Below are positions 1 to 64,000 of a stretch of 64,000 nt of DNA, piece by piece. Every line of letters begins with the position of its first letter. Position 1 is the stretch's first letter. Origin of the DNA: Rebecca billardiae RCC1528 (lineage: Eukaryota > Protista > Haptophyta). The position numbers and the translations under genes are program-made. The notes under the pieces were generated by a model. The model did no database searches, was not told the origin of the DNA, and worked only from the letters and a program-made list of their open reading frames with translations. The DNA lies in the NCBI GenBank assembly GCA_965240325.2, contig OZ251228.1, positions 1,922,001-1,986,000 on the forward strand, in the 5' to 3' direction.

Positions 1-822
1 ACGCGGCGGTGGATCTTGACGACCTGATGACCGAATTGGCGCCGGCGGTCGGTGGCGAGCGACGACGAGCCGCTGATGCGCCTGACAGCTGACATGACGC
101 TGAGTGACACTGACGGGTATGAGCGCGAGAGGTTGCTGACGATGCGTGTATACAAACACGGTGTATGTAGTCGTATGCCCCGGCGGCGAAGGTCTGACAG
201 CAGCAGCATAGTAACACTACATATGCGCCCAGCAGTCAGCACACAGATCGTCAATCAGCAATCAGACATCGTCAATCTCTTACCAGCCCGCAGCCTGCGA
301 AATCCGCCATTTTGGCCGGTTTTGCTCGAAACATCCACACCTTGACACCGGTGGGAGAACGAGCCTGTTGCAGGTGCCGAACCCGTGTTTGCCGCCGAGC
401 ACGTCCGCGCACGCCGGCAAGCGAGCGTTGCGCATCCACGCCAAACACATGCGCACCAGGCAGACGCGAGAACTCGCCCTTAAAAGCCCTCCTGCGCGCG
501 CGCGCGCGCGTTGCGGCGCGGCGGGCGGGCGGGCGTGATGCGTTGCACGCAAAGCAGATGGTGCCTGCGCGCGGCGAGGGCGGCGAGGGAGGGCGGGAGC
601 GCGCGCGAATGAGGCCGGTAGGTGTCCTGACCCGCGCCCGCAGCGCGCGCGCACCCGCAGCGGCCGTATGTGAGCGAACGAGCGCGCCGCGCGTGGCCGC
701 CATCGTGTCGCTGTGCGGTTGGGGGCGCCGCCCGTGGGTTTGTGGGATAAGCCCGGGGCACCTCACTCGCCTGAAACTCCAGGGAGCGTCTGCGCACAAG
801 GCTCGCGCTAGCCGGCCAGGTC

Positions 823-1936
823 GATCACACCGGCTGCACCAAGGGGCCTTCATTCGGCAAAGCCGGGCGACGCGCGCGCCAGCCGGTGCGCTACGCACAA
901 GCTGGTCGGCATGGTCGACGTAACGAGCCCCAAGTGTGATCACACCGGCTGCACCAAGCGGCCTTCGTTCGGCATGCCGGGCGACGCGCGCGCCAGCCGG
1001 TGCGCTACGCACAAGCTGGCCGGCATGGCCGACGTGAAGAACCCCAAGTGTGATCACGCGGGCTGCACCAAGGGGCCTTCTTTCGGCATGCCGGGCGACG
1101 CGCGCGCCAGCCGGTGCGCCACGCACCAGCTGGCCGGCATGGTCAACGTGGTGAGCCCCATGTGTGATCACACCGGCTGCACCAAGTGGCCTTCGTTCGG
1201 CATGCCGGGCGACGCGCGCGCCAGCCGGTGCGCCACGCACAAGCTGGCCGGCATGGTCAACGTGGTGAGCCCCACGTGTGATCACACCGGCTGCACCAAG
1301 GGGCCTTCGTTCGGCATGCCAGGCGACGCGCGCGCCAGCCGGTGCGCTACGCACAAGCTGGCCGGCATGGTCGACATCAAGAACCCCAAGTGTGATCACG
1401 CGGGCTGCACCAAGCAGCCTTCGTTCGGCATGCCGGGCGACGCGCGCGCCAGCCGGTGCACTACGCACAAGCTGGCCGGCATGGTGGACGTGAGGAGCCC
1501 CACGTGTGATCACACCGGCTGCACCAAGGGGCCTTCGTTCGGCATGCCGGGCGACGCGCGCGCCAGCCGGTGCGCTACGCACAAGCTGGCCGGCATGGTC
1601 GACGTGAAGAACCCCAAGTGTGATCACGCGGGCTGCACCACGCGGCCGTACTTCGGCATGCCGGGCGATACGCGCCCCAGCCGGTGCGCTACGCACAAGC
1701 TGGCCGGCATGGTGGACGTGGTGCACCCCAAGTGCGGTGAGGCCGGCTGTACCACACGGCCTTCGTTCGCCATGCCGGGCGTAGCGCGCGCCAGCCGATG
1801 CGCTACGCACAAGCTGGCCGGCATGGTCGACGTGAAGAGCCCCACGTGTGATCACGCGGGCTGCACCACACGGCCTTCGTTCGGCATGCTGGGCGACGCG
1901 CGCGCCAGCCGGTGCGGTACGCACAAGCTGGCAGGC
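823..1936 (+). repeat. 114-bp coding tandem repeat, 9 full units plus 1 partial unit
   Basis: Units start at 911, 1025, 1139, 1253, 1367, 1481, 1595, 1709 and 1823. The upstream partial unit has a +1 indel (ttcggcaaagccg vs ttcggcatgccg). Confidence 0.9.
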
Positions 1937-2347
1937 ATGCTTCCGCTGTCACGTGGCAACAGCAGCGTTCACGTGGCCAAGAGCTCGGCCTCCATGCACT
2001 CCCAGATCGGTTCCAGCAAACGTCCCCGGGCACAGCACTGCGTTGCCGATGGGCCTGCACGTGCTCTGCGCGCAAGGCCCAGCATTGCCCTGCTGCCTGC
2101 CAATGCAACAGGCTGGCCACAAGGCGAGGCGACTGTGTCTCCAATGCTGCTACCCATTGTAATGGGCGAAGAATTCATCCCCTCTGGCTCGATGCAGCCG
2201 CAGGTCGTGGGTCACCTTCAGACTCAGGATCATCCAATGGCATCCGTGTCGGCGGTGCTCCCGCCAGAGGCGCCAGAGCTCCCTGTGGTTACTGTGGGTC
2301 AGATCGACTACTACCACGCGCCGCTGGTCAGCAGATTGACGAACTGA
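911..2347 (+). CDS. EsV-1-7-type cysteine-rich repeat protein (9 x 38-aa C-x4-C-x16-C-x2-H units plus a unique C-terminal tail)
   Basis: Nine 114-bp units, consensus MVDVKxPKCDHxGCTKxPSFGMPGDARASRCATHKLAG, matching the EsV-1-7 motif pattern. True start uncertain because a frameshifted partial unit lies at ~823-910. Confidence 0.8.
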   Translation: MVDVTSPKCDHTGCTKRPSFGMPGDARASRCATHKLAGMADVKNPKCDHAGCTKGPSFGMPGDARASRCATHQLAGMVNVVSPMCDHTGCTKWPSFGMPGDARASRCATHKLAGMVNVVSPTCDHTGCTKGPSFGMPGDARASRCATHKLAGMVDIKNPKCDHAGCTKQPSFGMPGDARASRCTTHKLAGMVDVRSPTCDHTGCTKGPSFGMPGDARASRCATHKLAGMVDVKNPKCDHAGCTTRPYFGMPGDTRPSRCATHKLAGMVDVVHPKCGEAGCTTRPSFAMPGVARASRCATHKLAGMVDVKSPTCDHAGCTTRPSFGMLGDARASRCGTHKLAGMLPLSRGNSSVHVAKSSASMHSQIGSSKRPRAQHCVADGPARALRARPSIALLPANATGWPQGEATVSPMLLPIVMGEEFIPSGSMQPQVVGHLQTQDHPMASVSAVLPPEAPELPVVTVGQIDYYHAPLVSRLTN

Positions 2348-3142
2348 TGATGACGATTGCTGACGACATCTATCTGAAAGTATAAGCAGTACGGAGTCTG
2401 TTCAGTTGATCAATGTAGACGGTTACGCTACGAAGACTCTGTAGAGTACGTAGTACAGGCAATCATTGCAGGCAATAATAATATATTTATAAGCGGACGA
2501 GCTGCTGCTGTCATCACGATAAGATTAATTATAAGAAACTCAGAGACAGATAAATCATAAATTGCCAACTGCCCGACTGGCGGGGCTTGCGGCTTGCCCG
2601 ATGCTATCTGATGCGGATCATCTGGCCTAGAAATTCTGAGACTACCGATTGGCTGGTTCGCTATACGCATAGTCACGTACTAAGAAACCAGGACTCTACG
2701 TCACGTCGCGGCTGGCAAGTGGTCCGCCGAGGCGCAGTCGGCAGTGCGCAGCCCGTGGGACGCGGCGCGCGACCGGACTACGAGTACAGGCCAATAATAA
2801 GTCCCGACTTCTCCTGATGACTGACTCCTGGCCAGTGCACCGCAGTATCCATGCAACATCATGCCAGATTTGCTCCAAAATGGCCCAAAATGTTTCTTCG
2901 GCCTCGCCGGCCGGGCCTAAAGACTCAAGCGGGGGGCTCTGCCCCCCTGCGCCGCCCCCCGCGCCTGCGCAGCGGGCGGACCTAGCTAAGAAACTGAGAC
3001 TCCGTAGGCGCTCGGGCTACCGAACGGCTAAGAAACCGAGACTAGCCGTGAGATCTCTGATGACTTCTTATTGCCCGCGATTGCCTGTACAGTGCTAAGA
3101 CTGGTAGACTTTCGTCGCTACTTGACTCAGCTCTCTGCTACG

Positions 3143-3196
<54 letters not shown>

Positions 3197-4301
3197 TAAT
3201 TATAACTGCTTGCTATATATATAACTTAATTATAACTGCTTGCTATGTGCCCTCTGCCTGCCAATGCAACAGGCTGGCCACAAGGCGAGGCGACTGTGTC
3301 TCCAATGCTGCTACCCATTGTAATGGGCGAAGAATTCATCCCCTCTGGCTCGATGCAGCCGCAGGTCGTGGGTCACCTTCAGACTCAGGATCATCCAATG
3401 GCATCCGTGTCGGCGGTGCTCCCGCCAGAGGCGCCAGAGCTCCCTGTGGTTACTGTGGGTCAGATCGACTACTACCACGCGCCGCTGGTCAGCAGATTGA
3501 CGAACTGATGATGACGATTGCTGACGACATCTATCTGAAAGTATAAGCAGTAGAGTCTGTTCAGTTGATCAATGTAGACGGTTACGCTACGAAGACTCTG
3601 TAGAGTACGTAGTACAGGCAATCATTGCAGGCAATAATAATATATTTATAAGCGGACGAGCTGCTGCTGTCATCACGATAAGATTAATTATAAGAAACTC
3701 AGAGACAGATAAATCATAAATTGCCAACTGCCCGACTGGCGGGGCTTGCGGCTTGCCCGATGCTATCTGATGCGGATCATCTGGCCTAGAAATTCTGAGA
3801 CTACCGATTGGCTGGTTCGCTATACGCATAGTCACGTACTAAGAAACCAGGACTCTACGTCACGTCGCGGCTGGCAAGTGGTCCGCCGAGGCGCAGTCGG
3901 CAGTGCGCAGCCCGTGGGACGCGGCGCGCGACCGGACTACGAGTACAGGCCAATAATAAGTCCCGACTTCTCCTGATGACTGACTCCTGGCCAGTGCACC
4001 GCAGTATCCATGCAACATCATGCCAGATTTGCTCCAAAATGGCCCAAAATGTTTCTTCGGCCTCGCCGGCCGGGCCTAAAGACTCAAGCGGGGGGCTCTG
4101 CCCCCCTGCGCCGCCCCCCGCGCCTGCGCAGCGGGCGGACCTAGCTAAGAAACTGAGACTCCGTAGGCGCTCGGGCTACCGAACGGCTAAGAAACCGAGA
4201 CTAGCCGTGAGATCTCTGATGACTTCTTATTGCCCGCGATTGCCTGTACAGTGCTAAGACTGGTAGACTTTCGTCGCTACTTGACTCAGCTCTCTGCTAC
4301 G

Positions 4302-4349
<48 letters not shown>

Positions 4350-4409
4350 TAATTATAACTGCTTGCTATATATATAACTTAATTATAACTGCTTGCTATG
4401 TGCCCTCTG
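2093..4409. repeat. ~1.16-kb tandem duplication (2093-3253 and 3254-4409)
   Basis: Identical ORFs recur at offsets of 1159-1161. Copies differ by a 2-bp indel and (AT)25 vs (AT)22. The second copy duplicates only the 3' end of the repeat gene (3245-3508). Confidence 0.9.
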
Positions 4410-5074
4410 TGAAATATACCGCAGTCTATCCGATTATATCCGTAACGAATGATTAAGCTAGCGCCGCAGCTGATTATATTACTTCTTAAATAATGGCCCG
4501 CGGTACAGGGCGGAGCGCGTAGCGTGGAGCCCCGCCGGGGGCCCTCACTACGTTGTCAAAAAGATCTTTTGATCAAAGAAAGGGGGACGGGGGACGATTT
4601 TCAGGGCTGTTGGAGGGTGAGTTTTCGATTAACGGCCCGATGTCGTGCGTCCCCAAGCGCATCAACGCGTTCCGCATGCCGAGCCGGTTCGCGTGCGCGT
4701 CCAGGAATCAGGATTTCTGATCCGATGTCTTGCGCGACCAGAGTGCGCGCGCGCCCGCGCCCCCGCGTTTGACTGCGGTCGAGGGTTCACGACCCACTGG
4801 TCATCGCGGGGAACGATCGCCGGACCGCCCAGTGGTTCCGGAGTGGATCACTGTTGTCTGTTGCTGGGCGGAGTCCGGCCCCGGGCATTATACAATAATA
4901 ACATTAATATGGCGCAGATATTCGTATACTGACAACGTGACGGCCTTCGAGCTTTATTCTGATTACTCACGTCCGGGCGCGCCTATTTCGGCAATCGCGT
5001 CTTGTCGGAATAGACAGCAATGTACGGAGTGTACCCCTCAACCCTCATATATATATATATATGTGCGGCCGTCA

Positions 5075-6310
5075 TCACGCCGCGGCGCGCAATGCCAGCA
5101 GCTGCGGCCGCAGGCAGCGCAGCAGCCGGCGGTGGCCCTCCCCATTTGGGTGCAGCGCGTCAGGCATCAGCTCGCGGGCGACGATCGGGTCTTGCCACTC
5201 ACGCGCGTCCTCGCCTGAGCCGCGCGCTTCGGCGCTCCCGCTGAACCGCCGGCGCTGCCGCTTGGCGACGAAGCTCCACGACGGGAAGAGCATCCGCTCG
5301 CCGTTGGGCGCGGCGCGTCGGAAGATGTGACCGCAGCTGGCGAGCGCAATGCGCCCGCCGTGCTGCGGCGGTGCGCTGACGGCGTCGGCAGCGGCGTCGG
5401 CGCGCATGGCCACGCTGAGCTCGGCAACCACGCGCGCCAGCCCGCGGTTCGTCTCCTCCAGCACCGCCTCGAACGAGCGCATCGGCCGGCCGCCCTCGTC
5501 GCAGCGCGGAGGGCAGATGCGCTTCAGCACCGGTCTGTCATTGCGCGGCAGCAGGCTGTTCACCAGGACGGAGGCGCGGCTGTTGTGCAGCAGCCAGCTC
5601 GCGACGGCGCGCACGCCGGCAATCGTCTCGTTCGCCGTGTGCCCCTGCCCGATGTTGTTCGTGCCGATGTGCAGGTTCACCACCGCGCGCGCGCGCCGCA
5701 GGCCGGGTGGCAGCTCTCCGTTCTGCAGCCGCCACAGCAGGTGCTGTGTCTGGTCGCCCGAGATGGCGAGGACGAGGGAGTGCGCGAACTCGGACGGGTC
5801 GAAGGCCGCCTGCAGCGCCTCGGGGGCGCCCTCGCACCGCGCGGCGGGCTGCCCCAGCTTCGTGCCCACGTAGCTCTCCGTGATCGAGTCCCCAATCATG
5901 AGCAGCGCACACGGCGGCTCGGCAGCCGGACCGACAGCGCTCTTCTCGTGGAGCCGGTGCTCGGCGGCGGTCAGCTCGGCTTCGGCCTGACGCGCTAAGC
6001 GGATGTTGCGCCGGTGGGTCTGCCACCACGACAGGCAGAGGCCGCGCGTGTTCACCGTCACGTGCGTGCGCGGCGTTGGCGCCGTGGCGCGCTCGTGGCA
6101 CTCGCCCTGCGAGGTGCACATGCGCACGTGCTTGTCGAATGGGCCGAGCGCGGCGCACGCGCGGTCCAGGTCCTCGTCATGCTGGGACGAAGCAACGGCG
6201 AGGGAGGCATTCGTCGGCGCCGCCGCGCCGAGCGCCAACGCGCCGACGACCGCCAGGCCGAGCAGGTGGGTGCACCTGCGCCGCGCGCCACGTGCAGCGT
6301 CCGCCATCAT
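5075..6310 (-). CDS. SGNH/GDSL hydrolase (PAF-acetylhydrolase Ib-like), probably secreted
   Basis: Blocks IGDSITE, AISGDQTQHLLWRL, HIGTNN and DALHP; hydrophobic N-terminus LLGLAVVGALALG. Confidence 0.85.
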   Translation of the reverse strand: MMADAARGARRRCTHLLGLAVVGALALGAAAPTNASLAVASSQHDEDLDRACAALGPFDKHVRMCTSQGECHERATAPTPRTHVTVNTRGLCLSWWQTHRRNIRLARQAEAELTAAEHRLHEKSAVGPAAEPPCALLMIGDSITESYVGTKLGQPAARCEGAPEALQAAFDPSEFAHSLVLAISGDQTQHLLWRLQNGELPPGLRRARAVVNLHIGTNNIGQGHTANETIAGVRAVASWLLHNSRASVLVNSLLPRNDRPVLKRICPPRCDEGGRPMRSFEAVLEETNRGLARVVAELSVAMRADAAADAVSAPPQHGGRIALASCGHIFRRAAPNGERMLFPSWSFVAKRQRRRFSGSAEARGSGEDAREWQDPIVARELMPDALHPNGEGHRRLLRCLRPQLLALRAAA

Positions 6311-6366
6311 GCGCGAATGATGAGCAATCTTATTCGTCAGCACATAGATGAGCATCTAGGCCGTTA

Positions 6367-7912
6367 TGGCGGGGGCCGCCGTAGGTCCGCCCCTTGTAGT
6401 GCCCGGGAAAAAGATAAGAAAAAGAAAAATAAAAAAGAAAATCGCCTCACAGAGAAAAGAAAATCGCTTCGCTCACTACCGGGCGCCCTCGCAGCTCCCA
6501 CTGGGGACGCTCGGCCGAAAAAGAGTTAGCGGATGGCGCGGAGCGCGTGGGCCGCGCGCGCCAAATCCAACGCCGGCGCGGACATCGCGCGATGATTCCC
6601 TAGACGGGTTTTCGCCCGATTCGCGATTGCTGCCCTCGTCGTCTCGCGTGCAGGTCGAACGGGGGCTAAATCGACGCGTTTGGAGCGGTACGCTCGGCGC
6701 GTCGACACGATCGTGAGACCTGGGGCGATCCTCGCCCGACGTGCACGTCGAAAGCTCGCACCGGCCATAGCATCATGCGCTGCGCACGATGACCGCCTCG
6801 CGCGATCCACCGTCGCGCGTCGGGCTCGGTGCGAGAAAGCCCTCATCACGAGGCGTCTCGCGGGCGGGAAGCGCCATCGCACGCGACGCAAGATTCGGCG
6901 CGGCCTTCTGAACTCGATCGCCGGAATCCGCGCACCGGACTTTATAGGTGAGCCCACGTCCCGACGTCCGGCCTGCATGGCGTCGACGGTGACCAATGCG
7001 ACGGAAGCGCAGCGCCAACGGCGTACGACGCGCAGCGGACGCACCTCCCGGGTCTGTCGCCGTGGCAGCAACCGCGTCATCGCGAGTTGGCGACCCTCGC
7101 CGCAGCGCGACACAGACAAGCCCGTGATGCCATCCGCAGAGAGATGAAACGTCGAGCATGCAACATCGCCGCGCCATGGCCTCGTCCATGGCGCAGGCGC
7201 TGCGGGACGAGGCGGAAGTCGTCACGCCGGTGACGAATGCGCTGCGATTCGTGTGCTCGCGTGAGCAGCGCTTGCCCACTCTCGATCGCGAGTGGCACAC
7301 GCTGTCGCTGTGCGCGCGCGCGCGCACAACCAACAGCTCCTCGTGCCGCCGAGCACGCGAGCGCCAGACCTGTCGAAGATGCGAAGAGCGACGACCGCGT
7401 AAACGTCAACGCGCTCGTGCTCAGCGTGGCGGCCGTGTACGACGTCAACGCGACCTGCGCCGAGCCCATCATGCCTGGAGCGGACACCGGCAAGCATCCT
7501 CGCGACGACCGCTCTCGGCTGGCGGCAGGAGGACATGCACATGATCTACTCTGGCGGCTTCGTCGGCGGCGAGGCGCTCGATTACGCCATCGCGGTCGAC
7601 ATGCGGCACATACAGCGCGTACCCGCGCTCGCGCGGAGCAACGGGCTACCCGCCCCGCCCCGCGTGCTGCACATTCCCTCGTGGGTGTGGGCCTCGCTGA
7701 TGCGTATACAGTACTCTAAGAGCCCGACAGACCGTGAAACGTGTGTACATCACGTCGGGGAGCCAACTTCACGTGTCACTGGTCCTTGCACTCGACTGTC
7801 CGTCACCCACGGCCACGAGCGAATGTGGAAAGACGCGAACCCGCAAAGGATACATTGCGACAGCACTGGCACGGCCCGCCGACCCCCCGCCCGCCAGGGC
7901 ACAGTTTTTATT
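6367..7912. mobile_element. Dispersed ~1.5-kb repeat, copy 1; non-autonomous Helentron/Helitron-like element
   Basis: Highly similar to the reverse complement of 52344-53884. One end has a GC stem-loop + TTGTAGTGCCCGGG + AG-rich tract; the other end is CCAGGGCACAGTTTTT (short subterminal IR, T-run). The repeat is certain; the class is inferred. Confidence 0.6.
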
Positions 7913-8073
7913 CAGGGCCTGAGAACTAGGAAGTAGATATTGTAGATGAAAAGTATCGTCCGTGTTTCAGGGTCGGTCTTCCGAGCCCCCCCACGCTTTT
8001 TCCCCAGCCCGAGCCCGAACATTGTTGTATGAGGACCTATTGCGAACGCGGGGGCGTGGAGGCCTCCCCAGGA

Positions 8074-8144
8074 TGACGAAACTTGGCCGGGACCAAGTGT
8101 TGTTGGAAATCCAAACAACACTTGGTCCCGGCCAAATTTCGTCA
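8074..8144. repeat. Near-perfect hairpin (~31-bp stem)
   Basis: tgacgaaacttggccgggaccaagtgttgtt ... aacaacacttggtcccggccaaatttcgtca, one mismatch. Confidence 0.9.
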
Positions 8145-9147
8145 CATACTATCTCGTCCCGAAAGATCGCAGGACGGAAGCTTCTGTGACTTCCAACATC
8201 GGCCCACGAGAGGGTCGAGAGCATGCCGTGCGTGCGTGCGGCGGTCGGCGGAGACAAGTACGACCGGCGCGTTCGCGCGCGCGCTCGTATGCTCGGCGGC
8301 GGTGGTGTTGAGGCTGGCCAGTCACGTGTGACGCCTGGCTGCGCTCGCGTGCTTGAGCGCAGCTTGTGCGGCGCAAGCCTCCGTTGTGTGATCTGACGTG
8401 CGCAGAATGCACTCGTCGCGCCTTGCGCCCGGAGCGTTTGAATTCGTAGAAGATTTCGACTCAGCCACGATGCAAACGGTCGTGCGTGTCTCCAGAAGAC
8501 ACTTACGAGCAGGGCTCGACCGTGGCATGCCCACCATCTCCTCATATCATCTCGCTTAGCTGTCTGCGCACACGCGACCAGCTCCACCGTGCTCGGCTGT
8601 CGGCGCCCGCTTGCGCGGTCGGTCGGTGGGACACCTGGTTGCCTACATTGCACACACGAGCTTCTCTTTGCAGATCAAGTGTGCGTTGGCGCTCTGACTG
8701 CCGCCCCTCGCCGACATCATGCGCACGAGAAGGGCCTGCACGTGCACGACAGGGACGCTAGGGTCGCGGGCTGCCCTCGCTGCTTCTCCTAGGCTCCCTT
8801 GGACGAGCAGGTGCCGATCCTCCCGCAATCTCAATAGCTACCGGCGCAACTCCAAAACGGAAAGGAAATGCTCGCAAGAACGCCCGCGGCCCCTCGTTTT
8901 GAGCCCGAACATTTTTGTAAGCCACCCTAGACAAATGCTTCAGGACAGATACCCGTCTGGGCGAGCTTGCGGGGGCTCGGAAGAACGACCCTCAGGCCGC
9001 GCAGGCACCGCCAACCGGCGCGAGCGCGCTCCTCAGCCTGCTGGGCAGGCGTGAGTCCCGGTGAACGGCGAACTCGATCGTCGGAAGCAGCGGAAGTCTC
9101 GATCGCGCCTTTCTCCAGTCACTCCGCCGTCACGAGCGACGGCTGCG

Positions 9148-10596
9148 ATGGCGTCCGTGCCGAACGCGCACCCGTACGCATGGCCTTACGACGGCGCAAT
9201 CAAGCGCGAGACCACCGCGCTCATCATCATCGACATGCAGGTCGACTTCTGCGGCGTCGGCGGTTACGTCGAGCAGATGGGATACGACATCTCGCTCACG
9301 CGCGCGCCGATCGCGCCGCTCAGCAAGCTGCTCGCGGCGGCGCGCGCCGCGGGGGTGCGCGTGATCCACACGCGTGAGGGACACCGCCCCACGCTGAGCG
9401 ACCTGCCGGAGAACAAGCGCGTGCGCTCGAAGGGCATCGGCGCGGAGATTGGCGCGCCCGGGCCGTGTGGCCGCGTGCTCACGCGCGGCGAGCCGGGCTG
9501 GGAGATCATCCCGGAGCTGGCGCCACTGCCGAGCGAGGATGTCATCGACAAGCCTGGCAAGGGCTGCTTCATGGCCACCGATCTCGACCACCTCCTCCGC
9601 ACCGCCGGCGTGCGCCACCTGCTGATCGGCGGCATCACGACGGACGTGTGCGTGCACACGACGATGCGCGATGCCAACGACATGGGCTACGAGTGCCTGC
9701 TGCTGTCGGACGGCACGGCGGCGACGGACCCGAGCAACCACAAGGCGGCGCTCGCCATGGTGGGCATGCAGGGCGGCGTCTTCGGCGCCGTCGCCGACTG
9801 CGACGCCGCCGCGCGCATGCTGCAGGCGCTCGGCCCGGCCAAGCCGCCGCCGCCGCCGCCGGCCGCGGCGCGCAAGGCGCCTCTCGGCGAGCTCAAGCTG
9901 CCCAAGGCGAGCCCGCGCGAGTTCAAGGCGCCGGGCTCGGGGCTCGCGCTCATCATGATCGACTTCCAGCGCGACTTCTTCGAGCCCGGCGGCTTCGCCG
10001 CGCAGCTCGGCAACGACATCTCGCAGCTGGCGCCGTGCGTCGAGCCCGCGAAGCGACTGCTCGCCGCGGCGCGCGCGGCGAGCGTGACCGTCGTGCACAC
10101 GCTCGAGTGCCACGCGGCGGACGGCTCGGACCTGCCGCCGGCGAAGAAGGCGCGGTGCCCGTCGATCGGCGAGGTCCTCGACCCCGCGCGCGGCCGCATC
10201 CTCATCGAGGGCGAGCCCGGCAACGCGATCATCGACTCGCTCGCGCCGGTGGGCGGCGAGCTGATCGTGAACAAGCCGGGCAAGGGCGCGTTCTGGCTGA
10301 CGGGCCTTCACGAGCGGCTGCAGGCGGTGGGCGTGACGCACCTGCTCTTCGCCGGCGTGACGACGGAGGTGTGCGTCCAGACCACGATGCGCGAGGCCAA
10401 CGACCGCGGGTACGACTGCTGCCTCGTCACCGACGCCACCGGCTCGTATTTCCCCGAGTTCAAGAAGTCGGCGATTGAGATGGTCACCGCGCAGGGGGGC
10501 ATCGTCGGCTGGGCGGCGTCGGGCGACGAGGTGTGCGCCGCGCTCGGCGAGCTGGCGGGCAAAGGCTTCAGCACCGTGCCGTGCCGCCAGCAGTGA
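9148..10596 (+). CDS. biuH-trtA: Two-domain cysteine hydrolase: biuret hydrolase (BiuH)-like N-domain fused to triuret hydrolase (TrtA)-like C-domain
   Basis: Domain 1: PYAWPYDG, IIIDMQ, HTREGHRP, DKPGKG, GITTDVCV, RDAND, MQGGVFG. Domain 2: DFQRDFFEPGGF, HTLECH, GVTTEVCVQTTMREANDRG, SYFPEFK, AQGGIVGW. Both retain the Asp-Lys-Cys triad. No introns. Confidence 0.88.
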   Translation: MASVPNAHPYAWPYDGAIKRETTALIIIDMQVDFCGVGGYVEQMGYDISLTRAPIAPLSKLLAAARAAGVRVIHTREGHRPTLSDLPENKRVRSKGIGAEIGAPGPCGRVLTRGEPGWEIIPELAPLPSEDVIDKPGKGCFMATDLDHLLRTAGVRHLLIGGITTDVCVHTTMRDANDMGYECLLLSDGTAATDPSNHKAALAMVGMQGGVFGAVADCDAAARMLQALGPAKPPPPPPAAARKAPLGELKLPKASPREFKAPGSGLALIMIDFQRDFFEPGGFAAQLGNDISQLAPCVEPAKRLLAAARAASVTVVHTLECHAADGSDLPPAKKARCPSIGEVLDPARGRILIEGEPGNAIIDSLAPVGGELIVNKPGKGAFWLTGLHERLQAVGVTHLLFAGVTTEVCVQTTMREANDRGYDCCLVTDATGSYFPEFKKSAIEMVTAQGGIVGWAASGDEVCAALGELAGKGFSTVPCRQQ

Positions 10597-11311
10597 GTCG
10601 GCGAGCACGCGCGCAAGGCCGAACTTCAAGGCGTTCGTATCGGCTGGGCTCGCGGGCGGGCACCCAGGGTCCGCGACAGCCCGGCACCACACTCGCTTCG
10701 CGGCGATTTTCACCTTCGCCCACCGCCAGTGTCGTGAAACTTCGCGCTCGCGGGTTTGGTGTACGGGCCCGCATAATGAACAGAAAAAATGTTATTTTCG
10801 GATAAATTATCATTAATATTGAACGTAGTCTGCTGCTTATTTATAATATTATTTTATTTCCACATCGCGCTGTAATATTAATAAGCAGCGCCGAAGTTTT
10901 TCAACATAGCTCACTTACGCCAAGCTGTATCGTATATATATATATATATATATGTATATACCGCCATCACGCACTATATATATATATATCATCTGCTTAT
11001 TAATTAGTTCGGGTCGGCTGCTGACGACTAGTTACTATAAGACCATGTAGCTATTGCTAATACAGTTCGTCGTCTGACTGTCGTCACGGCGGTGGTGCCA
11101 GCAGACGACTACTGACTACTAGATACACGCGCCGTTTATAATACCGTTATCATAATCTGACTAGATACACTACGCTAGCAGTAGTTAAGCGTCGTCACGA
11201 CCGGCTGCAATATGTATGCACTGCCTATGGCCATGGGCGGCTATGGCTCGGTACTGTCCCGAGTAATCGGAGTATGTAAGCAGCTACTAGCTTAGCGCTA
11301 GTAGTTACGCA

Positions 11312-11456
<145 letters not shown>

Positions 11457-11569
11457 AATAAACAGCCGGTCCAGGACCGCATCAGTCATCACTCTGCATC
11501 AGCCTCAGGAGTCAGGGGCCGGGGGGCTCTCTCTCTCTCTCTCTAAACAGCCGTCCAGGACCGCATATC

Positions 11570-14554
11570 CCGGCTCTTGGAATCTGCTGAGGGACCTGCG
11601 TACACTGTGGGCGCTCAGCCTCAGGGGACCTGCCAGCGTAACGGCCTAACGGGCGTAACGGCCAACGGGTTACGCGCAACGCCGTAACTGCGTAGTGCGT
11701 CGCACGGTCGCAAGACTCGTGAGCAGCGTACAAGTCACACACTCTCAACTCTTGTGCGGTTGTGCCTTATTGAGATCTACACTGACAATCGACAATGACA
11801 GATAACAGATAGACAGACAGTCGTATGGTACGTCGTCAGACACTACTTACTTAACCAACGGACCGTACACGGTACAGTTTACTAAGAATAAGAGACGCAC
11901 ACAGTACAGTTTACTAAGAATAAGAGACGCACACAGCTCAGGCAGGCGAGATTGACGCCCGCCAACTGTCACCGCCCATGAAGCCGTCGCCGATGGTAGC
12001 GCCACAGTTTACTATGATTTAACGTGCACACTTGGTTAAGGCGTGATTAACGCCATCCAACACTGCACAAAGACACCGCCACAAAACAGACCGGCGCAGG
12101 CTGGGTGAGGGTGGTGGTTGGTTGGGGGCTGGCCAGGGTAGGGCTGGAGGCTTCGGCCGCCAGTCTGATCACCCGGAGCCCGTTATAAAGGGGAATTTAA
12201 AAAAAAGGCAGGTGAACAGTTTACTAAGAATAAGAGACGCACACAGCTCAGGCAGGCGAGATGACCAGTTTCCGTTCACAAGAACTTCCGACCGCGGCCG
12301 GCCGCGCCCGGGCGGGCGCACCCACGATGCCCCGACGAGACGCGAGCGAGAAGGCGACGTGCGAGGGCTGCCACTACGAGTTCTGCGCGAAGAACCTGGC
12401 GAAGCACAGGCGGTTGTGCGCAGCCTACGAGGCGCTACTCTCGAGGCAGCAGCAAGCTTTCGCTGCGTTTCACGGCTTCAAGCGCGGCGCGGTTGAGCTC
12501 GCGTCCGACCCCATCGAGGACGCGGACTCTGACGATGACGATGCAGGTGCTGCGGACGCAGCGCGCGCGGACCCGAGGCGCCGGCGCATCGACGAATCTG
12601 GCGACGTCCAGTCCGCCAGCTGGACGCCGCCAGAGCCGCGGGCGAGACAGCCCAGCTGGACGCCGCCAGGGCCGCGGGCGAGCGCGGCCGACGACTGCGC
12701 TGCTGCCGACGCACTGGATTTGACTCAAGCAGACAGCGACGGCAACGGTGATGACGCGTCACACGCACTGCTGCCGCCCTCGAGCCACGGGTCGCTGCTC
12801 ATGCAGGTGGCGCGCACCAGCGAGCAGATGAGCCGTCGACGCGTCCCTCCCTGAGCAAGAGGTGAACTCGCTGCTGCGGGAGCGCGATGCTGCCCCTCGC
12901 GCCTTTATCGAGCTCCTCCGTCAAGGCGTCAACTCGCTGGCGACCTGCGCCGAGGCGACGTGTCGCGCGTGATGCCCGCGCCGGCCGGCTCGCAGCAGCT
13001 TGGCGTGCCCGCTCTCGAGTTCCTGCGCGCCAACATGGCCGACCTCGAGAACTGCACGCTGCAGCTGATTCGCGAGCACAAGGCGATCTCGCTGACGCTG
13101 CCCTTGGAGCTGCGGCTCGGCGCAGCTTTCCGCCGCGAGTTCCCGATGATCGAGTCGAAGCCCAAAGCGGAGGAGGCGCGGCGCGCGATCAAGTTCGCGC
13201 TGAACGGCGTCGCCGAGATGGCGAAGCGCATCGCTGACAACTACGAGCTGCGCAGGTTTCGGCAGCAGGGCAGCGCCGAGCATCTGCTCGCGGCGATGGC
13301 GGGCTGCCTCGACCTGCGCAAGATGGCCAGCTTGAGCGTCGAGGGCGAGCAGTACCGCGCCCTTGCTGCTGGGCATCTGCGCACCCTCGCCGGCTGGGCG
13401 CGCCCGTCTGCCGGAACGCCCTCCGGCTCCGCGCGCGGCGCGCGCACCGTCGCCGACTTTGTCGGCGCGCCCGACTCTGCTTCCCGGTGGCACGGCATCA
13501 CGCTGCCGCGAGACGAGGTGGTCGTCGGCGAGTTCAACGCGCTCTGCCGCTTGCTGATCGACGCGAGTGAGCTGCACCGCGCGCGGTGGCTCGGGGCGAC
13601 CAGCTCGACCGTGCTCGTGCAGGACGTCTTCTCTCTTCCCAAGTTCTACGAGTGCTGCCTCAGCTACCTCTACCTCTTCCAGCACTGCGCGCTCAAGGGC
13701 GCGTCTGAGGCGGTCGTCGAGGGCATGGGAGGCGTGTGGGACCGCTGCGCGACGCCGGGGCGCCACCTCTCGTTCAAGGCGGGCGTCGAGGAAGCAGTGG
13801 TCTGCTGGAACGCGCCCAAGCCGCACCTCGCCGAGTGCATCCCCTTCCTCGATCGCGCGCTGTCGATCCACTTCAAGGGCAGGGCGTGGCACTTCACGCA
13901 CACCTCCGCGGCCACGCGGAACCGCGCCGAGCAGAGCACGTCGTGCAGAAGCACGGGCGCGGAGGGTCCAAGCTGCCCGCTGACATCTGGAAGGTGCACG
14001 GTGGCACGCGCGCGGCGCGCCCGCCGCCCAACACGGCGCCGGCGCGCGTGTGCTGACATCCCCCTGCCCCGTGCTCACGCCTGCGCAGTGAGCGCCCTGC
14101 GCTTGTCGCTTGCGCCAATGTCGGCATCGAGGTCTACATCACGCAGCCCCGCGGGCCCGCGCCCGCCGCCCCTGCGGGCCAGCGCGCACGAAAACAGCCA
14201 TAACTCTTCACCATCAACTCGGATCGAGGTGCGGATTGAAGCATTTGCATCGTAAGGGCCTCGCGCGTCTTTTTGGCGTGTAGCGCGCGGCTCTGCGCGC
14301 CGCGCGCGCCTGCGGCGCGCGCGCCGCGCCGCTCCACCAGCACCGCAACTCAGCTCACCAGACACTCACACTGCGTCGGCGCGCGCTGCGCGCGCGGCGC
14401 GCCGCGCGCGCGCGCGCTCAGACCGTCGTGCACTCAGACACTGACAGACGACAATCTGTCACACTAGGGACCTTCCGTATCAGGAACCTGCGCAGGTCCC
14501 TCCCTCAGGGGCCTGCGTATGAAATACGGACGTTACGCCTTTTCCAAGAGCCGG
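11570..14554 (+). mobile_element. hAT-like DNA transposon, probably defective
   Basis: 13-bp TIR CCGGCTCTTGGAA (11570-11582) / TTCCAAGAGCCGG (14542-14554); 8-bp TSD CGCATATC (11562-11569 and 14555-14562); inner 12-bp IR at 11589-11600 / 14491-14502. Confidence 0.85.
12326..14255 (+). pseudogene. Fragmented hAT-like transposase (N-terminal C2HC finger; C-terminal dimerisation-like motif)
   Basis: CEGCHYEFCAKNLAKHRRLC in the first ORF; LKGASEAVVEGMGGVW...GRHLSF...VCWN resembles the hAT C-terminal S.A..ER.FS region. No clear DDE core seen. Confidence 0.5.
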
Positions 14555-14888
14555 CGCATATCAGTCATCGCTCTGCATCAGCCTCAGGAGTCAGGGGCCG
14601 GGGGGCATTAGCACTTCAGCAGACTCTGCAGAGCCAGTAGCTACCTAATAGTACGACAGTAATACTCTAACTGCTAACCTATATACTGCAAGTACTGACT
14701 ATAACGGTAGTCAGTATAGTTACTCGACAGTAGCTTTTAAATACGCATCATTAGTGATCACCATACATTAATAACATACTATACAGATGTCATTACTATA
14801 GTCATTACGACATGTCATTGTCAATTAAATCCGCGAACTAATACATACATGATACATATACTCTATATATTTAACGACGTATATATAT

Positions 14889-15210
14889 TGTCAAAGGAAT
14901 CGCCAATCTACAGTGATTTCCAATTTCCAATCCAACATTTTACTCGCAGTCACACAGTGGCGGCGCGACCGCTGCGGCGGCGCTCGCACAAAATCCTCCA
15001 AAATCGACCTGAACCTCATCCTAAAATACAGCAGGACAGCATGGCTGGCGGCGACCTGGCGGCGACATCTCGAAGCATTCCAGATGCTTCTTAGAAATGA
15101 ACGAAACATGAGCCGATCACACAAAACACGCTGAGCTCACCACCGCAAACAAGAGCCGAAGCCGTCGACCGACCTCGCGACCGTCAAGCCTCGAGACGCG
15201 TTCCCTGACA
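14889..15210 (+). repeat. 5' LTR (322 bp)
   Basis: TG...CA ends; direct repeat of 18052-18379. Confidence 0.93.
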
Positions 15211-17783
15211 TGCTAGCACGGTGCTGGGAGAACTTGGGCAAGGATGGAGACGACGAGAACAGCGGCAAGGACGTGAACGGCCATCAGCCCGCCCCAGTTG
15301 CTCCCCTCATTGGGTTGAAGCCAGGCGTGGCCGAGCGCGCGGCAATGCCGCGCGGCTCATCGGCGGTTGCGCGCAAGCGCACGCCAGACTACCTCGCGGC
15401 TGCCCTGAGGGGCATGCAGGCTGAGAAGAACCGGCAAGGCGAGAAGCTCACGCTTCTCCGCAAGCCCATCTCCAGCGCCTCCGGGCCTGGCAACATCGCT
15501 GACCTGAACTCAGGCAGCATCGTGTCGTATGCGCGCAATGCTGCATCGCACGCAAGGCCTCGAGCCGACATCAAGGATCACCTTGAGGAGGAGGTTCGCG
15601 CACAGCGCGGTGAGGAGGAGCGTTGCCGCTCGCATCCCCCGCCATCGCGCCACTCCATCCGCACGCACGTCGTTGCGCAGGGGATCTCAACAACTACCGC
15701 CCGGGACTCTGCGCCCGCGAGCGCGGTTCAAGAGCGCGCGGCTGAGAGCCCGCAGCTCAAGGAGTGCCTTGCGGCCTCCGAGTCATCGAACGAGGTCACC
15801 GAGCGTTCCGGGGCAGATGTAGCGCTCGACGCTGCTGCCGCTGATGCCGCTCCGACCGTCGAGGCCCTCGAGCCTGCCGACGCTGCTCCGCGTGCTGGCC
15901 ATCTGGCCGCCGCCTGTGACAGCGCAGGTCGTGCCACCGCCGCAGTCAGTCTGCAGCCTCGCGCGCATGACACTGTGTCTGAGTCTGACCGATCGAACGA
16001 GGACATTAGCACCGATGAGTGCGACGCAAACGACCTGTATGGTCTGGCAGAGCAAACTATGCTCCAAGATGCTACGACACGTGACTCTGTCACAGCGAGC
16101 TCAAGCATCAAGTCAGCGGCCGCATTTATTATTGATGCGCCTGACCCAAACAAATACGTTTACCCCAAAATTACCAGCCTCACGATGGCTTCCGAAGCCG
16201 AGCTGCTCGCCACGAGCGACACAAGCAGCCGCGAGATGACCGCCGCAGAGACGGCAGAGTCCTCGTCTGGCACGTATCGACTCGCGTCGAACGTAGGAAG
16301 CGCATGCGATGCAGGGGGGGCATCATACACCTGCTTGACGGCAAAGCCGCAGCAAAACCAAGTTGGCGAGCGCGACGCGCGTGCGCATGCATCAGCTGCG
16401 TCAGCCATCACAACGCCACACTCTTGCAAGGAAGAGTATTCCGCCGAAGCTGCCGCGGATGCACATGCATCACCGCTGGACAGAACGAGCGTGAAGAAGC
16501 CCAAAGAAGGCACCACAGCCTCGACGAGGGTCACTCCTCGCTCGAAGGTAGAGCGCGAATCGCCACAGAGCGCGCGCGACACATCGACCAATGCACTTGA
16601 GTCGAAGAAACGTGACTGGATAGTCATCGAAGGAGGAGTCACAGACTCTAATCCAACCAAGAAGGAACGTGTGTTCATGGCACGCGAATCCTCGGCAGGA
16701 GTGGATACACCCGCCACACACAAGCTGACACAGTCAGCTCTGAAATCCAAGCGCGCGGTACACAGCGCGATACGGGATGCACTCGCAGAAGTGAGCACCT
16801 ACTACAAGGGCAAATCCTCAGATGTCACACCTGACATAATGGAGCCCAAGGATAGCAAGCTATCCGGCTTTCAACTCATTGCCAAAGACAAATGGGTGAA
16901 AGACGCAGCCAAAATCGATCCATACAAGGCTGACAACGCTGACGCCAACAAGATCGGATCGGTCTACGATCGATCTGCGGCAGCGATATTCAAGCAGCTG
17001 AAGGACTCTATTGAGCCTCAGTTATTCGCCTATCTGGAATCGAAGCTGCACATCAGCGATCCGACCAAGAACTACTTGGATCTGGCGCTGCTGCTACAGA
17101 TATTTGAGCGCGAGCTCAAGATCACAACTATGTCCGAACTCAGGGATGAATTCCTGAAGTTATACCCGACAAAGGTGTCGCCCATTGGCGCATCGGACAT
17201 TATCAAGAAATCCGTCGAGCAAGTCCGCTCATCTCGATATGGGAATCTGGACGATGCTACGATGTTGGTCTTCAAGCTGTATAACAGCATGCACGACCAT
17301 CCCCAAGTCTACGAGTCAGTTATCTCGCACTTCGGAGCGCTCACGCCCGAGCAATGTGTGGATAACACTGACCAGATAATGGCCCAGATGGAAGATGCCT
17401 ACAAACGGCACGGCTCAATGAAGCTACTCCATCAGAACAATACCAAGGGGAGAGAGACCGAAAATTATTCCAAGATACGCCAAAATGCTGATTATCAGCA
17501 AGGCACGCGGCGACGCGGTGACTTTGAGGGCGCCGAAGTCTTCGCCGCTCAGGCCCAAAAGGCTCCAGCCAATGGCGAGAGCGGGCCGAATAACTCGGAC
17601 ACCGGCAAACGGTGCACTCACTGTGGTCTCAAGAACCATACTGCCCAGCAGTGTTGGAAGCTCCACCCAGAGCTACGCCCCAAGGCCAACAATTACAACA
17701 AAGGCAAAAACAAGGGAGCCAACAAATTTCCCAAGGAGCGTATCCATTTCCTGGATATTCCTGCTCCGGATGCCTATGATTAA
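15210..17783 (+). CDS. gag: Gag-like protein, 857 aa, with C-terminal CCHC zinc knuckle
   Basis: CTHCGLKNHTAQQCWKLHPELRP is a copia-type knuckle; the ORF is uninterrupted between the LTRs; no protease/integrase/RT/RNaseH follows. Confidence 0.8.
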   Translation: MLARCWENLGKDGDDENSGKDVNGHQPAPVAPLIGLKPGVAERAAMPRGSSAVARKRTPDYLAAALRGMQAEKNRQGEKLTLLRKPISSASGPGNIADLNSGSIVSYARNAASHARPRADIKDHLEEEVRAQRGEEERCRSHPPPSRHSIRTHVVAQGISTTTARDSAPASAVQERAAESPQLKECLAASESSNEVTERSGADVALDAAAADAAPTVEALEPADAAPRAGHLAAACDSAGRATAAVSLQPRAHDTVSESDRSNEDISTDECDANDLYGLAEQTMLQDATTRDSVTASSSIKSAAAFIIDAPDPNKYVYPKITSLTMASEAELLATSDTSSREMTAAETAESSSGTYRLASNVGSACDAGGASYTCLTAKPQQNQVGERDARAHASAASAITTPHSCKEEYSAEAAADAHASPLDRTSVKKPKEGTTASTRVTPRSKVERESPQSARDTSTNALESKKRDWIVIEGGVTDSNPTKKERVFMARESSAGVDTPATHKLTQSALKSKRAVHSAIRDALAEVSTYYKGKSSDVTPDIMEPKDSKLSGFQLIAKDKWVKDAAKIDPYKADNADANKIGSVYDRSAAAIFKQLKDSIEPQLFAYLESKLHISDPTKNYLDLALLLQIFERELKITTMSELRDEFLKLYPTKVSPIGASDIIKKSVEQVRSSRYGNLDDATMLVFKLYNSMHDHPQVYESVISHFGALTPEQCVDNTDQIMAQMEDAYKRHGSMKLLHQNNTKGRETENYSKIRQNADYQQGTRRRGDFEGAEVFAAQAQKAPANGESGPNNSDTGKRCTHCGLKNHTAQQCWKLHPELRPKANNYNKGKNKGANKFPKERIHFLDIPAPDAYD

Positions 17784-18051
17784 CTATCAAGGCAGGGCAT
17801 GACCCAATAACAAGGTCCAAAATCAAGGCCAAAGAGTGAACATATGGTGCAAATAAGCCCAGGACTGACTCGGGTTACCCAAAACCGTCACACGGAAGTC
17901 CCAGCACATGACCCGTATCCTGGCATTGGCAACCAGCATTACTGACTCCAATTCACTCATGCACACAGATGCACAAACAATACCAAGCCCAAAATCACTC
18001 ATAATCCAAGCTTAGTCCTCACAGACGAGCGCATATTGGATTGAGGGGGGG

Positions 18052-18379
18052 TGTCAAAGGAATCGCCAATCTACAGTGATTTCCAATTTCCAATCCAACA
18101 TTTTACTCGCAGTCACACAGTGGCGGCGCGACCGCTGCGGCGGCGCTCGCACAAAATCCTCCAAAATCGACCTGAACCTCATCCTAAAATACAGCAGGAC
18201 AGCATGGCTGGCGGCGACCTGGCGGCGACATCTCGAAGCATTCCAGATGCTTCTTAGAAATGAACGAAACATGAGCCGATCACACAAAACACGCTGAGCT
18301 CACCACCGCAAACAAGAGCCGAAGCCGTCGACCGACCTCGCGACCGTGACCGTCAAGCCTCGAGACGCGTTCCCTGACA
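18052..18379 (+). repeat. 3' LTR (328 bp)
   Basis: Preceded by the PPT, followed by TSD TATAT. Confidence 0.93.
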
Positions 18380-18647
18380 TATATATTATATTAATATATA
18401 TATGCTGCTGTTATTATTACCAGTTCGACTGTCTGACGACCGTTCACTCTTAAGCTGACTCAACAGTATTATTCAGTAGTAATGACGGCTGACGGTACCC
18501 GGGCCCGGCTCGCGGGCCCGGCACGGGCGGCTCGTCAGGTCGACCGCGCGGATTAGGATATCGGGGCCCTTAGCCCTGGGGCGATGCCGATGCCGCCGCG
18601 GGCGGATGCGACTACGCCGACGGCATCGGCTGAAGGCCTGAAGAATA

Positions 18648-21278
18648 TCAGCGCCAGCCACGCGACGAAGAGGAGTCCAGATGCCGAGCCGTCGCCGCCG
18701 CGCCACTCCTGCGTTGCAGCGCGCGAGACAGCGCATTGACGACATCATCCGCCCCCTGCAAAGCGCAAGGCCAAGCGCGCAGTGCAGTGGAGGGCAGCGG
18801 CCGGGTGGAGTCGTGAGGCTTTGGGGCGCTCGCAGCCGGCGCGCATCGCAGCGAGGCTGACGTCGGGCGGGCGGGCGGGCGCACGCGCGCACCCCGCCGT
18901 CGTCGTCCTCGGCGGTGGCGGCGCCCTTGCTCGCGTTCGGAGGGGGCATCGGCGGATCGAGCATGGCGGCCAGATCCTGCGTGCCATCCGCACACGCACG
19001 TGCACGCGCACACGCGCACATGCAGGTTGGGACGCAGCAGGTGTCAGGCCGAGGGTAGCCGTGTCGGCCCGCTACCGGCTGCCACGCCTGCCACGCGCTG
19101 CCGCAGCCGACGTGCCCGCGGACTCGACGCTCGCGGCTGGGCACCCGCCGCCGTGCGCTTGCAGGCGCGGCGCGACACTCCCCCATACGCCCCTTGCCCC
19201 CCACGTCGCCCCCCGCGGTCGCTTGCGCGCCGCACCTGCGGCAGCATCGACTTGCGCGTGACGTGGCGCATCTTTGACGAGTTGAACGAGCGGAGCGCCT
19301 CCTTGAAGGGCACCGCGCCCGAGGCGGGCTCGTCGTGCTCGGACTCTGCGCGCGCGGCCGGGCGGGCGGGCGTGCCCGGCGTGCCGCCGAGGCGGAGCAC
19401 GCCCGCGTGCTGCTGCGAGGGCGAGAGCCGCGGGTCCACGTTCTCAGCCCCCGGCTGCGAGGGCGAGCCGTCGCCGCCTGCCCCGCCCGAGCGGCCGTGC
19501 GCGGGCGGCGGCGGCGGCGGCGCAAGACTCGGGCTTGGCGTACACAGCGCGGCGGCCTCGGGCACGTCCGCGGCGAGCTGCCACTCCGCCATCCCCTCGC
19601 GCCACACGTACGTCTCGCGCGTCACCGCGCCCCCCTCCACGATCAGCGCGAGCTGCGCGTACGTGATGGGCCCCTGCGTGGACACGTCTGATCCCAGGTA
19701 GTACCACACCGGCTCGTCCGAGCCGGCAGCATGGCTGCCGGCAGCATGGCTGCCCGCATCATGGCCGCCGGCTGCGGCGCGGCCGGGCGCGGAGACGGCG
19801 GGCTCGGCCGAGCCGAGCTCGGCGTCGTGCGCGGCGGGCGCGTCCACGAAGACCACGCCGTCGCTGTCCTCGTGCACGCTCGCCCCAGAGGTGAGGCTCG
19901 ACTCCGCACTCGGCTCGGTTGCATCGGCGTCGCGCGCCGCGCCGCTCAGGCCGAGGCCGGCGCGCCGGTAGCTCTGCGGCCGCGCGGCGACGGCGACGGG
20001 CTCGGTCATGGGCGCGACCGCGGCGCCGAGGTCCCCCCACGAGCTCAGCGCGCCGTCCAGCCCGAGGCCCATGTGCCCCGTGTGCTGCACGCTCAGCGGC
20101 ATCGAGATGTCGGCCGGCCCACCTTCGCCGTCCGCCTTGGCGCCGCCGCCGCCGCCGACGGCCGCCGCGCCGTCACTGACGCTGATGCTGCCGACGGCGC
20201 TCGAGACGGCCTGCGCGGCGGCGAGGAAGCCGCCGCGGAGGCTGGGCCACACCGTGCCCGTCGCGGACGAGCCCGATGCCTGCCGCGAGACGCTCGTCTC
20301 CACGCGCTGCAGCAGCGCGTGCGCCGCGCCCGCGCGCGCCCCGTCCGCGAGCGGCGGCATGGTGTAGGGCGGCGAGGCTGCCGGCGGGAGCGGTGGCACC
20401 GGCGGCGCGGCCGTGCGCGCGGCGGCGAGTGTCTGGCACAGGCTGGCGGAGCCCGCGACGCTGGCGGAGGGCAGCGCGGCGATCGCCGCCGCCGCGTGGC
20501 GCAGCGCCTCGTCCAGCAGCCGCACGCGCTCGCACTCGGCGGCATGCACCGCGCGCGTCGCCGCGGGCAGCCGCGCGCCATACAGCTCTGAGTGCGCCTC
20601 ATTCGCCGCCTCCAGCGCGGCCTCCGCCTTGGCCTGGGCGAGGCCGAGCGCCTCGCGCGCCTCGGCGCCGATCTCAAGGAGGCGCAGCAGCTGCGCCGCG
20701 CCCGGGCCGCTCGGCGCCATCGCCTCGCCGTCGGCGCGCAGCTGCGCCTCCGCCTCGCGCGCCGCGGCCACGTCCTCGCTGCAGCGGACCGCGTGCGCGG
20801 CCGCGCGCGTCGCGTTGGTGGTGAGGCCGTTGAGCTTGCGCTCGCACGCCTCGGCCTCGTGCACGGCCTGGCGCACGTCGCGCGGCGCCTGCGTCGCGTA
20901 CGTGTCCAGCGGGCGGCAGACGTTCGACTCGAGCTCGTTGGCGAGCGTCGTGTGGTGCACGGCTGTCGAGTGCACGTGCTCGCGCAGCTCGTCCCACACG
21001 GCCTGCAGCGCGCCGTTGCACAGCTGCTCGCCCTGCGCGCGTGCGCTCGAGCCGACGCCCTGCCCGCTCAGCCGCACGAGCATCCGCGCGTGCTCGCGGT
21101 GCTGCTCCGCGAGCTTGTCGAAGAAGAGCTTCACGCCGCGGAGGGAGCGGAGCCCCTTGTCGAGCGTGCGCGCGCGCAGCTTGAGCTCGCCGACCGCGTC
21201 GGCGTGCGCGCGCACGTGGCCCTCGTACATGCTACCCAGGTGGCATGGCGTCGTGCTCCAGTGGATCGGGTCGTGCAT
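18648..21278 (-). CDS. F-BAR + CRIB + GYF_2 + WH2/central-helix protein (WASP-like); predicted introns 18977-19235 and 18756-18892
   Basis: Helical FCH-like N-terminus; CRIB ISMPLSVQHTGHMG; GYF_2 WYYLG..QGP...TYVWREGMAEW; polyproline; WH2-like FKEALRSFNSSKMRHV; last exon DDVVNALSRALQRRS...W. Both introns are GT-AG and phase 0. Confidence 0.7.
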
Positions 21279-21519
21279 ATCGCCGCCCGCCTCGCCTCGT
21301 CCCGCGCGCGCGGGGGGCGGTCGAAGTCCACCCGGCCAAAAGACGCGTGAGCGTTTCGGCCACTCTGAACTCGTGGGCGGCGGGGTTTGCGACTTTATTT
21401 GACCGGGCGGCGGGCTCCGGACTTTTCTGTGCTGAGTTTGGAGTGCCGGACACTCCGAACCTGCTGCTGAGTCTGTCTGTCACTCTGTGACTCTGAGTGC
21501 GGCGCTCTCCTCGGAGTTC

Positions 21520-24509
21520 TCAGTCCGCGTGCGCGTGCCGAGCATTCGAGCTGGCGCCGTCACGGCCGCCCTTGCGCTTGGCGCCGCCAGCGCGCGCGGA
21601 GAGCAGCGCCTGCACGTCCGGGATGAGCGCGCCGACCGAGGGCTGGAAGCCGATCCCGTGCGCCGCCATCCCCGACGAGAGCAGCGCGGGCCACGAGCGC
21701 TGCCAGCTGAGCACCGCCGAGGCACCCCCCGGCGCGCGCGGCGACGCGCTCGCGCTCACCACGTCCGCATCGCCGTCGGCGACGGCCGCTTCGCTGATCG
21801 CCGGCGGCAGGTGCAGGCCGTCGTCGGACGGGCGGCGCGGCCAGATGCGCGCCTCGGCCCACGCGAGCCGCGGCGTGTGCACCTCCATCCCAACCTCGAG
21901 CGCGCTCGCGAGCAGCGCGCGCTCGACGAGCGTCTGGCACTGCAGCCGCAGCAGGTGCGGCCACGCCATCCGGGCGCCCCCGTCCAGGAAGGAGCGCATG
22001 TCCTCCGCGGTCGGGTGCCGCAGGATGCGCCCTGCGTGCGAGGGCGCGCGGCGGAAAGGGCGCGGCGCGGCTGAGCGCGCGCGGCTGCAGGGCCTGACGG
22101 GCGGGGCGCGCCCCGCCCCGCGCCACCCGGCGCGGCGTCGCCTCGCGCGCGGCTCGTGCGGCCGGGCGTGGCCGCTCGCGCTCGCCCGCCGCCCTTCGCC
22201 CGGCGGTGGCGTGGCGCGCCGTGCGGTGGCGCGCGCCGGCGCGGCGCGGCGTGGCGCGCCGTGCGCGCACAGGTGAGGTCGGAGAGCCGCAGCCTGGGGA
22301 AAATGGTCACGTCCTCCGGCCTGCCGACGTACTCCTGTGCGACGAGGTTCTGCAGCTCGGTGGGGAGGTAGTCGTGCGCCTTGGCGTACTTGTCCAGCCG
22401 CGCGCGCACGTCCGTGACGATGAAGCGCTGCAGCCGGGACAGGTACGAGCACGGCTGCGCGCGCTCGAACAGAAACGGCGCCACATGCACATTCACCTGG
22501 GAGACGATGAAGTGAGTCGCGTGGAACTGCGCCGAGAGCTCGCGCATCGGGATGTCGGACTGGAAGGAGCCGTCGCGGAAGAGGAGCCCCGCCGACTCGA
22601 GCGGCACGATCGAGCCGTCCGGCGCCTTGGCGAGCAGCGTGCCCGGCCGCATCACGCCGGTCAGCGCGCACGACGCCTGCACCGCCGAGCGCACGAGCAC
22701 GTTGGGCGTGACAATGTGATTGAGCAGCAACGTCGCACCGAGCGAGGTGGTAGAGGTTGAGAGGTTGACGAGCCGGCCGGTGCGCGCGAAGGCCTCGGCG
22801 AAGGTGAGGTCCCCGCAGATCGGCTCGAGCGCCGCGAGGAACGCCTCCTTGTTCACCACCACGCCGTCCGTCGCGAACCGCCGGATGCACGTCCACGCGT
22901 CGTCGAACCAGCGGTGGCCGTCGCGCGTCGACACGTCTTCCGTGATGAAGGCGGGGAGCTCCTCGTCCGTGCGGCACGCGAGGAGGCCGGCGACGATGGC
23001 GCCGCCGCTGGTGCCCGAGACGACGGCGGGGAGGAGCCCGTGCGCGAGCAGCTCCTTCACCAGCCCCATGTGGTACATCGCGATCGCGCCGCCGCCGGAC
23101 AGGCACAGCGCCGTGCAGCCGTGCGCGTGCCGCGCCGCGGCCACGAACGCCGCCTTGCGCGGCTTGGTCCAGCCCGAGTCGAGCGGCCACTCGGAGCGCA
23201 CGAGGTGCTCGATCGCGCCGGTGATCTCGGCGAGGAGGCGCTCGATGCTCGCCTTGCACCCCACGCCCGGGTACATGTAGTTGTGCGGGTCGTTGATGTT
23301 CGCGAACTTGCGGTTCACCAGCGTCATCAGCAGCTCGGCGAGCGCGTGCGGCGAGTGCATCGCGTCCGCCTCGGCGCGCACGCGCGCCAGCGTCTCCCTC
23401 GCGCGCTCGACCAGCCTCCAGTCGAAGTGCGGCGACTTGGCGACGCGCCACGCCTCGCGGCCCTCGAGGTCGTCGAGCGCCGCCTTCGCCGACAGCCACT
23501 CCGTGTACGAGCACGCGCGCGCGCACTCCGCGCGCAGCCGCGCCGCGGCGAAGAAGGTGCGCGGCCGGTGCAGCAGCCCGACCAGCCCGAGCGCGTGCAG
23601 CGTCTCCACGAGCGGCCTCCCAAACAGCAGCCGGCCGGCGGTGCGGAGGAAGAGGATGGGGCCGACGGGGATGAGCTCGACGATCGAGACGAGCACGCCG
23701 CGCAGGATCAGCGCCATCCGCAGCGGCGACGACGGCACGTGGTGCGCGCGGTCCGAGAGCGCGTACCGGAACGCGACGATCGCGACGCTCGCCACCGAGA
23801 GGCCGAATCGAATCCGCGCAAACGACAGCCCGAAGAACCACCAGACGGAGGCGACGAAGGCGTCGCACAGCCGCGCGATCCGCGGCCAGTCGGTGGTCTC
23901 CTCCTCGCGCAGCCGCGAGAGCACCAGCTCGAGCGGGCGCACGCGCTCGATCGTGTCCACCAGCCGGCACGCCAGCGAGGAGAGCATGATGGAGGTCGTG
24001 AGGTAGTGCAGCATGTGAACGCCCGGGTTGAGCGTGCGGCACGCGCCCTTCCACACGAGCGTGGCCAGCGCGATGAGCGTGAGGTCGCCCACGCGCACCT
24101 GCAGCTTACGCAGCGAGTACGCCGAGTCCTCGCGGATGAAGCCCGTCGAGATCACAAAGTAGACCTCGGCCGCGATCACGAGCAGGCCGCCGACGACCGC
24201 AGTGATGCGCCCGCGCAGCCGGATGAGGTTGAGGACGACGATGAGCACGCCGAGCGAGAGCACAAGGGTCGACCACACCGTCAGCACCGTTACGGACGGC
24301 ACCGATGTGTCCACGAGCCCCGTGAGCACGACTGCGCCGGGGCCGCGCGCGCGCCACGCGCGGGGCGTGAGGGATGCGCGCCGCCGCCGCGCGCGCCGCG
24401 CGTCTGCGCCCGCGCACTGGCGCACGCGCGCACGTGGGATGAAGAGGGTAGGGAGCACAATGCCCACAACCACCACGAGTAGCAGCAGCCCGTACGCGAC
24501 GAGCTGCAT
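21520..24509 (-). CDS. Patatin-like triacylglycerol lipase (SDP1/TGL type) with N-terminal transmembrane region; introns ~24332-24433 and 22032-22270
   Basis: LSGGGAIAMYHMG, GTSGG nucleophile, DGS catalytic Asp, SQVN; DUF3336-like SYTEW...LDDLEGREAWR segment. Confidence 0.85.
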
Positions 24510-25004
24510 GGCTGCCGACGGCGGAGGAGCGAGGCGGTGGTGGGGCTCGGCTGCCCAGCCGCAGGGCCCACCAGCAGGGACGAAAGGGACGAAACCGGGT
24601 CGACGAAAATAATTACTGCGGCTTGTCATCCGGTTGATGAAATCGGCTGTATTGCACCGAAGCCCCCCCACTGGAGAGCTTGGGTTTCCCACGCAGTGGC
24701 CTCCGGCCGCCCGCGCCGCGCCGAGCCTGACCGCAGCATGGAGCCCGCCACGTGAGTTGCCACGTCATGATGAGCTTGCTGTGAGTCTGAGGACCTGCGC
24801 CGTGACGTCGATGGCTATGAACGCCCGTCTTTCAAAAGAGTTCTGGCAGAATCGTGACGACACGTCTGAATCTGTTCAATTTGGGTGGATTGAGACATCT
24901 AGCTGGCCGCGAACGAGCGTGCGCGTGTCCGCTGTTGTCGTGTCCGGTCGTCGCCACCCGCGAAGCAGTCGCCTGCACCGTACACTCACAGTGACGGGCC
25001 CTAT

Positions 25005-25343
25005 CTAAGGGTCGGCATCAGCTGCTGCTGAAGCGGCTTTGTGCTGAGGGGCTTTATCGTCCGTGGCGGCCAGGCTCGCGTCCAGACACTCGCGCACGAA
25101 ATCGAACATCTCGTCCCCGTGCGCAGCGGCGTGCAGATCGGCCACCGTGAGCACGTTGGACTTGCGTTGCGTCGCCAAAGCGGCGGCGGCGGTGGCGAGG
25201 TCGCGCGCAAACATCTCTGCCGCCTGCGCGACCACTGTCGGTGTCGCGTCGGCCATGCGGCCGACCTCCTCGCGCTCGCGCATTATTCTTTTCACACACC
25301 ACGCCGGCAGCGAGCCAGCATCAGCCGAGCGCTTGGGCGCCAT
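25005..25343 (-). CDS. Histone-fold protein (NF-YC/DRAP1/CHRAC15-DPB3 family)
   Basis: LPAWCVKRIMR..EVG......VAQAAEMF..DL......RKSNVL...DL..A....EMFDF. Confidence 0.8.
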   Translation of the reverse strand: MAPKRSADAGSLPAWCVKRIMREREEVGRMADATPTVVAQAAEMFARDLATAAAALATQRKSNVLTVADLHAAAHGDEMFDFVRECLDASLAATDDKAPQHKAASAAADADP

Positions 25344-25650
25344 GCCACCCAGGTCCTCGTCGAGGGCGGCAGCGAGCGCCGTCAGCCCGCGGAAAAACAA
25401 TTATTCCTCGATCTGCTGCGCCAAATCTCGGCGCGGGCGTGAAAATTGCATCAGCAAGATCCGGGCTCTGCCGCCGGAAGGGCCGACGCGCCGGCCGGGG
25501 CACTGGGGCAGGCGTCTCGGCGGCGGCCCCACGTCCGCTGCAAGGCCAACTGCTCTGCTTGCCGAGCGAGAGGAGATCTCGCCGAGGCCGCAAGGGCATC
25601 AGCTCTCGGCACCGCCGTTGCTGCTGCGCACCCCTCCTCTCGCGCGTGCG

Positions 25651-26081
25651 ATGGCGCTCTCGACGAGCAAGGCCTCTGCGGAGGTGGCGAACAAGAACCT
25701 CAAGCGGCTCGAGGGGCTGATGAAGCTGCCTGACAACCAGGTGTGCGCCGATTGCCCGATCAAAGGCCCGCGATGGGCCTCCATCAACCTCGGCATCTTT
25801 GTGTGCATGCCGTGCGCGGGTATCCACCGCAACCTGGGCGTGCACATCTCCAAGATGAAGTCCGTCAACCTGGACAAGTGGAACGCCGACTGGGTCGACA
25901 ACATGGAGAAGTGGGGCAACGTGCGCGCCAACACGGTGTGGCAGGCCAACATGCCGCCCGGCTACCGGCTTCCGACGGAGAAGGACGCGACGGACCAGAC
26001 GCCGACGCTGGAGAAGTTCATCCGGGACAAGTATGAACGCCAGCTCTTCAAGCTCCGCGACGACCAGCCACCACCACAGCC

Positions 26082-26113
<32 letters not shown>

Positions 26114-27513
26114 CACCGCAGCAGCAGTACCAGCAGGCTCAGCGCGCGCCGCAGCGCGAGCAGCCGGCCAGGCAGGCGCCGCCCCCGCCCAAGCCGCAGC
26201 AGCCCGCCATCGACTTGCTTGGTGACTTCGACGCCCCGGCGCAGCAGCCCCAGGCCCAGCAGTCGTCGCAGGACCTCTTCGGCGCCTTTGCGCCGCCGCC
26301 ACAGCAGCAGCAGCAGCAGCAACAGATGCAGCAGCAGCAGCAGCAGATGCAGCAGCAGATGCAGATGCCTGTGTCGCCATCGCCGTCGCAGCAGAGCGGC
26401 TTCATGGGGCAGCAGCAGATGCCGGTGTCACCATCGCCGTCGCAGCAGAGCGGCTTCATGGGGCAGCAGGGGCAGCAGGGGCAGCAGCAGGACGGCTTTG
26501 GCCAGTTCGGCGGCGCGCAGGCGATGCAGCCCGAGCAGTCGCGCGCGGACAAAGTGAACAGCGTGCTGTCCATGTACCAGCAGGGCGGCGGCGGCGGCGG
26601 CGGCGGCGGGATGGGCGGCGGGATGGGCGGCGGGATGGGGATGGGCGGCATGATGCCGCAGATGGGCGGGATGGGCGGCGGCATGGGCCAGATGCAGGGC
26701 GGCATGGGCATGGGCGGCCAGATGGGCGGCATGCAGGGCCAGGGCCGCCCGCAGATGGGCATGCAAGCCGGGATGGGCGGCGGGATGATCCCGCAGATGG
26801 GCTCCATGGGCGGCGGAATGGGCCAAATGATGGGCGGCGGGATGGGCGGCAACATGCAAGGCGGCATGGGTGGTACGCGCGTGCACGGACATCGCGCCGA
26901 TCCAGCGCGCCACGGGGCCGCGTGGGCCCCATGCGCTGTACACGCCGGCTGCTGATCGCGTGTGCCCACCCCTCAACCGCGCGCGACGCCTCACTTGGGG
27001 GCACGCAGGCGGCATGCAAGGCGGCATGGGCGGCCAGATGGGCGGTATGCAGGGCGGCATGCAAGGCGGCATGGGCGGCATGCAGGGCGGCATGCAGGGC
27101 GGCATGGGCCAAATGGGCGGCATGCAGGGCGGCTACGGCGGCCAGATGGGCGGCGGCGGCATGCAGGGCGGCTACGGCGGCCAGATGGGCGGCGGCCAAA
27201 TGGGCGGTATGCAAGGTGGCATGCAGGGCATGCAAGGCGGCATGCAGGGCGGCTTTGGTGGCCAGATGGGCCAGATGGGAGGTGCGTGCGGCGCGCTCGC
27301 TATCTGGCGAGACCGCGCTTGTGCCTTCCACCGTGCGGCTGCACTCATCTCGTGCCGACCTGCCCCATCTTGCGCACGCATGCGCACGCCGCCGTCCTCC
27401 GCCGCTTCCGCGCAGGCGGCCAGAATGGCCAGCAGTTTGGTGGCATGCAAGGCCAGATGTACGGCGGCATGCAGGGCCAGAACCAGATGGGAGGCATGGG
27501 CGGCTTCCGTTAG
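25651..27513 (+). CDS. ArfGAP (SMAP/AGD5-like) with Q-rich and G/M/Q-rich low-complexity tail; introns 26873-27008 and 27282-27415
   Basis: CADC..KGPRWASINLGIFVCMPCAGIHRNLGVHISKMKSVNLDKW; FIRDKYE; DLL/DLF motifs. Confidence 0.92.
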
Positions 27514-29878
27514 GCGCCTTCGCAGGCACGTCACATCTGTGAGCTGGTCGCCGCCCGAGTCGCGGCTGCACGGCCGGCTCATCCTGCATTCTGATATTCT
27601 TAGCGGTCTTAACAGTTCGCCGCCGCGCGGCGCGCCCGGCAGTGCGCCCGCTCGGCTGCCAACGAGTCATACCCCCGCGGCCCAGCTGCGAAGCGCAGTC
27701 TAATTATATACTGCTCCGGACCCCGTCGGACGGTCGCCGGGGAGTAAGTAGTATACTAAAGTAGGCCGAGTCCGACTACTCCGTCTCCGAGGGCGTAACT
27801 ATTTACTATATATATATGTCTATAGACGACTCGTATAGTACGGTTGTGACAGCAGCCTGAGCAGCAGCCGCGACTTTTAAAAATTATCGGGGGCGGGGCG
27901 TCAGCGATGCAGCAGGTGGACGCCGCTGCACCCATCTCAGACCCTTGGCGCTGGCCTCCTCCGAGTCCGAGTCCTCCACGGGTGCCCCTCGCTCCACCCT
28001 AGGTGGGGCAGGGGGTGCGGGTGTGACGAGCCCAGCGGCAGGGGCCAGGTTCCCCAGCATCAAGCACTGCATCTGCAGCAGCCCGCCGGCGGGCCGGGCT
28101 GCGACGTCGACTACAACCTGGCATCCGCTTCATCGCCCAGCAGAGCGCACTAGGCGGCGCGCTCACTCTCCAAGCCCCCCTTCTGCAGCTCGGCGCGCCG
28201 CTTGGCCGGCGCGCGGCGACGCATACTACGACCTCATATCCTCATCCAGGCGCCCACGCGGGCGCACGGGGGCGACAGCCGCGGCTGCCGTCTGCTGCAG
28301 CTGCTCGCCGCTAGGTCGGCGGGCGGCGACATTGACTACGACCTCACCCTCATCCAAGTGCTCCGGAAGGCGCTCGGCCGCGGCGGCATCTGCCGTCGCC
28401 GCCGCGTGCCCCAGGCCGAGGCGGTGCTCCATCCCAGCCCTGCTCCCGTAGGCCGTAGGGGGGCAGGGCTGCGGGTGGCGCACTGTCTGACCTGGACGGA
28501 AGGCGCGGACGCATTCTATGTGTCTGCTGCACTCTGAGCCTGACGCTTGCCCGTTGCTGCCACGTCATTAAATATACATATATTATTTCGACCGCGTAGC
28601 TATAGCTGTATAATATTAATTTGCCGCGGCGTCCTGGTCGTCCGCCGTAAAATCGTACGTAATACTGGCCCAGTGAATAAATTGGCGAATTAACGGCTCG
28701 AACTGCTGACCGTATGTCAAGGCCAAGGGCAGTGTAAGAGGGCGTCATCAACGGTCAAGGCGGCGCTGCTGCCGCGCGGCCCCACCGCCCGCCCGCCCGC
28801 CCGGCCCGCGGCCGCCAGCCGCGGTGCCCGCCGTAGGCGCCGTACGAGGACTGATTCATACTACCACAGTTTACTACCACGCAGGGACTCTCACTCTGCC
28901 TCAGTCAAGTTAGTCAGCGCGCATCATCCCGGACCGATGTCGCGCTGTAGTGACCGCCGACGCTTCGGCGATTCTATTTACGGCATTTCTTCGGCGTCGT
29001 CACTGTTGTCTTCTGTTGTCGTTGATTGACTGCACTGAGTCTGATTGAAGCCTGACACCGTTGTCACTGATGGCATCAGTGACTGCCACTGAATTAATGA
29101 CGACGCCATGACTGATCCGATAGTGACAATATGGCCCGGGCCAAGCGGTTCAGAGTTCAGGCCGCACCGTGCGGCACTCCGTCCCTGACCGTGTCCGTGA
29201 CTCGGACAGACCGTGACATCTGTCGATCTGAGATGATTACCTAGACGTTCGTCTGACGCGTATATTCGTATATTATTATTCACTGCGGTGAGACAGCCAC
29301 TTACTTACACTAGCCACTGTTGCCGCCTCGGACTGGCGATCGCCAATGGCAATGCGCTCTGACTCGCCGCCGGAGTGCCCCCCCGGTCTGGCCGGGGGTC
29401 GCCCGGACGATGCGCTGCGGTCGTCAGCAGCGCCGCCGCGGGCATCATGCAGCAGTAATATACTGCTATGACGATCACTGACGAACTGAGTATCGGAACT
29501 CGCGCGAGTATCAATTCAGCATCATCATCAGATGGCGGATTATTAATAGACGACGCGCGACAAGTTCAGTCAGACAACTAGGCTACATGCCACTAGTTGA
29601 TAGTACATTATAAGCATTATGACTGCCACCAGTCAGAGCCACTCACCACTACCAGTGGCAGTGTGAGTGTCGGTTGGCGTCGTCGGGATGGCGGGTCACT
29701 GAGCCCTCAAAAGGCAGCCTCACGCGCGGGGATGTCGATGCACCCGTTCAAGTGCCCATGCCGACAGCCCGACACGCCGCCCCCCGAAGCCAATCGCCCA
29801 GCCGTGTCAGTCAGGCCGGCGCCAGGTGGACTGGCCACCGGGAGCAGTGCGTGCGGCGCACACGCGCCAATGCCGTCC

Positions 29879-31148
29879 TCAGTCGTCAAAGCTGTCATCC
29901 GCCTTCGGCAGCAGACGCCGGCCACCCTTGGGCGCAGGGCGCCGGCTCTGCGCGCTCGCCGCCGGGTCGGGCGCGTCGGCCTCAGCCGCACGCTCGCCCT
30001 GGAGGCGCTCGGTGATCCATGCGTCCGTCACGTCTGACAGGTCCTGCGTCTCGACCGACTTGGCCACCTCGATGCCGATCGACTCGAGCAGCGACTTGAC
30101 TGCGGGCTTGGCGGAGGAGTGGATCATGCGCGCGCGCACGGGCGTCTCGTCCGGGCAGATGGACACGAGCACCGTCGCGAGCGTGCCGTCCGCGGCCGCG
30201 TGCCGGAGCACGGCGAACGCGGGCTCGTTGGGCGCGTGCTGCTCGAGCGCGCTGCGCAGCGCGGCCGCGCCGCTCGGCGGGAAGGTGCCTGCCACCTCGA
30301 CGCGCTCGGCCTTGACGGCGAGCAGCACGCCCTCGGGCGGCTGCGCCGCGGCCGAGAGCTCGGACGGCGTGAAGCGAGCAAGCTTTGCGCGCGCCTCGTC
30401 GGAGGCGGGAAAGCCCAGGGCTGCGCCGGAGATGCCGCGGCCGGCGAGCGGCCCCGCGCGCTGCGCGCTTTCCGCAGCCATCGCGCGCTCGTCATCCATC
30501 GCCTGACGTTCAGCGTCGGACAGCGTGGTCGCGCTGAGCTTGGGCCCGAGCGACGCCGCGTTGACAAGGGCATCGCCCACTGCGCGCGTGTTCTTTTGAA
30601 AGTCGAGCGAGTTCCGCCCCTGGTACTCCTTCTTGCGCGCCTGCGTCGCCTCGTCCACGAACACGGCTGCCTGCAGCTCGGATGCCTCGGTGCAGTGGAT
30701 GTCGCGCGGGTAGATGAGGCCGGAGCCGAGCTCGCGCTTGAGGCTGTCACGGCTGCGTGCGGATCGTGGACGCAGGCGGGGAGGGGATGGGTCACGATGG
30801 CGAGTGCTCGCGCCCGCCTCGCGCCGCGGCGCACGCGCGCGCGCGGCGCACGCACCCCGATGCGTACAACATCCGATCCCGCACGCGGCAGGACTCCGGG
30901 ATGTACGAGACAAGGCTCCACTGCTTGCGACTAGGCTGCTGCACGAGGAGGAAGCATGCCGCACCTTCATCGCTCAGCAGAGCCGTCGCACTCATCTCCG
31001 ACGGCTCACTGAAGCGCGCACTCTTAGTCAGCTTATACGTCTCGTCGGCGATCGTCACGCAGTACGCGGCGAGCTCGGCAGCGTCCTCGCCCTGGGACGC
31101 GAATGCATCGAGGAGCTCTTTCGAGGCGCGAAAGCGAGCGGCGTTCAT
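29879..31148 (-). CDS. TWF: Twinfilin (two ADF-H domains); intron 30753-30855
   Basis: LVSYIPESCRVRDRMLYAS and VSICPDETPVRARMIHSSAK; basic C-tail RRPAPKGGRRLL. Confidence 0.85.
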
Positions 31149-32194
31149 CTCTCCGTGGAACTATGCGCGGAGCGACGAGCACGACTTCCCAGCCGGTCGC
31201 CGCGAGGTGCCGACTCGCGCGCGCGCGGAGTGGTTGACCTCAACGCGCGATCCACAGGGTGCCGAGTGCCGGGAAAATACTTTATTCGTTCGTCGAATCG
31301 TCGCGCGTGACGAAAATTGGCAGTAAATTGCGCGGTGATTTCCGATTCAAGGGTGAAAGAGTTTCCGTGGGCACTGGCGCTGATGACAGCTGAGTTAACT
31401 CGCGTACGCGCCGTACGCTCACGTTAAGCTTCCCTTTCGCCATCGAAGCCATCCCGGTGGCGTACCGCGGGTATATGCCAATGTGCTCGCACGGCTCCTG
31501 AGCGTACTTGATGCCATAGGCTGTTCGTCATGCCTGAGTCTGACGGTTGCGACGCGCATATAGCTTGCGACGTTGCTCGTACAGTCGTCAGGCACGCAGA
31601 CGCTCACGTCGCTGCTTCGGATGAGCACATGTTTGTAGTCTCGACCTCGAGCACTTACACGGTCACAAACAATCGATCCATTGCCCCAGCGTCGGCGTTC
31701 GAGTCTGGGTCGTCGATCATCCAGGCACCACTGTTGCGCGCGAGCGCATCCTCATGGCATCCTGTCGTGCATGCCGTCCAGCGCCTGTGCCCAACACCTT
31801 GATCACGCGAGCTGCCATGGCACATCCGCGGGTCAGGCAGAGCTCTGCGACACAGCCGGGATAACCAGCGCGACCAATCACCTTCGTCTCGCGAATCGCC
31901 GCCGAGTGCCCATTCTCATCCATGGGATCATCTGCTGACGCGCCGCAACATCCGTGTCGGAGTGACGCGTGCCGCCGATGCGTGGATGAGCACTCAGAGT
32001 AGCTGCAGACGATCACTCCTGCTTCACGTCATCATCTTCTTGGGCCTGGGTGCCCATCTGATCCATCCGCCGTCGCTCCCAACGCCGTCATGGGTTGCCC
32101 GGCTTGCGGCCGCCTCTCCTGGGCCCGAGCACCCAAAGTGCTGGGTTCCTGGTGACTTTTAAGGTTGTCGTCTGGGAATCCGGACGCCGCCCGC

Positions 32195-33707
32195 CGAACC
32201 GTTCGAAGAGCATGGCGCCGCCGCCCGGCGCACGCGCAAGGACACGCCGCAGGAGGACCTGGGCGTGATATGCCGCGATCTCGCGCGCGAGGCGGTGCGC
32301 GTGAGGAGCATGCGCACTGGAGGAGACCTCACAGACGCGCGCGACATGGACAACGACCTGCGCAAGGCATCTGAGTTGATGACCGAGGCCGAGAAGTGCC
32401 GGAGCCATCAACGACAACGACAAGTGGATCAAGCAGGCGAACACCACCATTAAGCACGAGCGAGAGGTCATTCGGATGTCGGCAAGCTTCGTACAGCATA
32501 TCTCGAAGGCGCCGCCGCACGCCTCGCGCGCTGTGCCAAGTGCAGCCGCATGGCTGAGGCTCCCGAGGGGCTGCGCTCGCTTGCGTCGTCCCACGACGGA
32601 GGGCACGACATCGATACGGGCGGGCTCAACACCGCCAACCGCCCGCCGGGGCAGGCCGACGAGACCCAGAAGCATGCGTTGTACTCATCGGACACGCTCG
32701 GCGCACTCTCAGGTCGTGTTGGGCGCCCACGCGCGCGCGCGTGCTGCCACGAGCACCACGACAAGCCCAAGCGTGCACTCGGCGGCATGCGCGTGAGCCC
32801 TGTAGCTCCGTCAGACGCCCGTGACATGGTGTCAGCGACGTGCTCGCCGCAAACAATTGCAACGAAACCCGGGCGCGGACGGGCTCCTGATGGGTCCGAA
32901 ATTTGGACGGAAGTCGGACATAAATGCGAATATCTGCTACTTAACAGGCCAATATGGCCCAATTATAAGAAATATGGGTAATATATCCAACTTCCGTCCA
33001 AATTTCGGACCCAAGAGCCCGTCCGCGCCCGGGTTTCGTTGCAATTGTTTGTGGCGAGCACGTCGCTGACACCATGTCACGGGCGTCTGACGGAGCTACA
33101 GGGCTCACGCGCATGCCGCCGAGTGCACGCTTGGGCTTGTCGTGGTGCTCGTGGCAGCACGCGCGCGCGCGTGGGCGCCCAACACGACCTGAGAGTGCGC
33201 CGAGCGCGTCCGATGAGTACAACGCATGCTTCTGGGTCTCGTCGGCCTGCCCCGGCGGGCGGTTGGCGGTGTTGAGCCCGCCCGTATCGATGTCGTGCCC
33301 TCCGTCGTGGGACGACGCAAGCGAGCGCAGCCCCTCGGGAGCCTCAGCCATGCGGCTGCACTTGGCACAGCGCGCGAGGCGTGCGGCGGCGCCTTCGAGA
33401 TATGCTGTACGAAGCTTGCCGACATCCCGAATGACCTCTCGCTCGTGCTTGATGGTGGTGTTCGCCTGCTTGATCCACTTGTCGTTGTCGTTGATGGCTC
33501 CGGCACTTCTCGGCCTCGGTCATCAACTCAGATGCCTTGCGCAGGTCGTTGTCCATGTCGCGCGCGTCTGTGAGGTCTCCTCCAGTGCGCATGCTCCTCA
33601 CGCGCACCGCCTCGCGCGCGAGATCGCGGCATATCACGCCCAGGTCCTCCTGCGGCGTGTCCTTGCGCGTGCGCCGGGCGGCGGCGCCATGCTCTTCGAA
33701 CGGTTCG
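32195..33707. repeat. Long inverted repeat (arms ~32195-32922 and ~32982-33707; ~60-bp AT-rich spacer)
   Basis: Near-identical ORFs on opposite strands (32550+ vs 33351-); few substitutions and indels. Confidence 0.92.
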
Positions 33708-33782
33708 TTAACCACCGCCTTCTAATGGCCCTGTAACGGCCGGCGGGTCGCTCTGCGACACCGCCAACAGAAACAACATAGC

Positions 33783-34515
33783 GGAAACCCGGGGACTTTG
33801 TCCCCGCGCCCCTATCGCGGGCTCTGGCGCGCGAACGCTTTGTCACTACTGGCTCCCCGAGGTGGAGAGCGGCGCTCCGTGCACCAACAAAGACATCCCC
33901 AGCCGCATGTTGCCACTCGACACCTCGTCTCGCCTCGCGCGGAGCCAACTTGTGGTGTGCGGGAGCCACCCGTAGCACACTGGGCCGTGTAGCGACGCGT
34001 GTGGCGGGTCAACAGTGCATCGCGAAGGCGTCGCACGCGCAATCCGTTGAGTACATACTCATGTCTGTCCCATGGCACGTCATGCACCGCCTGTCGACAC
34101 CTCGTCTCGCTTCGCGCGGAGCCAACTTGTGGTGTGCGGGAGCTACCCGAAGCACAGGCTGTGCTGCACGCGGCGCGTCGCGAGTCGGGAGTGCATCGGC
34201 GCACGCGGCGGCGCACGACGTGCCATGGGACAGACATGAGTATGTACTCAACGGATTGCGCGTGCGACGCCTTCGCGATGCACTGTTGACCCGCCACGCG
34301 CGTCGCTACACGGCCCAGTGTGCTACGGGTGGCTCCCGCACACCACAAGTTGGCTCCGCGCGAGGCGAGACGAGGTGTCGAGTGGCAACATGCGGCTGGG
34401 GATGTCTTTGTTGGTGCACGGAGCGCCGCTCTCCACCTCGGGGAGCCAGTAGTGACAAAGCGTTCGCGCGCCAGAGCCCGCGATAGGGGCGCGGGGACAA
34501 AGTCCCCGGGTTTCC
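33783..34515. repeat. Second long inverted repeat (arms ~33783-34091 and ~34207-34515)
   Basis: Identical 64-aa ORFs at 33798+ and 34500-; the spacer holds an extra direct copy of ~33917-33972. Confidence 0.92.
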
Positions 34516-35072
34516 ACTGTCGTTTCCGCCGCACCCCTCGCCTAGCGAGGGGTGCTCGACCGTTACGGGAGATTAGATGCACCTGACTTTTAACTTTTTG
34601 CAGCCATGCGTCGCTCGGCGAGGCATTGGCCTGGCGAGCTCTTGGTCGTCGATTCCCCACGCCTTGGCGGGTTGTCCGATGGAAGCTTCGGCCACGGCGA
34701 GGTTTTGTTCGGCGGCTAGAGGCCAGAAACTTCCGATTTTTGGCCCTGAAACCTCAGATCTGCTGACAAAAATGGCGGGCTCACGGCCGATGGCGGCGGA
34801 TTATTGGGGGTGGCGCTACGGGGCGTTCTGAAGCGCCTATGCGTCGGGCATCTAGCGCTTACTGGGGACCATGTGGCCGCAGTGATCCCCTCGGCTACTA
34901 TGCACGCATAAGTGCGGATTATTCACAATGGCCAAATGCGTCGGTCGTCCTTCATTTTTAATAATATATATGATGGGCGGGTTTTTTGAATTTTGAATCC
35001 TGCAGCATAATCTGCTGATGCTTTTTTAAAAAGTACTAGCAGACTAATAGTAGACTCGGTCCGACAGTAGTT

Positions 35073-35557
35073 GGCTCTGGCTTCGGTTGACCCCTGCCAG
35101 AGACGGGCACTGTGAGCTCCTTCATGAAGTCACTCGTGAAAACTGCACAGGAGGACCTCAATGGATGCCTAGATGATGACTTCAGAGCGATATTGGGCCA
35201 ACAAGCACTTCCTCTATAGTTCAGACTCTATTTTTACTATGTGTTTACCCATTTCAGACTCTGGTCAGAACACGGTCCGGGAGCGATCCGGATGCACCCG
35301 TAGCTATTGGAAATATGTCACCGGACTGGGTAAATAGCTATGAAAAATAGAGTCTGAAGTAGTTGCCACAAACTGAGTTTCACACCCTGTCGGCACTTAT
35401 TGGCCATCCATAGTAACCCTACTAATACTTGGAGCCCTGTGGGACACTTCGGGCGTTCTGATTCGGCCGCAGGAAATGCGAAGATCGTTTTCCTCACTTT
35501 TCGGTACGCCCGGTTTCTATGACCGCGGACTGGCAGGGGTCAACCGGAGCCAGAGCC
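35073..35557. mobile_element. MITE, 485 bp
   Basis: 28-bp TIR GGCTCTGGCTYCGGTTGACCCCTGCCAG (1 mismatch); 4-bp TSD AGTT; internal 16-bp IR at 35220-35235 / 35343-35358; no ORF. Confidence 0.85.
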
Positions 35558-35711
35558 AGTTATCAGTAGCTATGCTAGCCGACGGTGTCAGCGGAGTCGC
35601 AGCTGCACTTTGCGAGCTGGGGCGATGGCTCGACCCGGGACGCGTCCCGGGGAAGACGGAAGTGGCGCAGGTGATCTCGCGACTACACAGCCCGGTGAGT
35701 CGGGGCGGCGC

Positions 35712-36764
<1,053 letters not shown>

Positions 36765-36841
36765 TTATCGAATAGTGAAATCGACTTGAATCCACGATGG
36801 GCGCGAAGCTGAAAAGTGAAAGCACTCCGAGATGATCGTCT

Positions 36842-37726
36842 CTATGCAGGGGCGAGAGGTCTCGACGACGGGAAGGCTCCTCGACCTCGTGCAAGGCGCT
36901 CGCGCTCGTCGGCGATGCGCAGCTGGCGCTCGAGCCACTCGCGGCCTTCGGCTGACGACAGGTCGGCTAGCGCGCCGTGACCGCGCTGCTCGATGAAGCC
37001 TGGGTGCATGGTGACCGCAATCTCGGTCGGTCGCGGCTCGGGTGCGGAGGCGTGCAGAAAGCTGAAATTGCTGGCACGGCCCGCTGTGGCGGATGCGCGT
37101 GGTATCGAAAGGCGACGATCGTACCCTTGTGCAGGTAGGTCGTGCACGCCGGCGTGATCGGTCGGGATCGTCGTACCCACGTGCAGCTGTGCCGGCTCTC
37201 CCTTGAACCAACTCACGACTAGAGCATACGCATCCTGCTTGGTCAGGAGGGCATCGCCCGCATGGAGCACAGCGGCGTGCTGCCGAATGGCGCGTTCGAG
37301 GGCCACGAGTAGGCTGTGCCCATTCGCGTATCGCGCATTGGTTCCCGCGACGGGGTAGCTGGCGCACAGAAGCTCGGCAGCGCCCTGCGCGCGACGCGCG
37401 GAGGGGAAGGCTGGGCGATCCCACATGAGTGTCATTCGCGCGAGGTGGAGCGTCGTGCCGAGCGGACCGAGTCGCGAGCAATCACGCACCGTGCGATCCC
37501 CTCCGAACAGCTCCGTCAGTGCGCTGGCGAGCAGGCCACACTCCAGCCCGTCGAGGCTGCTTTCGTAGCTCGCAGCGCGTTCCAGCGCGGCCCGCAGCTC
37601 GCCCAAGAGCCGCCCAATAGCAATATACTCGGCATCGCGTCCCCGCATTGCGCTCACGGTGAAGCGCTGACAGCAGCCCACGTACACGCCCTCCACGGCC
37701 ACCTTCTGCCAGTACGTGGATGACAT
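36842..37726 (-). CDS. Hypothetical protein
   Basis: Protein-like composition; divergent partner of the 37865 gene; no family recognised. Confidence 0.55.
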   Translation of the reverse strand: MSSTYWQKVAVEGVYVGCCQRFTVSAMRGRDAEYIAIGRLLGELRAALERAASYESSLDGLECGLLASALTELFGGDRTVRDCSRLGPLGTTLHLARMTLMWDRPAFPSARRAQGAAELLCASYPVAGTNARYANGHSLLVALERAIRQHAAVLHAGDALLTKQDAYALVVSWFKGEPAQLHVGTTIPTDHAGVHDLPAQGYDRRLSIPRASATAGRASNFSFLHASAPEPRPTEIAVTMHPGFIEQRGHGALADLSSAEGREWLERQLRIADERERLARGRGAFPSSRPLAPA

Positions 37727-37864
37727 TGGCCCGCCGCGTCGCCGACGGAGATTATTCAAATGACCGCGTCCACGCTGAAGGCACGGCCGCCATCGTGATT
37801 CCTTCGTCGCCCTTGGTGTACTGGTGTCGCTCGCCGCGCGCAAAGTGGCGCACGCCGTACGCCG

Positions 37865-39265
37865 ATGCCGCTGGCGGGGGTGCTCGAAGGGTTCGACCGG
37901 CACGGCTCCAAGTTCCTCGACTTCCGCCTGTCGACCAAGCGCGAGAGCTACTTTGTCGGCCGGCAGTCGGACGCGGTCGACATTGTGCTTGAGCACGAGT
38001 CCATCTCACGTCGCCACGCGGAGCTCACGATCACGCCGGTGGGCGTGACGCTCTCCGACCTCGCATCGGCGCACGGCACGTTCGTCGACGGGCGGCGTCT
38101 CAAGCCGAACGCGCCCGCGCCGCTGGGCGACGGCACGCGCATCACGTTTGCGGGCTCGAGCCGCCGCTTCAGGTTTCGCACGCCCGCCGCCGTCGCCGCG
38201 GAGGAGCTCGCGGCGGGCGGCGCGGCGGCGGACGACGCGGGCGCGCCCGCGCTCTTCCCCACCGGCCCCGTCAACGAGCCGCTGTGCAAGGCCGTCCTGT
38301 ACATCCTCCGCCACTCGCTGTCGGACGGGCCGGGCGGTGGGTTCCGGCTGCGGCCAGACGGCTTTGTCCCGATGGACGAGCTGTGCAAGGCGTCGGCGCT
38401 GAGCACGTACCACTGCGGGGCGGACGATTTGGACGCGCTCGCGCGCGCGACCGCCGCGCGCGGCCTCTTCGAGTGCCGGCACGAGGGCGCGCGCCAGCTC
38501 ATCCGCGCGAAGGCGGGGCACGCGGCCGAGGTGCGCGTGAGCACCGCGCTGCAGCTCACCTCCCTCTCACTCCGCGAGCTCGGCGAGCTCGAGCTCGCGC
38601 ACCACGGCACGTACTTCGCGGCGTGGAACGCGATACGCGCGCACGGGCTCGACGCGATGGCGCCGCCCTCGCGCCGAGGCGTCGTCTGCTTCAGCGACGC
38701 GCCGCCGCCCAAGGGCGCCACGCCCGCCGGCATGCGCGCGCCGCCTGAGGTGCTGGTGAGCGTCGATGCTCAGCTCTGCGCCGAGCACGGGCTGCGATGG
38801 TTCCGCGACGAGCGCGGCGCGCTGTGCTGCGCGGGCGCGGTGGAGGACGGGCGCATCCCGCTGCACTACGCGACGCGCGTGATCAACCTGCGCAACGGTC
38901 GCGAGCTGATGGACGCGGAGGAGCTGCAGGCGGCGCGTGAGCGGGCGAGCGGCGGCGGCGCGGGCGCGCAGCTGCCGGCGGCGGCGGCGCGCGGCGCGGC
39001 CGCGGCGGAGCGGGCGCCGAGCGCACCGGTCGGCCCCGCCCTGCCGCCCGCGCCGTCCGAGGCCCCGCAACGCACTGAGCCGGCGGTGGTGAACCGGCCC
39101 AACCCTTACCTCCCGGAGCCGCCTCGGCGTGGCGCGGACGATGAGCTGGATGAGCAGAGCGAGGAGGAGGACGAGGAGGAGGGCAGAGGCATCGGCGCCG
39201 CCGGCGGCTATGCGGCACGCCGGGCGCCGCGCGGGCACGCACACAAGCGACTGCGCTTGGACTGA
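37865..39265 (+). CDS. FHA domain fused to a divergent Tpt1/KptA (RNA 2'-phosphotransferase-like) domain
   Basis: FHA: GRQ...HESISRRHA...DLASAHGTFVDG. Tpt1: YILRH, DGFV, IRAKAGH, HGT...W..I...GL..M, GMR, GRIP. Confidence 0.8.
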   Translation: MPLAGVLEGFDRHGSKFLDFRLSTKRESYFVGRQSDAVDIVLEHESISRRHAELTITPVGVTLSDLASAHGTFVDGRRLKPNAPAPLGDGTRITFAGSSRRFRFRTPAAVAAEELAAGGAAADDAGAPALFPTGPVNEPLCKAVLYILRHSLSDGPGGGFRLRPDGFVPMDELCKASALSTYHCGADDLDALARATAARGLFECRHEGARQLIRAKAGHAAEVRVSTALQLTSLSLRELGELELAHHGTYFAAWNAIRAHGLDAMAPPSRRGVVCFSDAPPPKGATPAGMRAPPEVLVSVDAQLCAEHGLRWFRDERGALCCAGAVEDGRIPLHYATRVINLRNGRELMDAEELQAARERASGGGAGAQLPAAAARGAAAAERAPSAPVGPALPPAPSEAPQRTEPAVVNRPNPYLPEPPRRGADDELDEQSEEEDEEEGRGIGAAGGYAARRAPRGHAHKRLRLD

Positions 39266-39523
39266 ATGATCGCGGCGTCGCGAGGTGCTGGTAGGCGACC
39301 GCCGTGCTGGCGATTGGTGGCAAGCACGCGGCGCGGAGCGCGCATGGATGCGCTACGTCTGATGCGCTGCCCCCCACATGGCATGACATGGATGTGGAGC
39401 CTGCGCCGTGCAACGGTTTGATGGTAGACCTCGTTCGCCGAATTAAAATTAAATCACATTTTGACTTTTCGTCTGCGCTTTTGACTTTCCACGCCGCGTG
39501 TTTCGAGCGGGCCGCTGACCGAA

Positions 39524-40502
39524 ATGCCGCGGCGCGTGCACCTGGAGGGCACGGCGGCAGAATGCCGATGCGCGCCGTGTTCGGTGATCCGAATAGCCAT
39601 CTCGCCGATGGTGCTCTTCGTGATCGGGCTTGTCGTCCTCTCGTACATCCCACTGGTCGTGTGGCGCAAGCACACGGGCGGAGTGCTGGACGTTGCGCAC
39701 CTGGTCTTCTTCCACGCGATGCTCGTGATGCTGCTCATGTCGTACTTCATGACGCTGTGCGTGGACCCCGGGACGCCGCCGGACTGGTGGGTGCAACAGC
39801 AGCTCGAGAGTGGGAACCCCGAGCAGTACAGACGGTGCGCCAAGTCGGACAAGCTCAAGCCGCCGCGCGCGCACTTCTGCTCCGTGACGCAGCGGCTCGT
39901 GCTGAACATGGACCACTTCTGCCCGTGGGTGGACAATACGGTGGGGTACTACAACCGCAAGTTTTTCATCCTTTTCCTCGTCTACAGCTGCATCACGTGC
40001 CTCTACGCCGCAGGTGCGCATGCCTGCCGCCCGGCACGTTCCGTCAAGCGCGGGCGCCGACGTGTGTCGTTCGTCCCGCCCCTGCGCCCATGCAGGCATG
40101 CTGTACTTCGAGGGCGCACTGGACGTGCGCGCGCAGCGCTCGGAGGGCTTCGCGCCGGCGACGACGAGGCTTATGGCCATGATGGTCGACGGCGCCCTCG
40201 GCGTCGCCCTCATCTTCTTCGCCTTCTTCCACCTGAACATGGCGGCAAAGAACGAGACGACGATTGAGAGCTTTGGGTACGCCGACCCGAGATACGATCT
40301 TGGCGCTGAGGCCAACCTGGAGCAGGTGTTCGGCCGGAACAAGCTCATGTGGCTACTCCCCGTGTACGGCGATGGGCCCTGCGGCGACGGTATGCACTGG
40401 CCCATGCGTGAGCTCCGGCCTGCGGAGGATGACCCGTCGAGGCTGAATCCGTCCGTCCTCGCAGGCGATGCGCTGAGTGATGACACAGACGGCAGCAGTT
40501 GA
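39524..40502 (+). CDS. DHHC palmitoyltransferase; intron 40014-40095
   Basis: DPG, KPPRAHFCS, MDHFCPWVDNTVG..NRKFF.LFL.Y, NETTIE, YDLG..ANL.QVFG. Confidence 0.92.
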
Positions 40503-40983
40503 CGAGGCCCCTCCGGGGCCGCCTGGCTGCTCAGCTTGATGCCGACGACCCGGCCGCATGCGGTGATGATCATGATGACGATGGCGATATAGTGCGCCTG
40601 AGGGCCCGGGCCTCATCAGGGCCGCTGAGACAGCTGAGGCCGTGGCCCGGGAGCGGCCGCGGGCGGCGGGGGCGACGGGCCGCCGCCGCGGGCGGGGGCT
40701 CGGCCACATCATCAGAATAATCCTCCGGCACGCCCTCGCCCTGATGATAGTGTCAGCATCACGACAAAGCCGTGCCAGGATGATCTGTGATGAGTCTGTG
40801 GCTTCTGATTGCCCGCGAGTGTCAGTGCCTACTGGTACTGTACGCGTCTCAGTGACGACGTACTGAGACGTTATTGTGGATGACCTCGTCATCACCGCAT
40901 CACCGCCGCATCACCGCATCACGGTGCGGCATCACGCACCCGACACGGATCGAGTCATCGCACGTTGGCTCAGCTCGGCGGCG

Positions 40984-43215
40984 TCACCGCCGCTGCCGCC
41001 GCCGAGCAGCCGCGGATGGCGTGTAGAGGTGGGAATCCCCGCTCGTGGCAAGCACCGCGCTCAGGCCCGCCACCGGCTCCGCCTGCGGCACGCCGTCCAC
41101 GCTGCCGCCGCCGATCGGTCGGTGCACGTACGGCACGAGCCCGCCACGTGGCTTGAACGCCGCATCCGTCGAGCAGCACCAGGAGGAGAGGGTCGCGGCG
41201 AAGCGGCGGTCGAACTCGGCGCCCTGCGCGGGCGAGGCGAAGCCCGCGAAGAAAGAGCGGGCGTCGCCGACGTCGAGGATCCGCGCGGAGCAGCGCCCAA
41301 GCTCAGCGCGCAGCGTCTCGTCCGTCGGCACGCGCGCGCCTGACAGGCAGCAGCCGGGCGGCGTGCGGCCGCTGCATCTCCGCGGGTCGGCGCGCGAGCG
41401 CTGCACGGCGTCCGGCACGCGCGGGTCGTCGAGGAAGCCGCGCTCGCGGTGCAGGAAGCCGGACTCGAGAAACTGCCGCGGCTTGAGCCAGTGGTCGATC
41501 GCGCAGTCGTACGGCAGCCGGATCGCCGAGTCCGCGTCGCAGCCGGGCCCGACGTGCCCCGGCCCAAAGCCGAGCTCACACGCGCACCGCATGCGCGGCA
41601 GCACGAGCGAGCGGTTGAGGGCGGTTGCGGCCGCGAGCGCGAGCGCGAGCTGCGCGATCTGCTCGTGCACCAGCCGCATGTGCACCTCGGGGACCGCTCC
41701 GCGCGCGACGCGCGGCTGGTGCAGCAGCTCGCGCGGCACCTCCGGCGTGTACGTGAGGAAGTACCCATCTGAGTAATACTCAGGCGGGTCGATGTGCAGC
41801 CCCGCCTCGCGCAGCCGCATCAGCTTGCTGGCGGGCTCCTGCAGCCGGAGAAAGGTGGCGTGCACGCCGATGGGCTCGACTGCGCGCACCTCGTGCAGCC
41901 GGCGCACGGTGTACCTGCGGGCCGCCGAGGGCGGTCCACGCTCGCGCGCACGGTGGGCAGGCGTGCCGCGCAGATGGTGCGCGCGCTCGGCGCGCGGCGC
42001 GCGCGAGGCGGCGCGCGCGCACCCGAGCAGCGAGAGGAACTGCGCGGCGGGCAGCACGCCGAGCGTCGCCTGGCCGCCGAGCATGGGGCACGCGTGGCCG
42101 CGCAGCGCGCGCCACTCGCGTCCCGTCGTGTTCCCCTTCCACCGCCGGTTGATCAGCCCCTGGTCGATGTCGTGCGCTCGCCTCGCCGCCACCGCCTCGT
42201 GCGCGGCGCGCAGCAACCGGAGCGCGCCCGGACGATCGGCGCGCGCGAGGAGGATGCCGATGTTGAGCGACTTGGCGCACGTGCCCGCGGGCTCGAGCTG
42301 CAGGTCGACCGGCGCAGCGCGCATGCGCGCAAGCGGCTTGAGCGGCTTGTCCGAGTCGGACGTCATGTCCGTCGAGATGAGCATGTCCAGGCTGCCGTGC
42401 TCGGCGAGCGCGGCGCGCACGTACGGCGTGGGCGAGCGCAGCCAGACGACATCCGCATCGCTCAGCAGGAGGTGCGAGCCCGCCTGCGCGGCGGCCTCGA
42501 GCAGCGCGACGGCGTGGCGCCAGCGCCCGGCCTGCGAGCCCTCGACCGTCGGCGTCGGACCCGTCGCGTACACGCCCACGCCAAACGCGCGGAGGCGCCG
42601 CTCGAGCCTCGACGGCTCTGCGCCGACGAGCGACTCGGCCGCGCCCTCGTCGACACCACCGCTGCGCGCCGCCCGCTTCCGATCGCGCTTGGTGAAGCCC
42701 GGCGGCGGGGTCCACCTCATCAGCCCGACGAGCACTGCACACTCGCCCACGATGGGCACGGCGTGGCCCACAAAGTTGAGCAGCATCGATTCAAGCTCGC
42801 GCGTCGCGACCGTGCCGATCACAATGCCTTCGCGCGTGTGCGCGCGCACAATCTCCGCGCTCACCGGCGGCAGCGGCCCCGTGCCGAGCGAGCAGGGTGG
42901 CGTGCGCGAGGGCTCGAGCTCGAACAGCTCGCGCTGCTGCCGAGCAATCGCCTCCTCCACGCCCGGCCGTGGCAGCGCGACACTGTGCGGCCGAGCCGCC
43001 GCGAGGGCCGCCGGGGTCGCCCACACGAGAGCGCCAGGCTCGCGCACGGTCTCGGCCGTCGAGCCCGTCCGGGCCCACGCGAGCACGGCCACGCCAACGA
43101 CGAGCACACCTGTCGCGGCGAGCGCCCCGCTCGACGCTCGGCGTCGAGGCCGCACGCCTAAGAGCCTGTCCCCCAACTTTGGCCCCAGCTCGTGGCCGTC
43201 GGTCGCCGCCATCAT
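40984..43215 (-). CDS. GT77 nucleotide-diphospho-sugar transferase (XEG113-like); in-frame intron 41915-42022
   Basis: Type II anchor; LSDADVVWLRSP, LNIGI, DQ, VHATF, KLMRLREAGL..DPPEYY, ALNRSLVLP. Confidence 0.8.
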   Translation of the reverse strand: MMAATDGHELGPKLGDRLLGVRPRRRASSGALAATGVLVVGVAVLAWARTGSTAETVREPGALVWATPAALAAARPHSVALPRPGVEEAIARQQRELFELEPSRTPPCSLGTGPLPPVSAEIVRAHTREGIVIGTVATRELESMLLNFVGHAVPIVGECAVLVGLMRWTPPPGFTKRDRKRAARSGGVDEGAAESLVGAEPSRLERRLRAFGVGVYATGPTPTVEGSQAGRWRHAVALLEAAAQAGSHLLLSDADVVWLRSPTPYVRAALAEHGSLDMLISTDMTSDSDKPLKPLARMRAAPVDLQLEPAGTCAKSLNIGILLARADRPGALRLLRAAHEAVAARRAHDIDQGLINRRWKGNTTGREWRALRGHACPMLGGQATLGVLPAAQFLSLLGCARAASRAPRAERAHHLRGTPAHRARERGPPSAARRYTVRRLHEVRAVEPIGVHATFLRLQEPASKLMRLREAGLHIDPPEYYSDGYFLTYTPEVPRELLHQPRVARGAVPEVHMRLVHEQIAQLALALAAATALNRSLVLPRMRCACELGFGPGHVGPGCDADSAIRLPYDCAIDHWLKPRQFLESGFLHRERGFLDDPRVPDAVQRSRADPRRCSGRTPPGCCLSGARVPTDETLRAELGRCSARILDVGDARSFFAGFASPAQGAEFDRRFAATLSSWCCSTDAAFKPRGGLVPYVHRPIGGGSVDGVPQAEPVAGLSAVLATSGDSHLYTPSAAARRRQRR

Positions 43216-43384
43216 GTTCCTGGTAGGATCGCACCGGTCAGGCGGTATTTTAGACAGCGCGGGCGGGCGGCAAGGCCGGCAGCCGGCGGCAGGATGCACA
43301 GCAGGCCGGACTGGACCCGCCTCGTTCACGGCTTCACGCGGTCGTCGCGCGCCCGCGGAGGAAGAAGGCCTGACCGTGAGGGCC

Positions 43385-45592
43385 ATGCGCGTGCTGGTCG
43401 TCGCCGCGCTGGCGGGGCTGTTCGGCAGCTCGTCCAAAAAGGACCCCTCCAAGCCCGTAACCAAGTCGGGCTGGACCTGCCCGAGCGGCAGCCAGTCGAG
43501 CAAGTCCGCCAAGTCCGGGCCCCAGTACCACTTCCTCGAGCACAAGGGCACGACGCGGTGCTGGATTCAGTATGTGCCGCGCGAGGCGCAGCGCGAGCCG
43601 CGGCCGGTGGTGATCGACATGCACCCGCTGCAGGCGACGGCCGAGCTGATGCACAAGTCCGATGGCTTCGAGCGCCTCGCCAAGGCGGAGGGCTTCATCG
43701 CCGTCTGGCCGAACGGCTTCCGCCGCTCATGGAACGCTGGCGGCATCTGCTGCGGTGCGGCGTCGTACAACGACATCGACGACGTCGGCTTCCTTCTCGC
43801 GATGATCACCCGGCTGCGCGAGACGCTCAACGTCGACCCATCGCGGATCTACGTCACCGGCCACTCCAACGGCTGCGGGATGGCGCAGCGGCTCGCTGTC
43901 GAGGCCTCGGCGGTGATCGCGGCGGTCGCGTGCATGTCCGGCTTCTGGACAGCGCGGCTCCCGGACGAGGCGGCGGGCGCGCTGCTGCCCATGCCGTTCC
44001 TCGCGGTGCACTGTCGCGACGACATGGAGTCGCCCGCGAAGTACGACCCGCTCGCGCTCCGCAACCTCCAGCGCTGGCGCCAGCACGACGGGTGCTTCGG
44101 CGAGCCGTCGAGGGTGTGGCAGAACTCGACCTCGATGTTCGAGCTGTACACCGAGTGCGACCACGGCGTGGAGGCGGGGCTGGTGACGCTCGAGGTGTGC
44201 GGGCACTGGCCGTACAAGGCGAAGCGGCCGCCCATGTTCCTGCTCAATCGGCTGATCCAAGGCCCCGACCCGGTCACGACGATGCCGGAGGATGCGATCC
44301 AAATTGCATGGGGCTTCCTCAAGAAGTTTCGGCTGCGCGCGGACGGCGGCTCGCGGCAAGAGGACCCGCCGCCGGCGGCGCTGGCATCGGGGCGCGTGGG
44401 CTTCGGGGCGAGCGCGAGCACGCATGGCGCACACGACGCCGCGCACGACGCGCACGACGACCCGAACCCCGCGCTCGGCTGGCCGGACCCGCCCTCCGCG
44501 GCGGACGGCGGCGCGTCGGACGCTTACGGCACCGCTGGAGCGCGAGGGTCGCTCGGTGGTGCGCACACCGCAGCCCATGGCCAGCCGACCGTCGCCAGCG
44601 GCGGCGCGCCGCCGCTCGCGGCCGAGCTGCAGGCGACGATATCAACGCTTGAAGCTAGCATCTTTGACGGGCCGTCGGCAGCGCCGGCCGTCGCGGCCAG
44701 CCACCCGGTCACGCCCGCGCACGGCGCAGCGAATGCGACGACGGCCATGGCGCCGGCCTCAGCGCACCCTGCTGGCCTTGCCAACGCGACGGCGGCTGTC
44801 GCCCCTGCGGCCTCCGCGGCTGCTGCGCCCGCGGCGCGCACAGGGACGGCGAAGCCTCCGGCCTCAGCGGTGGCGGGCCCAGCCCGCCGTGCGAATATCA
44901 CGGCGCCTGCGGCAGCTGGCGGCGCGGAAGAGGCTGGCCAGGGCAACGCAACGGCGCGCGTGGCTTCCGCTGCCGTTGCTGCTGCGCCCGCGGCCAACTC
45001 CACTGCTGCACCCACCGCCGCCGCCGCCGCTGATGCCGCCGCCGCCGCGCAACCCCCGCACCATGCCAACGTGAGCGCGGCGAGCGCAGCGGCGCCCGCC
45101 TCTGCGGCCACTGCGGCCGTCACAACAGCTCCGGCAACAGCGGGCACGCCGCGCGCGGCGAACGCCACGGCGCCCGCTGGCGCTGCAACCATCGTTGCCG
45201 CTGCCGTCAAGGCCGGCCCTGCTGCTGGCCCGGCGCGCCCGCCCGGGCGTGCCAACGTAACGGCTCCCGTCGCCGCTGCCACCGCAAGCGCCTCGTCGCG
45301 GCCACCCAGCCAGATCAACGAGACGGCGCCTGCTGGGGCTGCACCCAGCGCGGTTGCGGCACACTTGGCCACGGCATCGAACGCAACGGCTGTTGCCGCC
45401 GCAGCACGCCCAACCGGCCAGCCGTATGTGCTGACGCCGGCTTCCGCCGCGCCCGCGCACGCGCCCGCGCACGCGCCCGCCCCTGCCACCATGGCGCGCA
45501 CTGCGCCTGCCGCAAGCTCAGCCGGTGGAAAGCCCGCGTCGAGCACAGCGGCGACCGTGCTGCGCCCGCTGCGGGAGTCCCGTACTGATTGA
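43385..45592 (+). CDS. Secreted LpqC/PHB-depolymerase-like esterase with Ala/Pro-rich glycosylated tail
   Basis: Signal peptide; WNAG..CCG, DDVGF, DPSRIYVTGHSNG, GHWP; repeated N-x-T/S sequons in the tail. Confidence 0.82.
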   Translation: MRVLVVAALAGLFGSSSKKDPSKPVTKSGWTCPSGSQSSKSAKSGPQYHFLEHKGTTRCWIQYVPREAQREPRPVVIDMHPLQATAELMHKSDGFERLAKAEGFIAVWPNGFRRSWNAGGICCGAASYNDIDDVGFLLAMITRLRETLNVDPSRIYVTGHSNGCGMAQRLAVEASAVIAAVACMSGFWTARLPDEAAGALLPMPFLAVHCRDDMESPAKYDPLALRNLQRWRQHDGCFGEPSRVWQNSTSMFELYTECDHGVEAGLVTLEVCGHWPYKAKRPPMFLLNRLIQGPDPVTTMPEDAIQIAWGFLKKFRLRADGGSRQEDPPPAALASGRVGFGASASTHGAHDAAHDAHDDPNPALGWPDPPSAADGGASDAYGTAGARGSLGGAHTAAHGQPTVASGGAPPLAAELQATISTLEASIFDGPSAAPAVAASHPVTPAHGAANATTAMAPASAHPAGLANATAAVAPAASAAAAPAARTGTAKPPASAVAGPARRANITAPAAAGGAEEAGQGNATARVASAAVAAAPAANSTAAPTAAAAADAAAAAQPPHHANVSAASAAAPASAATAAVTTAPATAGTPRAANATAPAGAATIVAAAVKAGPAAGPARPPGRANVTAPVAAATASASSRPPSQINETAPAGAAPSAVAAHLATASNATAVAAAARPTGQPYVLTPASAAPAHAPAHAPAPATMARTAPAASSAGGKPASSTAATVLRPLRESRTD

Positions 45593-46906
45593 TGAGCCGC
45601 AGTATTCGCGGCCAGGCCGGCCGGCAGCGGCGGTGCCGCTGGGAACAGTGTCAGTGTCACTGCAGAGGCTGCTGCGCCCTCGGTCAGTTGGCTTCGGCCA
45701 GCCTGGTGGCGAACTTCGGCAACAGACAACAGTCCCGCGCGCTCCCCGGGCCGAACTCGACGCCGCACCGATCGGCGAAATTAATCACGATCGACGATGA
45801 CGGCGGACTGATTCATCCACGACTCTGGCAAGAGTGAAGAGAGCTGAGCCATCAGGCGTCATCCCCCCGGATCATGTCAGACCAAGGCTTCAGACTGGCC
45901 GTGGACTGAGATTCTTAGCACGGTACTCACGTAAGACTGTCATCACCGCGGTGACTGTGACGGTCCGACCGAGACCTGGCCCGCTGCCCGCGGTCCCTCA
46001 GCCATGGCGGGGGTGGGTAAGTCACTTACTAAGTCACTGGGTAGTGGATCACTGGATCCTACCCTAGATCGCCATCTCAAACTGCCTGCATCACTTGTTT
46101 CATAGCACATCTTTATACGAGCCACGGGGCATGAGTAGATTCGAATACTGTGAGAATCGTAACGGAGTGCATGGAGAACTGCATGGACAACGAAACCGAC
46201 TTCGCAATTCATGGGGTCCACCCAACGCTCAAAGTTGCGTCCGGGACGCCCCCCTGCGCTTTTCGATTTTTCAAAAGCGGCTGAAATTGGCCCGAAAAAG
46301 GGGCTGTGTTGGCGACCGGGCATTTTTTCATCAAGCACTGCTCCGCGCGCAAGCTCTCGTATTTGCGGTTGCTTCTGAAGCGCAACGAACCCTATTATGG
46401 TGTCCGAAATTCTGATCATAAGCGTCCGCGGGCACTCCGAAGACTCGCTGGAAGGGAGCAGGGGAGTCGCGCTGACTCTGAATTATTCGACTCAGGCGCC
46501 GCCGAGAACTCTCTCGAGGCAGAAAAATGGCGGCTCACAAACCGGGCGTGCCGGCGGGAATAGGTGGGATTCCCAAATCAATCTCGGGCTCCCGCTTTTT
46601 ACCGTTTTAACCAATCGATATGTAAGACTCGGTTCACGCCCAGGCGAGGTGGAGGGAGATACAATTTCGTCGTCATATTCAACGTGGACCAATGAGCTCG
46701 TCACACACACGTGTTCAACCGTTCCCGGCGCGCGAACAATCTTTCAAAGATCCCGTCTCATGGCGTCACAGAACGTCATTTGGCGCTCCGCCGAGCAGCG
46801 TGGTGCCACTCAAGCCCTTGCCCGCGTCGCATCGGCAAGCACCCGGCCTCCTCATTTTGGGCGCCAGCGTCCGCCGTCACTCCACCGTGCCCCCCTCACC
46901 GGGGAC

Positions 46907-48182
46907 ATGACGCTCTCGACGCCTTTCTCGCCCATGGCGCAGGCCGACCTGCCCAACGCGCTGCTTGCCCTCGAGCCGGTCCTCCGAGACCTCCGCGACC
47001 GCCGCGTGCGCCTCGCCGTCTTCTCAGACTACGACGGCACGCTCACGCCGATCGTCGCGGACCCGGACAAGGCGACGCTCGCCGAGGACACGCGCACGGC
47101 GCTTGCGGCCGTGTCTGATCGTCACTTCACAGCCCTCGTCACTGGTCGCTCCACGGACAAGATCCGCTCGTTCGTGCAGCTCGGCGGCGCCCGCGCCCCG
47201 TACTACGCGGCCTCCCACGGCCAACACATCAGCGGCGGGCCCGACGCGGAGGGCCTCGATATGCTCCACCCGGTGCGCGCGCGCGCCTCTCGGCATGCGA
47301 TCGTGCGCCCGTGTCGGCCCGCACCCCACGCGAAGCGTCTCTGACGTGCCCCCCCCCGCGCTGCATGCTCGCGTGACGCACCTGCAGGTGGCCCAGCGCG
47401 CGCGCGGTGCCCTGGAGTGGACGTATGACGAGCTGAAGCGGCGGCTGTCCGACGTGCCCGGCTTCTCGGTGGAGGACAACGTGCTGTGCATCTCGGCGCA
47501 CTACCGCCGCGTGCCCTCCGAGCACCACGCACACGTCACCGCCGTCGTGGACGACGTCCTCGACGACGTGATGAAGCTGCGCACCTCTGCGTCCGATGCG
47601 GACGCGCTGAGCGAGCGCGCGACTAGCATGAGCATCGCCGGCAGTGATTGCGGCGACTCGTCGACGGCGGGACTGTACGCCACCGGCGGCACCGTCAGCG
47701 CGCACGTCTCCACAGACCACCTGCCGATGGCCGCGTCCGAGCCCGCACCCGGCGCTAGCAGCCACACCTCGTCCCCGCAGCAGTTGGATCGCCGCTCCGC
47801 GCTGCCGCCGTCCGTGCCGCTGTGCCGGCGCGAGGGCAAGATGGTGCACGAGCTGCGCCCTAAGGTCGAGTGGGACAAGGGCGCCGCCGTGAGGTGGCTG
47901 TACGAGCAGATGCTTGCGCGCGTCCGCGCCGAGCTCCCGAGCCCAGCGGCTCACGAGGCGGACGCGGAGCCCGAGCTGTTGCCTGTGTACGTCGGCGACG
48001 ACGTGGCGGACGAGGATGGCTTTGCGGCCGTCCGCGCGCTGCATCCGCGCGCCATCGCCGTCAAGGTGACGGCGCGCGACCTCGCTCCTGGCGCGCCGGA
48101 GCCGCGGGCCACGATGGCGCAGTACGCGCTGGAGGACCCGCAGCAGGTGGCGGCCTTCCTGCGCCACCTGGCTGACGTGTAG
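46907..48182 (+). CDS. TPP: Trehalose-6-phosphate phosphatase (HAD IIB); intron 47273-47387
   Basis: DYDGTLTPIV, VTGR, ASHG, EDN..CISAHYR, GKMVHELRP...WDKG.AV, YVGDD..DEDGF. Confidence 0.92.
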
Positions 48183-50516
48183 TCGTCCCGCGCGTGAGGC
48201 TGGCCTCGGCCGCAGTGCTCAGTGTCAGCTCAGTGCCAGAGTGAGTGCGGCGGGCCGGGGCCGCTGCGCCTGCGGCGCGCCTGTGGCCTGCGGGTAAGCG
48301 CCTAGCCTACATCAGCTAAGTCTAATCTATAAGACTAGTAGGCTCGTGAGCGCGGCCCGCGGCTGGGGAGCGCCAGAGCACGGCACGTGGACGAACCGCC
48401 GCCGCATCTGCGCTTTTTAATTTCGATTTCCCTGCGGCCTCCGCCATCGTGAACCAGGCCGGGAAGGCGGGATCCCCGGCCAGCCCTGCGCGGCTGCGCC
48501 GTGCCTCCGGGGAGCATGATGACATGCGCTGCTCACGGGCACTCCCAGAACAAGTTGCCCAGAGGCATCAGAGCTGCATATCGCGTTCGAGGAGCGACAC
48601 GGAAGCCTATGCCCTTCTGCGGTCCCGCCTATGCCCTTCTGCGGTCCCGTCCAGTCGGCATGCGGAACGGCTTACTGTAGCTTGTGGCCAGTGTGGGCGG
48701 TCTGCGCTCGAAACTCGGGGCTGCCTACGGGTGCAATCATCATCGGCACGGTTGAAAATAGTAGCAATGACAGCGGCGTCGCAATGCATCGAGCATTCAG
48801 CATTCTGATCTTCTAGAACAACCGATACGGAGCCCCGACCAACCGGCTCCTGCGCCGAGTGGCGCGGCGCCGTTGGAGTACAGACACGCGACGCGGTCCG
48901 ATTTTTGAGTTACTGCGGCGGTCAGACTGCTACTTGCTAGTATTAGTTTGAGCCTCTGCTAGCGGCTAGCAACACTAGGATGCCTAGTCTGATGTACTAG
49001 AAGTAGCCAGCAAAGACACATGTACTGGGTTGTGGCACTTCTCTGGCAGCGGCTGCACTGGCGGCAGCGGCGCCTCCCCGCGTCCGCCGCCGTGACTGGC
49101 ACAGTGACGCGTGCAGCAGTCCCTAGGCCGTGCAACCGCCCGGCCGTGCCCACTCGCGGCCCGTGCGTCGCCGCCCGCGCCGTGGGCCACAGGCGCCGCC
49201 CGCCAGGCCGGCCCGCGGCCCGCGACGGCAGCCGGCGTAGGCGCGACGCGCGGACCAGCCACTGCTGCGGCGGCCACGGTCCGGCCCGGACTGTCCGCCA
49301 GAGCCCGGATCACGCTGTCCTTGCTGACTGAGACTGGGTTCGTGACAGTCGGGCCATCAGTCTGCGGTGGTGACTGTCTGACTGGACACTGTAGTCAGTC
49401 GTCACTCGTCACTACACTGGTGCCGGTGGCGCGGCGGTGGACCTCCGCCTCGGATCGATTGATGAATGAATAACGCGCGGTCCGCTGCGTCTGGGGCCCC
49501 TGGCAGATTATCTAGTAGGCAGCATAGCGTCGATGGGAATTTGTTCCGAGCATCATACTGACTCCGGAACAGTACTCTGTACTGTCAGTAGCTATTATCC
49601 GCAATCAATTGAAACATTATTAGGTCAAGACGAGACCGATGGCGAAGCCGATGCTTGGAAGGCATCGCTGCCATCGACATCATCAGACGTCATCGTGCCA
49701 TCGCCCGCATCGGTCGTCGCCTACTCGCCTGTGACTGCCTAGCGCCGTCGGCCCGTCGGGCGTCGGCGCCGGGAGCCGGGATTCACCTCGCTCGGCCGCA
49801 TCGCCGGCGCCTGCTGAGTGCCTGCTCGCAGCCTCGCAGCGAACGACTCGGCGACCCGGGTCGCACTACTCATGGCGCACGGCCCCCCCCCCGAAAGGTC
49901 TGAGCGTGAGCGAAAGCCGGGGGGGGGGCGGCGCACGTGCTCCGCAAAATCAAAAAGAGGATGCGCGCAGGATTTTGGGGATTTTTCGGTAGGTGGCCAC
50001 CGCGTATGAGTGGATATCGCTGCCGCAATGATTGCGTTTGTAGTAGATGCTAATTTTAACGATAGTAACACTTAGGGGAATGCAGGGTGGAATAGCACAT
50101 AACACCAGCCGTGTGTTAGAACATTCCGTCATAGTAAGATGCCTGAATTGTAAGAGCCTGAAACAGCTCGCCAACCATAGAAACGATAGGTTGGGTCGTC
50201 AGCTTTGATTCACGCGCTTCTGAAAAACAGCGTTTTAGATTAGACGCATCCCTCTTCTCTTAAGAGAACTGCGCTAGAATAGTGTGGTGAGTGTGTCCTG
50301 GACAGCCTGAGCGGAAAGGTCAATAATCACGGTTGTGATTCAAGATTCCTCACCCCGTATTGCCAAGTGATTCAAAGCCAATGCGGGTATGAATCGACGC
50401 GTTTGTGCTCTATCTGCGATCAATAAGAGCTCTCTGATTCAAATGGGTGTACGCTGTCCTGGACAGACTCTGATCAATAATGATGATCGGCACGAAGAGT
50501 TGCGCGTGACGGCTCG

Positions 50517-51822
50517 GTGACGACGATCCAACGGCAAAGTGCCGCGGGTGCGGCCGGCGTCGGTGCGGCGGAGGCGGAGGCGGAGGCGTCGGGGGAGGCG
50601 GCTGAAGGGAGCGAGGGCGATGGTGGCGGCGCAGTCGAGGGAGGTGCGCCGAATGGCATGTCCGTCCTCACCCTCGCCGGCGGCGGCCGCCCGCGTGCCG
50701 CCGCCGCCGCGGCTCCGCGGCTTGCTGGCGACCGGACTGCACGGGTGATGCGACCGGACGCGCCGATGCTGCGCGCGTACGGGGTGGCGCAGCTGCTGCT
50801 CGAGGTGATCGCGCACTGCGCGCTCGACCCCGCCGAGCCCGCCGCATGCGCCACCCTCTCCGCAGGCTGCGTCGCAAATCTGACCTATCCGGTCGACAGG
50901 CGTCTGCACTCGGACCGCGCGGCGGTGCGGCGCGAGGCCGAGCGCGGGAGCCTGGGCGGCGGCGGGCGCGCGGCGGGGCATGTGCTGCCCGAGAGGCTGG
51001 CGCACTCGCCCAGCGCCGCCGCGCACACCGCCGCCGACCTCGCGCGCACGACCTCCGTCAACTCCTCCGTCAGCGGCGGAGAGCGCGTCGCGTCACGCCG
51101 CCCACGCGGCTGGTCGCTGCCGCCCAGCCGGTTCGTCATCCGAGCGCAGTCGCCCGGCGGCGGCGGGGCGGATCGGAGGCGGCGGCGTCGGAGGGCGGCG
51201 TCGGAGGGCGGCGTCGGAGGGCGGCGTCGGAGGGCGGCGTCGGAGGGCGGAGCGGAGGGCGGCGGCGCGCCGCCGCCGCCGCCCGACGGGCTGCCGCGAT
51301 CGCCGCTCGCCGCCGCGATCGCCGCCGCCGACGGCAGCGGCGGCGCGCGGGCGCCCGCAGCGCGCGCCGGGCCGGTCGCCGCCTGGGTGGTGGGACCGCC
51401 GCTGGGGGGCGGGGCGGGCGGAGGAGATGGCGGTGGCGAAGGAGGACGCGGTGGTGGACGTGGACGTCACGCAGTCCGGGCTGCACTGGCTCATCCACCT
51501 CCTCTCCGCACTCGACCCGCCGCCGTCACCGACGGCGCAGCAGCTGGCGGCGGCGCGACGGACGGTGGCGGGCGCGGCCGCGGCCGAAGCGGGCGCGCGC
51601 CGCGCGCGCCGCTGCGGCGGCGTGGAGCGGCGGGAGCTGAGCGGCGCGCTGCTGCACACGCAGTCACGCTGCGCTTACGTGCTGCAGGACGCTGTGCGAG
51701 CGCGCCACCGCCGACGCCGTCGCGCCGCCGCTGCCCCCGCCGCACCGGCACCGTCCGACCGTCCGACCGTGTCGTCACAAGCCGCGGCTGCTGCTCACAT
51801 TCACAAGCTGCGTGATCGGTGA
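50517..51822 (+). CDS. Hypothetical protein; frame change or unresolved intron near 51360-51400
   Basis: Protein-like segments in two frames (LRAYGVAQLLLEVIAHC; DVTQSGLHWLIHLLSAL). Structure and start uncertain. Confidence 0.35.
51181..51245 (+). repeat. 13-bp tandem repeat GGCGGCGTCGGAG x5
   Basis: Seen directly. Confidence 0.85.
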
Positions 51823-52343
51823 CTCTGAGCACTAGCCACTAGGGCCGTGCGCCCTCAACTTCGTTGTTCACTACCCGAAGATCGGCGTAGCCGATCATGT
51901 ATATATATATATATTGTATCGGACTACTATGTCTATGAGCGGTCCGGATGACGATGACTCGGCGCCGTACTAAAAATAAACTGAATGCGGTATGACTATT
52001 GTCGCCTTGACTATTTATGAGTCATGACTTAACCAGTAGCAGTTATTACTCACTATTAGCACCTTAGTGCACTTACCTTATACTTAGCTAGTGCCACTTA
52101 CTGATGCTCTCCTCACCGACGGGTGAAAATCCCATTTTCTGGCCTGTCCGGGCGGAAAATCCGGCTGCTCAGATTTGACCGGACCGGGACCCGGACAGCA
52201 CAGTATCTAGGGACCAGACACTTTTACATCTTCGTTCTCTTCGGATTTGAGCATGGGGCGGCGCCCCATTTGCACAGTCAAAAGACCGCGGGTGTAAAAG
52301 CAACCGTTGTCGAGTTCGATGTAGCGGCTGGGCGAATTAGTGA

Positions 52344-53884
52344 AATAAAAAAACTGTGCCCTGGCGGGCGGGGGGGTCGGCGGGCCGTGCCAGTGCTGTC
52401 GCAATGTTTCCTCTCTACTGCGGGTTCGCGTCTTTCCACATTCGCTCGTGGCCGTGGGCGACGGACAGTCCGAGGACCAGTGACACCTGAAGTTCTCCGG
52501 CCCGACGTGACGCACACGTCTGTGCGCATCAGCAAGGCCCGCACCCACGAGGGAATGTGCAGCACGCGGGGCGGGGCGGGTAGCCCGTTGCTCCGCGCGA
52601 GCGCGGGTACGCGCTGTATGTGCCGCATCTCGACCGCGATGGCGTAATCGAGCGCCTCGCCGCCGACGAAGCCGCCAGAGTAGATCGTGTGCATGTCCTC
52701 CTGCCGCCAGCCGAGAGCGGTCGTTGCGAGGATGCTTGCCGATGTCCGCTCCGGGCATGATGGGCTCGGCGCAGGTCGCGTTGACGTCGTACACGGCCGC
52801 CACGCTGAGCACGAGCGCGTTGACGTTCACGCGGTCGTCGCTCTTCGCCTTTTCGACAGGTCTGGCGCCCGCGTGTTTGGCGGCACGAGGAGCTGTTGGT
52901 TGTGCGCGCGCGCGCGCACAGCGACAGCGTGTGCCACTCGCGATCGAGATTGGGCACGAGCTGCTCACGCAGGCACACGAATCGCAGCGCATCCGTCACC
53001 GGCGTGACGACGTCCGCCTCGTCCCGCAGCGCCTGCGCCATGGACGAGGATGGCGCGGCGATGTTGCATGCTCAACGATTCATCTCTCTGCGGATGGCAT
53101 CACGGGCTTGTCTGTGTCGCGCTGCGGCGAGGGTCGCCAACTCGCGAAGACGCGGTTGCTGTCACGGCGACAGACCCCGGAGGTGCGTCCGCTGCGCGTC
53201 GTACGCCGTTGGCGCTGCGCTTCCGTCGCATTGGTCACCGTCGACGCCATGCAGGCCGGACGTGGGCTTCGGCTGAGGGACCGCGAGCGACGACTGAGTC
53301 CGGTGCGCGGATTCCGGCGATCGAGTTCAGAAGGCCGCGCCAAATCTTGCGTCGCGTGCGATGGCGCTTCCCGCCCGCGAGACACCTCGTGATGAGGGCC
53401 TTTCCGCACCGAGCCCGACGCGCGGCGGTGGATCGTGCGAGGCGGTTGTCGTGCGCAGCGCTTGATACAATGGCCCGTGCGAGCGTTCGACGTGCAAGTC
53501 GGGCGAGGACTGCCCCAGGTCGCACGATCGTGTCGACGCGCCGAGCGTACCTCCAAACGCGTCGACTTTGGCCCCCGTTTGACCTGCACGCGAGACGACG
53601 AGGGCAGCAATCGCGAATCGGGCGAAAACCCCCCTCGGGAGTCTCCGCGCGATATCCACGCCGGCGTTGGATTCGGCGCGCGCGGCCCATGCGCTCCGCG
53701 CCATCCAGGACTCTCTTTCGGCCGAGCGTCCCCAGTGGGAGCTGCGAGGGCGCCCGGTAGTGAGCGAAGCGACCCGGCAGTGAGCGAGGCGATTTTCTTT
53801 TCTTTGCGAGGCGATTTTCTTTTTTCCTTTTCTTTTTCTTATCTTTTTCCCGGGCACTACAAGGGGCGGACCTACGGCCCGCCA
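52344..53884. mobile_element. Dispersed ~1.5-kb repeat, copy 2 (inverted relative to 6367-7912)
   Basis: Shares AQALRDEA.VVTPVT, DDRVNVNALVLSVAAVYDVN and YSGGFVGGEALDYAIAV translations and both termini with copy 1. Confidence 0.6.
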
Positions 53885-53900
53885 AACAATTCACGAGACA

Positions 53901-53930
53901 ATACCTTTGAATACCTTTGAATACCTTTGA
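53901..53930 (+). repeat. ATACCTTTGA x3
   Basis: Perfect 10-bp tandem repeat at an element junction. Confidence 0.85.
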
Positions 53931-54116
53931 GGTCGGATGGGTCGGTTGCTACGTTTTCGCCAACGTCGACAACCTCGGCAACCTCGACAACCTCGGCAAC
54001 CGGGTCCGGTGGCGAGCGTGCTCATCGCGACGTGGGGGAACCACCTCACCGGAACCCACCTTCACGCCCGCCGCTTCGATTTGGCTCAGCTGAACGCGCC
54101 AACCGCAGGCTACTGC

Positions 54117-54857
54117 ATGGCGCCCGGGCCGGCGCGCCCGCGCCGACGCCGATTGGCTGCCGCTCCGCTCGCACGCCCGACGTCGAGCGTGCTGCTGCAT
54201 GCTCTCGTTCGCCACGATCCACCCGGCAGCCTCGAGGCTATCGTGCACACCGCCCTGCAGCGCGGTGATGTGATGAAGATTCTCGCCGTTGCAGGTGCCG
54301 GCAAGTCACACGCGCTGCGCGCGTTCGCTGCGGCGCGACCGCACCTGCGCACCGTTCTCGTGACGTTCAATCGCAGCGCGGCAGCGGAGCAGGCTGAGCT
54401 GTGCTCCGCGATGGCGCACGTGCGCGTGTGCACGCTCGACGCTCTGGCTTTCGAGGCGACGCATGCCCTGCACGGCGGCCACATCGCCGACCAGGTGGCT
54501 GTGCTTCCGTGTGACGCGCCGGACGACGACAGCTTGACGGACGTGCGCGCGACGCTGCGTGCTTTTCTATCATCGGCCGACGCGCACCTCTGCGACGCGC
54601 ACCTGCCCGCGCTTGCCCGGTGCCGCGGCGCTGTTCTTGCCTCGGCGCGCCGCGTGTGGGAGCGCCAGGCGGACCCCAGCTCACATGCCGCACGGACGCA
54701 TGCTGTGCTCTTCAAGCTGTACCAACTCGACTACGCCAAACGCGACACGCGCTTCATCGATCTGGTGCTGCTCGACGAGGCGCATGACTGCACGCGAGCT
54801 CAGCTGCACGCTGTGCTGGCATTCCCCGGCGCTGCCAAGCTCGTCGTGTACGAGGCC
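54117..54857 (+). pseudogene. Truncated UvrD/FBH1-like SF1 helicase (motifs I-II only)
   Basis: ILAVAGAGKS (Walker A), LVTFNRS (Ia), CTLDALAF (Ib), LVLLDEAHD (II); breaks off at KLVVY just before motif III. Confidence 0.75.
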
Positions 54858-55378
54858 GAGGAATGTCGAGGAATGTCGAGGTTGCCTAGGTTGGCACACA
54901 GCAGAGCAACAAACGTACATATAAGCTACCTAGGTCTCAGCACGTTTGACGATGTTGCGCTGATCCTAGATTCCTAGGTCGCAGAACGCTTGAGGATGAT
55001 GTTGCTGATCCTCCGACTCCGAGCTTGGAAAATCGTCAAGGATCAACCGCGGAGCTGAAATAATAACTGCGCGAATAATGACTTATTCATTCCCGCCTGG
55101 ACGACGCCTGCCAGCCCCAGGCTAGTGCACGCCGGCTGTGCACCATTCGGTCTATGCGCGGCACGCGCCCTAAAAATCATACTTGACGTCGTATTCTATC
55201 CGATCACGCAGTCATTATGCTGCAGCATCGGCCGTGCGTGCTGCAACACGCACACCGCTTCGGCGGTGCATGCGGGGCCTATCACCGACTGCGGGCCCAC
55301 GTGCCCCCCCGAACCCCTTCCCACCCACCCGTGCTCGACCCCCTTCCCACCCACCCGCACCCAGTCTTGCCAGCCGTC

Positions 55379-56620
55379 TCACATGCCCGTGATCGCCACG
55401 CCCAGCTCAGCACGGATCGCCGTCGTCACCTTGCAGGCCAGCACGATGTCTCCGCCAAAGTGCATCTGCGTCTCGATCGGCGTGCGCACGATCTGCAGCA
55501 CGCTGGCGCCAGCCTGAACCGCCAGCGCCTCGATGGCCTTGATGTAGAACTTGAGGTCGTCGCCGAAGATGCCGAACGCCTCGCCGTCCACGTCGTAGAA
55601 CGCCATCAGCGAGTGGCGGCGCGCGATCGGGATGTTCAGGTCGACCTCGTCCACCGTCGGGAGCGTGCCCACGATGGGCGCAAAGCCGAGCGGCGCCGTC
55701 TTGATGCCCTCCAGGATGTGGCCCGCCATCAGGCGCGAGCGCGGCTCGAACACGATGGCGCGCACGCGCACGCGGTACTGCTCGTCCTCATCCGCCACCG
55801 GCACGTACTCGATGGACGGCGCCTCGTTGTAGAGAAAGCTGCGCTGCTCGCCGTTCTTGTTCACGTGCTTGCCCTCGTTGAACATGGCCTCGGCGCCCGG
55901 CACGCCCTCCTGGTGCACCACGTCGTACACGCCGAACACGACCTGGCGGCGCACGTCGAACGTGAGCTTCGTCGGCATCTGCGCGCCGATGTTCACGCGG
56001 ATGTTGCTCTTGTCCGCGCAGCGCTCGACGTGGTCCTGCGCGAACGACGACGTGTTCGCCGGCGGGCCGAGGGACACCGACGTTTGCTTCAGTTCGGTCG
56101 CCTTCTCCAGCGCCTTGGCGCGCTGCTGCGCGAGCCGGTTGATCGCCTCGGCCTGAACGGCGCAGGCGATGCGCGGTGCGGGGTGGGTCAGCGCCGTCGC
56201 ACAAGGCAGCGTGCGCGCGCGCGGCGCACGCCCGGCGCACACCTGCTTCAGCATCTTGTCCTGCACCGCCTGCGCCGCCGGTGGGAGCGGCTCCTTGCCT
56301 CCGCCGGCCGACGTGCTGCCAGCAGGCGACTGCATGCCGATGGCGTCGTCGGCAGCGAGGCCGGGCGCGGCCTTGCGCTTCTTCGAAGCGCCCGTCGCAG
56401 TCTCCGCCTGCGGGCACTCGCTTGCTGGGCGCTTGCCGCACGCGCCGCCGTGCGCACGGCCGCCCGACGCCTTCGACGTGCCGAACCCGTCCGGGGTGAC
56501 GCCGCCATCGCCGGCGACGTCGGACGTGGCGTTCGTCTTCTGCGACTCCGTCGCCCGCGGCTCCTGGGGGGCGTCCGCCGACGGCTTCTTCGGCTCGCTG
56601 GTCGTCGCGCGCGTCGTCAT
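55379..56620 (-). CDS. Hypothetical protein; probable in-frame intron 56153-56242
   Basis: Strong GC3 codon bias in 55379-56150; disordered N-terminus with KKRK; no family recognised. Confidence 0.65.
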   Translation of the reverse strand: MTTRATTSEPKKPSADAPQEPRATESQKTNATSDVAGDGGVTPDGFGTSKASGGRAHGGACGKRPASECPQAETATGASKKRKAAPGLAADDAIGMQSPAGSTSAGGGKEPLPPAAQAVQDKMLKQVCAGRAPRARTLPCATALTHPAPRIACAVQAEAINRLAQQRAKALEKATELKQTSVSLGPPANTSSFAQDHVERCADKSNIRVNIGAQMPTKLTFDVRRQVVFGVYDVVHQEGVPGAEAMFNEGKHVNKNGEQRSFLYNEAPSIEYVPVADEDEQYRVRVRAIVFEPRSRLMAGHILEGIKTAPLGFAPIVGTLPTVDEVDLNIPIARRHSLMAFYDVDGEAFGIFGDDLKFYIKAIEALAVQAGASVLQIVRTPIETQMHFGGDIVLACKVTTAIRAELGVAITGM

Positions 56621-58156
56621 GGTCTCCGGGTTGGATCGGCGGGGTGGGACGGGACGGACAAGCCGCAGCGGAGGTGCCCGTTGTTCCTGGGGGAATCCTC
56701 GCATTTCCCTACTGGCAAATACAAGACGAGCTCCGTCAACGAGGTTGTCGAGGAAGGTCGAGGAATGTCGAGGAATGTCGAGGTTGCCGAGGTTGGCACA
56801 CAGCAGAGCAACAAACGTACGTAAGCCTTGCGCCCACGGCCGGTCGGCCGCGATGGCGATTGGCGTGCGCCGTCCACCCACGACGGAGTCGTGGACGGAC
56901 ATCGCTACACAGCCTACGCGACAGGCGTTGTCGTGATCGAGGTGCCCGTGCCCGTTGTCGATAGCCAAACGATTGGCACGACGACCTGGCACCACATCCG
57001 CGTCAAAGCGCGGCGAGGCCGTGGTCCAGCGCGTGTGCGGCAAGCTGGCCGATGTGCGGACGGCGTCGCGTGGCGCAGGGGCTCCTGCCGATGCTACCTG
57101 GCGGCTGCTGCGGAGCCTGCTGCCGTGGTCGAGCCTGGGGCAGAGGATGAGTCAACCGCGGAGCAGCTCAACGCTTCCGAGATCGAGCTGCGCGCGGTCG
57201 GACCAGATGACGGCCCGCGGCCGTCCAAGCGCACACGCAAGGACGCCTGAGCAGACGCGTTCAGTCCGAGCAAAGCCTGGTCGGCGTACGAGCGCGAGTC
57301 AGCTCAGACACGGCACGAGCGCACGCATGATGGCTCGTACGATGAGCTCGTCGGCTTGGTCACCGGGCTGCCGTCGCTCGTCGCTTCGCTTGTCACGTCA
57401 CACTCAGCTGAGCAGAGACATCACTCCCGCCGTTCAGCTGATCGACGAGGACGAGGCGGCCACGACGGCGGCGGCTCAAACGCCTGGAGGAGGAGCGCAG
57501 GAGGAGGAGGAGATCCCAACGCTGAGCCTGTGGGGCCGCGCCGAGGCCAGGCACCGCGGCCAGCGGCTGCAGTAGCGGGTGGCGGCCGGACAGCAGCTCG
57601 GTGGCACACGCTCACTCATACGTCGATCCTCTTGCTCGAGAGTCGAGGCGGCGGGCAAGGTGCAGGCCGCACGCGAGCTTGCTGAGCGCGCGCAGGCCGA
57701 GCCGCACCTGAGCCCCGAGGGTGCTCGGGACGCCGCGTGCGCAAGCAGGCCGCCTCGCAGCAAATGGTGCTTCGCATAATGACTACGCTGATACATTAAT
57801 ACCCGGAAAAATTTCTTCGCACTGCGTGCGCTTTATTCCCATTATTATTTTATTCCTTATTCGCGTATTAAATGCCGCTTTTCCGCCTCCCCAGTGCAGA
57901 AGTGCGCCAGAAAATGGGAACTCCACCCCGACTCACCGTCCGCGGCGGCACTCCGTCCGCTCTCGCGAGTCGGCCTGTCGACTGCGAAGCATGCAAGTCC
58001 GAGTCACGTTCATCACGACGTTGAGCATCGTGGGTTGTCTCGGATTCTCGGAAGGACAGGGCGCCCACGGTCCCAGAGCCGCGGCCGCCACCGCCGGCGG
58101 CGATCAGCTGGCAGCCCCACGGGGCCGCTGGCTGCTGCCTGGTCAGCACCGTGCGC

Positions 58157-60021
58157 TTAGATGATGCCGCCGTGCATCTTGTCGTGGTCCGGGTGCCACG
58201 TGTTCACGCCGTTGTCCATGATGGCCTCCTGGATCCAGCCCATCTTCTGCGCGCCGAGGTGCCCCAGGCAGAAGAGCACGAGCATCGTGTAGCCGACAGC
58301 GAAGCGCCAGCTCTCGTTCTTGCCGAGGTAGTAGTCGCCGCCGTCGGCGTACGAAATGGTGAGCTCGCCCAGCTCGACGGTGGGCTGGCCCTGCAGGTCG
58401 ATCACGTTGTTCCCGTGCATCACGCCCGTCAGCGAGAAGATCGTGCCGATCACGCAGAAGACGGCGCACCGGTCGAATCGCAGGTCGATCAGGTCGCACA
58501 TGATCTGCGTGAGGATGAGCGACGCCATGATGCCCGAGCCGGCGGCGAGGTTGAGCACGCCGGGGCGCGTGTCGCCCGACTCGAGCCGCATGATGTCGGC
58601 GATCACGACCATGATGCCCAGGCACAGCGCCGGGTAGTGCCGCGACGACGACACCTCGAACGACTGCTGCACGATCATCAGGCCGACGAAGATGAGGATG
58701 CAGCCGATCGAGATCCGATCGACGAGCGCGAACACGGTCGGGAACATGCCAGACATGAGGATGATCACGTACACAAACGCGTTGATGAGCGAGTAGCCCG
58801 CCGCGGCGCCGACCTTCTTGTGGCGCGCGTGCCCGATGTACACCGTGGTCGGCAGCGTGCAGCCGAAGAAGGCGCCGATCATCGTGCCGATGCCGTCCAC
58901 GACCATCGCCTCCATCACGTTGTAGTGGTCGCCCTTGGCCATCGCCGCCTCGACGTTCTCCATCGTCTCGATGAACGACTGCAGCGCGACCGGGAAGAGG
59001 ATGGCGATGAAGTCGCCCACGTCGACCATGCCCCGCAGCCCCACCCCCGGCAGCAGCGAGTTCTGCCCCGCGAAGGTGTTGAACATGAACTTGAGCGTGG
59101 CCTCGTTCTCGGCCGGAGTGCCCTGGTACTTGCCGGCGCCCGCCCACTTGAGCACCGTGCCGGTGCCAAAGATGATGAGCGCGGTGGAGCCCGACTTGTA
59201 GATGCCCTTGCCCTCGTTGGCGAAGAAGCCCGTGAACGTGAGCGCGAACGGGATGAAGCCGATGATCGGCTCCGACGCCACCGAGATGAAGGGCGAGAGG
59301 CCGAGCCACACGAAGCCGACCGCCGCGATCGGCGAGTAGAGCGCCGCCTTTGACATGTTGGTCCGGATGATGTTGCCCATCCAGAAGCCGCACACCTCGA
59401 AGACGCCCGAGATGAAGTTGGCCGAGACCGCGCCCGACCACACCCGAAGCGCGAACTCCTCCGGGTCCGCCGTGCCCGCGTGCTTGAAGCACAGCGGCAG
59501 CATGACCGAGAAGGCCATGATGAAGCCGGCGGGCGTGTTGATGCCGTACGGCAGCGCGGTCACGTCGTCGCGGTTCTCGTAGCCGGCGAGCTTGAACGCC
59601 ATCCACGCGTACCAGATGTTGCCGAACGCCAGCGCGAACGCCAGCCCGGGCACGATCTTCCCGAACACCATGTTCTGGTACGCGAGCACGTGCGCAGGCG
59701 TGATCGGGCTGAGCGGACCGCCCGTCAGGATCTGTGCGAGCGACACGACAAACACCATCGCGAAGATGATGCCGAGGATGGAGGAGAGGTTGTCTGCAGG
59801 GGCGAATCGTGCCGGTAGCGCACGCGTGAGCGAGCGCGCGGCGGGACGAGGCCTGCCAGTCGCGCGCGCGCACGCGCGCGCGCCGCCGGCGCGGGAGGGC
59901 GCATACGCGCACGCGCACCAAAGAAGAGCGCCGGGAACGAGTCGGCATCGCCTCGGCGGATGAAGGGGTAATCGCGCTTGATTGGCTGGAGGAAAGGGAC
60001 CTTACCATCACCCGCCGGCAT
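58157..60021 (-). CDS. NCS2/AzgA-like nucleobase-type permease; intron 59794-59918
   Basis: RGDADSFPALFFDNL, DVTALPYGINTP, ENVEAAM..GD.Y, GCTLPTTVYIGH...K.VGA..GYS; many TM helices. Confidence 0.85.
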
Positions 60022-60646
60022 GACGACCGCTCAGAAAATCAGCCGCGCGGCGCGAGCCTGCAGGATCTGCAGGACGCGCGCGGCAGGGCGCGCGCACGCG
60101 CATCGCGCGTCGGTGGTGGCGAGCGAGGCGCTCAGCTTGCGCGGCATGGGCGACGATGGCACGCTTCCAGCCCAGAAAAGCGTCGCCCCGCGCCTGACAA
60201 CGCCACGCCCCTCGCGCGGTGCCCCCGCCCGCCGCCACCGCCGCGTCGTGGCGCACCTCGCGTCGGTTCGAGCGCTCGAGATCTGCCGCAACAGCACGAC
60301 CAAAAGTTGCCCGCCGCGCGCCCGCGGGCGGGTGCGTTTCCCGCTGCTGCCCAAGATCTGAGACCGCTTCATCGCGCGGCTACACATATGGGGGGGTATC
60401 TATGCGATGTATGATAGGCCAACTCAGAGTCGGACGTCTGCGCAATGCTTCAGACTGAAACGGGCGTCCAGTCGCGTCCTATCATTGGCTGGCGCTCGAG
60501 CGTTTGAGAGCCTGACCATGATTATGGAGTCACGCACTAATGATCGAATATGACATGGTCTGAACTCTGAATGTCGAATACGTTCAGGCTAGCTTTTCAT
60601 CGAATCTAGCTAGACGAGAATCTTACAGCGACTGGGGCTGATATGC

Positions 60647-61921
60647 ATGCAGCTAATGGCTGCATGGCGGCCGGCCGCGGGGCACTCGTGTGTGCTTGGG
60701 CTCTTGCTGGCGACGGGTGCGGGCGCCCGGGCGATCGCGTGGGATCCCGACGAGCTGCCGGCGGATTGGTGGCACCTTGTACCTCCCAGCGCCCCGCAGC
60801 CCGCGTGCGGCCCGCGCGGATGGGGCAACGACAGCCGGTTCGTCGAGGTCGTCGGCCCAGCGTACTCGCTCGACTTCAACGCGCTGCAAACGCTCAAGAG
60901 CGCGTTGATGCTCGCGCTGGGGGACACGCCGCGCCGCGCGCTACTGCTGGCACCAAGCCCGAAAGGCCGCAGCTCTCGGACGCAGGTTCACGCGATCCTC
61001 GACGCATTCGACGTGCTCGCCGCGACGCGAAGCTGGGCGTGCGTCGTGATCGCGCGGACCCCGCAAGAAGCTCAGGCGCTCCGGCACGGCGCGGACGTGC
61101 GCGTGCTGACGGCGAAGGACGCGTTTCATATGCCCGTGACGCTGCTGGCTGGCGCCGGCGCCGTCTCCCCCGCCACGCTCTTCCACGAGGCCTTCATGGC
61201 GCAGCTGCTGCTCCGGCCTCGACCGCGGGTGCGCGCCGCGGTCGAGCGCCTCGAGGCCGAGCTGGGCGTAGACGGCGTGGACGAGTACGCGGTGGCGCAC
61301 CTGCGCGGCCAGAGCTGTTACGCGCGGTGCGGCAGCGGCCCGGCACTCGCGCGCACGCTCCTGCCGCTGCGCCTCCCCACCGGCCGCGCTGTCGGCGCAC
61401 ACGACGTGTGCGACCTTCAACCCCTGTACCTGGAAGCAGCGCTCGGCGCACTGGCCGTGCCGGCGCGCGCACCTGTGTTCATCGTGCACCACGACGCGGA
61501 CGTGCCCCGCGAGTCGTTCGCCGCACTGCAGAGCTGGCGCGACAACGTCACCTTCCCCCAGCGGCATGCGCGCTTCGCTGAGCTCCTCCGCGAGGCGGGC
61601 GGGCACGAGACCTATGTGCTGAGCGCACTCGCCGTGCGCGCACCCGCGTTTGTAGGCAACCCCACCTCCACCTTCTCCTCCAACGTGGCCAAGGCGCGCG
61701 CGCACCTGCTCTTCGAGCCGCGGATCAACATGCGGCGGGACGCGGTGACGATCCACATCGCGAATACGGAAGACCCGGGCGCGAAGCATCTGACGGGCCT
61801 GACAGAAGCTGATGCGAGTAGGACGATGCTGTCGATGATGGACTCGCGCGCGTCGGAGGGTCCGCTGGCAACGGCGCACCGGAGTCTACCGCCCGGAGGC
61901 GGGCAGGCGCCAGGCGGGTGA
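60647..61921 (+). CDS. O-fucosyltransferase-like glycosyltransferase
   Basis: Signal/anchor; YAVAHLR, VFIV..D, RAPAFVGNPTSTFSSNV. Confidence 0.7.
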   Translation: MQLMAAWRPAAGHSCVLGLLLATGAGARAIAWDPDELPADWWHLVPPSAPQPACGPRGWGNDSRFVEVVGPAYSLDFNALQTLKSALMLALGDTPRRALLLAPSPKGRSSRTQVHAILDAFDVLAATRSWACVVIARTPQEAQALRHGADVRVLTAKDAFHMPVTLLAGAGAVSPATLFHEAFMAQLLLRPRPRVRAAVERLEAELGVDGVDEYAVAHLRGQSCYARCGSGPALARTLLPLRLPTGRAVGAHDVCDLQPLYLEAALGALAVPARAPVFIVHHDADVPRESFAALQSWRDNVTFPQRHARFAELLREAGGHETYVLSALAVRAPAFVGNPTSTFSSNVAKARAHLLFEPRINMRRDAVTIHIANTEDPGAKHLTGLTEADASRTMLSMMDSRASEGPLATAHRSLPPGGGQAPGG

Positions 61922-63048
61922 ACCGTGGCCGTGACCAGCGCTACCACGCCGCACGCGGCGGCACACCATCATATATATATATATATATAACAATTATTAG
62001 TAAAAGAATTCTACGTACTACACACGTGCGCGCGCCCACCCGGCCTGTTTTATTTCTACCAGATTCCATTTACTATGTCACGGCGACAAACCCGTGCTCG
62101 CCAGTGGGAATCGGTGTCACGCTCCGTTGGGTGTACCTCTCACGGCCGATGGCGGCCCCCACGTGCGCAAGGAATGCGATTCGTGCACTCCTCGGTGACC
62201 GGTGAGTGCACGAATCCAGTTGCGGCGCTCGTCCGCCTCGTCGTTGTCGCACACGAGGTACACCCAACACCATGGGTCGGATCCCAGAACTCTCCGCGCG
62301 CTCGCGCCTGCGCGGCACTGGCAGGCTTGTTCTCATCATCTTGGCCAAGACTGCAGCCTGAAAGATGCGCGAGGGCGCGTGTGCACGCCTTTCCGCGCGT
62401 CATGGGTGCGCGTGGCACGCACCTTGTAATATTATACGCCGAGGAGGCCTGAGCATCCGGCCTACTAACCTTCCGCGATCACGTTCAAATGCAGGCAGCA
62501 AGCTGCAAGCAAGCGCACGCCGAACGGAAGCATCTCAAGCTCGACAAGGTAGTGGCGGCGGAGCGTTTAGAGCTGGTGGCGATTGCAGTCCATCTGGCTG
62601 TGAACTGGTCGCTAACTGACACGGGTGCGACGCAGCAGCCAAGGCAGAGTGCTTGCAGCTTGCAGAGGGCCTCCAGCTGCAGCGCCGGTTTGCCGCCGCT
62701 CGCCGCCGCTGCATCGTGCACACTGCCGTGCACCGCGAGTGACCCCTGTGTCAAGGCGAAGCACCACGGCAAGGCGAATCAGCATGTCTGACAACACCCT
62801 TCGCCACAGCGCAGCGCCTCAACACGAGAATGCGCGAATGACGTGCCATCACTTCTCCGGACTAGCTCCGGGGCCCGCACCAGCGGGCAAGCCGCCATTG
62901 TACCGCGTTTTGGCGAATGTCGCCTTTGGGCTCTCGTAGAAATAAAACAGGCCCCCGTGGGCGTGGGCCGCACGGCCTGTCATCACACTGTGTGCGCGCC
63001 ATCCGGGCGGGCATCCGATGCTGATAAGTGATACCAGCAGCATCATGA

Positions 63049-64000
63049 TCAGTCCGCCCACTCGTCTGGCGGCGTAGTCGGTGGTCCTGCACGCTTCGTC
63101 GCGCCGCCCGCGGCACGGCTGATGTCCATCGGCGCAGCGCCGGGCTCTGCTGATGCGGTTCCGACCCCTGAGCCGTCGCGGGCCACGCTGAACAAGTTCG
63201 TGCCGCGCACGCGGTTGAATGCGGCCGCGAGCTCGAGCCGGCGCGGCCGCGCGAGCGCACCCGACGTGCGCATGCCCACCGCCTCGCCGAGCGCGCGCGC
63301 GTCCATCGCGCCCTCGATCTCGTCAAGTATCTCGGGCAGCGAGCGGCCGGGGCGCATGAGCGTGCTCGCCGCGAGCTCGAGCGCGCCGCCGATCGCGCGC
63401 GCCTGCGCGCCCTCGACCAGCTGCTCGCACGCGCTCAGCTCAAGCACGCTCTCGGCGGGCGCAAACGCGGCAGCAGCCGCGCTCGAGCCGAAGCCCGCGC
63501 CCGCGCCCGCGCCCGCGGCGGAGGCTGGCTCCTCCGCCGCGCCGTCCTCGGCGTCAGCACCGCCGCCGCCGCCGCCGCCGCCGCGGCCTGTGGCCCACGC
63601 GAGCGTGCGCTCCCCACGCAGCTGCAGCCGCCCGCGCAGCAACGGCGCGAACGACGCGCCACTCGGACAGCGGCGCGCCGGTTGCCACGGCGGCTGCGCC
63701 TCGCCGCGCTCCGCCGGCGAGAGCGCGGCACATGCCAGCGGCAGCTGCGGTGCGAGCGCTGCCTCGCCTCCGCCGCGCGCCGCGATCTCCTTCGCGCGCG
63801 CCGTCGCGTCCGACGCCGCGTACTCCGTCAGCAGAATCACGCAGTCGGCCACCGCCAAGAAGTCGCCGCAGCCGCCGACGGCGATCACCACCGACACGCC
63901 CCGCTCCGAGCGCAGCGCGCGCACCTTGCTCAGCAGCGGCGTGATCGGCTCGCGCGACGACGGGACGAGCTCCCGCATGCGCCCGTCGCGGCTCCTGCGC
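63049..64000 (-). CDS. C-terminal part of an ABC_ATPase-family (predicted ABC-class ATPase) protein; runs off the window
   Basis: RMRELV...EPITPL, GVSVVIAVGGCGDFLAVAD, EQLVE..QARAIG, LARPRRLELAAAFNRVR. Confidence 0.82.
   Translation of the reverse strand, partial: RRSRDGRMRELVPSSREPITPLLSKVRALRSERGVSVVIAVGGCGDFLAVADCVILLTEYAASDATARAKEIAARGGGEAALAPQLPLACAALSPAERGEAQPPWQPARRCPSGASFAPLLRGRLQLRGERTLAWATGRGGGGGGGGADAEDGAAEEPASAAGAGAGAGFGSSAAAAAFAPAESVLELSACEQLVEGAQARAIGGALELAASTLMRPGRSLPEILDEIEGAMDARALGEAVGMRTSGALARPRRLELAAAFNRVRGTNLFSVARDGSGVGTASAEPGAAPMDISRAAGGATKRAGPPTTPPDEWAD

Follow-up and report, generated by a model that had tools for sequence, protein, structure and literature searches.

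To our knowledge, characterised examples of the biuret hydrolase BiuH and the triuret hydrolase TrtA all come from bacteria, in which the triuret/biuret operon consists of bmpA-nupABC, biuH, trtA, atzF and trtB and groups the two hydrolase genes with those of a transporter, an allophanate hydrolase and a decarboxylase. The closest described systems are TrtA from Herbaspirillum sp. BH-1 (6XIX and 6XJE) and BiuH from R. leguminosarum (5BK6/6AZQ) and Rhodococcus sp. Mel (6XJM). The protein analysed here has the same fold and triad, the contact residues E72, K132 and Q202 or their equivalents, the second-shell discriminators expected for each of its halves and 52-66% identity with these enzymes. 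However, bacterial BiuH and TrtA are two proteins of 220-260 aa whose genes lie within an operon of transporters and amidases, whereas the present protein is a single 482-aa chain encoded in a eukaryotic nucleus by a gene devoid of operon partners nearby. A comparable joining of consecutive bacterial-type nitrogen-scavenging steps in one eukaryotic polypeptide is known from urea amidolyase (DUR1,2), in which fungi and some algae combine urea carboxylase with allophanate hydrolase, but the folds and chemistry of this enzyme are unrelated and it acts downstream, allophanate being the product of BiuH. Other proteins carry at least two IHL domains of the same families in one chain: (i) the dinoflagellate BiuH-BiuH-like type, (ii) the Klebsormidium-type TrtA-TrtA, (iii) the actinobacterial IHL-BiuH and (iv) the Chlorokybus AH_C-BiuH-TrtA. 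In these other tandem proteins one domain lacks catalytic residues or the Gln loop, whereas both domains are complete in the protein described here.

The gene belongs to an algal, probably haptophyte, nuclear genome and lies in a window of 64 kb, which is the whole stretch of DNA that was analysed. An open frame extends from 9061 to 10596 on the forward strand; its first ATG is at 9148, with an in-frame stop 30 codons 5′ of it and no ATG in between. The 482-aa product is matched twice by PF00857 (Isochorismatase; Pfam, E 1e-79), and a custom HMM places the limits of the two domains, d1 and d2, at aa 1-227 and aa 249-468. These domains share 48% identity. About 45 orthologues align without any break over the full length of the protein and the CDS is therefore intronless here; that of the Diacronema orthologue is likewise intronless. 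Pro/Ala enrichment spans aa 226-265, with seven consecutive Pro within. The first-pass annotation had described a single intronless ORF with two isochorismatase domains and a Pro/Ala linker, a description borne out by the ORF, the Pfam and HMM matches and the alignment, and the motifs GITTDVCV, MQGGVFG, TTEVCVQ and SYFPEFK are all found in the protein. The features of the locus are the following:

9148..10596, + strand: complete intronless CDS of the BiuH-TrtA fusion protein (482 aa + TGA)
9148..9828, + strand: d1, biuret hydrolase (BiuH)-type isochorismatase-like domain, aa 1-227 (HMM, PDB match, Foldseek, clade)
9232..9234, + strand: Asp29, catalytic triad of d1 (equivalent to BiuH D36)
9550..9552, + strand: Lys135, catalytic triad of d1 (equivalent to BiuH K142)
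9649..9651, + strand: Cys168, nucleophile of d1
9769..9780, + strand: Gln208-Gly-Gly-Val211, BiuH-type Gln loop of d1
9829..9891, + strand: Pro/Ala-rich linker, aa 228-248 (sequence; pLDDT 64-79 vs >90 in the domains)
9892..10551, + strand: d2, triuret hydrolase (TrtA)-type isochorismatase-like domain, aa 249-468 (PDB match, HMM, clade)
9961..9963, + strand: Asp272, catalytic triad of d2 (TrtA D24)
10273..10275, + strand: Lys376, catalytic triad of d2 (TrtA K129)
10372..10374, + strand: Cys409, nucleophile of d2 (TrtA C162)
10492..10503, + strand: Gln449-Gly-Gly-Ile452, TrtA-type Gln loop of d2 (TrtA Q202, I205)
58157..59758, - strand: AzgA/NCS2-like permease ORF, 533 aa, possibly with further 5′ exons

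The adjoining genes are eukaryotic (EsV-1-7 repeats, GDSL lipase, F-BAR+GYF, ArfGap). The fusion gene has a host-like codon usage, with a GC3 of 0.96 compared to 0.82-0.93 in its neighbours, and these neighbours together with the GC3 exclude bacterial contamination. An LTR element is also present near the gene.

We consider, with a probability of roughly 0.75, that the encoded protein is a cytosolic bifunctional cysteine amidohydrolase made of an N-terminal BiuH and a C-terminal TrtA, which would be independent modules derived from one ancient fusion. The same assignment of the two halves had been made in the first-pass annotation, and four independent lines agree with it: the equivalog HMM, the best-matching structures, the residues that set specificity and the domain tree. 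With 383.1 bits, d1 passes the cut-off (370) of NF050097, the BiuH equivalog of NCBIfam, whereas d2 stays below it with 214 bits, a score comparable to that of the genuine R. leguminosarum TrtA (244 bits, compared to 428 for the BiuH of this species; the Chlamydomonas d1 and d2, which were also used for calibration, reach 396 and 237 bits). The best solved structure by sequence is the BiuH 6XJM for d1 (341 bits vs 199 for TrtA) and the TrtA 6XIX for d2 (233 bits vs 196 for BiuH). The folds match the BiuH structures 6XJM and 6AZQ for d1 (Foldseek TMt 0.97-0.98, rmsd ~1.0 Å) and 6XIX for d2 (TMt 0.94).

Both Asp-Lys-Cys triads are intact. Residues Asp36-Lys142-Cys175, F41, K145 and Q215 of BiuH (R. 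leguminosarum numbering) correspond to D29, K135, C168, F34, K138 and Q208 in d1, and the D24-K129-C162 triad of TrtA and its contacts E72, K132 and Q202 to D272, K376, C409, E320, K379 and Q449 in d2. The residues discriminating BiuH from TrtA have been defined previously (PMC7948467). At these second-shell positions (35, 41, 134, 160, 187 and 205 of TrtA), d2 displays six out of six residues in the TrtA state (F283, N289, A381, E407, Y434 and I452 for F35, N41, A134, E160, Y187 and I205), which is kept in 30-34 of the 34 bacterial operon TrtA. The corresponding residues of d1 are Y40, Y46, C140, D166, T193 and V211. All of them except C140 show the state found in 30/30 bacterial BiuH; at position 140, d1 has a Cys compared to the consensus Ser, as do 6 of 50 algal d1, and the A134S substitution is neutral in TrtA (PMC7948467). 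Since single mutations fail to swap the specificities of BiuH and TrtA (PMC7948467), this residue signature is an imperfect predictor of substrate. The closest structure to d1 is RhdBiuH, and this enzyme hydrolyses both biuret and triuret (PMC7948467).

In the domain tree (214 rows), the BiuH and TrtA sides are separated with a support of 99. As the first-pass annotation had anticipated, d1 is placed in the BiuH clade and d2 in the TrtA clade, and neither domain falls outside them. The clades that contain them, of 62 rows for d1 and 69 rows for d2, are both mostly eukaryotic, both have a support of 96 and are sister to operon enzymes including those of R. leguminosarum. On the BiuH side, d1 is found alongside L052, an orthologue almost identical to the R. 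leguminosarum BiuH that was crystallised (a likeness judged from 4/6 exact motifs); the anchor of the TrtA clade is the R. leguminosarum operon TrtA, which matches 6XIX at 279 bits.

Orthologues of the fusion are present in haptophytes, green algae, streptophyte algae and pelagophytes (algal genomes and MMETSP transcriptomes). The order BiuH-TrtA, the linker and the signature residues recur in the Diacronema lutheri protein KFE25_007835 (P0001; 72% identity), at whose locus no synteny with that of the window was found, and in the Chlamydomonas reinhardtii protein CHLRE_10g448500v5 (P0020; 61% identity), whose gene, unlike that of the window, has introns and a permease neighbour. No cluster more than 72% identical to the window protein was found in a set of 5.8 billion proteins. 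The two halves of the fusions co-evolve (r = 0.64, Mantel p <= 0.001), which points to a single old fusion common to many algal lineages. The gene would go back to a single ancient fusion of genes of bacterial type, passed on by descent or spread between algal lineages, and not to a recent transfer; with orthologous fusions across algae and co-evolving halves, the fusion was not made in this organism. The first-pass annotation had proposed an operon pair that was transferred horizontally and then fused. BiuH-TrtA fusions also occur on a bacterial-looking contig, where AH_C and amidase genes adjoin, so that the fusion may have either preceded or followed any transfer. The Chlorokybus proteins and one metagenomic protein carry an allophanate-hydrolase C-terminal domain (AH_C) in the same chain as BiuH-TrtA. 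A cyanobacterial (plastid) origin was also considered and gained no support: the algal clades are not nested within cyanobacterial ones, the backbone being an unresolved polytomy. Cyanobacteria do have a biuH...trtA operon.

As to mechanism, the C-terminal TrtA module (D272/K376/C409) would convert triuret to carboxybiuret and NH3, carboxybiuret would give biuret by loss of CO2, either spontaneously or via a separate decarboxylase, and the N-terminal BiuH module (D29/K135/C168) would convert biuret to allophanate and NH3. Allophanate would then be processed elsewhere, by an allophanate hydrolase or through decay to urea and the action of urease. These substrates are inferred from the characterised bacterial enzymes, to which the modules are 52-66% identical. 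In the solved structures of BiuH and TrtA, the specificity-determining Gln is supplied by the partner subunit, whose loop completes the active site (PMC7948467). In view of this supply from the partner, and because both modules have retained the Gln-loop type of their own family, the two modules would be independent on a flexible linker, and each would pair with its counterpart in another chain. The AF2 model of the protein (pLDDT 92, pTM 0.59) predicts no fixed inter-domain contact; as a model of one chain, it gives no information on the oligomeric state. The first-pass annotation had raised channelling as a possibility, which in its direct form appears doubtful because carboxybiuret must decarboxylate between the two steps and the model lacks a fixed domain arrangement. 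Carboxybiuret has a half-life of ~20 min and biuret is a weak inhibitor of TrtA. The benefit of the fusion would probably be a fixed 1:1 co-expression in an organism that lacks operons, possibly together with a local depletion of biuret; substrate tunnelling is an unlikely one.

Three other explanations were weighed. The fold and the chemistry could be right, with the physiological substrate of one or both domains being another small acyl-urea or ureide (formylurea, guanylurea or a breakdown product of purines or pyrimidines), and triuret and biuret only laboratory substrates. We regard this as unlikely. The IHL family does include close relatives with different substrates, such as GuuH and RutB, but the substrate-contact residues and the tested second-shell residues are all conserved here and d1 exceeds a cut-off set at the equivalog level. 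Likewise, the trace activity of TrtA on formylurea has to be set against its high specificity in vitro. Triuret has no known natural source, and NCS2/AzgA nucleobase-type permeases (PF00860) lie beside tandem IHL genes on three unrelated contigs; however, allophanate-hydrolase parts are found among the fusion partners and neighbours.

A quite improbable alternative concerns the pairing of the modules: d1 and d2 of one chain could pair with each other like an IHL dimer, forming hybrid pockets that are each completed by the Gln loop of the other domain and whose specificities could differ. The supply of the specificity-setting Gln by the partner subunit in solved TrtA and BiuH (PMC7948467) is compatible with such an arrangement, and the complementary decay seen in related tandem proteins only makes sense with d1-d2 pairing. 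In the dinoflagellate type, d1 has kept its triad and lost its Gln loop, while d2 retains KMQHGVFGA although it lacks Lys132 and, in some cases, Asp or Cys. In the Klebsormidium type, AQGGIIGW persists in a d1 that is catalytically dead. The AF2 model of the dinoflagellate type reaches a pTM of 0.86, whereas that of the window protein remains at 0.59 despite a pLDDT of 92 and a deeper alignment. Furthermore, the type of the Gln loop matches its own pocket in 49/50 (d1) and 49/51 (d2) algal fusions, and a hybrid site should have functioned poorly from the onset of the fusion, as TrtA Y187T retains <10% activity (PMC7948467). In the actinobacterial IHL-BiuH fusions, d1 lacks Cys and Gln and d2 must therefore be served by another d2. 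Lastly, an artefact (contamination, an unadapted recent transfer or two genes misread as one), which the bacterial nature of the nearest characterised relatives and the lack of introns could have suggested, is effectively refuted by the continuous ORF without stop, the eukaryotic flanking genes and nearby LTR element, the host-like GC3 of 0.96 and the single-chain orthologues in many algal genomes and transcriptomes, including a Chlamydomonas copy that has introns.

The genomic context of the bifunctional enzyme differs from that of its bacterial counterparts. In all the bacterial loci examined (67/67), biuH precedes trtA on the same strand, with a gap of 1.6-4.2 kb and an ABC ATPase gene in between; contrary to the initial supposition, the two genes are thus not adjacent. 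Pfam scans of the neighbouring ORFs in the 64-kb window revealed no allophanate hydrolase, carboxybiuret decarboxylase or ABC transporter, and tblastn gave no match to the AH_C domain in this window. The operon-like clustering is therefore absent here, but it defines the operon and not the enzymes. The AzgA/NCS2-like permease ORF may be functionally linked to the fusion gene, the association being weak at a distance of 48 kb. In L084 and L086, members of this permease family are immediate neighbours of tandem IHL genes, and in Chlamydomonas a PF00860 permease is head-to-head with the fusion gene.

Urea fertiliser, which is applied in very large amounts, contains triuret and biuret as impurities, and the oxidation of urate is a further source of triuret (PMC7948467). 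The conservation of a single-chain BiuH-TrtA in haptophytes, green algae and pelagophytes (for example the bloom-former Aureococcus) suggests that phytoplankton may exploit triuret and biuret as sources of nitrogen or dispose of them as internal by-products. The family also provides a natural comparison between fused enzymes with two active sites and those decayed to a single shared site. A broader proposal, which we put forward only tentatively, is that the fusion could be the core of a widespread and ancient eukaryotic route that recovers nitrogen from triuret and biuret together with an AzgA/NCS2-type permease and urease or allophanate hydrolase, an AH_C decarboxylase-like domain having been added in some lineages. 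In such a route, triuret and biuret would come from intracellular oxidative breakdown of urate and purines or from urea-polluted water. If this were true, triuret would be a genuine metabolite of algal nitrogen cycling, and the series leading from the bifunctional enzyme to a pseudo-dimer with a decayed site would be a natural one in which to follow the evolution of trans-completed active sites once a fusion has taken place.

The window protein is a new sequence. The caution about novelty expressed in the first-pass annotation was justified, as the TrtA paper already places trtA "in some fungi and phytoplankton". A description of a BiuH-TrtA fusion was not found in the searchable literature on algal, Chlamydomonas and tandem-domain topics. 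One paper discusses algal members of the isochorismatase family with regard to salicylate synthesis. In databases, the algal orthologues are labelled "hypothetical", "isochorismatase-like domain-containing" or "rutB", and the reassignment proposed here would be useful for the annotation of such "hypothetical", "rutB" and "isochorismatase" algal proteins.

The BiuH-TrtA fusion gene of the window adds a new member to a widespread algal fusion family that has gone unrecognised. No description of such a fusion was found in the literature searched, the paper on triuret hydrolase (TrtA) places trtA in certain fungi and phytoplankton and does not mention a fusion of biuH and trtA (PMC7948467), and the database names of the fusion orthologues are generic. 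The family would represent a variant of the known two-enzyme system of biuret hydrolase (BiuH) and TrtA, joined in one chain. The relevant ORFs of the window are:

911-2344, + strand: EsV-1-7 ORF with nine cysteine-rich repeats (PF19114, E 6.5e-127)
9061-10596, + strand: ORF containing the fusion gene, whose first ATG is at 9148
58157-59758, - strand: ORF of an AzgA/NCS2-like permease (533 aa), relatives of which are found beside genes encoding tandem isochorismatase-like (IHL) domains

Thirty codons before the first ATG of the fusion gene there is an in-frame stop, with no ATG between, and translation to the TGA stop codon gives a protein of 482 aa. The first-pass annotation had described two isochorismatase-family domains joined by a Pro/Ala linker in one ORF. 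This was confirmed by a Pfam search (two Isochorismatase domains) and by the Pro/Ala-rich linker sequence, and the four motifs then cited (GITTDVCV, MQGGVFG, TTEVCVQ and SYFPEFK) were all found. According to an HMM built for the analysis, the domains, which share 48% identity, extend from aa 1 to 227 and from aa 249 to 468. The N-terminus of the protein coincides with a domain boundary; as neither a presequence nor a C-terminal peroxisomal signal was obvious, the protein is probably cytosolic. The ORFs around the fusion gene code for EsV-1-7 cysteine repeats, a GDSL lipase, an F-BAR and GYF protein and an ArfGap, and GC3 is 0.96 for the fusion ORF versus 0.82-0.93 for its neighbours. Therefore, the fusion gene belongs to a eukaryotic nuclear genome of high GC content. 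Both the fusion protein and the window permease have their best homologues in pavlovophyte haptophytes (Diacronema lutheri and Pavlovales sp. CCMP2436), which points to a haptophyte as the probable source.

Four lines of evidence agree in assigning domain 1 to the BiuH type and domain 2 to the TrtA type. (i) With the NCBIfam BiuH equivalog model (cut-off 370 bits), domain 1 scores 383 bits and domain 2 scores 214, compared to 428 for BiuH and 244 for the operon TrtA of R. leguminosarum, and to 396 and 237 for the two halves of the Chlamydomonas orthologue. (ii) By sequence comparison, the closest solved structure is Rhodococcus BiuH (6XJM, 341 bits; TrtA, 199) for domain 1 and Herbaspirillum TrtA (6XIX, 233 bits; BiuH, 196) for domain 2, and the AlphaFold2 model of the fusion protein (pLDDT 92) superposes on the BiuH and TrtA structures with TMt of 0.94-0.98. 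(iii) TrtA has a D24, K129, C162 triad, contacts E72, K132 and a Q202 donated by the partner subunit, and six positions separating it from BiuH, F35, N41, A134, E160, Y187 and I205 (PMC7948467). Domain 2 shows the TrtA state at the triad, the contacts and all six separating positions, whereas domain 1 shows the BiuH state (Y, Y, D, T, V), with Cys in place of the BiuH-consensus Ser. The separating sites are essentially invariant among 30 BiuH and 34 TrtA derived from bacterial operons, and the codon positions of the site residues in the fusion gene were verified. (iv) A maximum-likelihood tree of 214 domains (quick search, SH-aLRT support only, midpoint-rooted, bacterial sample skewed towards the 80 top TrtA matches) splits the BiuH and TrtA sides with 99% support. 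It places domain 1 in a clade of 62 rows and domain 2 in a clade of 69 rows, each dominated by eukaryotes (96% support) and adjoining operon enzymes including those of R. leguminosarum, whose BiuH is a near-identical counterpart of the crystallised enzyme and whose TrtA has 6XIX as best match. Therefore, neither half falls outside the BiuH or TrtA clade predicted for it.

A word-index search retrieved full-length fusions from Diacronema (72% identity along the full-length alignment), many chlorophytes including Chlamydomonas reinhardtii (CHLRE_10g448500v5), the streptophyte alga Chlorokybus, pelagophytes (Aureococcus, Aureoumbra and Chrysophaeum) and MMETSP transcriptomes. Since transcripts from relatives carry both domains, the fusion is expressed there as one unit. 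The subtrees of the two domains contain the same major groups, and pairwise identities of the two halves are correlated (r = 0.64, Mantel p <= 0.001); this points to a single old fusion that evolved as a unit. The Diacronema orthologue is likewise intronless, its locus showing no synteny with the window; the Chlamydomonas orthologue has introns.

In all 67 bacterial loci that carry the two genes, biuH and trtA share a strand with biuH upstream, an order identical to that of the domains in the fusion. The bacterial genes, previously described as separate neighbours, are indeed separate but not directly adjacent, as an ABC ATPase gene lies between them in 67/67 loci (gap of 1.6-4.2 kb). The operon order, Bmp-type binding protein, two permeases, biuH, ATPase, (cupin), trtA, amidase, agrees with published synteny. 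Many filamentous cyanobacteria (L019, L024, L031, L036, L039, L045, L048, L072, L074-L076 and other loci) carry the bmp-permease-biuH-ABC ATPase-cupin-trtA cluster in full, the gene directly before trtA encoding a ChrR-type cupin. A prokaryote-like 377-kb ENA contig (L084, 8001-9356) encodes another BiuH-TrtA fusion (P0037, 451 aa, short linker); after it come a permease gene and an AH_C gene, and an amidase gene is close by. Since the two halves of P0037 do not group as sisters of the algal halves in the 214-domain tree, BiuH-TrtA fusion has arisen more than once, P0037 being an independent case.

From the conserved residues and bacterial enzymology, the C-terminal module would convert triuret to carboxybiuret and NH3, carboxybiuret would then lose CO2, and the N-terminal module would convert biuret to allophanate and NH3. 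Carboxybiuret has a half-life of about 20 min in vitro, and its CO2 loss is catalysed by TrtB in bacteria (PMC7948467). The suggestion that fusion allows channelling was not borne out: tunnelling between the two sites is unlikely because this chemical step separates the two reactions, and AlphaFold2 models both domains confidently, with a linker of lower confidence, without fixing their mutual position (pTM 0.59). The fusion could rather provide stoichiometric co-expression and possibly also biuret removal, biuret being a weak TrtA inhibitor (PMC7948467). In the solved TrtA and BiuH, the Gln setting specificity comes from the partner subunit (PMC7948467). Since the Gln loop of each window module matches its own pocket (as in 49/50 and 49/51 algal orthologues), modules would pair like with like between two chains.

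Pairing of the two domains within one chain, giving hybrid active sites, is improbable for BiuH-TrtA proteins, even if other tandem IHL proteins suggest such an arrangement. In those of dinoflagellates and MMETSP (P0043, P0046, P0048, P0053, P0059, P0061, P0062, P0064, P0066), domain 1 keeps a complete Asp-Lys-Cys triad and has lost the trans-acting Gln loop, whereas domain 2 has lost Lys132 (replaced by Y, S, I or H), sometimes also Asp or Cys, and has an unchanged Gln loop, KMQHGVFGA. This suggests an intramolecular pseudo-dimer with one shared active site. In TrtA-TrtA proteins (P0077, P0079 from Klebsormidium nitens, P0091, P0101), all three triad residues of the Klebsormidium-type domain 1 are replaced (Asp to Lys, Lys129 to T/A/S, Cys to G/T), which leaves it catalytically dead but with an AQGGIIGW Gln loop, and domain 2 is of intact TrtA type. 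Such complementary decay is expected if pairing takes place within a chain, each domain completing the other, and AlphaFold2 gave a pTM of 0.86 for a dinoflagellate-type protein (lower pLDDT, alignment of only nine sequences), the comparison of pTM between tandem proteins being an indirect measure of pairing. Therefore, linker-mediated intramolecular pairing is possible in the tandem IHL family. In both of these types, catalytic residues or a Gln loop have been lost, unlike in the window protein, whose two domains are complete. In about 40 proteins from actinobacteria or metagenomes (410-480 aa, within P0073-P0118), a degenerate IHL domain (Cys to Pro, Gln to Ser) precedes a complete BiuH domain, which groups close to the clade of algal domain 1.

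The window permease, for which no Pfam match above threshold was found, may transport triuret, biuret or a related ureide. A permease of the same family directly follows the L084 fusion gene (stop and start overlap), and another, 48% identical to the window permease, is head-to-head with a TrtA-TrtA gene in locus L086. On Chlamydomonas reinhardtii chromosome 10 (L085), a PF00860 xanthine/uracil permease gene is head-to-head with the fusion gene, the pair being:

1-4749, - strand, and 6001-9734, + strand: orthologue with introns and permease

As the window permease lies 48 kb from the fusion gene, its functional link with it is only suggestive. Lastly, an allophanate-hydrolase C-terminal domain (PF21986) precedes BiuH-TrtA at the N-terminal side in P0058, P0067 (Chlorokybus) and P0029 (metagenome). 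The Chlorokybus and P0029 chains thus each carry three pathway-related modules, in which the PF21986 domain may supply carboxybiuret decarboxylation.
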